DNA from: Sphyrna mokarran
Lineage: Eukaryota
Assembly: GCA_024679065.1 (NCBI GenBank)
Contig: JAGIQG010000104.1
Location: 1-64,000, forward strand
Length of the DNA: 64,000 bases
Direction: 5' to 3'
In this document: positions 1 through 64,000 of the stretch, in pieces
How the letters are laid out: the number at the start of each line of letters is the position of its first letter
Position numbering within the stretch: the stretch's first letter is position 1
Position numbers and translations under genes: made by a program
The notes under the pieces: model-generated
What the model was told of the DNA's origin: nothing
The model's input: only the letters and a program-made list of their open reading frames with translations
Databases searched by the model: none

Positions 1-129
1 CTAATAACATGTGTGCTGAGTCGAAATAGGTTTGTCTTCTTTCCTGCTCATTTTTGTCGTGAATTTTCAGCACTTTTGTCTTTTTCTGAATGTATTTTCA
101 GGCCCAAGTAAGAGCCAATGTTATATGAT

Positions 130-1505
130 TGTGATCAGCAAGTTTGCAGACGATACAAAGATGGCTGGACTTGCGGATAGTGAGGGGCACTGTCAGGCGA
201 TGCAGCAGGACATAGATAGGCTGATAGCTTGGGCAGACAGATGGCAGATGGAATTTAATCCTGATAAATGCAAGGTGATGCATTTCGGGAGAAAGAATGT
301 GTGGGGGGGAGGTATATGATAAAGGGTAGACCTATTAAGAGTACAGAAACGCAGAGGGACCTGGGGGTGCAGGTGAACAAGTCTCTGAAGGTGGCAGAGT
401 AAGTGGAGAAGGTTGTGAAGAAAGCATATAGTATGCTAGCCTTTATAGGAAGGGGTATAGAGTACAAGAGCTGGCCTTTAATGTTGCAGTTGTATAAAAC
501 GTTGGTTAGACCTCATTTGGAATACTGCGTCCAGTTCTGGTCGCCTTACTACCGGAAGGACGTGGAGACTCTGGAGAGAGTGCAGAGGAGGTTTACCAGG
601 ATGCTGCCTGGTATGGAAGGTCTGAGTTACGAGGAGAGGTTAGGCAAAATGGGACTGTTTTCCTTAGAAAGACGTAGACTTAGAGGAGATCTAATAGAGG
701 TGTACAAGATTATGAGGGGTATACGTAGAGTAAACAGGGTTAAGCTTTTTCCCAGGATGGATACGAATAGCACGAGGGATCACGGGCTTAGGGTGAGGGG
801 GGTAAGGTATAGTATGAATGCTAGAGGGAGTTTTTTCACACAGAGGGTAGTGGGGATATGGAATGTGCTGCCAAGTAAGGTGGTGGAGGCAGGTAGTCTG
901 GAGTTTAATTTAAGAAACTCTTAGATGGGCACATGAACAGAATGGGAATGGAGGGGTATAGAAAACTGATTTAAAATAGGGATCATGAGTCTTGGGAGTC
1001 CCTGGGAAGTGTGTAAATAGATGATGACATTGATATATTTGTTTTTATCCGACAGGAGCTTTGGTCCACCTTGTTGTCTCACGAGGGGCATACACGGAAT
1101 GGATCGTGAGAGGGCTGCTCTTGGATTTCTTTCGATAGTAACCCACTGCTTCACGTCGTGAGTGTACGTTTGACCTGGGCCATTTGATGGGCAACACGAC
1201 AGCTCAGTGACTATCGCTGTGCTGTGCAGATACATGGATTGGGGCCTGTGTCTGTGGGAGTTTGTGCATTCTCCCCGTGCTTGCGTGGGGTTTCTCCGGG
1301 TGCTCCGGTTTCCTCCCACATCCCAAAGATGTGCTTTTAGGCTAATTGGCAAAACAGATTCTCCCTAAATTGTCTCAAATTTGATTTTTTAATCCATAAA
1401 TCTATAAGCATAGACAGGGATCACGGGTAGAGGTGGGAACATCGGGGTGGAGGCACGGGCTCGTTGAGCCCAAGGACCTGTTTCCCGTGCTGTTTTGTTC
1501 TTTGT
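130..1505 (+). mobile_element. CR1-clade LINE, 5'-truncated (RT C-terminus plus long 3' UTR containing an HE1/V-SINE-like core)
   Basis: ORFs 32..319 and 403..924 give SKFADDTK, WQMEFNPDKCKVMHFG, LYKTLVRPHLEYCVQFWSP, LERRRLRGDLIE; element ends in a (TGTTCTT)-type tail at ~1490-1505. Confidence 0.9.
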
Positions 1506-1811
1506 AAGATACTATATTCTGGTAATATTCAATAGTGGATTCACTGGCGGGAGGGGTACGGTTTCGAGTCATGTTGTTGACGCTGGATTGATAACGCAGA
1601 GAAGCAGGCTGAAGCTTTGAGAACCAGGGTTCGAATTCCAACACAGCAGGTTAACACAATTCAAGGCAAAGTAGAATGACTGTGAGTGAGAATAGAAAAT
1701 TTCAATTATGCAACATTTCCTCATTAGATCGAATATATTTTGACCATGTTTCTGCCAATTTTGAAGCGTCCGACCAATATGTAAATATTGCTGCAGTTTT
1801 TTTTTTACTGT

Positions 1812-1884
1812 GGGCCAGTGGCGCAATGGATAACGCGTCTGACTACGGATCAGAAGATTTTAGTTTCGACTCCTGGTTGGCTCG
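1812..1884 (+). tRNA. tRNA-Arg(ACG), T-arm substitutions, probable pseudogene
   Basis: GGGCCAGTGGCGCAATGGATAACGCGTCTGACTACGGATCAGAAGATT matches vertebrate Arg-ACG; the T-arm reads TTAGTTTCGA instead of CCAGGTTCGA. Confidence 0.85.
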
Positions 1885-2542
1885 TTGTGTAATTTTCACA
1901 TTAGTTCATAAACTCCATATTATTGTTGATGAAAAGTATATTTCCCCTAATTTTCAACCAATTCAAAGAAATGTTGACCAAATGCAGTCAGCTTCTATGA
2001 AGATATTTATCTTAGCTACTTATTTTTCAAAAGCACTGTTGACTAAAAAGACTGAAATACTTTAAGTCCTTTTGAAAAAAAAAAAGATTTTTTAAAATGA
2101 CAAATTCTCGTTAAAGTATTTGGGAAAAATACTTCAGCAAGTTTAAGTTACCTTCTAAAAAGTTGGAAATTTCTCGAAAAGAAATGGAAACTACATTTTT
2201 TTCAGAATGGTGAAAACTGTTTCTAAAAAAAAAGTTGACGAAATCTGTTGAAGAATTTCTTTTAAATATGTTTAATTTTAAGAAGCGAAATACACAGAAT
2301 TGTTTTTTAAAAGTTTCAGTTAAAACAAATGGAGGAATTTTTTGGAGTAAATTTTATTTAAAGAAGTTCAAATTAGCCAGAAGTTTCTGGTCTGCGATGC
2401 TGGGATTCTTGTCCATTGGAGCGAAGGAAATTGAAGAGTGATTTAGTCGAGATGGACGAGATTAGGGCAAGTTTAGAAGAGGGGCGGCAATTTATAAGAT
2501 TTGGTACAAGGCGGGGGCATCACACATGCACACGCACCTACA

Positions 2543-2591
<49 letters not shown>

Positions 2592-2845
2592 TCAATAATT
2601 GCCAGGCTCCAGTCGAATTGTTATTGTGTGATACCAACCGCTTCTTTTCTTTTGCAACAGAGGAGTTAAAGAGCAGCGAATGCACGAAAAACACTGACGT
2701 TGCACGCATCAGGCACCAGAGGATTATCATACTGTGCATTCTCATACCAATTGAACTGGCTGACAAATTATGCTCTCCTTTGGTGCTTTGTAATAAATTT
2801 AAACGAAACGCTCTTCAGCAAATCAACCATCTACATATGAAAACG

Positions 2846-2917
2846 AGGTCCCGCTGAGATTTGAACTCGGATCACTGGATTCAAAGTCCAGAGTGCTCAC
2901 CATTACACCACAGAACC
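2846..2917 (-). tRNA. tRNA-Gln(TTG), several stem mismatches
   Basis: Reverse complement GGTTCTGTGGTGTAATGGTGAGCACTCTGGACTTTGAATCCAGTGATCCGAGTTCAAATCTCAGCGGGACCT. Confidence 0.85.
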
Positions 2918-3359
2918 CAATACGCAGTAATAACCTGAAAATCGTGATTCGATATTTCTGCTACCATAAATAAGAAGAGAGAAATGTGAGTCCCGTTAAA
3001 CAATCCCGTCAATGACCAACACCAATTCACACTTACATTGCCCTTGCTGGTTTATTTTGTAAAAAATGAGTAAGTTGCCTTCAACTGCATTGAATTTCAC
3101 TGTAGCTGCCCACATTCAAATAGCAATGATAACATCGAAGTGATCTGGACCTTACTGTGGTAAATCTACTGGCCAACATCAGCTTATCACAGCTCTGCTT
3201 TCATCACACTGTCCCTTACATTTATTTTCTCCTAAATTTGCATATTTTGATCTCTTAATACGCAGCCAGCAGCGCCGTTCTTAGCCATAATCATCACCAT
3301 TTGTTTTTTATTATTGATGTGACATATTTGTCGCCACTCCTTTATTCACTGTTCTGACC

Positions 3360-3735
3360 AATGAAACAAGTATACCGAATGTCTTCTTCACCACTGTAGC
3401 CACCTGTGACTCCACTTTCAAGGAGCTATGAACCTGTACTCTCCCAGATTTCTTGGTTCTTTAACTGTCCTCAATACCTCAGCATTAACTAATTGCTGTC
3501 CTGGTTCAGTCTATCAAATGCATCACCTCGCATTTATCCAAATTAAACTCCATCTGCCATTCATTAATCCACTGGCCCAATTGATCAAGATCCCTTTACA
3601 ATCCGAGATAACCTTTTTCCCCACTATCCACGATGCCATCAATCTTGGTGTCATTTGCAAACTTACTAACCATACCTCCTAAATTCTCAACCAAATCATT
3701 GATATAAATGACAAATCACAATGGATCCACCCATG
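3360..3735 (-). mobile_element. CR1 LINE RT fragment
   Basis: Reverse complement gives decayed VSKFA(N)DTK ... KCEVMHL motifs. Confidence 0.75.
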
Positions 3736-4904
3736 GTATTAGAAGTCACAAGTTATTTTCTCCAAGATTTTGGGTTCAGACTTTCCCCACTTTTTCACTG
3801 ATGCGATGCTGACAGCTCTACATTTCCAGGTTTAAAATGTTCTTCCAGGTTAGGTGGACTTTTGCATAATGTGTTCCTTTTTTAGTCACAATCCTATTTC
3901 CCAGCAGCATTGAAAGATACTGGTCAATCCTTCCGATTTTTTATCCCAAAATTTCTTCAGTCAGGAACGTTCACACAAATCCTGACTTTTTTTGATACAC
4001 ATTTACTAAAAATATTTTGGATAGAAAATATTAACCTGTTTGTTCAGTGACTGTAATTAATGTCGGAATTAATTCAACAGTAGTAATCGTGTCTCTGGAG
4101 CATTCCCATCCATGCTTCATAAAGGAGTTATGCACGGTGTCATTAGGAGCGTCACAGTGATAAGCAGCTCCACACAGGGGGAGTCGAGGTGTCAAAATTG
4201 GGAGAAAGAAATTGCAAGCTTTCGGCAATGGATCTGAATCCACGAAAAGTAGATCTGGATGTTCCCACAATGGTTCAGCATCTGAGGGGCACAGATCAGA
4301 ATGTTACAACAATTGAGAGGAGTTTATCCACGATACTTTCCATTCTTTCTCAAGATTGGCTGTATACAACTGAGCGTGTTGAATATATACTGAAACTGAT
4401 TCGATACTTTTACTATCCGATCCTGGCTATTGTTGGTGTTCCTGGTAAGTATCTCCACTGATCATTAATGGTGTAGACTGTATTTAACACTGCCACTCTT
4501 GCCGTCTGCTCTACCCTGTTTGCGACTGTTGCTTATAGACTGCGTCCTTATTGAGTTATCACATGTACAAAGCGCTGATCACTGTGTTAATGATGCCTGT
4601 GTTGTGCAGTTGAGTTTGTAAAGATGTAAAAGATGTTTCGAAAGATGAAAAGGAATTGTGAAAACCGATAGGAAGGGGAAAAGTATGCGATCTCTTTAAA
4701 ATTTTGTTTTTGTTTGACACTAAGATGTTTAAATTGCAGAGTACACAGAAACTTTAAGTTGCAACATTTATTCCAGGGGCTAAAAACATAGGGGTTGCCT
4801 TGGTAACCGACATGGCAGGTTTTGCATTGTGGTCAGCAAAGTACGAAGTCTCACAACACCAGCTTACATTCCAACAGATTTATTTGGCACCTTTGGCTTT
4901 TGGA

Positions 4905-5665
4905 ATGTTGTTCTTTCTTCAGGCGAGTGAGGAGTTGTGTTCAAAAATAGGACATATAAAGACACAAACTCAATTAACAAAATAATGGTTCGAATGTGAG
5001 TCTTTACAGGTAAGCAAGTCTGAAAGATACAGACAATGTGAGTGGAGAGAGAGTTAAGCACACGTTAAAGAGGTGTGTATTGCCTCCAGCCAGGGCAGTG
5101 AGTCAAATTTTTGCAAGTCCAGGCAAGTCGTGGGAATTACAGATAATGTAACTTAAACCCAAGATCAGGGTTGAGGCTGTCTTCATGTGTGCGGAACTTG
5201 ACAATCAGTCTCTTTTCAATGATTCTGCACTGCCGTGTGTCATGAAGGCCTCCTTAGAGAATGGTCACCTGAAGATCTGAGGCTGAATGCCGGTGACTGC
5301 TGAAGTATTCCCCAACTGGAAGAGAACGCTCCTGGTGATCGACAAACCTGGGTTTGCAAATCTCACTAACTGTCCTGACTGGAGACAATACAATACTCTT
5401 TAACCTGCACTTGGTGCTCTCTCCAGTCACATTGTCTGTATCTTTAAGACTTGATTACCTATAAAGACTCACATTCCAACTATTATTTTGTAAATTGAGT
5501 TTGTGTCTTTATATGCCTTGTTTGTGAAGAGAGCTTCCACTCACTTGATGAAGGGGCAGCGCTCAAAAAGCTTGTGCTGCCAAATAAACCTGTTGGACTT
5601 TAACCTGATGTTGTGAGGTTTCTTACTGTGATTACCCTACTCCAATGCCGGCATCTCCACATCAT
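4905..5665. mobile_element. Penelope-like element remnant with inverted terminal segments
   Basis: 4950-5065 is the reverse complement of ~5410-5525; the same family is at 39310-40190, where a GIY-YIG-like C-terminal peptide is visible. Confidence 0.65.
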
Positions 5666-6544
5666 GGTTTTGCATTGTGCCAGCCCACGAATTTAAATAA
5701 AACACACAGCTAAAAGCGACCTATTTGAAGTTATTGTTGCCAACCTCAAGCTAAACTGAGTCCAGGGTTGTTGATGGGTGATAGCATCGGTGGACTGTTG
5801 CGGAGATAGGTGAACTGTAGTGGTTCTTGGCAATCTGGGAGGCTGGAACTGATTCGTGTCATAACTAATCTTTTGCTGCATCACAAAATATTGGACAAAT
5901 GTGTCAGTGAACAATATTCATTAAGGCAGGCTCCTTGGTTTGTCTTTGGTAGCGGCCTTGGTTTGAGTTTTTCTTACTTGGTGCATCGGTCAGCAACTTT
6001 CCTACTGAGAGAAGACTCACTGAGCTTCACTGATCCAGTAAGTCATAGTGGACCAGCTGCAAATACAATGGGCACAATGGATTTTGCTATACACTGACCC
6101 CTGAAGCTTTGAAAGCAAACCCTGGTAGTTGTGTTCTGTGTCATTCGAGTGTGAGATTACTGTTTCTTCCTGTGTTGTGCGAATGGCGGCCATAATTCTG
6201 TAGTCTCCTCTCCAGGGTACAGGCTTTTGTAAGTATAATAGAGATTCTGAGCTGTCGAGGCATTAGGATTTCTCTCTCTCTCTGCCAACTGCTGTTAGTT
6301 TCCAGAGGAATGGGAGAAATCAGCACTGTTTGGTATGAGTTCTGCTGCAGGGATTGTCAATAAGCTGTCTGAAAAGTGACAGATTGCTACCTACAGGACT
6401 CCACTCTGATTTTTTTTTTTGTCAGGGTTACCGCCAAAATCTTCTCACTCTCCAAATCCCCTACAAAGTAGAGAGACTATTTACCTGCAGCTGAGTGAGG
6501 GTCAATGTTGAGGACCCCTGGAAAACTCTTTCCAAAGTACCATG

Positions 6545-6712
6545 GAGCAGCACGGTGGTACAGTGGTTAGCGCTACTGACTCACAGCATCAGGGACCTGG
6601 CTTCAATCCTAGGCTTGGGTCACTGTCTGTGGCGAGTTTGGACATTCTTCCCGTGTTTGGGTGGGTTTCCTCCAAATGTTACACTTTCCTCTCACATTCC
6701 AAAAGATGCACC
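6545..6712 (+). mobile_element. HE1/V-SINE fragment
   Basis: tRNA-like head GGCAGCACGGTGGTACAGTGGTTAGC and core CTGTCTGTGGCGAGTTTGGACATTCTTCCCGTG. Confidence 0.75.
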
Positions 6713-6729
6713 GGATGATTAAAAACAAG

Positions 6730-7685
6730 GGGCCTGTTCTGGGAATTTTGCTGTTTGTAATTTTCATAAATGACCTGGACAAGGAATTGGAGGGATGGAT
6801 GAGTAAGTTTGCCGATGACACGAAGGTTAATGGTGCTGTGGATAGTCTGTAGGGATGTCAGAGGTTGCAGCGTGACACAGATAGAATGCATGATTGGGCA
6901 GAGAACTGGGAGGTGGACTTTAACCCGAACAAATGTGTAGAAGTCCATTTTGGCAGATCCAATGGGACATAATATCAAGGGTAAGCCTCTTAGCAACGTC
7001 GAGGATCAGAAAGACCTTGGGGTCCGGGTCCAGAGGACTCTTAAATCAGCTTCACAGATGGAGGGTGTTGTCAAGAAGGCGTATGGTGGTACTGGCCTTC
7101 ATCAATCAAGGAATTGAGTTCGGAAGTCGGGAGATAGTGCTGCAGCTTTATAAGACCCTAGTCACATCTCACTTGGCCGTAAGCAGTTCTGGTCGCCTCA
7201 TTACAGGAAAGATGTGGAAGCTATTGAAAGGGTGCAGAGAAGATTTACAAGGATGTTGCCAGGATTGGGTGGCATGCCTAATGAGGATAGGTTGAGGGGG
7301 CTCGGTCTTTTCTGCCTGGAGAGACGAAGGATCAGAGGTGACCTGATAGAGTTTTATAAAATGTTGAGGGGTATAGATAGGGAGGATTCACAGAGGCTAT
7401 TCCCCAGGGCTGAAATCGTCGCTGCGAGAAGATACAGGTTTAAGCTGCTGGGGAGTAGGTATACTGGAGATGTCAGGGGTAGGTAAGAGGGCGATGGGTA
7501 AGTGGGATCGGCTGCCATCAGTGGTGGTAGTGGCGACATCTTTGGGGTCTTTCAAGAGACATTTGGATGTGTACATGGGATTTAATGGGATTGAGGTTTA
7601 CCGGTAGACCTAGTAGGTAAGGATATGATCAGTGCAACTGTGGGCCGAAGGATCTGTTTGTGCTGTCGTATGTTCTATGTTCTAT
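6730..7685 (+). mobile_element. CR1 LINE 3' part inside the GPCR intron
   Basis: LFVIFINDLD..MSKFADDTK, ERVQRRFTRMLPG; (ATGTTCT)n tail. Confidence 0.9.
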
Positions 7686-8729
7686 AAAAAGAGATTTAAG
7701 TGATTCAGTTTGTGTACAGATTTTTTTAAAATTTTGTTCCATCTGTAGTTGAAATGGTGACTTATTCCCCCGAATCATATCTAATGTTATTCTTCATTTC
7801 CTTCCTGACAGTGAATGCAATCACAATTGTGACACTGACGAGCAGAAACTGTGGTCTGTCCAAATGTGTCACTCGTTACCTGGTGGCCATGTCAGCGGGG
7901 GATCTGCTGGTCATTATCCTCGACCTGATGTTGAGACACATTCCCATTGTTTATTGGAGGAAGTTTTATTTCCTGCTATCGGTCCGTGTGTGTAACATCC
8001 ACGCCGTCCTGGTTTACGCAGCCACTGACTGTTCTGTCTGGTTCACCGTCACTTTCACCTTTGATCGATTTGTGGCCATTTGCTGCCCCAAGCTGAAAAG
8101 TAAATATTGCACTGAGAAATCAGTGGCTGTGGTTCTGGGAACAGTGATGGTGCTGAGCTTTTTAAAGAACATTTTCTAGTATTTTATGTTATTAAATCGG
8201 TATCAACTAGCGAACAACCCCTGGTTTTGTGGTTTCACATGGGAAACTGCAGAATCTCCTGTCTGGGGAACAATCGAGTTCCTTCACAACATTATAACCC
8301 CGTGTGTTCCATTTGTCCTGATTCTGCTGCTCAATGCTCTCACTGTCAGGCATATTTTAGTGAGGAGCAGAGCCCGCAGGAGACTCCGGGCTCACAAAAA
8401 TGGGGAGAATCTCAGAGACCCAGAGATGGAGAGTCGAAGGAAATCCATCATTTTACTGTTTGTTATCTCAGCCAATTTCATCGTCTTATGGTCGACATTA
8501 ATGATTTATTCAATATGGATTCGGATGTATAATTTGGGCTATCAGTCAATAACGTTGCATCTTTTTGTTATGGAATTGGGCTTCATGCTACAACTCACAA
8601 GTTGTTGCACAAATACTGCCATTTATGCTGTGACACAGACTCACTTCAGACAGCAGCTAAAAGATGTACTGAAATACCCCCTTACTGCACTTCTTCAACT
8701 CAATACACCCTGACAGGAAACTACAACCA

Positions 8730-9035
8730 CAAGACAGCTCAGTGACTATCACTGTGCTGTGCATATACATGGATTTGGGCCTGTGTCTGTGGAAGTTTGC
8801 ACATTCTCTGCGTGTTGCATGGGTTTTCACTAGGGGCTCCAGTTTCCTCCCAAACCTCAAAGATGTGCTCTTAGGCTGATTGGCAAAACAATTTCTCCCT
8901 AAATTGTCTTGCAAATTTGGTTCTAATACATAGATCTATAAATATAAACAGAGTAGAAGTGGGAACATTGAGGCGGCAGCGCGGGTTTGTTGGGCTGAAG
9001 GGCCTGTTTCCCGTGCTATTTTGTTCTTTGTTCTT
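8730..9035 (+). mobile_element. SINE-like copy of the CR1 3' UTR/V-SINE core
   Basis: Near-identical to 1198-1505; ends in a TTGTTCTTTG tail. Confidence 0.75.
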
Positions 9036-9084
9036 TGACCCCTGACTATTTATGTTGGGCATTCATACTGTAAACAACAAAACA

Positions 9085-11340
9085 CTTTCACAGAAACAGA
9101 TATACTTACAGATAGGGAGCGAGAGAGGAGAGTGTTAGAAACAATGTGAGTGACTGAGAGAGTGAGAGAGATTGGCAGAGAGAGGGAAAGGCACAAAGAC
9201 AAGGAGAACTTGAATTTCAAAGAACTTCTAACAGATACAGAGAAAGAAACAGACAGAGAGAAAGAACAGATACAGAGAGAGGATCTCACAAAGCGAGAGA
9301 GACAGGGATAAAGAGTGGAGAAAATGGTGAGGGTGATACACAGGGAACAAGAAAGGGAGACAGAAGAAGACAGACTGGAGGTTGTTATAAGAGACGGAAA
9401 GGGAGGTGGAAGGAAAACAGGAGACAAAAAGTGAGACAAAGGGAAATAGCCAGACACAGATAGAAACAGAGATATCGAGACAGAATGAGGGAGAGAATGG
9501 GGAAGAGTGTGACTGGTATAATGGAAACAAAAAGAAAAAAAACAGAGAGAGAGACAAAGAGAAAGGGAGAGGGGCGAGACACAGAAACACAGAAAAGATG
9601 CAATACAATTCAACTCAATACACCCTGACAGGAAACAACAAATACAAAACTCCTGACTCTTTCTGTCGGGTATTCATACTTAAACTACAAAGCACCCTCA
9701 TAGAAACAGAAATAGCTACAGATAGAGAGAAAGAGGGCAGTGTTAGCATCAGTAAGCATGATAGAGAGAGACAAAGACAGAGACTGGCAGAGAGAGAGGG
9801 AAAGGCACAAAGACAAGGACAATAAATAAAAGGGAATAAAAGAACAACACAGCACGGGAAACAGGCCCTTCGGCCCAATGAGCCCGCACCGCCGTCATAA
9901 CTATATAGTAGCAATTCCATTATCCTATTCTAAATTTAGGTTATTCCTAATACGGAAGACTCTCACTATAGGGACAATTTGTTTCCCAATCAGCCTAAGA
10001 GCGAATTTTTGGGTTGTGGGAGGAAACCGGAGTGCCCGGAGAAAACCCACGCAACCACGGGGAGAACGCGCAACCTCCCGCAGACACCGGCCCAATTCCA
10101 AGTGTCTGCACAGCTACAGCGATAGTCACTGAGCTGTCATGGTGCCCTTCAGATGGTCCAGATAAAGCACTCATTTACGACATGAAGCACCAGGCAACCC
10201 ATGAATCAACACGCAAGAGCTGTCCTCGCACCACCTGCCGAATGCATGCTCCTTGATGGTCAAGTATGGACCGAATTACCTGTGGGGAAAAAAAGCCATA
10301 GTTAAACAGTCCTACTATATCCCTCTATCTGCATAACGCTCATGTGGCTGTCCAAGAGACCCTTAAACAGCCCTAGCGTGCCTGCTCCCACCACCTTACT
10401 CGGCAGTGCATTCCACACCCCCCACTACCCTTTGTGTGAAAAACTGCCCTCTAATATTCGTCTTATACATAGTCCCCCTCACCCTATGGCCATGACCCCT
10501 CGTCCTATCCATTTCTGAAGGTGGAAAAAGTTTACCTCCATTTACTCTATCTATACTCCTTATAATCTTATACACCTCTATGAGATCCCCTCTAAGCCGA
10601 CGTCTTTCAAGGGAAAACAACCCCAGTCTATCTAATCGTTCCGCATAAGACAGTCCTTCCATACCAGGCAGCATCCTGGTAAACCTCCTCTGCACTCTCT
10701 CCAAGGACTCCACATCCTTCTGATAGTACGGCGACAACAGCAGAGATTGAAAGAGTTTCTAACTGGTACAGGGAAAGAAACAGACAGACAAAGAGAAAGA
10801 ACAGAGACAGAGAGTGGCTCTCACAGAGTGAGAGATACAGGGATAGAGAGTGGAGAAAATGCCAAGGTTGATATACGGGGAATGAGAAGGAAGACAGATT
10901 GGAGGTATAATAAGAGTGGAAAGAGAGATGAAGGGAAAAGGGGAGACAACAAGTGAGGCAGAGGGAAATAGCCAGAGACAGAGAGAAACAGAGATAAAGA
11001 GACAGAGAGCGGGAACAAAAGGGAAATAGTGAGAATGAATGGAGATAATAGAAACAAAAAAACATAAGACAGAGCGAGAGGGGTGGGGAACGGGGGAGAG
11101 ACAGACGGACAAACTACTAAAAGGGGCAGAGAGTGGGAGAATGAGAATGAGACTGAGAGGAGGCAGGAGAGACAGAGGAACAGAGTAGAGAGAGAGGGAG
11201 AGTGGGGGGAAGGGGGAACAGAAAGATACAGAGAGAAATATCGAAAGAGAGAGAGGCACAGGGAGAAACAAGGGAAGAGTGACAAAGAGAAAGAGAAAGA
11301 CAGACAGACAGAAAGAAACACCGAAAGAGGCACGGAGACA
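9085..11340. repeat. GA-rich low-complexity region, internally duplicated and interrupted by a CR1
   Basis: 9170-9560 resembles 9780-9820 and 10745-11075. Confidence 0.7.
9838..10730 (-). mobile_element. CR1 LINE 3' end with the same V-SINE-containing 3' UTR as 130-1505
   Basis: ORF 10396..10737 (ERVQRRFTRMLPGMEGLSY...); 9838-10270 is the reverse complement of ~1050-1505. Confidence 0.85.
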
Positions 11341-12492
11341 TATTTAATGACTTTATTGATAACCATCAGGTGGAGTTATTGGAATATGAGCTCCCTGATT
11401 GAGATTTTAATGCTGTCCAATCCGGTGGCCCTGCAGACTTTTATAACATAGTGTGTCTTGGTTACGGGAACTCAGGGTGTGTACACTCAGGGTGCAGACT
11501 GGTGGTTTTATCACTAGATCATTAATACAGAAACTCTGTTAATGTTCTGGGTACCCGGGTTCCAATCCCATCTCGGCAGAATTTGAATAAATATATCTGG
11601 AATTCAGAATCCGCTGGTGACCATAAAACAACATTGTCAACTTTCCGAAGAAAAATTCTGGTTCACCAATGCCCCAGGGAAGGAAATCTGTTGTCCTTCC
11701 GTGGTCAGGCCGAACCGTGATTCCAAAACACTTAATTGCCTTCTGAACATGGGCAACTGGGCGGCCGAATTGCGAAGGCAGATGCCTTGAGTTGGTTACA
11801 ATGAACAGACACTTGTATTCCCAATGGAAGAGACGTTAATCATGAACTTTATCAAAAGTGACAGCCAAAAATATTCAGTTGTCGAGGAATAAATTACCCA
11901 GTCCTGTACAATCTGAAGTAGCTAGTGCTGATGGGGGAATCCAAAAGGCTGTTACAGCCTGAATTGCACCGTATTGGAGAAACAGAGAGCAGCTGACTAT
12001 GGAAGATGGCACATGCCTATGGGGTTCAAGAGTGTCATCCTGAGTCAGGTTTACCATCTCATCCTGGCTGAAATTTATTTCGAAAGCTCTGCTTGTGTGT
12101 GTCTGTGTCTGTTTGTTTATCTGAGTGTGTGTATTTAGCTGAGAGGCAGTGTGTGTGTATATGTGTGTCTGGGTTTGTCTCAGCATTAGTGTCTGCTCTG
12201 TGTATCCGTGTTTCTGTGTCCTTGTTTGAGTGTCTTTATAGACGTGTTATCTGAGAGTGTGTACGTGTCTGTGTGTGTGTGTGTGTGTATGTGTGTGTGT
12301 GTGTGTGTGTGTATGTCAGCTTTTGTCTAAGAGAGTTTGCGTTGTTGTCTGTGTGTGCATGGTTGAGTGTGAGTTTTCCTGTGTGCGTGTTTGTTTGAGT
12401 GCGTATATGTGCGTGTGTGAAATTATGTGTGCGTGAGAGAGAGAATGTGTGTGTGTGTGAGTGTGAGTATGCGTCTGTGTGTGTGAGAGAGA

Positions 12493-13112
12493 GAACATAG
12501 AACATAGAACATTACAGCGCAGAACAGGCCCTTCAGCCCTCGATGTTGCGCTGACCAACGATGAAAAAAAAAGCAATGACCCTCCAAACTAAACCATTCC
12601 CTTCTCTTCCATAAACTTATCAACTAACCTCTTAAACGCCACCAAACTTGGCGCATCTACAACTGCCGCAGGGAGGGCATTCCACTCCCTAACCACCCTC
12701 TGGGTAAAGAACCTACCTCTGATATCCGTCCTATAACTATCACCCCTTAATTTAAAGCTGTGTCCCCTCGTGCTAGCTTTCTCAATCCTAGGAAAAAGGC
12801 TATCACTGTCCACCCTATCTAAACCTCTAATCATCTTATATGTTTCGATAAGGTCTCCTCTTAGCCGCCTCCTTTCTAACGAAAACAACCTCAAATCCCT
12901 CAGCCTCTCTCATAAGACCTGCCCTCCATACCAGGCAACATCCTGGTAAACCTCCTCTGTACCCTCTCCAATGCCTCCACATCTTTCTTATAATGTGGGG
13001 ACCAGATCTGCACACAATACTCCAAGTGCGGCCGCACTAGAGTTTTGTACAGTTGCAACATGACGTTGCAGCTCCGAAATTCAATCCCCCTACCAATAAA
13101 ACCTAAGACTCC
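12493..13112 (-). mobile_element. CR1 LINE 3' end (young subfamily)
   Basis: ORFs 12589..12894 and 12900..13205; (AGAACAT)n tail; nearly identical to 50347-50727. Confidence 0.9.
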
Positions 13113-13560
13113 GTATGCCTCCGTATGGCTCTGTAGTTGTAATTTTGGTTCTGGTTGCTTGCAGCTGAATGTTTGAGTTCTATTAATTTCTACATCTCTG
13201 ATCATCCAGAGAGAGAGAGAGATTGCTCACTATACTTCATGAACTGCAAAGCTTCTGCTCTTACTTGCACTGAAACATTTATAGTAGCTCTTGCTCAGCG
13301 CATGTTCACTTTTCCATTAACTCTTTCAGCGCTGAGCCGTGAGGTTCATATCTACAGCACACATAAGAACAGATTAATTTCCATGTCCTGAAACTATCGA
13401 AACAGCCCAATATATCTTTGAAGCTCTGCTTTTGGACTCTGTAGTTGTAATTTTAGTTCTGGTTGTTTGCAGCTGAATGTTTGAGTTGTATTAATTTCTG
13501 CATCTCTGATCATCCAGAGGCAAAAAAAAACAGAATCGTGACATCCGCCTGCTCCCGCTG

Positions 13561-13588
13561 TGCAATGGGCAGTCAGCAGGGGGCGGAC
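13561..13588 (+). promoter_or_regulatory. Candidate CTCF site
   Basis: TGCAATGGGCAGTCAGCAGGGGGCGG resembles the CCAGCAGGGGGCGC core, with a TGCA upstream module. Confidence 0.5.
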
Positions 13589-16500
13589 GTAGGGCGCACC
13601 TGGACACTGAAACAGAAATGTTCATGCATTCATATAGGTTGTTCAATCATTCATTCAAAACTGAATAACATATTTGGAAGGTAGAGATGGTAGGACAGTG
13701 ACCATGTCACTGAACTGTCTCAGACTAATATTATGGGCATACGGGTTAAATTCATTTGCCCACATAGCACCCTCAGTGCACCGAATGCAATGTGAATTTT
13801 TGAATTCAAAATATCTTTTAAGTTTACTTACTTGTGTCACAGGTAGGCTTACATTAATACCGCAATAATGTCACTGTGATAATCCTCTATTGGTCACAAT
13901 CTGGCGCCTGTTCCAGTACATTGGTGTAGAATTTAGCATTGTCAATGTTCCCAACCAGTACATCTTTCAGACTGTGGGAGGAAACCGGAACACCCAAAGA
14001 AAATCTACGGGGACAACATGCGGAGTCCGCACGGACAACGACCGAAGCCTGGAATCGAACCTGGGTTCCTGATGCAATGATACAATAGTTCTAACCAATA
14101 TGTCAGTGCGCCGTCAATCCAGGTATACACAGGAAGGTGAGAAAGAATATACTTGGGATAGATGGGGTGCACCAAAAGTTCACCAGACTGATACATGAAT
14201 TTTGAAGAGAGATTGAGACGTGCATTCAATGAAATTCGGAAGAATAGGAGGTCTTATTGAAAGATATAAAATTCTGACAATTCCAGGATTAGGACCCAAC
14301 AGTACCGAAGGAACGGCCGCTATATTTTCAAGTCAGGATGGTGAGTGACTTGGAGAGTGAATGTCCTTTTGATGATGTTCCCACGTATCTGCTGACCTTA
14401 TGATTTTATCATGGTAATGGCTGTGTCTTGAGAAAGTATTGTCTAGCGCCCTGGGCCCACGAATTCAAATCGCACCAACGGTGACAAGTGTAATTTAAAT
14501 TTAATTAATAAAAATGTAGAATTGAAAATTCGGCTGAATATTAGATACCTTAAGAAAATTGTCATCTGTTGTTGCAATAGCACTTTCTGTGTACCAGTTC
14601 TGCACCAATACTCATTGGGGTTTGGAAGAAAATTGGGGTGAGGGTTGTCTTATGGAAACAAGGAAATAAATATGGTAGCAGCAAGGATGCTGTTTCCACT
14701 GGCAGATGAAATTAGAACTAAGGGACAAGACTTCAAAATAAAGGCGAAGTGATTTTGGATTGTGTTGAGGAGGAACCTCATCACCTAAATGGCTGTGAAT
14801 CTGTATAAATTCCTGCCCAGTGAAATAGCTGTGGCTACATCGTTAAACAGTTTTAAGGTAAAGATAGATTTTTGAGCAGTAAAGGGATTCAGTGCTATGG
14901 TAAGCAGGAGAGTAAGTGGAGTTGAGTCTACAAAAAGATCAGCTATGTTTTTATTGAATGGCATCAGGCCTATTCCTGCTTCCAGTTTTTCTGTTCTTTC
15001 AGAAAGGAAATCTGTCTACAACCTGGACTGTGTGTGAGACAAGACCTCGAGAAATGTGGCCAACATTTACCTATCTTCTGAAACATCCAGTTACACAAGA
15101 GGCGAGAGGCTGCAGCAACCATATGGTGTAGAAAAATTAAAAATAAACTGTTCATCTCTTACATCTTCCAACCCTCATGCAAATACGTTAATCTGAAACC
15201 TGAACTCGGTTTCTCACTTGCACAGTTACTGGCTGGTTTAATGCAGGCAGCGTTTCCTGTTTTTGTCTGAAATGCTGCACTTTGACCTACGCTGGTTTCT
15301 TCCCTGAAAAGAAATGTGGGGCTCATTTTTTAGAATTCCAACTCAGCCTGTTTTCATCCTCGCTCTCTCTGCCTACGAGTCCCTCCTTAGTCTGCTCCAA
15401 TGCTCCAGTGAAGTCCCAAGGACAGTCTTTAGAAAAAATGGGGTGGCACATTTGGGAGAGAGAAGCATGGGAAGATTTTCCTCTCAGAGGGTCATATGTC
15501 CCTGGAAGTCCCTCCCTCAGAAGGCAGTGGAAGCAGACTTTCAATATTTCTAAAGGCAGAAGGAGCTGGATTCTTAGTAAACAAGAAGGGTGAAATGTGC
15601 TCATGTTGGCAGAAGCTTATAATAAGATCAGCTGTAATCTTGTTTACTGGCAGAGCAGGGAGAAAGAGGCCAAGTTGCAAACTGTTATTTCTCAGTAGCC
15701 TGTATGTTACTGTATACATACCAAAATTTCGTAGCGGCTTAGTAAGGTGCACGTGTAACAGACGTAACAAAATCTGTTCCTGAAATCGATAATGAGCAAG
15801 TTGGGTTTACATTGCCAACTGTTAGGCTCGATGATTCATTGTCTCAAAGACCAGAGTAAACATTCTCTGCGGTGACTTTCAAAAGAGAATGATTACAAAT
15901 TGGAAAATATAACATGCAGAGGGACATGTCCCAACAGCAAATACATTTTTTTGTTAGCTCATTGAGATAGCAATAGTGCTCGTTAGGCCAATTTGCCTCG
16001 TTTCTGAATATATAAATTGGATGAGTAACAGGATTGACTGGAGTGTAACACTTTCATTTGATTCATTAATGGTTGTTCCCTAAATAACCGGCTAAACGGG
16101 AACTTGTTAATTCTTAGATTCTTTCTCAATAATTTTCATTCATTTGTCTAGGATTGATGTTCGCAGGGCCAAAAATTGTTGCTAGCCTAAAATGCAAATT
16201 ACGGCGGAATCCTTAATACAAAACAAAACCAGAACGTTTTGGAACATCTCAGTGGGTCTGACAGTATCTGCGGAGAGAGAATAGAACCAATGTTTAGAGT
16301 CCGGATGAGAATTCGTCAGGGCCATCTGGACTTGAAAGTTAACACTATGCTCTCTTCACAAATGATGTTCGAGCTGCAGAACTTTTCCTGCATTTTCTGG
16401 TTTTGTTTTGGCTCTTGCTAATTGCATTTGAACAGTGTAGTTTGCTAATGACCATCTCAGATGATAGTTTACAGTCAAACAGGGAAGGGAACGGTGTGGT

Positions 16501-17219
16501 GATATTATCGCTGGAGTATCAATTCATAAACTCAGCCAATCTTCTGGGTTCCCCTGTTTGAAACCCAATTCAATAAAAATATCTGAAACGTCGAATCTAC
16601 TGATGAGAGTGAAATCTTTGTCATTTGTCAGAGAAAAAAACCATCTGGGTCACTGTATCCTTTAGGGAAGGAAACCTGCCGTGCTTCCCTGGTTTGGCCA
16701 ACACGTGAATCTGGAGCCACATCAATGTGGTTGACTGTAAACTGTCCTCTAAGAGCAACTGGAGATGGACAATAAACGTCCATGTTTCACGAAAGAACAA
16801 AAATGTTGTGTGTCGAGAGTCACATGAAGGCCAGACTGTGGAAAGACCGCAGATTTTCTTTCTTAAGGCGGGAAGAAAGTGTTTCCACTCGACCTGATTG
16901 GGGACTTGGGATGGGGTGATACGGGGAAAGATCGGATAGAATCCATTGGAGTACAGAAGATTGAGTGATGATTTTTTGAAACATATCTGATCCTTTGGAG
17001 GGGTGGGGGGGTAGAGTCGGAGGGGTGATGGGAGCAACGGTGTTAGAGTGGAAGCTGACGGAATGTTTAACTTTCCGGGACAGATTGGAAAGAGAGAGAA
17101 GTAAAGAATTGTTTCTTCTTTCAGATGCCTGCGTGCCTTTGGAACTGTCTTCTGCAGAAATCTCCTGCAGCTTCAGTCGCTGGGAAAGTCTCTGAAAAGA
17201 TTCAGGCTTATCGACAGTT

Positions 17220-17590
17220 GGCAACATCTGGCCTCTCACCACTACCCCCGGCTCTGCCTAACTGCCATCTCGCTGCTGGAGTTTCCAGTCCCGGGTGATT
17301 AAACCACAAGTTCTGCTCTTTGAACAAACTGAGAGGCTCAGCGAGCTGTTGAGTGAAACCGCACACTCGGCGGACTTCTTTCTGCCGTTAGTCGCCTTGT
17401 CAACCAAACCCTGGTTCCCCCAATCAGCAGTGAGCGCATGTATCATTACATCTCAACAGTTTCTATCAAAATACGCAACCGAAAGTCGATTAACCCTCCT
17501 GCTGCCAAGAAGCAGAAAAAAATAAACACTGATAGGATTTTCATAACGTGACTTCGAGACTGAGAATGTAATTTGTGTCGTTCCTGTAAG
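17220..17590. promoter_or_regulatory. Candidate T-cell 3' enhancer of the TCR cluster
   Basis: E-box CATCTG 17225, MYB TAACTG 17259 and GCCGTTAG 17384, RUNX AACCACA 17302 and AACCGCA 17357, TCF/LEF CTTTGAA 17318, GATA and ETS cores; non-repetitive sequence that retains CpGs. Confidence 0.4.
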
Positions 17591-17694
17591 AGAGCTGGAT
17601 CATTCCTCTTAAAATACCAAATACAGGTTGAGCAGTTCACACTAAAGTTTGATGTTAGGGGGAACGGCCTCCGGGCAAGTCATCCAGAGTCCTA

Positions 17695-18010
17695 AGCACA
17701 GCGGTTAACTCTGCAGTGCCAGAGACACTGGTTCGAATTGAGCCTTGGGGAGCTGTCAGTGTTAAATGTGCATGTTCTCCCCGTGTCTGCATCGGTTTTA
17801 TCCGGATGCTCTAGTCTCCTATCTCAGCCCAAGGATGTACAGGTTGAGTGTATTGGCCGTGCTACAATGCACCTTTGTGTCCCACAGATGTGCAGGATTG
17901 ATCGGGGGCAGAGGGGAGGGTCTGGATTGATTTCTCTTTCAGAGAGTTGGTGCAGACCCGATGGAGCGAATGGCCGCTTTCTGCAATGTATTGTTTCTAC
18001 GATTCTATTT
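17695..18010 (+). mobile_element. HE1/V-SINE
   Basis: TTCTCCCCGTGTCTGCATCGGTTTTATCCGGATGCTC core and CR1-derived tail. Confidence 0.7.
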
Positions 18011-18789
18011 TAACACGAACACAAAACCCATTATGATAAATTGTTCCTCCCTCCCTCTTCAAGAGTGTTATAACAGCATCTTATAATGGCATGGTGAGTA
18101 ATCCAGAAAGCCAGAGCTCTGGGCATATATGAGGATTGAATTCCAGCCATGGCAGTTAGAGAAACCTGAATTCAATAAAAGCAATCGGGAATTCAGCAAT
18201 CGAACCATGAGTCACTTGTTGTTAAAACCCATCTGGTTCACTTCATGGGACTTCAAGTACAACACGACGGTCAATGCAAGCCACACGGTTCAATGGTGAT
18301 TCAGGATGGGAAATACATTCTGGCCCTGCCCACAGTGCACTTACTAATAACTGAAATAACAAATACATTGTGTCAGGGAGTCGCTGGCCTGGCCAACATT
18401 TATAGCCCATCCCTAATGGGCCGAATTACCACAGCAGCAGATGTAGTTAAACCCGGCATAGGAGCAACGTTTCCCTTTGGATGTTGGGAACATTTTGGGA
18501 TTTTTCTCGCTTTCCCAGCTTGGTGGTGTTATCTCCTCAATTTCCTCATTCCTATTCGGAAGCTCTCGCTCTCCCATTACTTTAATTCCCATTGTTTCTC
18601 GTTGTTACATTTTAAGGCGGGTGGGGGAGGGGGGGTGGGGGTGATGCGGTGTGTGGAGACAGCAGCAAAATGATAAGACCACCAAAACCAAACATTCCTG
18701 AATGGAAGGATGTGAGAAGGGCTTTCCTCAGGGATCACTGCTGGCACAATTACTGTTTGTAATACATATATAGAAAATAGAACAGAATT

Positions 18790-19660
18790 GTTTAGTAAGT
18801 TTGAAGATGACACAAAGGTTCGTAGATTTGCGGATGAGGACCATCAGAGGATACAGCAGGATATAGATCCGTTGGAGGCTTGATCGACGGGATAGCAGAT
18901 GGAACTAAATCTGGACAAATGTGAGATGATGCATTTTGGAAGGTCTAAAACAGATAGGGAATATACAGTAAATGGCAGAATCCTTAAGAATATTGATAGG
19001 CAGCGGGATGTAGGTGTACAGGCAATGCAAATGGAGAAGGTAGTCAAGAAAGCATACGGCATGCTTGCCTTCATCAGCCAGGGCAATGAGTTTAAAAATT
19101 GGCAAGTCAAGTTGCAGCTTTATACAACCTTAGTTAGTCTGCACTTGGAATATAGTGTTCAATACTGGTCGCCCACACCACCAGCAAGATGTGGACACTT
19201 TGGAGAGGGTCCACAAAATACTTACCACAATGTTACCTGGTGTGGAGGGCATTCGCAATGAGGAAAGGTTGGAGAAATTTGGGTTGATCTCACTGGAACA
19301 ACAGAGGTTGAGGGGGTGGCCGGATAAGTGGCTCCAAAATTATGAGAGGCATGGACAGAAAGGATAGTCAGAAGGTTTTTCCCAGGCTGGAAGAGTCAAT
19401 TACCAGGAGGCATAGGTTTAAGGTGTAAGCAGCAAGGTTTATATGAGGCAAGTTTTTTTTTACACAAAAGGTGGAAGTGGATACAGTAGTGAGTTTTAAA
19501 GGGCACCTTGACAATACATGCAGAGAATGGAAATAAAGGGATGTGGTCCCCGGAAAAGTAATGGCTTTTAGTTCAGTCGGGCAGTGTGGTTGGTGCAGGA
19601 TTGGAGGGCCAAAATTCCTATTCCTGCGCTATAATTTTCTTTTTTTTTCTTTGTTTTTTG
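18790..19660 (+). mobile_element. CR1 LINE 3' part, decayed
   Basis: KCEMMHFGRS, LYTTLVSLHLEYSVQYWSP. Confidence 0.85.
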
Positions 19661-19899
19661 TACTGAAATGGCTATTGAACCAATGAACCTCAGTCCTGAG
19701 ACCACAGTTCAAACCTGTGGATTTTCAATTATTTCACTTCAAAAAATAAATTGGCTTCAATTGGCGGGATCTGCCATAGGCAGCCGGTATCCTCGTGATG
19801 GACCGAATGGCCTCGATTTGCGCTGCTCGACGTCAAGTGCGCTCTGTTGACCATACCAAATACATGTCTTGCCATTGCTTTAACAAAGAGACAGAAGAC

Positions 19900-21222
19900 A
19901 TCCTTCAGTAAAGACTGCAGATTTATTCAATATTAATAGCAATGCAAATGACAAAAGAACAAGTTTACAGATATGAACAAAAGTGTGATTAACGAACCAG
20001 AAGAGCATAAGGCGAAGCAGCTGAAGTGGACCATTCAGCCCATCGGCTCTGCTTCGCCGTTCAATGAAATCATGGTTGATTTAATACCATCCTCAACTCC
20101 ACTTTACCACCTTCTCCCCAGTGCTCTCTCTTCCCCTGACTAACCAGACAATCTTAAATGTATCTGAATGTCCCATCTGTGAAATAACCTGAGCTCAATA
20201 ACCTGATTTTAGGTTAAGCTAATGGCGAGATATTTAAAAACTCTTGCTCATCTTATTTGTGAGATGCCGTGTAATGATGAAGCTCTGCACAGTGGGAGAG
20301 GGGGGCTCGATTATCTCTAAGGAGCCGGATGTACAGCCTGGGGTTTGGTGCCTCTGTGGCACTGGGAGGAAAATCTGGAGTCCAAGATTCAGTGCGGGAG
20401 TGAGAATATCACCTTGGCTACAATCTAAAAGCGGGTGGCATCCCACTTACCACCTGATATTCGCTCTGATTGACTTTCTTTGATTCAGAGAAGTAACTCC
20501 AGGCTGTCAAACTCACCCTTTTCTCCACTAGCTCTTGAAATACTCAAAAAAAAAGAGACTGATTAAAACTGAGTGGATCAGCTAGGGGTCATTTCAAAAC
20601 CAGTCTATCTACTCACCAATCAAATCTAACTACTGAGTTATTGAGTTTGATGAAAATCCGATCAGAACCTTGCTGATTAAATATATCTTACGCTCTTAAA
20701 TTACATGCAATAAAAGTGCAACGTTTAAAATAACTACCAGAATAAACAGCCAAAAGGTAAAGCTGAGATGCCATTAGCTAGGTTGCCCTGTAAAGGTGCT
20801 GGGGCTGTCACTATGGGCTGAGTGGCTGCTTTTTTCTCTGTAATAGAATTCTACTATTCTAAGCAAAGAATATAAAAATCGAAGTTCTATGTGTCGTAAA
20901 ATTGAAAATGCTGTTTTCAAAAATATCTCCGATACTAATGCTGGCAGAAACCATATAAATGTGAGCTCCACGCTGTTGTTGAAACGCACAATTGAAATGT
21001 TTGTGTCACATGAGCAGTAGCATTCATGGAGAACCACGAGTTTCAAATCAAAATAATAGTGGAAAAATGTTACCCAAATGAGGATATTTAAAAGTTAAGC
21101 TGCCATTTAAAACAAGTGAGCTTGAATTGCTTGAAGTGGAATCTATGATCAGGAAGTGTCTGGATTTTGATGCCCCAGTCAATGAGTTCATATCTGAATC
21201 CATTTAATCTTCCAACGCAGTT
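19900..21222 (-). other. Terminal (cytoplasmic/3' UTR) exon of the TCR-delta-like gene; AATAAA at 19927-19922
   Basis: Acceptor CCTTTCATTCCAAACAG| at 21223; phase-1 reading gives (E)LRWKIKWIQI*; the first canonical minus-strand AATAAA seen is followed by GU-rich sequence. Confidence 0.55.
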
Positions 21223-21719
21223 CTGTTTGGAATGAAAGGAACAACAATGGGAGAACATCAAAGATCAGCAAGAAAAGAACACGTTTTATCTTTACAGTCT
21301 CCATTAACCTGCTCCATTAATATTCTCAGACGCCAATGCAAGTGCACAAAAATCCCTACAGTGCAGAAGGATGCGATTTGGCCCACAGAGTCTGCACCGA
21401 CTCTCTGAAAGTGCCACACAGCTCAAGACCAGATGATGGGTGTAAAAGGCTGGTCTGTCAGTGACACCCATAATTAAACACAACTCTGGAGAGGTTTAAG
21501 AAGTCAAGGTTGCGATTGGGGGTGGGGGTTGACGGGATGAAAAGCGATGAGGATGGGGCACTGGGGGAAGAGTCCGTTTGTCTAAATGTATCCAAGTTAC
21601 TGTTCACTCCACGGGTTAGCTTCAGCGCTGCCTTAACAGTGACCTCGCGGGATCCCGTCAATGGACTGTGTCCATCACACTTTGTCTTTCTGGGCAGGCA
21701 TTTAGGTGACCGATCTTAC

Positions 21720-21830
21720 CTCAAAATAACCACACCCTGGCCGTCATCAGGACACTGAAGACAATGCTCTTGAGAAACAAAATCCTTAGCCCCATCACCG
21801 TCAAAGACAAAAAGTTTGTCCTCAGTCGAT
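21720..21830 (-). CDS. TCR-delta-like transmembrane exon (optional in-frame extension to 21887)
   Basis: DRLRTNFLSLTVMGLRILFLKSIVFSVLMTARVWLF* has the TCR alpha/delta CART motif with charged R and K; acceptor TTTTGGCAG|, donor G|GTAAG just after the stop. Confidence 0.9.
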
Positions 21831-22360
21831 CTGCCAAAATGAGAAAAACAAATGATAGATCTGGTTTGGTACATATATCACTTGGAACTGAAAAAGAAAT
21901 GTATAACATTAATGTGTTTCTTTTCCATTATCTAACTGCTTGACTTTTGTCCGTCTGTCCATCCTGTCCGCTGTCCTCTGTCCACCAGCCCGACTGTCTG
22001 CTGTCGATCTATCTGCATCTGTCTTTCACCCTGAATCTCCCTCTCTCTCTCTCTCTCTGTCTCCTCCTCTCTCTCTCTTTCTTGCCCCCCACCTCCACCC
22101 CATCCCCCGCATCCCTCGATTTATATCTCTCTCGCCCTCACTCTGTGTGACGATCTATCTTTCTCTCCATCTCACTATATCTTTATCATTCGATATCCGG
22201 CTCTGTATCCCTGTCTATCTCTCAGTTATCAATCTGTCTATTTGCAGTATTTTCCATTGATAAATGTTGAATAAAGCACATACCGTTTTCTGTCGAGGAA
22301 TCATATCGACTTTTAAGGCATTTAGTTTGATCTGGAAGGACACAAAACAAACTGACTTAT

Positions 22361-22438
22361 TCAGTGAATAAGTGCCATTACTGTGACCATGTTTGTTCTC
22401 AATATCACTTCCAATAATATTGTTCTCATAACAAATAG
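22361..22438 (-). pseudogene. Connecting-peptide (hinge) exon with both splice sites mutated
   Basis: 78 nt, phase 1-1, AICYENNIIGSDIENKHGHSNGTYSL; flanked by TTCTTCGTGG| (AG>GG) and |ATAAGT (GT>AT). Confidence 0.6.
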
Positions 22439-25196
22439 CCACGAAGAAAGTGAGAATCAAACAGCACGATTGGATATGTTCAGTTCATTATTCACAACGG
22501 AGAAACATTGATAACTCTGCCATTTAGTTCAGCCCAAATCTGAGTTCAAAGAGTGTAGGTTCGATTACCCATCAGGGATTAAACCCCAGAATCCAGACCA
22601 TTCCATCGGGGCGGTATTTCACTGTCTTCCGAAGAAGTGGTGAAACCGAGGCCTGATTTCAGCTCTGCAGTGGATTAATGATATCAGGACATTTCTCCAG
22701 AGGAGCGGGATTCTCCAGTACCCTGGTTAGTATTTAATACTTTCCTAAATTCGGTGATACACCAGCAGCTGCGGATCCTGGACACTGCCGTGAACTATAA
22801 TGGTTCGCTCTTATTATTTTTATTCACTTATGGAATGTGGATATCGCTGGCAGGTCAGCATTTACTGTCAATCCCTAATTACCCCCTTCAGAAGATGGTT
22901 GTGAGTCCCCTGATTGAAACTCTCCAAGTCCGTGAGGTATGCATACACACAGGGCCCTTAGGGAAGAAGTTCCAACATTTTCATAGAGCGACAGTGAAGG
23001 AAATGCCAAAGTATTTCCAAGTCAGGATGTTAAGTGATAATGGTGTTCCCAGGCATTTGCTGCCCTTGTCCTCCGAGATGATATATAATTTTGTAAATGT
23101 GCACACCTTTATCATGGAATCCTAGAGGCGTAGGCCAAAGTCATAGGTAGAAGAAGGATTGGAATGAGGTGTTCACTGAATGTTAAAATGACGGCGTGAG
23201 CTTGTTGGGCTGAAGTGCTTGTTTCCTGTGCTGTGTTGTTCTTTGTTCTTTGATAACGGCCATGAGTTTGGAAGGTTCAGCAGAAAGAGACTTGGAGAAT
23301 CACTGCTGTGTATCTTGTGGATGGCAAACTCTGCTACCACTGTGTTTTGGTGGTGGAAGAAGTGGATGTTTGTGAATGAAGTACTTGATGCTAAAGCGGC
23401 ACAGGTGCACAGTGGTTAGTACTGTTGCACCCCCCTTGCCCTCCCCCCCACCTCCATCCCTTTCCTCCCCCCACGCACCCCCCACCCCCACCCCCCCACA
23501 CCGTGCCCACTGCGACAGGGACCTGGATTTGATTCCCGGCTTGGGTGATTGTCGGTGCAGAGGTGCAGAGTCTGCACGTTTTCCTCTTGTCAGCGTGGGT
23601 CTGATCCACAGGATACACAGCAGTCATTCTCCAAGTCCGGTTTCCTCTGAAAGACGTGCTGATTAGATGCATTGGGTCATGCTACATTCTTCCTCAGTGT
23701 CCCCGAACAAGTGCAGAGTGTGGTGATTAGGAGACTTTCACAGTAACTTCATTGCTGGTTTAATCTAAGTCTACTTGTGACATTTAAAAAAAACATTTAA
23801 TCAAGCGGAGCTGTTTTGTGCTGTTTAGTCAAATTTCTGAGTGTTGCTGGAGCTGCATTCATCAAGCAAGTGGTTAATACACTACCACAGTCATGATTAT
23901 GTCTTGTGGATGGTGCAGAGGATTTGGGAGTTTAAGAGACACGTTATTCAGCACAGGATTCCCAATCTCCGCCATGCTCTTGCAGTCAGAGCACTTGTAT
24001 GGTTAATCCAGTTCAGCTTCTGAGCAACGTTAACCCTCAGGCTGTTGATAGTGTGGGTGGACCATTTAGAAATCTACAAGGAGGCATGTACAGATTGAAT
24101 AGTCAGAAACTTCTTTTTCTCTCAGTATGGAAGAGTCAATTATTAAGGAGCATAGAGTTAAGGTTTGAAGGAGATGTGCGAGGCATTTATTTTTTACACA
24201 CAGGATGGTGGATGGTGGAACTCGCTGCCAGGAATGGTAGTGGAAGCAGATACGATAGTGAGTTTTAAGAGGCATCTGGACAAATACATGAATAGGATGG
24301 GAATAGAGTGAAATGGCGCCGGAAATGTGGGAGATTTCAGTTCAGTCGGGGCAGCATGTTCAGTGCAGGCTTGAAGGGCCGAAGGGCCTGTTCCTGCGCT
24401 GTAATTTTCTTTGTTCTTTGTTTCAGTCATGGTAACGCCAGTAAATGACAAGAACCGATTGTTACCTTCTTTCCTGTTGGAGTTGGTCATTGTCTGGAAC
24501 GTGGGTGGTGCAATGTTATTTGCAGCTTGTCAGTCCAAGCCTGGATAATGTCCAACTATTGCTACATTTGTAATGCATTACTTCATGATCTGAGGGATCA
24601 TGAATGGTGCTGAACATTGTTCAGTTATCAGCGAACATCCCAACATCTGACCTTAACAATGGATTGAAGGTGATTGATGAAGCAACTGAAGCTGATTGGT
24701 TCTGAGACACTGAGGAACTCCTGCAGTGAAGTCCCGAGACTAGAATAATTGACCTTCAATCATTAGTCAGCTAATCTTTCAAAAAGACAACATTCTGAGG
24801 GACAATGACGCCGAAAGTGTTCAGGGGATGGATAATATTTAGGGACGTTCTTCTTGTCATAAAACACTCTCAGGGGAGGCAGGAGCGCAGTGATATTGTC
24901 AATCCAACGATCCAGAATATTAATGTGTGTTCAAATTCACTGACAGATGCGAAATTTGAATGTTAAAGAAATACAATTAGAATTCTAATGATGACCAATG
25001 GAATTATTGTCGTTTATCATTAAAACTCATTTGGTTCACTAATATCCTTTAGGGAAGGAAATCTGCCGTCCTTACACTGCCTGGCCGGTAAGTGAATCTT
25101 AAATGCCCTCTGCTGAAGGGCAATTTAGGATGGGCAATAAATGCTGGTCAAGCCAATGACACCCACATCACATGAACGGAAATAAAATAAACTTAC

Positions 25197-25508
25197 CAAT
25201 CCCAGCTGTGGGTAGGGTGTTTACTGAGTAAATCTGATTATTGTGAAATGCCTTGCACGTGATGTTTGGCGATTTCCCGGATTGGGAGAAAAAGAGGAAA
25301 CCCGAACTCCTGTAATTCCCGCTCTCCAATGGGACACTGGATCTTGTCACATTGACCTCCTGGCCGGATCCTGTGTACAGGGAGAGCTGGATTGCCTTGG
25401 GGGAGAAGTCCGAGGCCAAGCAGACTGCAGCGGTGCTGGTGTTGGTGGCTCCCGGTGGCACTGGCGGGTAAAAGACACTCAATTTTGGTTCTTTTAGGTT
25501 TTTCACTT
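25197..25508 (-). CDS. TRDC: TCR-delta-like constant Ig (C1-set) domain exon
   Basis: KVKNLKEPKLSVFYP...AAVCLASDFSPKAI...GNYRSSGFL...ITCKAFHN; TTTTTTCAG| acceptor, G|GTAAGT donor, 312 nt open frame. Confidence 0.85.
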
Positions 25509-25799
25509 CTGAAAAAATTAAGAAATAAAAGGAAATAACCAGAATATAAAAGATTACCTCTTCCACCCTCTAATCCCATTCGATTAGACCCGCATTTTTC
25601 CTGTGCTTTAACCCGATATAAGTTTCTACACTGATTACTGAATGCTGAGAATGGATTAGCAATCTTATTCCCTTGGCGGAGAGAAGTCTGAGGAGTGACG
25701 CCGCTCTCTCACTCTCTCTCTCACACACACACTTAGTTCCCACTGTTTTTTTTTTAATATTTTAAAGAGAACAATATTTGGACAAGAGACTGATGGAGG

Positions 25800-26095
25800 G
25801 CGGCACTGTAGCACAATAGTTAGCATTATTGCCTCACAGCGCCAAAGACCCAGGCTCAATTCCGGCCTCGGCTCACTCTCTGTGTGATCTCCCGGTGGGT
25901 TTCGTCCGGGTGCTCCGGTTTCCTCTCAGAGTCCAAGGATGTGCGGGTTAGGTTGACTGGCCAAGCTAAATTGACCGTAATGTCAGAGGATTAGTTGAGT
26001 AAATATGTGGCATAATGAAGTTAGAGCCTGTGTGGAATTAGGGTCAGTGCAGTCTCGATGGGATGAACGGCCTCCTTCTGTACTGTAGCGATTCT
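25800..26095 (+). mobile_element. HE1/V-SINE in the J-C intron
   Basis: GGCGGCACTGTAGCACAATAGTTAGC head; GGGTGCTCCGGTTTCCTC core. Confidence 0.75.
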
Positions 26096-27100
26096 TTGAT
26101 ACACTTTTTCCTTCTCCCTGAGTAGAAGGAGGCCATTCGGCTCACCCACTATTCAATGAAATCGCGACTGATCTGATGTGATAATCCTCAACTCCATTTT
26201 CCCACAATATCCCCATCAGCCTTGTTTTCTTGCAGATTAAAAACCTGTCCATCCCTGTATTCAAAGTATTTAATAGCAGCCCTATACAACCATCTGCGAT
26301 AAAGAAGTCCACAGATTCAATACCATTTAAAGGAAGAAATTCTTCATCTTCTCTCTCTTTAAATCGACAACCCCTCACTCTTGGTTTTAACCTCTAGTCC
26401 TAGACTCTTCCAACAAGGAATAAAATAGAAGTCTACATTAGCCCTTCGTATCTGAGCCGTCTAAAGACAACCCAACTGACTTTTCTAATCCCATTTCCAG
26501 CACTTGGCTCATTACTCTGTATGATATGGCATCAAAAATGCATAACCAAGTGTTGTGAGAGTCTCTGTGGCTATGACTGTATCAGATAGTGAGTTCCAGA
26601 TTTCCCTCTAACTCTCCTACCCTGTACCTTAAATCAATGTCTCCTCTACACCACACCCTTCCCTCCAGAAAAAACGTTCCTCATTGATCCCTCTAAAATG
26701 GGGATAGGTGTTTTCCTGACTATGTTATCTCTGCCCCTCATTCAGGTGAAGTGACTTTTACAGTGTTGCCTAACTTTATGACTCTAATGGGGTGGGCCTG
26801 CTTTAACTATCTATCAATGTATCATTTAAAAGCATTACACACAACCCATTTCAGGTGGGTTTTTATGATAAAGACCAGTTAGATGTTTTAAGGAAACAAT
26901 CCTGATATGTGGAAACAATAAAGCTCTCATCTGCTCTATCTCAATGCCCAGTGAAGCTGTTCTTTGGATTCCCAATGAAAACTGCTCACCCGTTCCATAC
27001 AAAAACAGTAATAATTGAAATATCACAGCGACTGTATGTCTCAATGAAGCCATAGGGGAAAAATAACATATTGAGCAATCATCCAGAGTTAGTTACTTAC

Positions 27101-27163
27101 TGGGTTCCACTATCAGCCTGGTTCCAATGCCAAAGATGAGCTTTCTAGTCTCGCCATATGTCA
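27101..27163 (-). CDS. TCR alpha/delta-type J segment with 12-RSS (27164-27191)
   Basis: TYGETRKLIFGIGTRLIVEP, FGxG motif, A|GTAAGT donor; RSS CACAATC-12nt-ACAAGATCT. Confidence 0.9.
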
Positions 27164-27431
27164 CACAATCTTTCATTCCATAACAAGATCTCTTGCGGTC
27201 TGGTCCACCTCTCTCTGTCCCTCTGTCGTGTCCCACTTGGGGTCGGTCAGACTAGTAATGGTGTACTCTCAGTGAATATCACTGTGGGAATGGAAGGAAG
27301 TTGTGGGGAGTGCTGTGGAGGGGGAGGGGGTGTGGGTAATGTTGGCTACAATTGAGAGAGCTTGGTGTTCTGCTGAGTGGCTGGGAGGTTATTGACCCGC
27401 TTTAAGGAGGTTTCAGCTATTATGGTACCAC

Positions 27432-27553
27432 GATATAATCCCCACCATGTTCAGGTTTCTGTACCCCTCTCTCCGGGTTCTATATCACGGTGTCTATAAT
27501 GCCCACCATGTTCAAGTTTCTGTACTGCTCTCTCCGTGTTCTCTATCACTGTG
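27432..27553 (-). repeat. Tandem 61-bp duplication carrying two 23-spacer RSSs
   Basis: RSS1 CACAGTG(27553-27547)-23-ACAGAAACT; RSS2 CACCGTG(27492-27486)-23-ACAGAAACC. Confidence 0.85.
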
Positions 27554-27859
27554 TTGTGCGTTGACTCAGTGCACAGTAGTACACAGCCGAGTCGCTCAGT
27601 TGCAGTTTGGAGATTGTTAATCGGCTGATTTTCTCGCCAGAATCGATAGAAGCAGAAATTCTGTCTCTGGCAATGTTTTCTTTGTTGTCCCCTCCTGAAG
27701 TGTGTGCCTGTTGCAATAATTTCGGAGCCTGCCCTGGAGATTGGCTGTACCAGTGTACTGTGTACTGACATAACCCTGAATATTCACATCTTAGAATAAC
27801 CGTGTTCCCTGCAGCAGAGGTTTGGAGAGACGGATTCTTGGACACCAGGGAACTGGAAT
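27554..27859 (-). CDS. Leaderless 'supporting' TCR V segment (NAR-TCR-supporting Vdelta type)
   Basis: DSSSLVSKNPS...LRCEYSGLCQYTVHWYSQSPGQAPKLL...DSAVYYCALSQRT; extra CDR1 Cys; CCTTCAG| acceptor; 23-RSS; no spliceable leader found. Confidence 0.9.
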
Positions 27860-29789
27860 CTGAAGGATTAAAAAAAATGATGTTTTATCCACTTTTTTAC
27901 CGTGCAACATGGGAATCACAGGAATATGTCTTCATTTGCGGTATTCTAATTAAATATTATAAAATTTCATATTAAATCTGATGGAACTATATTCACTCTT
28001 ATTACGATACAAACTAGTGAAGCCTGAGGCAATATCTCTTACACACCAAGTACTACTGATCTGGAATGTATTGTCATAATGAGTTGTGGGAGCAGATTCA
28101 ACAGTGAATGACCAGTTGGTCATTACCAAATGGTCAAGTACCGGCACAGGAAAGGCAAGCAGGGTAATGGGGAAAAATTCGTGGGCATTAGGAAGAATTG
28201 GATTTCATTTATAAAGGGCCAACATCTACAAGAAGGGCCGAATGCCATTCTTCCACCCTACATGATCCTGCGATGGAGAGTACAATCCAGCTTCTATTTT
28301 CATTATTGACAGACAAGCACTAGGGAACATTTTATCATCAGTGAAGCAATCCGTTTCCAGACATGATTGTCCCAGGATAACCCAGATAAGCTCCACACCA
28401 AGCACAGCAAGACCCAACAGAGTGTTATTGTGATTCATCAGCTCCAAAGGGGCTGAACGAAGCTGCACATCGATGGTCAAATGTCATTAATTTATTTTGG
28501 TTTAAAACTTCTGGGAGTTTATGTTTGCCTTTTCATCCATTTGTTTATCTATTTTTCTATTTCTATTAAAATAGGACTGTTTAATCAGTTTCATTTTATT
28601 TATATTTTCATGTTCTATTGTTCGGTGTCTTGTAATCATGAGAACTTGTCTCAAAGTCTCCCAGCTGTCTGTTGGGTTCAGTTTGTTCAGTTTCCACAGT
28701 GGTTTTACAGTTACACACAGGGAACCGTCTCTTCCGGCTCTCTGACAATTTTAATTCCTTCTGCACATTAATGTTCTTTCCCTGGTTTTTGGGGCAGGGT
28801 TTTCTCTATGTTTTACGTTATTAAGAGTCTGCCAAAATATATTGTACCATTTGGCCCAACTGATTTATGTTGCAAATTTATCCAAACTTACCTCCTCCAT
28901 CCAGAAATCCAGTTGATATTTACATCCAGCTCCCTTTGTAAATCTATTACCTTCTCCCCCCGTATGCTCAAGATGCCCCACAAATGCAACAAAACTACCT
29001 TCTCCAACAGTTCTATGTGCCAAGTTCTGACAATCCACCGTACAGTTATTACTCTCAATCTGTTTATTAGTTTTATTAGTGCCAATCATGTATAAATTGT
29101 TCTAAACTCACATACAAATAAAGAACTGGTCAACACCCACACATTATACAATCAGAATTTAAACGGTTTCTATGAATTCTTCTCTTCTCTCTTTACTTTC
29201 CAGAGGGAACGCTAAAATCTTCCCTGTTTTCAACAAAGTTGGGGCTAAATCACCAACACATTCCTGAACTTATCCAGTAAAAAAAGATCCTTTTAGTTTG
29301 GAAAATCTTGTCTGTAATTGCCTTGAATACACAAAACCACTGAGCATTCACAGTTTTCTGATATAAACGCTTCTCAGATACTCATAAAAGGGAATAACCG
29401 AAAGAATTTATCTTCTTCTCAATTATTGACAATTATTTAAAAGTTGTGACCCAAAGCTAAAGGCGTCCCTGCCTGGACACATGCCCAGAATCTGTTTCGT
29501 CAAACCTCCGGAGAATATTTTCTGTTGAATTGGCTGTCATGCTTCTGAACTCTTAAGAAGGTAGCATTTGGATACTTAATACCTTCACATAGGGCAATCG
29601 CTTTCAGTATAGAACCTGGTGTGGCAATCATTGGTTCACTTACTTCAAAGAGATAAGCCATTCCTGATGGTTGTGTTAAAATTGTTTCAGAGTGCTCCAG
29701 ATTGGGTTTCCAGATTGGGCCACATTTCACTTATCACCACAATCAATTCCTCTTCCAAGTGGTGTTGAAAACAGAGGAATTCAATATCT

Positions 29790-30455
29790 AGGGGAACGGA
29801 TGGGGTGAACGGCAGATCAATGGCAGATGGAACTTAATCCTGAAAATTGCATGGGGATACATGTTGGGAGGAGTAACAAGACAAGGGAGTATTTAATAAA
29901 TGGCAGGACACTGGAAAGCTCAAATGAACAGAAAGATTTGATTCCTTGTCCACAAATCACTGAAGGCGATAGGACATGATAATTGGGGCAGACGGGACAA
30001 TCGCTTTAATAACTCATGGCATAAATTATTAAAACTGCCGGGTTATGTTAGAGCTGTACAAAGATTTCGATAGGCCACATCTATCGCCTCACTATTGAAA
30101 GAATATGATTTCACTGAAAGGGTACGGAGGAGATTCACCATAATGTCGCCTGCGAAGGAGAATTTGAACTTCAAGATGAGCCTGGATAAGCTTATATTGT
30201 GCTCTTCAGAGCAGAGACCCACTTTGAGATCTATAAGTTTATACAGGAATTGACAGGGTAAATGGGAATCAAATTCTCCTCACAGTTGAAGGGTCAATAA
30301 ATAGGTGGCATATGTTTAGAAAGGGAGATGGACGTAGATGAACTTGCGAAACATTTAAGGCTGTGGGTCTAGTGCTGGAAGATGGAATTCATGAAGATTT
30401 TGTTGGTACAGACTTGATAAGCTGAAGGGCCTATTCCATGTTATATAATTCTGTG
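29790..30455 (+). mobile_element. Decayed CR1 fragment (paralogous to 31620-32050)
   Basis: Shares idiosyncratic sequence such as GAAGGCGATAGGA..GGGGCAGACGGGAC with 31620-32050. Confidence 0.75.
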
Positions 30456-31036
30456 ATAGCAGATTTCAATATGCTGTACCAACAGGCAAGGAAGACATCA
30501 TGGAACATTCTTCATCTTAGAAAGAAGTAAAAGAAACAATCTTTAATTAGTGGAATGGCCTTGGAAGTAATTGACAACTTAAATGGCCAATCAGGGCATT
30601 AATGGGAGGATTGGGTTTGCCATGGTCATTTCCGGTGCCATGTCACAGCCAAGTACAATATCTGAATATTCCTCTTTCAGACGCCGCAACAATTTCTTTC
30701 TACTCAGTGCCTCGCTCAGCTTCATTACAGACAGCATGTAAAAGTAAACCATATTGCTTTATACTGATGACCATATTTACTACACCAGGTGGAAACGGCA
30801 GATTTCCATCCGTAACGGGTTTATCATCGCCATACTGAGACTGGTCTTTACTTCCAGTTGCTCACATAAATTTCCATTAAATTGCACCAGCTGCCCTGGT
30901 GAGATTTGACCGTGTGCAGGCTGAGCACTGGGTCACAGAAATACTAACGCAATTACATTACCACCACATCACCAACTCCACAGTGCGGACATGAACCCAG
31001 TAAGTCTGTAAGATATTTCGGCTTGGAGTCACTTAC

Positions 31037-31384
31037 CAGCTGTGACATTCACCACCGTTCCAGGTCCGTCTGCATAACCCGCTTTTGAAACGCTAGTTCC
31101 ACATCCATGTTTATACTGAGCTTTACAGTAATAGATGGCGGTGTCTTCAACTCTCACATCCTGAATTTCAAGAGAAAATGTGTTTTGTGCTTTATTCACC
31201 GATACAACAAATCTTCCTCCGCTGGAGATCCTCTCCCGTTCTTTCCCGCTCTGGGTTTGTCTAAAGAAATGTCCGCCCTCCAAACTAGAATAATCAGCTT
31301 TGAAAACACAGGTGATGGTGAGAGACTGACACTCCTTCCTGGTCACCGCTGTTGGGCTCTGTGTCACTGACTGACTGAAAGATT
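31037..31384 (-). CDS. Germline-joined, leaderless NAR-type V(D)J exon
   Basis: 348-nt open phase 1-1 exon ESFSQSVTQSPTAVTRKECQSLTITC...DTAIYYCKAQYKHGCGTSVSKAGYADGPGTVVNVTA; no RSS inside; G|GTAAGT donor; leader donor mutated GT>AT at 31531. Confidence 0.9.
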
Positions 31385-31619
31385 CTGGAAATTAAACACA
31401 GAGAGTTTAATGGGCCGTCAGAGCCAAATCACACAACAGAGTTAAACCCCAAACAATGTCTGTAATTGGGATAAATTGGAGCAGATTTATATCCAATCCA
31501 CAGAATGTGGGTTAGTTTGAATAGTACTCATAGGGTAAACAGACTCCCTCCTCACTCTCTCACTGCACTGTGTGTATGTCTGTGTGTGGAGGATGGTGGG
31601 TATGTAAGCTTTCACATGG

Positions 31620-32050
31620 AACGAAGATTAACAGAATGGCTAATAGTGAGGAAGAAGTCAAAGATTGTCGGATAATATTGACAGCTTGGTCAGATGGCAG
31701 GTCAATGGCTCATGGAACTTAACACTGAAAAGTGCGAGTGGATGCACGGTGGGAGGAGTAACAAGACAAGGGAGTATTTAATGAATGACAGAGCCATGGA
31801 AAGCTCAAATGAACAGAAAGATTTGACTCCTCATCCACAAGGCCCTGAAGGCGATAGGAGATGATACTAGGGGCAGACGGGACGATTGTCTTTATAAGTC
31901 GTGCAAAAACAAAGAATATTAAAACAGCAGGATTATGTTAAAGCTGTACAAAGCTTTCGATAGGCCACATCTGGAGTACTGTGTACAGTGCTGTTAGCCT
32001 CAGTATTGAAAAAAATATGATTTCACTGAAGGTTTAGAGAGGAGGTTTGT
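31620..32050 (+). mobile_element. Decayed CR1 fragment replacing the leader/promoter region of the joined V
   Basis: Paralogue of 29790-30130. Confidence 0.75.
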
Positions 32051-35000
32051 GAGAGAGTCTGTGTGTGTCAGAGAGAGAGAGGGAGAGGAGAGAAAGTGTA
32101 TGAGAGAGAATGTGTGATAGAGAGCCACAATGAAGTGTTTGATTCGATTTCTGGCTTGGGTCACTATCTGTTGGAGTTTGTAAGGTCTCCTCCTGTTTGT
32201 GTGCGTTTCCTCCGGGTGTTCCAGATTCCTCCACATTCTGAAAGATTTGCTAGTTCAGCGCATTGATCCGAATAGGCGCCAGACTAGGGGAATTTCACAA
32301 TAATTTCATTGCACTGTTAATGTAAGCCTCACTTGTGACTAAAAAAAAACTTTATCCTCTCGTGTTTCTCCAAACTCTGGGGGAAAAAAGACCCACCATG
32401 TTCCCCCCTTGAAGAGAGAGTGAATTGTTGCTGGTTTCTTCCCTAAGGAAAGCATACATTGATTCAATAGTTCCAACTGATAGGAAAAGCAAATTAGTGC
32501 AGATGCTGGTATCTGAAATCAAAAGAGAAAATGCTGGAAAATCTCAGCAGGTCTGACAGTATCTCTAAGGACAGAAAAGAGCTGATATCGCGAGTCCAGA
32601 TGACCCTTTGTCAAACATTATCTTGAATGCCTTCAACACTGACTATCCACAACTCTCGGGTGCACATAATTCTCACATTCACCACAATGGCTTTGACTGA
32701 AGAAATCTCTCCCCTTCTCAGTCCAAATGGCTGAACAGGTTTTCTGCAAATCTGACCCCAAGTTACAGACTTTCTACTCTAGAAAAACACAAACACCCAG
32801 AGTTTGTCTTGTCATATCCTTTGAGAATAAAATAAATTCTATTGAGTTCACTCCTTATTCCTTTAATCTTAATGTAAGTGAAAAAGGCAATGGGTCTTCA
32901 ATCCCTTCTCAAAGGACAAGCATTTTATCCAAAGACTCTATTTGAAGAACTATCGTTAAATTCCCTCTGAAGTATGTAGATCCTTCCTAAACAAAGAGAC
33001 CAAATATTACACTACAACCATAATCTCCACAAATTTCAATACCAATCCTGAGATGTTAGGGTGTTGTATTTTCAGTTTTCTTCAGAAACAATCCAATCCT
33101 TCTCTCTCTGTCGATTAGAACAAAGAACAAAGAATAAAACAGCACGGGAAACAGCCCCTTCGGCCCAACGAGCCCGCTCTGCCACCCCGATATTCCCACC
33201 TCTACCCGCGATCCCTGTCCATGTTTATAGATCTATGGTTTAAAAACCAAATTTGAGACAATTTAGGGAGAATTTGTTTTGCTAATTGCTTGTTCTAATG
33301 GAATATCACCTTCGCATTTGTTTGCTGTTGTTCCTGTTCCCTTTCATACGATTTTCACATCATCTTCACTCTCTTATTGCACTGTGTGATTTCAATTAAC
33401 AGTAATCAGGAATACAAATATATTACAGCAATAGCTCAGAAATAACCATCACCGCCCTTCTGTATGTCCTGACCCATTGGCAGGACAGACTCAGCAGAGC
33501 TAGCGGCACAATGGGGTATAGTCGGGAACCACTTGCCCTGAGAGTTCTCAACATCGACTCTGAACCGCATAAACACTTCTGACATCAGGTCAGACATTGA
33601 CAAGGGAACTGCTGCTGACTACTACGTGGCTCCGCTGATGTATCTAAACTCCTCTATTTTGAACAAAAAAAAATGAAGGAAGCAGTGAAGATGGCAAGAA
33701 CACAGAATGAACTCTGTTTGGGGGGCTTGAATATTCATCACTACGATTGGCTCGATAGCATATAGCTCGACATAACTGCTAAACTGGAACTGTGGCAGGG
33801 AGCAAGGAAACTGCCAAGAGGGCAAAACACATATTTGACCTCATCCTCAGCAAAATAATTGCCGCAGAGGCATCACCGGAGCAGTGTCAGCAGGACTGAC
33901 AATTTACAGCTCTTGTGGACACAAAGTCCTGTCTTCACATTGAGCTACGCTCCATCCTGTAGTCTGACACAGTCACTGTGCTAAATGGGATAGGGTTTGA
34001 GCCGATCTAGCAACTCATTACTCGGCATCCATGAGGCATTATGGACCATCAGCAGCAGCATTGCACTCAAACCCAATCTGTAACCTTGTGGCTCAGCACA
34101 TCCACTGCAGTGACATTAGCAGACACGGGATTAACACTGGTTCAATGAAGACTCCAGGAAGCAACAGCAGCAGCAACACCAGGCAATGCTATAAGTGATT
34201 TGTCAATCCAGTAAAGATAAGGCTAAGCTTTGGCAACAATTTTCATCCTGAGGTATTGAGTGGATGATCCATCTCAACCACCTCCAGAGGTCCCTAATGT
34301 CACTGATGTCAGTTTCCATCAAACTGAATTCACTCCATGTGATTTCAGTACCGGCTGAAGGCAATGGATGCTGCAAAGACTGTGGGCCCTGGAAATATGC
34401 GTGTAACAGTACAGAAGACCTATGCTCCAGAATTAACCACTCACGGTGGAAAATGAAAAGAAAAGTTATTGTTTATATTGAGGAAAATTTAAAAAAATAT
34501 ACAATGTCATTGATTCCAATCATTGACTTCTCTAATACAAAATTCCTTCAAACCTAGAATAAGTATTGTTTAATTCTCTGTTCGCAGTCTGGGTCAGATA
34601 ATGATGGAGTCGCTGCCTTTAAATGACATCGATCTCATTCAGCCGGTAGCTTATTCACATTGCACGGCTGGGACTGCGAACTACTGCTGAGGAGAGAGCT
34701 CTGACACTCCGCTGTGGGGCTGTAAACGGCAGACATATCTCTTACATTCACTTCTTACAACCAGACTGGATTCTAGAGTGTCCTCAATTTAAGTTTGTTG
34801 AAAAAAAAACTATCAGGAGTGTCAGACTGGTTGATGTTGATGTGCCTCTTAAAGCAACGTTCGCCCAGATGTTGTCAACTCTCTCAGAACCCTGAACACC
34901 AGGACCCGCACCCCGCGCCCCACCACCCTCTCGCCCCGAACCCCCTCCGCCCCCGCCCCAGTCTCCCCCCAAAGTTTCATCCCACTACCGCTGCCCCGCT

Positions 35001-35209
35001 GACAACCGACTCCATCAGCTCTCAAAGAGACTTTCCCCGGGACTGACTGGAGCCGGTTCCAGAATCACACCCTGCTCCCAACTCCTAATCTGTAACGGAT
35101 GATTTTCCACAGGAAGATCCGATGGGATTGAAATACAGATCACAATGATAAAGTGAAGGGGGAGATTAAAGGAGACAGACTGTAACAAGACGGGATTGGA
35201 GTCACTTAC

Positions 35210-35267
35210 CGGCTGTGACCCTCACCACCGTCCCGGTTCCATCCACATAATCATATTTCCAATCATA
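35210..35267 (-). CDS. NAR-type J segment with 23-RSS (35268-35306)
   Basis: YDWKYDYVDGTGTVVRVTA, G|GTAAGT; CACAGTG-23nt-ACAAAAACC consensus RSS. Confidence 0.92.
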
Positions 35268-35646
35268 CACAGTGACTCCGCCCTCAGTCACCTCTGTACA
35301 AAAACCACCGATATCCCAATCTGCCGGAAAACCATCACCAGACATCGAGAAGTGTCCAATTATTCGGGGGATTTAAAATCAATAAATAATATTCAGCGTT
35401 TCAACGTCTCTGTCGGTTCAAACTGTAATTTTGTGAGGCCCGATCTCTCAGTAAATGGCCGCAGGAAGGAAATATTCACTTTATATATAGCCAAAAATAT
35501 CAAGGAAAGATGTGAATGGTGGAGATTACAGTAGAAATAATCCCGATCACAGCGATAATATCATCAAACCAATGATTCACTCTCTGGGTACTGAGTATTG
35601 ATAGTGTAATTATGCACAGGTATTTGTTCAGCTTCTTTCCACAGTG

Positions 35647-35662
35647 ACTTTCCCAAATATTA
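35647..35662 (-). other. NAR-type D segment flanked by 12/12 RSSs (35619-35646 and 35663-35690)
   Basis: GGTTTTGAT-12-CACTGTG [TAATATTTGGGAAAGT] CACTGTG-12-ACAAATACC; open frames NIWES and IFGK. Confidence 0.85.
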
Positions 35663-36074
35663 CACAGTGTTACAATTCAGCATCAAAACCTCGGGGACTG
35701 GGTGGGATGTTGGAACATGAATTAAACAGAGCGGAAAGTGGCTCCCAGTTCCGGCTGTGAGCCGAGGATCCCATCTGGTGTCAGGGTTTGTAACTGGGAT
35801 CAGTCATTTCCATTTTCAATTCACCGACAGCACTCCCGGGAATGACAGCCCCATCCACTCACACTCCGTATTTATAAACCTCAACATAGCAACGGTGATA
35901 ATCAGGTCTTATTAAAAATAAACTGTGGCATCAGGAGTGTGAGGGATTGGCGGGTAGTGGGATTGGGGGGCGCGGTGGTGGTTCAGGGTAGATTAACTCC
36001 GGTTTTCCCTTTGGTTCTGTGAGAATCCGCAAAGAAAGTTTTTGTATCGCCGGAAGCTGAGGTCCATCACTGTG

Positions 36075-36353
36075 TCTTGTACTTGGCTTTACAGTAATAG
36101 GTGGCGGCGTCTTCAACTCTCAAATCCCGAATTTCCAGCGAAAATGTCTTTCCTGCTTTGTTCACAGACACAGTAAATCTCCCTCCGTTGGAGATCAGCT
36201 CCCACTCCTTCCCGGGCTGGGTTTGTTTGAAGAATTCGCCGTTTACTAAGCGAGCATAAGCAGAACCATACAAATCACAAGTGATGGTGAGAGACTCACA
36301 CTCCTTCTTGGTCACCTCTGCCGGGTTTTGTGTCACTGACTGACTGAAAGATC
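36075..36353 (-). CDS. Rearranging NAR-TCR V segment with 22-nt-spacer RSS (36074-36037)
   Basis: RSFSQSVTQNPAEVTKKECESLTITC...GGRFTVSVNKAGKTFSLEIRDLRVEDAATYYCKAKYK; IgNAR-like short FR2/CDR2 region, FR1 extra Cys; CACAGTG-22-ACAAAAACT. Confidence 0.92.
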
Positions 36354-36501
36354 CTGGAAATTAAACACAGAGAGTTTAATGGACCATCAGATCCGAACCA
36401 CACAACGGGGCTAAAACCCCAAACAGTGTCTGTAATTGGGATGGACTGGGACAGCTTTATATCCAATCCACACAATGTGGGTTAGTTTGGTCGGTACTCA
36501 C

Positions 36502-36544
36502 GGGGTAAACAGGCACACAGGGTGAAAACAAGAAGGATTCCCAT
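36502..36544 (-). CDS. Leader exon of the NAR-TCR V
   Basis: MGILLVFTLCACLP followed by C|GTGAGT phase-1 donor. Confidence 0.88.
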
Positions 36545-36659
36545 CTCCCTGCTGCCCGGAGCTGATGGTTTATGTGACGGGGAGCTGGAGACTGCAGAGT
36601 CTGGCTGCTCTGGGACACTGGATCTCAGAACTGAACTGAAATACCTCAGGCCTGAACAT

Positions 36660-36686
36660 TGTTAATTTAGGCCACGCCCATTGTTT
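36660..36686 (-). promoter_or_regulatory. Candidate V promoter
   Basis: AACAATGG (SOX/HMG) - GGGCGTGG (GC box) - TAAATTAA (TATA-like), ~120 nt upstream of the leader ATG. Confidence 0.35.
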
Positions 36687-37059
36687 AAAATAAAACTCGA
36701 GAATGGAAAGGTGACAGAAAGCTGGGAAGATTCAGTCGAGGCTCCACAGTTATCACTGACTCGGAGCTCCCGACCCCAAAATCTGATCCCGTCACTCCTC
36801 TGGGTGTTGTCTCTCAGGGTTTGTGATTGTCCCTCTTTGTCAAAAGTAAGGAAGATACTTATTCTTCTTGTTTCAGTGTCCAATTGTAGAGATGGAAGTT
36901 AGGGCAGTGATATGCTCCTTTTTCTAGATATAGAAGATTAGGGAACTTTCTAGTGTCCCTGATAACTATGATCAGCAGTGTGATCAGCTGCAGTTCCTTA
37001 CACACTGCAGGGTCCGGTTGGAGCAGCGGCTGGAAACATTCTCACTGGATCCAGGAGGA

Positions 37060-38735
37060 GGAAGCCAAATGGATACAAAATTGGCTTGATGACAGAAGAC
37101 AGAGGGTAATGCTAGAGGATTGCTTTTCAAACTGGAGGACTGTGACCAGCAATGTGCCTCGTGGATCAGTGCTGGGTCCACTGTTATTTGTCATTTTTAT
37201 TAATAATTTGGATGAGAAATTTAGAGGCATGGTTAGTAAGATTGTAGATGACATTAAAATTGGTGTCAATGAAGATTATCACGGATTGCAATGGGATCTT
37301 TATCAATTGGGCTAGTGGACTGATGAACAGAAGATGGAGTTTTATTTAGATAAATGCGAGGTGATCCATTTTGGTCAATCAAACCAGGATAGAACTTACT
37401 CGTTTAAAGGGAGGGTGTTGTGCAGAGTTATAGAACAAAAGATCTAGCGGTAACAGGTTCGTAGCTCATTGAACGTGGAGTCACAGGTGGACAGAGTGGT
37501 GAAGAAGGCATTCAGTAAATTTGGTTTGATCATTACAACCTGAATATAGGAGTTGGGACTTCGTGTTGAAGTTGCACAAGACATTGGTAAGACCACATCT
37601 GGAATACGATGTGCAATTCTGATCATTCTATTATAGAAAGGATATTATTAAACTAGAAAGAATGCAGAAAAGATTTGTTAGGATGCTACCGGGACTTGAT
37701 GGTTTGAGTTATAAGGAAAGGTTGGCTTTTCCCCCCTGGACAGTATAAGATCTTATAGGGGTGAATGTTCCCTACAGGGGTTGATGTAATAATGGGGGGC
37801 ATAAATCAGTTTGATGGGCAACGTTTTTTTCCAGATGGTAGGGGAGTCTAAAACTAAAGTGTGTAAATTTGAGCTGAGAGGGGAGAGTTACAAGAAGCTC
37901 CGGAAGGACAATTTATTCAGGCAGAGGGTGGTGAGTGTCTGGAACAAGCTACCAGAGGTAGTAGTAGAGGCGGATACAACTTTGTCTTTTAAAAATATTT
38001 TGGACAGTTACATGGGTAAAATGAGTATGGAGGGATATGGTCCAAACATGACAAGTGGGCCCAGCTTAGTGTTTAATAAAAGGGTGACGTGGATAAATTG
38101 GGCCAAAGGACCTATTTCTATGCTGTAAACCTCTATGATTCTATGGCTGCCGAACATATAGGGAGAAGTGAGTGTGATAGAACTAGCTTCAATAAGGTGT
38201 CACACCACAAGTCCACATCCAGATAGATAGAAGAGTGACTGCCAGGACAGACAGGCATGTACTGCAGCAGTTTTGTGGCAATTCCCTCTCATAAAGATAT
38301 ACCATTTTGGATAATGCCGGGGAAGGGGAAATAGCCTCTCAGGGGAAAATACCAGCAGCAGCCAGGCTTCTGGCACCATGACTAGTTCTGCTGTAGAGAA
38401 GGATCGAGCTAGGTCCAAGTGAATGAAAGTCGTAGAAGAACTCGATAGTCAGGAGCATAGATATGCATTTCCATGGCAGCGACCAACATTCTAGGATGCT
38501 GTGTTACCTCCCTGATTTCAGAATCCTGGGTGTCTCTGAGCAGGTGCAGGGCATCCTGAAACGGGAATGTGAACAGATAGATGTCATTGTCCACATTGGC
38601 ATTAATGACAGAGGCAGGAAAGGGGAAGAGGGCCTGTGAAGACAATTCAGGGAGTTAGATAGATCAGGACCACTGAGGTAGTAATCTCAGGATTATCCTC
38701 CGTGCTACATGTTAATGAGGCTGGCAATAGGGGAT
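37060..38735 (+). mobile_element. CR1 LINE fragments (RT 3' part 37060-38145; ORF1-like piece 38160-38735)
   Basis: WIQNWLDDRRQRV...VPRGSVLGPLLFVIFINNLD. Confidence 0.85.
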
Positions 38736-39309
38736 ATCTTCAGACAACTGAAGTATCGTATTTGAGGATTGTGTTTTTTTTCTTGTTCCTATTGTATTTA
38801 TTTTAATATAACTTAATGCAGATTAACCTATTCACCGAAACTATACCAATCTCAGGAACAGTGACAGGTGAACTCGAAGACATACACACACGAACACATT
38901 CATAGATACATTCACTCTCAAACCGACACAGGGAAACTCACAGGCACACACACAAACACATACACAGATACATATAATCTCAAACAAATAGCTGCAGACA
39001 AACTGGCAGACACATAATCCCATTCACGTACACACACAGACATACACATATGACTTACACAAACACAAGAACTGACACACGCAGACATACAACTATCACA
39101 CACACTCTCACAAACACAGAGATAAACTGAGGTAGTGACGAATTGATGTTAATCTCTAATCCAACTGCTGGGAACTAAAATAATGTAAGAACTCTCACAA
39201 TATAGACAGAGATCACGGGTAGACGTGGGAACATCGGGGTGGCGGCACGGGCTCGTTGGGCCGAAGGTCCTGTTTCCTGTGCTGTTTTGTTCTTTGTTCT
39301 TTGTTCTTA

Positions 39310-40190
39310 ACACTATCTTAAATTCCAACAGACTTATTTGGTAGCAAAATCCACTAGCTTTCGAGCGCTACTCCTTCATCAGGTGAGTGGGAGTTCTGTT
39401 CACAAGCAGGACATATAAAGACACAAACTCAACTTACGCAATAATGGTTACAATGCGAGACTTTACAGGTAATCATGTCTTAAAGATACAGACAATGTGA
39501 GTTGGAAGAGAATTAAGCAAGTTTAAAGAGATGTGCATTGTCTCCAGCCAGGATAGTTAGTTAGATTTTGCAAGGACAAGGAAAGTCATGAGGGTTTCAG
39601 TTCGTGTGATGTGAACCCAAGATCCCAGTTCAGGTGTTCTCATGTGTTTAGAATTTGGCTATCAGTCTCTGCTCAGTGATTCTGTGCTGTCGTGTGTGGT
39701 GAAGGCTGCCTTGGAGAAAGTGCACCCGAAGATCAGAGGCCAAATGCCCGTGACTGCTGAAGTGTTCACCGACAGGAATAGAATACTCTTGCCTGATGAT
39801 CGTCGACTGGTTTTCATACAACTGTTGTGGTAGTATCTGCATGGTCTCCCCAATTTCCCATGCTCTGGACATCCTTTCCTCCAGCATATCAGGTAGATAA
39901 CGTTGGCCGAGTTGCAAGGATATGCACCGTGCAATGGGTGGATGGTGCTCTATGTGAGACTGTACCTTTAACATCTGATTACCTGTAAAGACTCGCATTT
40001 CAACTATTATTTTGCAAATTGAGCTTGTATTTTATATGCCCTGTTTGTGAACAGAACTCTCACTTACCTGACGAAGGGGCAGTACTCCGAAAGCTTTTGC
40101 TACTAAATAAACCTGTTGGACTTTAACCCAGTGATGTGAGACTTCTTACTATGTTTAGCTCAGTCTAATGCCGGCATCACCACGTCATCA
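39310..40190 (-). mobile_element. Penelope-like element (GIY-YIG C-terminus) with inverted terminal segments
   Basis: ORF 39648..39998 IGET...RQEYSIPVGEHFSSHGH...EQRLIAKF; 39310-39505 is inverted relative to 39950-40140. Confidence 0.7.
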
Positions 40191-40544
40191 CTAAAATCAT
40201 AACAGAAGTTAATCAAAAATTTGTGAAATCAGAAAATGTACAAATATACCCCATAGCTCAGGGTGGGGGTGGGGGGGGGCAATTGATGATTTCTTTGTTG
40301 TCTGTGATCTTTGAACAAATACAGAATTAGAAAGATTATAATATTTGAATTGTAATATCTAATATATAAAGTATCTGGGAACAGAGCGGATTTATTAGAC
40401 TGACAGGCAGACTTGGGTAATGAGATTGACGTGGCTTTTTTTAGTGAATGGTTTTGTTGTAGAGAGGGATGCATGGATGCGAGAGACATAGATGGAGAGG
40501 ACAGTGGGTGAGATGGATGGAGGGGTAGATAGATGGATAGGTGT

Positions 40545-41530
40545 GAATGTGAGAAGCTGAAGTTTCCAGCTGAAGAGATTCCAGTGTCATTGAGCAGCTG
40601 AACTGGGGAAGCCTTTGGGCAGATACTGTGCTGCTGCTATTTCTATTCCTAACCACCAGTCGTCCCTGACACAGCCCAGGCGCTGCTCCGCGCAGTGTCA
40701 CCTCTTGCCCGCTCCGGCCCTGTTGCTGCTCGTTGGCGGAACATCCGGGCCTGTAGAAAGGCGGAGCCAACCGCCATATTGTCGTGACGTCACCATCAGC
40801 TCCTCTCCCCCGGTCGAGGAAAACCTGACAGTTCAGAAATGTAGAAAGTGAGAGAAATTCCCACCCGGAAATCCAGCCAGGAGCGGAATTAAAATTGAAT
40901 AAAATACATATTTTCATAAAGAGACAGGTGGCAGAACCGCGCATGTGCTGTAGTATTTTCCCAGAACACACCGCGTGATTGAAAAAAGTAGGCAATGAAA
41001 AAAAGAAACAAGATGCTCCCGAATCGAGAAGGAACCGAAAGTCTGAGGATGTAAATAATAATCATCAAGATTCAAACTACTAAAAGATGTAACTGCCTGG
41101 GCGCATGTGCAGCAGTGGAATTTCCCCCAGAGCGCAGCGCGCAGGATGCCGTCTCCCCTGGCAACGCAAGATGGCCGCTGGCCGTCTCCCCTGGCAACGC
41201 AAGATGGCCGCCGGCGGTGGGTGTGATTGCGGCGCAGGCGCAGTGAGGTCCTGCCTGCAGCCCATTGTCCAGATTGCCCCCCAGTGGATGTGGTGGGGAT
41301 GGTGCAGCAGATGGAGCAACAATCCCAGTTTCAATGGGGGAAGAGAAGCTGCAATGCTGCTCCCTGTTGTTCACTCCTCTCCCCAGTCTCAGCATTGCAG
41401 AGTGTTTAAACAAGAGGGTGCATTGTCACAGCAGCACCTTGACCTGCAGTTTAAGTTTATTTATTAGTGTCACTAACAAGTCGGCTTACATTAACGTTGC
41501 AATGAAGTTACTGTGAAAATCCCCCAGTTG
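40545..41530. repeat. ~1-kb CpG-rich promoter-like cassette, copy 1
   Basis: Inverted copy at 52960-54020 and direct partial copy at 63773-64000; YY1 CCGCCATATT 40771, CRE TGACGTCA 40785, 33-bp units with CAAGATGGCCGC. Confidence 0.8.
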
Positions 41531-41729
41531 CCACACTCCATGCCTGTTCTGGTCCATTAAAGGAGCATTAAGCATCGCCAATGCATCCCAGCGAGCACGT
41601 CTTTCAGACTGAGGAAGGAAACCAGAGCACCCGGAGCAAACCCATGCAAACACAGGGAGACACCACAAATTCCATATAGCTAGTGACCCAAACCGGGAAT
41701 CGAACCCAGCTTCCTGTGCTGTTCATTGC

Positions 41730-42370
41730 ATGCATCACAAAAAGCTAATAAGCAGCTAAAGCAAGTAATTAGGAAAGCTATCATTTCAGGGGAATTGGTT
41801 ACATAAATATGGAGGTTATGCTTCAGTTATCCAGAGCACCAGTGAGACCAGATCTGAAGTATTGTGGACGGTATTGGTCATCTTGTTTAAGCCAGGATGT
41901 AAATGCATTGGAAGCAGTCAGTTGACCAGACTAATGTGCACTATGAGTAAAACTTGAACAGGCTAGACTTGTGTCTGCTGGAGTTTAGAAGAGTGAGAGA
42001 AATTTGATTAAAACATAGTAGATTCTGAAGGGTCTTGACAGGTTGATGTGGAGAGGATGTTTCCTCTTGTGTGAGAATCTAGAGATGGAGGTTCCTGTTT
42101 AAAAATAAAGGTTCACACATTTAAAACAGAGATGAGATGAAATATTTTCCTTCAGAGGGTCATGAATATCTGGAATGCTCTTTGAAAAAGGCAGTGGGAG
42201 CAGAATCTTTGAATATTTTTAAAGCAGATGTAGATAGATTGCTAGCAAGCAAGTGGGTAATAAATTATTGGGGATAGGCAAGATGTAGGTTTAAAGTTAG
42301 TATCAGATCAGCCCTGATCTGATTAAATGATGGAGCAAACTTGAAGGGTCAAATAGCCGAATCCTGATCC
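41730..42370 (+). mobile_element. Decayed CR1 3' fragment
   Basis: CTGGAGTTTAGAAGAGTGAGA... typical CR1 3' end. Confidence 0.7.
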
Positions 42371-44330
42371 TTGTTGCTGTGAGACATTAGCAGTGAGATA
42401 TGATTCAAAGTGTGACTGTCTCAGCCTGTTGTTTGACTGCAGGAATGCTCATGTTTAATAGTTTGTTGCTTAGTCATGTGTAATGATCACATAATTGAAG
42501 CTTATTATCAATTAACCTGTGATATTCTGCTTAATTATAATATATTAGTATCATGTCACTGGCTTTTTCTGTAATTGCACTCTCATTTGACAAGTGTAAT
42601 ATATCACATGACCCTGGGCCGTTGTAAATTTACACTTTTACACTTCAATTACAGAGTCCTGTGGATCCCATCAACTCTGGATGACCTAAGATCTGGAACT
42701 GTGAACTCATCAGCCAATGACAATAACAGTTATATTTGAGTTTGAGGCCATATTGTGTGAAGAAATCAGCTGTGAAGGTTCAAACTTCAGCACTGTGTCA
42801 TAAATTAGTTTCAACTTTTAACTTGTAACATCTTAAAAGAAGCACTCACTTTCCTTCACACTCTATAACTATATTTAGTTTGAAAAACTAAAGGTTTCAG
42901 TTTAATTTTTATAGCTGAGAAGTTATTCTGATTCATTAGTTTTGAATTTTTATCAATTGAATGTATTCTATGATATGTGTTTCTTGTTATTTCACCTTTT
43001 GCACACTGATTTGATGTCCACTTTCTTTGGATTTCAGATCTGCAATAACTTTGTAATTTCTTTATTAGTTTAAGAGTGTGTGCCACTTTGTGTCCTTTTA
43101 ATTAACTGTGTTCCAAGCTCTGCCAACCACTATAAAAAGCAACAACCACTTTTTTTAACCAAAATGTACTGATAGTCACCAGCCCCATTCAGAACGCAAA
43201 GTTTCTACACATCAATTAGACATTTGAGACAATGAACCCAAATGTTAACCATGAGGATTTGATACCATAAGCCTGCTTATTTCAAGTGAGTGAGCAAAAA
43301 GCTCCATTATCTGAGTATAAAGCTCAGTTTAATGAAATCATAGAAAAGGCATCTGGGGCAAACTCCGAAAGTAACTGACATATTAGACACCCAATTGCAA
43401 AATTACAGGAAATGGTCAGTCGATGATTGTCGCCATTAAAAACCAATCAAAAACTGATTACACATCACCTAAATAAGTCAGAGACTGATTATGCAAACCA
43501 GAGTTCAGGAACACCAGTGATCACGTACTGTGCTATGTTTAGAAACAGTTAATAACCATCAGCTTTCAGCTGCCCAGTTTACAGCTCAGAAAAGCTGAGT
43601 AGGAAGAAGATAGACAACAGTCAACAAAACAAGAAACAGTGTCACAGTCGGCTGGAGGGTGTGGGCCAGTGTTACAAAGTGAACTGAGTGCTTCCACTGC
43701 CTTTGTTAAGTTTTGCATTTCGCACTTGTGTGATTAACTGAGTAAATTCTGTAAAGCAGTAACAATATTTGCACCCAGTATGGTCCTGTAGCTAGTTGTA
43801 ATTGAAAGTCCCTTTTAGATCAGCTCCCAACTAAATCCAACAATTGTAACTGACTTTAAGTCTTACATTTAAGATGAGGTGAACCCACATCTTTCAGAAA
43901 ATCTCTGCCAACTTTGGCACAAACCCCCAGCTGTTAGCCAGGAATTCTTTGTAGGGTTAATTTGGGAACAGTTTTGCTTTTATCATTTCTGAACCTAGGT
44001 CAACGCGGAGTGGTCTGTCAGATTTTATCATTGACTCTTCTGTAACAAATTGTCCCTATATTGGCCCCTATATGGGAATCTTCAGCAATAGGCATAGCCT
44101 AAAGTCAAGGATAGGTCATTTAGACGTTAGGACGGCGGCGTAGGCTCATTGGGCCAAAGGGCCTGTTTCCCGTGCTGTGTTGATCTTTGTTGTTCTAACA
44201 ATGTGACACAACTGAGCAGCTTGCTCAGGTAGAGAGCTCTGAATCTAGAATATTACCTCTGTTCTGCAGAACAAGTAACTATACTCTGTCTGTATTATAG
44301 CAGTGCTGTAGTAAAGTCAGTTAAAGACAA

Positions 44331-44570
44331 TCTGCTGAGATCAATATTACCCCTCACCCAATCTCTCCAAAAACAGAACACTGCTCATTATCACATTCTT
44401 GTTGTGTTTTACCCCGCTGAGATCAATAATACCCCTTACACAACCTCCAGAAAAACAGAACACTGCTCATTATCACATTGCTGTTGTGCTTTACCTTGCT
44501 GAAATCAATACTACCCCTCACCCAGTCTCCCCAACAACAGAACACTGGCAGAATCACATTGCTGTTGTGG
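44331..44570. repeat. 82-bp tandem repeat, ~3 copies
   Basis: GCTGAGATCAATA..ACCCC recurs at 44334, 44416 and 44498. Confidence 0.8.
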
Positions 44571-44749
44571 ATGCTGACTGCGCACAAAGATGCCCTGAGG
44601 TTGTGTAAGGTGCTATATAAATGCAAATTCTGTTGACTCCAGCCCAGTTACTGTATTTTGCAGCAACATCATCAACACTCCCCCAGTGTCATCACAAACA
44701 AGGTTCAGTCCTGAATCTGATGAACAACAGCAGAATCAGAGCAGAGCTG

Positions 44750-45720
44750 TTATCTGTGAACTTGCTGGTGTTTCACCAGATTGGATGATTCGATAAATCT
44801 CTTCCCGCACTCGGAGCAGGTGAACGGCCTCTCCCCAGTGTGGATGCGCTGGTGTGTCAGCAGGTGGGATGATCGTGCAAATCCCTTCCCGCACTCAGGA
44901 CAGGTGAACGGCCTCACCTCAGTATGAATTTGTTGGTGTGTCAGCAGGTTGGAGGACTGAGTGAATCCCTTCCCACACTTGGAGCAGATGAATGGCCTCT
45001 CCCCAGTGTGAACTCACTGGTGTACAGTGAGATGAGATGATTGCCTGAACCCAGTCCCACAGTGTGAGCACTGGAACGGTCTCTCCTCAGTGTGAACAAG
45101 CTGATGGGACACCAGTTCACCAGAACTTTTAAAGCACTTCTCACACTCTGGACATTTAAAAGGTCTCTTGTCGGTGTGAACTCGTTGGTGTGTTTGAAGC
45201 TGGGTTGCTGTCCTGAAACTCTTCCCACATTTTGAGCAGCTGAACAGTGTGTACTCGGTGTGAATGCGCTGGTGCTCCCTCAGTCCGTGAGGGCTTTTAA
45301 AGCTCTTCTCACAGTTGGAGCATTGAAACTCCCTCTTGTCAGTGTGAACTTGCTGGTGATCAGTAGGTGGGACGAGGGAGTGAATCCGTTTCCATACACC
45401 GAGCAGGTGAACGGCCTCTCCCCAGTGTGGAGTCGCTCATGCAGCTGAAGACAGATAAACTGAGTGAATCTCTTTCCACATACGGAACAAATGAAAGGCC
45501 TCTCCCCGGTGTGTCTGCGTCGATGAATTTCCATCTCAGATGGGGATCTGAATCCCTTTCCACAGTCCACACATTTCCACGGTTTCTCGCTGGCTTGAAC
45601 AGTACTTCCTGCTTCCATGTTTAAAGGCCGATGATATTCAAGTCCTGATGAATCGAGTGACTCTGTCAGATTGTGATGCTTAGTTTGACTTTCCTGACCG
45701 TGAACCTTTCAAATAATCTG
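44750..45720 (-). pseudogene. C2H2 zinc-finger gene, frameshifted
   Basis: EKPWKCVDCGKGF...[14 protein letters not shown]...HTGERPF; later fingers continue in other frames. Confidence 0.85.
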
Positions 45721-46429
45721 AAAATTAATTTAAGACAGAATCAAGGATATATAAAAGAGAATCCACAAAAACACAAAGGCAGGTTGTGAAATTGAGCTAA
45801 ATTAATTTGTGGGGTCAGCGCTAGGAAAAAGTGACCCTGAAAACTGCTGGCATCTCATAAAAACCCAACTGGTTCACTAATGTTCCTAAGGGAAGGGAAC
45901 CTGCCACCCAGTCTGGGCTTACACAAGACTCTGTTTCCATGGGAGGAGGGAGAGAGGCGAAGGAGACGGTAAAGGAGATGATCTTCATAGATCTTCAACT
46001 GAATTTGAATTTCAAAATAATCACCCAAACCCATATCTCCATTCACTGGAAAGACAAGAGCAGCTGGTGTCTGGAAATCCATCACCTCCAAGACCCACAC
46101 CAGCGAGTTCAGACTGGGGAGAGACCAGACTCCTTCTCCACGTGTGAGAAGATAAATTCAATCATCTAATCAGCTGACACACCAGTGAGTTCAGCAGTGA
46201 TTACTGGGGTTGGATTCTGCTGTTGTTGCTGCTGTTAATGACATCCAAAACTGAACTTTGTTCATTCTGATCGTTTGGGTTTGTTTCTGTTGATGTTTAT
46301 AATTTCTGTAACTCTTTAATATGTTTAATATTCTGGAACTTACCTTGTAACCCTTACTCTTCTAATAAAGCATCTTTTTTCTGTTTGATAGCAAACATTG
46401 ATTTACTTGTAATTTTTTCAACTGAGTCA

Positions 46430-47095
46430 GAGCAGAGGAATAACCTCTCCCCAGTGTGAATTTGCTGGTGTGCTGTGAGGTGAGATCATCACCTGAATTC
46501 AGTCCCAAAGTGAGAGCACCTTAACGGAATTTCATCAGTGTGGAGACATTGATAGGATAACACTTCCCTGGAACTTCTGCAGCTCTTCTCGTAGTCTGGG
46601 CAATTACAAAATCACTCCAGAGTGTGAGCACGTTTGTGTGTCATATGGTGGGATGGCTGAATGAATTATTTCCATCTCTGGAGCATTTGAACAATCTCCC
46701 GTCAGTGTGAGTATGTCGGTGAGCCAACAGGTTGGATGATGGGAGTGAAATCAGTCCAACACACGGAGCCGGTGAATGGCCTCTGCCCACTGTGACTGCA
46801 CGATGAGCTTCCAGCTCAGACGAGTAACTCAGTCCCTCCTCACTGTCCTCACTCTTACATGGTTCCTCACCAGGATGTTTATATTTGTAGCTCCTGAGGC
46901 CTAATGATCAGCTGAAGCCTCATCCATAAAGAGAAGAGCTTTACCCACTGTGAACATTGTTTTATTCTTCAATGTTTAAAATCCGAATGTTAATCAATTT
47001 ACCGTTAACTGGGAAGCTCTGTCATGTCCTGATGTGACGTTTGTTCGAAGATTCCTGACTGCAAATCCTCCTCTTCTAAAACTCTGTGACACTGA
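46430..47095 (-). pseudogene. Older, highly decayed C2H2 zinc-finger copy
   Basis: Residual CACACTGGGGAGAGG (HTGE) linkers; upstream flank is homologous to 45720-45900. Confidence 0.65.
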
Positions 47096-47279
47096 GTGTA
47101 AAACAGAAAAAAAGTGAAAAAGAATCCACAGAAACACAAAGGCAGGTTCTGAAACTGAGCTGAATGGATCTGGTGATTTGTGGGGTTGGCACTAGGAAAA
47201 AAATGAATGTAAATATCGCTGGAGTATCATAAAAACCCAACTGATTCACTGATGTCTGGCAGGGAAAGGACTGAATATC

Positions 47280-47805
47280 ACCCATTCAATAGGAACATGG
47301 ATGATTTGACATTTCTCATGTTCACTTTCTTACTCTTTCCCTGTAACCCTTGATTTCCTTCCTGATCAAAAATATACACAAAGTCCCTGCCCCCACAGCT
47401 CTTTGTGGTAAGGAATTGCAAAAACTTTCAACCCTCTGGGAGAAGGAATTACTCCTGATCTGTGTATTAAATTAGCACCTTTTGTTCTGAGACTGTACCC
47501 TCTAGTCCTAGACTCTCCCATGACAAGAAACATCCGCTCAGCATTTACCTTGTCAAGTCCCTTAAGAATCTGATATGCTTCAATAAGATCACCTCTCATT
47601 CTTCTAAACTCCAATGAGGAGAGTCACAACCTTTGCTCATAAAACAATCCCTCCATAACGGGGATAATACTTGAGAATCTATCCTGAACTGCCTTCAAGG
47701 AAATATTTTTCCTGAAATAAGGAGACCAAAACTGCTCACCATCTTCCAGATATGGTCTCGCCAGTACCTTGTACAGTTGCAACAAAACTTCCCTACTCAT
47801 ATATT
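47280..47805 (-). mobile_element. CR1 LINE 3' fragment
   Basis: LYKVLARPYLE..FWSPY; EFRRMRGDLIE. Confidence 0.85.
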
Positions 47806-47809
47806 CCAA

Positions 47810-48100
47810 CCACGGTGGCACTGTGGTTAAGACTGGTACCTCACAGCATGAAAGATCTGGTTCAATTCCCAGCTTGGGCCACTGTCTGTGTGGAGTTTGC
47901 ACATTCTCCCAGATTTCCTCCGGGTGATCCAGTTTCCTCCCACAGTCCCAAGATAAGCAGGTCAGGTGGATTGGCCATGCTAAATTGCCCCTTTGTGTTC
48001 GGGGGACTAGCTTGAAAAGTACATGGGATTATGGGTGGGATTGTGATCGGTGCAGACTCGATGGGCCGAATGGCCTCCTTCTGCACTGTAAGATTCTATG
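47810..48100 (+). mobile_element. HE1/V-SINE
   Basis: CACGGTGGCACTGTGGTTA head, GTGTGGAGTTTGCACATTCTCCCC core. Confidence 0.75.
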
Positions 48101-48304
48101 ATTTTCTGATTTTTAGCAACTTCTCAGCCATCTTTATGCTCATTTACATTCCCTTCATCCCATTCCACCCCACAGTATAAATCTTTTCTGATTCTCTTTA
48201 CCCTTAGCTCTGACATAGGCTCATCCAGACTGGAAACATTGCCTCTATTCTCTTCCCCCAGGAGCTGTCAGACCTGCTGAGATTTTCCAGCATTGTCTGC
48301 TTTA

Positions 48305-48670
48305 GCTCCGCCCACTGACCGCGCATGCGCTCTGCTCCCCGCTGAACAAACATGGCGGCCGCGGCCCTGGGCCGGATCCCGGATAAAATCCCCGCAAACC
48401 CGGGAGCCGCAGGCTCTGATTCCGGCCTTGCGGTCTACAGCGGGTGTTTGTGAAGCCCCCGCTCCCTTCCCACCCCCGCTCCCGGCTCCATTCCTCCCTC
48501 CGCCCCACTGATTCTCACCCGCTAAAACAAACCGCTCCCGCACTCGCAGGGCTCCGAGGGAAGTGACACTGCGCATGCTCCAGAGGCAGCACCGCGCCTG
48601 CGTACTGGCCTCCTGTGGAGTGAATAGGGCACTTTCACACCCGCAGCGAATGCTGGGTGATAACTGCGCC
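48305..48670. promoter_or_regulatory. CpG-island promoter, probably of the zinc-finger gene
   Basis: NRF1-like GCGCATGCGC 48321 and TGCGCATG 48570, YY1 AACATGGCGG 48348, ETS GGAAGT, GC box; minus-strand donor GG|GTGAGA near 48518. Confidence 0.6.
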
Positions 48671-50204
48671 ACTGAAATCTCAGTTAATACAAAATAAAAT
48701 TGTGAACATTTGAAATCAGTTAACAAAATGTTGTGAATTGGTGATCTGCTGTGCTCCATTTCTGTAAGTTTAATATGGATCACAGAGAAATATCAAAGCT
48801 CTTATACCGTTTCCCCTCTCACTTCTTCCTTGATGATGCTGACTCTGGCTGGGTTCAATCGTGATGTGGAGGTGCCGGCGTTGGACTGGGGTAAGGATAG
48901 TAAGAGATCTCGCAATACCAGGTTAAAGTCCAACAGGTTTATTTGGTAGCATAAGCTTTCAGAGTGTTCCTTCTTCAGGTGAGTGAAGAGATGTGTTCAC
49001 AAACAAGGTATGCATAGACACAGACTCAATTTACAAGATAATGGTTGAACATAAGAATATAAAAAAATAGGAGCAGGAGAAGGCATCGAGCCCATTGAGC
49101 CTGCCCTGCCATTCAATAAGATCATGGTTGATCTGAAGTGGATCGGTTCCACTTTTCCACTTTCTCCCCATAACCTTTAATTCTATTGTCTATCAGAAAC
49201 CCGTGCTGTGTTGTTCTTTGTATCTTTGTATCTTTGTATTATCCTTCTCTACAAATCTTGTCACTTCTATGAAAAAATGGTGCAGTTGTGGACTCCACGA
49301 GATCGGAGGGATGTGATAGCACTGGAAAGGGTGAGAGGAGATTTCCCATGACGTTACCTGGCCCAGAGAGTTTCAGCTCATAGACTCATAGAATTCTTAC
49401 AATGCAGAAGGAGGACATTCGGCCTTTCAAATCTGTACTGACTCTTACCCAGGCTTACTACGTAACTCCATGTATTTGCTCAATAACCCCCCTAACCTAA
49501 GTATCTTGGGACCTTAAGGGCAATTTAGCATGGACAATGCACCCAACCTGCACATCTTTGGAATGTGGGAGGAAACCAGAGCACCCGAAGGAGATTTTAT
49601 GTCTCTCTGCCTAAGAATTACTCAATACCGGCTCGGAGTGGGTGCATCACCAGAATCAAACATACATCGGTGTTCTTTAATTCCAAGTGCATACCTCAGC
49701 CTGGTGTCCCCTTTGCCACATCAGGGTGTAGTGTGAGTTTGGATCTCTCCGTTATATTGGGAGTCACCGGCAATGTCCAATTTCAGGATAAACTTCTACT
49801 TTGTTACAATGACATTTAACCTTGGACCACACCATTGTTTGAATGTAGACCTGGTCAACGACCATCGTTGAGATTTATCTGAACATGTCAAGAAATATTT
49901 CATTGTTTTCTGAATAAATATCCCGACATTTACACAGTCTCTGCCTCTTGTTTGTGCATCTGTTGATTGTTCACTGTTGGCGATGGGGCAATGTTAAAGT
50001 TTAATCAGATTCGATAACCATTTGGATTTGCAAATGTATTAGCAGGGCTGGGGAAATTGCAGCTATGAGGAAAGGATTGGATAGGTAAGGGTTGTTTTGC
50101 TGAGAGGTGACCAAACTGAGGTGTCTAAAATTCTGAGCAGGGCCAAGACAGGATGGACAGGGAAGGCCCGCTTCCCCCAAACAGAGACAGGAAGCGGGGT
50201 TCAC

Positions 50205-64000: not shown

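Follow-up and report, generated by a model that had tools for sequence, protein, structure and literature searches.

A probable self-contained NAR-TCR-type delta-chain gene with its own constant region in Sphyrna mokarran

The locus described here raises the question of whether a TCR gene of sharks can be organized as a self-contained cluster, in which a supporting V segment joins its own J without a D and is followed by its own C, or whether such segments form part of the TCR alpha/delta translocon. Shark TCR genes have been described as translocons, with cluster organization reserved for immunoglobulins (PMC6795676, PMC12227049). The initial annotation of this DNA proposed a stand-alone NAR-TCR cluster combining an alpha-like VJ join with a delta-like C. 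Our analysis of the surrounding 64-kb stretch (hereafter, the window) indicates that it probably harbors a complete and autonomous NAR-TCR-type delta-chain gene. Rearrangement likely takes place between the gene's own segments, and this shark lineage likely has several clusters of the kind.

The gene occupies 14.8 kb of the minus strand, on which all of the segments described below are located, in the order leader-V1-D-J1-V2-V3-J-C-hinge-membrane exon, with every part open and the splice phase kept. None of the ten gene segments carries a stop or a damaged splice site, acceptors and donors are canonical, and no assembly gap falls inside the gene. The splice routes with and without V2 both remain open as far as the terminal stop, and chains of three domains (V1-V3-C) and of four domains (V1-V2-V3-C) are in frame alike, while the spacings between segments are also similar to each other (412, about 380 and 390 nt). 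Besides confirming on this strand that the supporting V has its own J 390 nt away and its own C, these results extend the gene beyond the interval from V3 to C covered by the initial annotation, adding the hinge and membrane exons on the 3' side and the NAR cassettes on the 5' side.

Window-wide scans placed all antigen-receptor sequence within this gene. Scoring of mismatches against the consensus yielded six RSS-like sites with at most two mismatches in the 64-kb window, against 0.23 expected from 30 simulated windows, and all six of these strong sites lie within the receptor gene, as do the three matches of a J-motif scan. The published J-alpha pattern, which we corrected by one letter to fit the 34-nt rule of the same paper, gave a single exact match across the window, at the J of the supporting V (27163-27101), and no J-like near match elsewhere in the 64 kb. 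Moreover, tblastn searches with 73 proteins returned antigen-receptor matches confined to 21724-36544. Besides the segments of this gene, the J-motif scan, the J-alpha pattern and tblastn thus disclosed no V, J or C in the window, bearing out the single J and single C noted at the outset as well as the lack of other V/J arrays in the flanks, which are free over 21.7 kb below and 27.5 kb above the gene, although the contiguous sequence above it amounts to only about 15 kb owing to a gap of 131 N at 51919-52049.

The 5' half of the gene carries the marks by which NAR-TCR has been recognized, namely a NAR-type N-terminal V with a leader, a Cys in the a-b loop and no WYRK Trp, followed by a leaderless supporting V with a Cys in CDR1 (PMC1845163). 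The leader exon of V1 (36502-36544) begins with ATG, has an intact GT donor in phase 1 and matches Mustelus NAR-TCR leaders, and V1 itself (36075-36353) has the a-b loop Cys and lacks the WYRK Trp. V1 is followed by an RSS with a 22-nt spacer (36037-36074), by a D of 16 nt with two open frames (35662-35647) between two 12-RSS (35619-35690 including both signals), and by J1 (35267-35210) with a perfect 23-RSS (35268-35306), the last two together covering 35210-35306. Downstream, V2 (31037-31384) is a germline-joined NAR VDJ exon that is open, keeps its acceptor and donor, shares the a-b loop Cys and the missing WYRK Trp with V1 and has an extra Cys in CDR3. Its leader survives as a relic (31532-31542) in which the donor GT has changed to AT, so that V2 would be usable only as an inner exon. 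The CDR3 of V2, including the Cys, is equal in length and pattern in models from the white shark and the basking shark (P0019, P0021, P0033, P0037), which points to one old germline joining event retained across shark orders. A disulfide bond between this CDR3 Cys and the loop Cys of V1 may be speculated upon.

The supporting segment V3 (27554-27859) is a V-delta of the leaderless kind, with a CDR1 Cys at residue 31, 73-81% identity to the supporting Vs compared and no leader candidate within 940 nt upstream; together with the a-b loop Cys and the absent WYRK Trp of the NAR cassettes, these features support the assignment to the NAR-TCR type. The V3 23-RSS (27515-27553) has a perfect heptamer at 27553 and two nonamer mismatches, whereas the 12-RSS of J (27164-27191) differs from the consensus at 5 of 16 positions (two in the heptamer, three in the nonamer) and was missed by the strict scan. 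The coding ends of V3 and J are 390 nt apart. When all 22 CAC-starting sites of this interval were examined in a relaxed scan, none belonged to an RSS facing V3 with fewer than five nonamer mismatches, and therefore no intact D stands between V3 and J, which confirms the facing 23-RSS and 12-RSS of the initial annotation. Two elements on which that annotation was silent also lie in the interval. A lone perfect heptamer without a nonamer (27280-27286) may be a vestige of a D or a chance occurrence, and a second 23-RSS (27454-27492) lies in a 61-nt tandem copy with 52 of 61 positions identical. Joining of V3 at this second signal would retain a stop and be non-productive. The tandem arrangement (27434-27553) recurs behind supporting Vs of Mustelus, Pristiophorus and Hemiscyllium. 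Its interpretation as a decayed local D was rejected, given that 4 of the 20 tails that could be tested in proteins of other sharks (P0003, P0035, P0040, P0045) read through the same tandem signal.

The alpha-like character attributed to the V3-J join held in part. Its topology is indeed that of a V joined to a J without a D, and V3 and J stay in frame when joined bluntly or at a 3-nt microhomology located 1-2 nt from their ends (chance level, 8%), while three 2-nt microhomologies are out of frame. A TG motif, a feature described for primordial alpha joins in which the V RSS starts at position 15, is present at positions 8-9 of V and 1-2 of J and would join in frame, but only after trimming of 13 nt; besides, the V3 RSS begins at position 23 from the Cys codon, compared with 15 in zebrafish V-alpha. 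The J itself (27101-27163), with an FGxG motif and a GT donor, is a homologue of shark J-delta and matches catshark J-delta together with its 5' flank, so the likeness to alpha extends to neither the J nor the RSS position.

The constant part is of the delta type, as first suggested. It consists of a C exon encoding a C1 domain (25197-25508), a connecting-peptide or hinge exon of 48 nt with an interchain Cys (22284-22331), an uncertain 15-nt micro-exon that is frame-neutral and has a weak donor (21873-21887), and an exon for the transmembrane segment and tail (21721-21830) with an Arg and a Lys, a stop and a donor after the stop. The C domain and 20 of 20 relatives show the TRDC exon-1 signature CLxxxFxP, while the TCR-alpha signature CLxTD(F/xF) occurs in neither the window C nor the relatives (signatures from the methods of PMC10322711). 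Moreover, among the relatives are proteins of stingray and skate that bear the name TCR delta constant, as well as one of catshark with 50% identity in the C domain. From its name, species and scaffold size, we infer the latter to be the delta entry in table S1 of PMC12227049, with a separate alpha gene behind it. An alpha identity, as the RefSeq names "alpha chain-like" would imply, was rejected on this evidence. Other comparisons did not separate the two chains: the membrane exon alone scored nearly the same with mammalian alpha and delta (30 vs 28 bits), and the C domain was predicted as a full C1 sandwich (pLDDT 87.5) for which the fold and atlas searches returned generic C1 domains, uninformative on alpha vs delta.

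The organization as a cluster gains independent weight from related C genes in Mustelus. A search with C gave nine matches among 150 candidates, eight from Mustelus asterias (75-83%) and one from Heptranchias (55%), and cluster look-ups added five Mustelus models, making 13 C-bearing models in Mustelus asterias, each on a contig of its own; the 13 contigs differ in length, from 34 kb to 20 Mb. Short contigs carry most of these copies, and haplotype duplication could account for some of them; nevertheless, eight distinct C domains were counted among ten full-length models compared (a count that excludes two partial models and the most recently found one), which is more than the alleles of one locus could supply. 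A NAR V, a supporting V and the C occur in a single model in 7 of the 13, although the models were generated automatically and treat the V-J gaps as introns. The Mustelus units share 73-78% identity with the window from C to tail, and the existence of near-identical copies indicates that duplication is ongoing. RefSeq models such as XP_078059098.1 (P0004), which has the J most similar to that of the window, and XP_078061062.1 (P0001) have a C 76-81% identical to that of the window and agree with it in leader, NAR V, supporting V and membrane exon. The models are labelled "alpha chain-like" or uncharacterized, many have further J, and the C-bearing ones examined contain no second NAR V, unlike the window gene. 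Several have two or more J, or a V fragment, before C, so that a single J is not general in the family.

Outside Mustelus, at least one C each was found in Scyliorhinus canicula, Cetorhinus, Rhincodon, Pristiophorus, Chiloscyllium and Hypanus and at least two in Heptranchias, these counts being lower bounds from clustered, word-limited and non-exhaustive protein searches; a skate cluster had two members, one of them named. Among 41 relatives of V3, a C was present in 6 of 9 from Mustelus compared with 2 of 32 from other species. Phylogenetic analysis grouped the window C and the Mustelus C in one clade (SH-aLRT 97, bootstrap 82), while two other runs, the first of them under a mixture model, left this group unresolved, and all trees were built with no shark C-alpha as outgroup. 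Two C-delta genes of Heptranchias perlo (P0009 and P0011) are 82% identical and lie on one 1.7-Mb contig, one of them behind a NAR J and a supporting V; this pair is likely an independent duplication. In one automatic model of Cetorhinus maximus (P0014), a similar J follows a supporting V, upstream of further V and far from C-delta, and pairs of supporting V and J may thus predate the duplication of C. Altogether, the window gene likely belongs to a family of NAR-TCR delta clusters that are self-contained and show convergence with platypus TCR-mu.

The surroundings of the gene consist of a broken GPCR gene, broken zinc-finger genes, repeats and 11 tRNA genes. The tRNA genes lie on both sides of it (1811-2917 and 54461-63771). 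The GPCR gene, of the rhodopsin type (7730-8713, plus strand, likely first exon near 4147-4461), has an in-frame stop at 8177-8179, and a C2H2 zinc-finger gene (44700-45710, minus strand) is broken, with its parts in two frames. A pair of similar stretches, GC-rich and promoter-like, with short tandem repeats in opposite orientation, was recognized by eye and from matching ORF translations at 40600-41330 and 53060-54020, and a simple-repeat tract at 51100-52250 contains the sole assembly gap. That all exons of the receptor gene are intact next to broken GPCR and zinc-finger genes was counted in favor of a working gene. The same surroundings would also suit an orphon, that is, a recent segmental duplicate of the delta locus 3' end, which would owe its intactness only to its youth and would undergo rearrangement rarely if ever, and this reading could further draw on the weak J RSS, the decoy second RSS and the ongoing duplication evident from near-identical Mustelus copies. 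We regard it as unlikely, because the exons are all intact over 14.8 kb, related C-bearing units persist in Mustelus at the identity given above, and white and basking sharks retain the junction of V2.

A further question is how the gene relates to the alpha/delta region. In the white shark, NAR-TCR V cassettes are listed on chromosome 27 at 8.4-17.1 Mb, interspersed with IgM clusters and alpha/delta V genes (table S1 of PMC12227049); as they are spread over about 9 Mb, a self-contained cluster could still lie inside that region. The receptor gene may do so, and 64 kb is too short to place it outside a translocon, as the initial annotation did. This scattering, the J being an ordinary J-delta homologue, and those Mustelus models in which C is preceded by a V fragment and several J would be compatible with an additional J-C module located within the alpha/delta region, whose J also takes V-D joins from distant delta segments, so that the gene would not be autonomous and its junctions would contain D sequence. 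We give this reading little credence and rank it behind the orphon: within 27 kb upstream there is no V or D besides those of the gene, and V3, at 390 nt, is the nearest 23-RSS partner of J. In the canonical order TRDC-(TRAJ)n-TRAC, J-alpha segments follow C-delta. Weakest is the notion that this is the single canonical C-delta of the species, its D and other J lost by assembly error or located elsewhere and J-alpha beginning past the window, which could appeal to the N gap upstream, to a downstream view limited to 21.7 kb (in which the J-motif scan and the J-alpha pattern detected no J-alpha) and to the 79 kb separating the start of the annotated stingray alpha model from the delta model, but which is improbable in view of a gap-free gene, a catshark alpha model starting already 15.6 kb after the delta model (table S1 of PMC12227049), GPCR and tRNA genes instead of J-alpha as the next neighbors, the drastic loss that one J and no D would mean, and the many such C genes in Mustelus. 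An autonomous working cluster is the probable reading, for which the 390-nt spacing, the lack of a facing 12-RSS, the delta C, the Mustelus family and the platypus TCR-mu layout were counted, with the weak J RSS (5 of 16 positions off), the decoy second 23-RSS and the out-of-frame microhomologies counted against it.

RAG-mediated joining follows the 12/23 rule. In an autonomous cluster, RAG would join V1, D and J1 through their 22/12/12/23 signals to form a diverse, unpaired antigen-binding tip, and would join V3 straight to J by the same rule, with deletion of the 390 nt between them. With no D available and with blunt and microhomology joins in frame, the supporting loop would be short and of low diversity. 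Splicing could then produce V1-V3-C or, with V2 included, V1-V2-V3-C, and the chain would be expected to use its hinge Cys for pairing with TCR-gamma and its membrane Arg and Lys for assembly with CD3, a proposal that draws on this Cys, on the charges in the membrane segment and on the hypothesis published for NAR-TCR. Such a gene may have originated by duplication of the 3' end of a delta locus together with a NAR cassette, followed by loss of the D segments. A bolder extension, which we put forward only tentatively, is that multi-copy autonomous NAR-TCR clusters, each with its own C-delta, arose in one shark group and repeated the course of mammalian TCR-mu as far as a D-less support, that the conserved germline-joined NAR V forms a disulfide-linked spacer under the diverse tip of a four-domain chain in the present gene, and that such receptors define a separate T-cell lineage.

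Shark NAR-TCR clusters with their own C were not reported in the literature searched, which did not extend to the main nurse shark papers, and the novelty is accordingly provisional. Likewise, one supplementary file on the elephant shark gave no match for NAR-TCR, and no match was found in 11 of the 19 supplements of PMC10322711. If true, a family of NAR-TCR delta clusters would break the translocon rule for shark TCR and provide a second independent case of the TCR-mu path, in which a V-J-C-delta unit is duplicated, the D of the supporting V is lost and the cluster is multiplied. It would also make testable the idea that a supporting V of low diversity is a general need of three-domain TCRs, and the private C could serve as a marker for tracking T cells with this receptor.

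Among known systems, the closest is the NAR-TCR, a doubly rearranging TCR-delta, of cartilaginous fish (PMC1845163, PMC12227049), with which the window gene shares a V1 with a leader, a leaderless V3 with a CDR1 Cys and a delta C. As described, however, NAR-TCR has two VDJ rearrangements, three domains and cassettes placed in the delta locus, whereas here V1 has a D and the V3-J pair has none, V3 is followed by its own J at 390 nt and its own C at 2 kb, and the chain could have a fourth domain. Because the feature of two VDJ rearrangements fails, we would file the gene as a variant of NAR-TCR and not as a plain member. Table S1 of PMC12227049 also contains a white shark model in which two germline-joined NAR V precede a supporting V, resembling the V2-V3 order here, as well as a row designated "TCRa VVCtm".

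Similar layouts have been reported for TCR-mu. The platypus form, V1-Dn-J1-V2-J2-C, is likewise self-contained, with a VDJ tip, a delta-derived C and several clusters (PMC7615758, PMC3457774), and its supporting V joins J without a D (PMC7615758), as in the V3-J layout found here. Nevertheless, TCR-mu is mammalian and uses an IgH-like V, while V1 and V2 of the window gene are NAR-type and V3 is a shark V-delta, which argues for convergence and not membership; the platypus form also lacks an extra germline-joined V between tip and support, the place held here by V2. Marsupial TCR-mu (V-D-J-Vj-C) resembles the window gene in having clusters with their own C, arranged in tandem, and a germline-joined inner V (PMC7615758), but there the supporting V itself is pre-joined, whereas in the window gene the pre-joined segment, V2, is of the NAR type and V3 is still of the rearranging type. 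Finally, the second avian TCR-delta locus also combines an extra C-delta with V, D and J of its own and an antibody-like V (PMC5278385, PMC3457774), although its chain, unlike that predicted from the window gene, has two domains, with VH-delta and D and no supporting V.

Follow-up and report, generated by a model that had tools for sequence, protein, structure and literature searches.

NAR-TCR is said to go back to work by Criscitiello in 2006. It is a doubly rearranging T-cell receptor (TCR) delta chain of cartilaginous fish (PMC1845163, PMC12227049, PMC6795676), in which a bond between the NAR V and the supporting V domain is called 'putative' (PMC1845163) and which the text of PMC12227049 presents as a three-domain chain. 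With three extracellular Ig domains, NAR-TCR and TCR mu are the largest TCR forms in the accessible literature. Marsupial TCR mu is encoded in tandem clusters of Vmu-D-J, a germline-joined Vmuj and C (PMC7615758, PMC3457774), and the CDR3 cysteines of types I and II of the IgNAR V domain (VNAR) are bonded within the domain (PMC3149040). A tandem layout of germline-joined NAR V domains is in print, across the accessible literature that we searched, only as one supplementary-table label for the white shark (PMC12227049).

Our analysis of 64,000 nt of Sphyrna mokarran DNA (the window) identified an intact, self-contained shark NAR-TCR delta minicluster with its own J and its own Cdelta. On the minus strand, the order is leader, rearranging NAR V-D-J (V1), germline-joined NAR VJ exon (V2), leaderless supporting Vdelta (V3), one J and Cdelta:

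36502..36544, minus strand: V1 leader exon, from the ATG through an intact GT donor, phase 1; resembles the leader in relatives' gene models
36075..36353, minus strand: V1, rearranging NAR-TCR V; extra FR1 Cys at IMGT 16 (36298-36300); no Trp41
36037..36074, minus strand: V1 recombination signal, spacer 22 nt
35647..35662, minus strand: D segment with a 12-RSS on either side and no Cys codon
35210..35267, minus strand: J1, with a 23-RSS (35268-35306) and a GT donor, phase 1
31524..31542, minus strand: V2 leader remnant; final 10 nt remain, ATG gone, donor GT>AT at 31531
31037..31384, minus strand: V2, germline-joined NAR VJ exon of 348 nt with intact AG/GT; FR1 Cys (Cys16) 31329-31331, CDR3 Cys 31101-31103
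27554..27859, minus strand: V3, leaderless supporting Vdelta; CDR1 Cys 27768-27770
27454..27553, minus strand: two 23-RSS stacked behind V3
27101..27191, minus strand: J2 (27101-27163) and a weak 12-RSS
25197..25508, minus strand: Cdelta-type constant exon of the V1-V2-V3 cluster
22284..22331, minus strand: connecting-peptide exon with the inter-chain Cys
21721..21830, minus strand: transmembrane/cytoplasmic exon, with the Arg and Lys typical of TCR alpha/delta chains

Every exon is open with GT/AG phase-1 borders, including V2, which is in frame and has lost its start and leader donor while its acceptor and exon donor are perfect. The germline recombination signals (22/12/12/23 for V1-D-J1 and 23/12 for V3-J2) predict the corresponding joins in Sphyrna mokarran; no D segment was found between V3 and J2, and no leader-donor motif upstream of V3. 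The constant, connecting-peptide and transmembrane exons are intact and in phase, and the constant exon is near the delta-type C of P0030.

The preliminary description had claimed four extra cysteines, and all are present in the translated sequence: KKECES (V1 FR1), RKECQS (V2 FR1), KHGCGT (V2 CDR3) and SGLCQY (V3 CDR1) each match once in a six-frame search, in every case on the minus strand. V1, V2 and V3 each additionally carry both canonical cysteines, which gives V2 four in total. Among the fetched proteins, pattern matching placed Cys16 in 57 of 58 NAR-TCR V domains and a CDR1 Cys in 54 of 56 supporting V domains. Three of the four cysteines are thus standard in the family and would be expected regardless of the role of V2, which leaves the V2 CDR3 Cys as the sole informative one and the one to be explained; the use of all four, offered earlier as independent support for a three-V chain, was in this respect overstated. 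In the Ig fold, Cys16 lies in the A'-B turn, at the C-terminal end of the V domain and opposite the CDR loops. A bond between the two free cysteines of V2 is ruled out by their positions at opposite ends of the domain.

The cluster likely makes a three-V delta chain in which each FR1 Cys is predicted to be bonded to the top-loop Cys of the next domain, and we hold the bonds between V domains to be reasonably probable. V1-D-J joining would come first, and J1 would then be spliced to V2 and V2 to V3, giving a rearranged NAR V, a fixed NAR VJ and a supporting Vdelta on Cdelta, with V3-Cdelta pairing with a gamma chain. The partner of Cys16 would be the CDR3-tip Cys if a joined domain follows, or the CDR1 Cys if the supporting V does. 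With a cysteine at the bottom and another at the top, the joined exon would then be a module that complements itself and can be repeated (one to four times here), and such modules would form a rigid stalk that raises the single antigen-binding V1 by roughly one domain length each.

The sister clusters of this genome are consistent with such a module. Cluster C1271 has four tandem joined exons, each with FR1 and CDR3 cysteines, between a V1 and a supporting V (six V in all), and thus five FR1 (bottom) and five top cysteines; it is unlikely to be an assembly artefact, since the four exons differ by 8-23 nt. The rule of one bottom and one top Cys holds in 4/4 multi-V clusters here. Conservation of the CDR3 Cys, proposed earlier as a check, was borne out: it is kept in 7/7 of the joined exons that turned up among this genome's 31 matches, and in joined domains of white shark (P0005, both domains; P0007; P0009) and basking shark (P0008). 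All named homologues are from sharks and rays. In horn shark P0006 the CDR3 of the tandem joined domains lacks Cys, and its single complete joined domain carries instead a CDR1 Cys, a residue present in only 2/55 rearranging V.

If the multi-V chain is real, the V2 CDR3 Cys could alternatively bond the same Cys of a second receptor, a gamma chain or another partner, or stay free, V1 Cys16 then being unpaired or used in trans. This is unlikely: it leaves one free Cys16 for each added module (five minus one in C1271), it sits poorly with the Cys rule of the multi-V clusters, and horn shark moves the top Cys to CDR1, where the supporting V has its own. In its favour, the AlphaFold model of P0005 folds CDR3 with confidence into a beta-hairpin (pLDDT 84-93), the Cys being the last residue ahead of the tip turn, an exposed position that would suit inter-chain bonds; platypus VHdelta has unpaired CDR3 cysteines (PMC3457774), and broken Cys counts exist, P0008 having Arg in place of the supporting-V CDR1 Cys and P0009 two CDR3 cysteines (P0041 also lacks the CDR1 Cys). 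The inter-domain regions of the P0005 model have pLDDT <50 (pTM 0.43), and the fold search, uninformative for domain stacking, matched only scFv/diabody (TM ~0.3). No NAR-TCR structure was among the best 60 PDB sequence matches or the listed fold matches, and the search for a natural sequence in which two tandem NAR domains are both complete gave none, the first domains of P0005 and P0006 being truncated.

The three-V premise itself gains support from contigs of three related species, in which J is joined to a NAR V without an intron at the predicted splice site. In the X4 record the distance from CDR3 to the next FR1 is exactly the expected 48 nt; the X3 loose end runs from J into GSFSQSVTQ; and a mix of V2 and V3 starts explains 28/30 positions of the X11 loose-end consensus (random maximum 24 in 20000). 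The CDR3 Cys codon is unchanged in the X11 and X6 contigs (all 5 X11 differences being listed), and that of X4 is unconfirmed because 8/17 of its differences are absent from the listing. None of the runs examined holds a contig spanning V1-J, V2, V3 and C in one piece, or the exact Sphyrna mokarran exon (best share 0.26). The sequencing-run search returned no RNA run on record as holder, and the RNA status of the runs with joins is a guess at most; the initial read view, over 11.7 kb, was dominated by repeats that hid most joints.

The same contigs bear on whether V2 is mostly an invariant first domain, with the V1 leader spliced to it as in an unrearranged short isoform, or is skipped, so that two-V chains dominate and its CDR3 is a fixed loop that binds. 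J-to-supporting-V joins also occur in X3 and X11, the RefSeq models P0007, P0008 and P0009 read leader, joined V, supporting V, and germline-joined shark Ig genes yield fixed binding sites (PMC4279169). We nevertheless judge this quite unlikely, given the J-to-NAR-V joins in three runs and the destruction of the V2 leader in 7/7 joined copies (six with GT>AT, one with no remnant within 200 nt); tandem copies that lack leaders would be meaningless as alternative first domains. In the white shark, model LOC121270138 covers 8.8 kb, similar to the 9.0 kb from leader to V3 here, whereas ordinary cassettes take up about 4-5 kb; this suggests that the model skips an unrearranged V1. CDR1 loops of joined domains are also poor in aromatic residues (1.0 versus 3.4 in rearranging domains; 7 versus 52 distinct loops, samples not independent), from which the idea that V2 docks rather than binds gains.

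Across CDR3 columns 5-18 (14 positions) of seven joined variants from this genome, white shark, basking shark and further relatives, Cys is the only invariant residue; the chance that a single invariant column is Cys is about 1 in 14, and the joined exons probably trace back to one or two events, which means that conservation counts are not independent. Its codon shows a silent TGT/TGC change in a copy where both 5'-side flanking codons changed. An origin from the present D segments is rejected, as 0/5 distinct segments have a Cys codon. The window V2 compared with the four C1271 copies gives dN/dS of 0.07-0.29. In a tree built from 42 NAR-V frameworks, 30 of them fetched proteins and 12 rows of this genome, the joined exons of this genome (100/98) and the lamniform joined domains (88/93) form separate groups whose relation is left open, so that a common origin rests on the CDR3 match; a near-length protein search (5 matches) gave no additional joined single exons. 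It is very improbable, and already largely refuted, that V2 is left over from a RAG event in the germline and was copied along with the cluster, its CDR3 Cys being an accident of the junction: the dead leader of V2, recent duplication with near-identical cluster copies (C180, 99.1%) and copy pairs in which purifying selection is not seen (dN/dS >1, at 1.25 and 3.6, for some pairs among C1271 copies) would fit, but 7/7 copies in this genome are open with intact splice sites, dN/dS across joined copies is mostly 0.07-0.48, lamniform joined CDR3s have equal length and share C-G-x-x-V-S-K despite frameworks only 74-75% identical, and relatives' contigs contain spliced joined CDR3s.

Returning to the disulfide-locked chain, we see an even chance that galeomorph sharks have TCRs of adjustable height, with one to four self-complementary, disulfide-locked joined NAR spacers and three to six V per delta chain that would keep an antibody-like binding domain well above the membrane, the horn shark lock via a CDR1 Cys being independent. 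Standard models of TCR triggering rest on short-receptor geometry. If the proposed chain is real, the receptor would be taller than any T-cell receptor in the literature searched; with four to seven Ig domains, such a delta chain would break that geometry, and it would point to recognition in the manner of antibodies, of antigen that is free or distant. Two joined modules are a small natural test piece, which makes the long-putative disulfide between NAR V and supporting V easy to test, and multivalent VNAR design could draw on such a natural lock, which would hold single domains head to tail.

Among known systems, the cluster resembles NAR-TCR in its N-terminal V of NAR type that has a leader and an a-b loop Cys and lacks the canonical Trp (Trp41; features as in PMC1845163), its leaderless supporting Vdelta with CDR1 Cys, its two independent rearrangements predicted per chain from the RSS sets, its delta-type constant region and its putative inter-domain disulfide. 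It differs in that its two rearranging V units flank added leaderless NAR VJ exons, germline-joined and one to four in number, in that the putative top-side partner is a CDR3 Cys, and in a minicluster arrangement with its own J and C and a supporting V without a detected D. NAR-TCR has two V (three Ig domains), whereas there are three V exons here and six in C1271, and we therefore place the cluster as a NAR-TCR variant. White shark LOC121270133, the same gene as P0005 by NCBI description, is listed as 'NARTCR V(gj)V(gi)V' (table S1, PMC12227049) and likewise has two tandem germline-joined NAR V before the supporting V, both with a CDR3 Cys; the accessible portion of that paper gives the label without a chain model, transcript or cysteine argument. 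The marsupial TCR mu offers an analogy in a germline-joined V internal to the chain, beneath a rearranging V, and in clusters with their own C and zinc-finger genes nearby, but TCR mu is VH-derived, has two V only and a mammalian host, and its Vmuj, held to be a retrotransposed exon, stands in place of the supporting V (PMC7615758, PMC3457774). V2, in contrast, is NAR-type, has kept its leader intron and donor remnant, and is added atop a supporting V that still rearranges. With IgNAR types I and II, V2 shares a NAR-type domain with a non-canonical CDR3 Cys; here, however, that Cys has no intradomain partner in CDR1, FR2 or FR4, the one remaining free Cys of V2 is at the domain's other end, and the constant region downstream is of TCR type rather than IgNAR C exons.

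The RSS and motif scans by which the parts of the cluster were called show that it is complete in the window, from the leader through the TM exon, and it is a variant of NAR-TCR. The four extra cysteines of the preliminary description are confirmed, each motif matching once and all on the minus strand. In order, the parts are:

36544-36502, minus strand: leader of V1 (motif scan)
V1: NAR-type V with a 22-RSS (RSS/motif scan)
36298-36300, minus strand: Cys codon in V1 FR1, KKECES (motif search, single occurrence)
D: 16 nt, with two 12-RSS (RSS scan)
J1: with a 23-RSS (RSS scan)
31384-31037, minus strand: V2, fully joined NAR VJ exon (RSS/motif scan)
31329-31331, minus strand: Cys codon in V2 FR1, RKECQS (motif search, single occurrence)
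31101-31103, minus strand: Cys codon in V2 CDR3, KHGCGT (motif search, single occurrence)
V3: leaderless supporting Vdelta, two 23-RSS stacked behind (RSS/motif scan)
27768-27770, minus strand: Cys codon in V3 CDR1, SGLCQY (motif search, single occurrence)
J2: with a weak 12-RSS (RSS scan)
C, connecting-peptide and TM exons: after J2 (motif scan)

Exon borders are GT/AG throughout, in phase 1. The stacked 23-RSS lie 61 nt apart (27454-27553); elsewhere, one passes the scan in contig C180 and at 10.98 Mb of C994, and up to four in locus L041. No D segment was found between V3 and J2 (27192-27453), and their joining is predicted to be direct, 23/12. Eleven tRNA genes lie on both flanks of the cluster (1811-2917 and 54461-63771), and the minus strand upstream carries C2H2 zinc-finger repeats (44750-46900).

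Most likely, V1-D-J and V3-J rearrange, splicing then yields V1-V2-V3-Cdelta, and each Cys16 (the FR1 cysteine, IMGT 16) forms a disulfide with the top cysteine of the domain after it, so that the joined exon would act as a repeatable, self-locking spacer. The predicted disulfide chain across the V domains is likely. Position 16 of an Ig-fold V domain lies in the A'-B turn, beside its own C-terminus, and CDR1 and CDR3 of the next domain lie beside the N-terminus of that domain; both proposed pairs are thus head-to-tail neighbours, and the two free cysteines of V2 cannot meet, which rules out a bond between its own Cys16 and CDR3 Cys. In an AlphaFold model of the white shark protein P0005 (34 sequences, mean pLDDT 68.5, pTM 0.43, linkers uncertain), the joined-domain CDR3 is a hairpin (strands 151-163 and 166-173, pLDDT 84-93) with Cys163 directly before its tip. 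No solved NAR-TCR structure was among the best PDB matches. By IMGT count the J-to-V2 link exceeds the V2-to-V3 link by one residue, which would be in line with a higher-standing partner. CDR1 aromatics average 1.0 in joined versus 3.4 in rearranging domains (7 versus 52 distinct loops), fitting a putative structural role of the joined domains.

Of the domains matched by pattern in the fetched proteins, 57 of 58 NAR-TCR V carry Cys16 and 54 of 56 supporting V carry the CDR1 Cys; the a-b loop and CDR1 cysteines have been described as a putative inter-domain bridge (accessible text of PMC1845163). As both are already family marks, the V2 CDR3 Cys alone is new. Its conservation, the check proposed earlier, holds: all seven joined exons of the genome carry it together with Cys16; the CDR3 Cys also occurs in both tandem domains of white shark P0005, in P0007 and P0009, and in basking shark P0008, and its codon is unchanged in sequencing runs X11 and X6 (the X6 contig being genomic, with donor and intron). 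It is the sole invariant residue in CDR3 columns 5-18 of seven related variants aligned with hand-placed gaps, and the five distinct D segments all lack a codon for it. That this cysteine is instead inter-chain or free appears unlikely. There are exceptions to the cysteine rule: the Cys of the supporting V is lost in P0008 and missing from P0041, and P0009 has two cysteines in CDR3. The horn shark model P0006 (Heterodontus francisci) has joined NAR V domains in tandem, whose CDR3 is a different one and free of Cys; its complete joined domain carries a cysteine in CDR1, where 2 of 55 rearranging V have one. This single case is the substitution that bonding to the following top cysteine predicts, and possibly an independent origin of the same design. 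Separately, the first canonical Cys of supporting Vdelta is Trp in the Scyliorhinus and Hemiscyllium models P0033, P0034, P0036, P0044, P0045, P0051 and P0053, some also without the second; the CDR1 Cys is kept.

The V2 leader remnant comprises the final 10 nt only, without ATG and with its donor now AT; lacking a usable leader, V2 cannot begin a chain itself. Use of V2 as first domain, or its skipping, seems quite improbable. Joins were examined in five (X1, X3, X4, X6, X11) of eleven listed runs, none recorded as RNA, in which this organism's exon is poorly represented (best share 0.26). One 366-nt X4 contig, with J readable at its loose end, runs from NAR FR3-CDR3 to FR1 of a V2-like domain across 48 nt, matching the 46 nt that lead up to the donor and the 2 nt beyond the acceptor. 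X3 has one contig joining J to GSFSQSVTQ, another joining J to a supporting V, and white-shark-type joined CDR3s of both kinds in two further contigs. In X11 the joined exon ends at the exon border, and the loose-end consensus of two contigs can be read as V2 and V3 starts mixed together at 28 of 30 positions (random pairs: at most 24 of 30 in 20000). These intron-less J-to-V joins at exact borders, seen in relatives' contigs of which none spans V1-V2-V3-C in one piece, indicate splicing of NAR-J onto a further NAR V in relatives, and the three-V premise of the preliminary description is well supported by them.

Genome searches gave 31 matches for V2, at least 150 for V3 and 13 for C. Of the 31, seven are joined exons of full length; the window's contig, C180 and C994 (near 10.98 Mb) have one apiece, and C1271 has four in tandem, about 2.3-2.8 kb apart:

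G000:C1271:37116-59400 (L021-L023): sister cluster of V1, four joined NAR VJ, supporting V, J and C
C994 at 3.87, 5.36, 10.45, 10.53, 10.98, 11.96, 12.00, 12.13, 12.23 and 12.31 Mb, plus C47 (the window), C180 and C1271: 13 Cdelta-like exons

The C1271 cluster is predicted to encode a six-V delta chain; with both cysteines in every joined exon, it has five FR1 and five top-side cysteines. C180 matches the window at 99.1% identity across 16 kb; it may represent an allele or a duplicate of recent origin. All seven joined exons are 348 nt long and open with intact splice sites, each preceded by a dead or absent leader donor; dN/dS is 0.07-0.29 between V2 and the C1271 copies, and 1.25 and 3.6 in two pairs within C1271, with few changes each. 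That V2 is a relic is very improbable. Five further annotated clusters, and others besides, are ordinary two-V cassettes, several with their own C close by. Of the 13 Cdelta-like exons, 11 resemble that of the window at 87-100%, so most NAR-TCR in this genome is organised as miniclusters, each having a C of its own. NAR V with a 12-RSS attached directly, apparently germline-joined V-D, occur at L041 (C994:3397706), L042 (3411382) and L044 (3602606), as in Mustelus models P0016 and P0020; NAR J donors at L043 (C994:3417804) and L048/L050 are GT>AT once and GTATGT twice, and the V at C994:3418262 is frameshifted and lacks Cys16.

In the literature compared (accessible parts of PMC12227049, including table S1, part 1 of 2, PMC3457774, PMC1845163, PMC6795676, PMC7615758, PMC3149040, PMC5931798, PMC2275272 and PMC4279169), a scope excluding most subscription papers, no description of a NAR-TCR chain having three or more V domains came to light, nor one of this cysteine pairing. 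White shark LOC121270133 is entered in that part of table S1 as 'NARTCR V(gj)V(gi)V', which shows that the tandem arrangement of joined domains had been noticed, without comment in the passages compared; other supplements may bear on novelty. The arrangement resembles TCR mu in several respects: TCR mu also lies in miniclusters with their own C, zinc-finger genes flank marsupial TCR mu as C2H2 repeats lie near this cluster, and platypus TCR mu V2 joins directly to J, as predicted here for V3 and J2.
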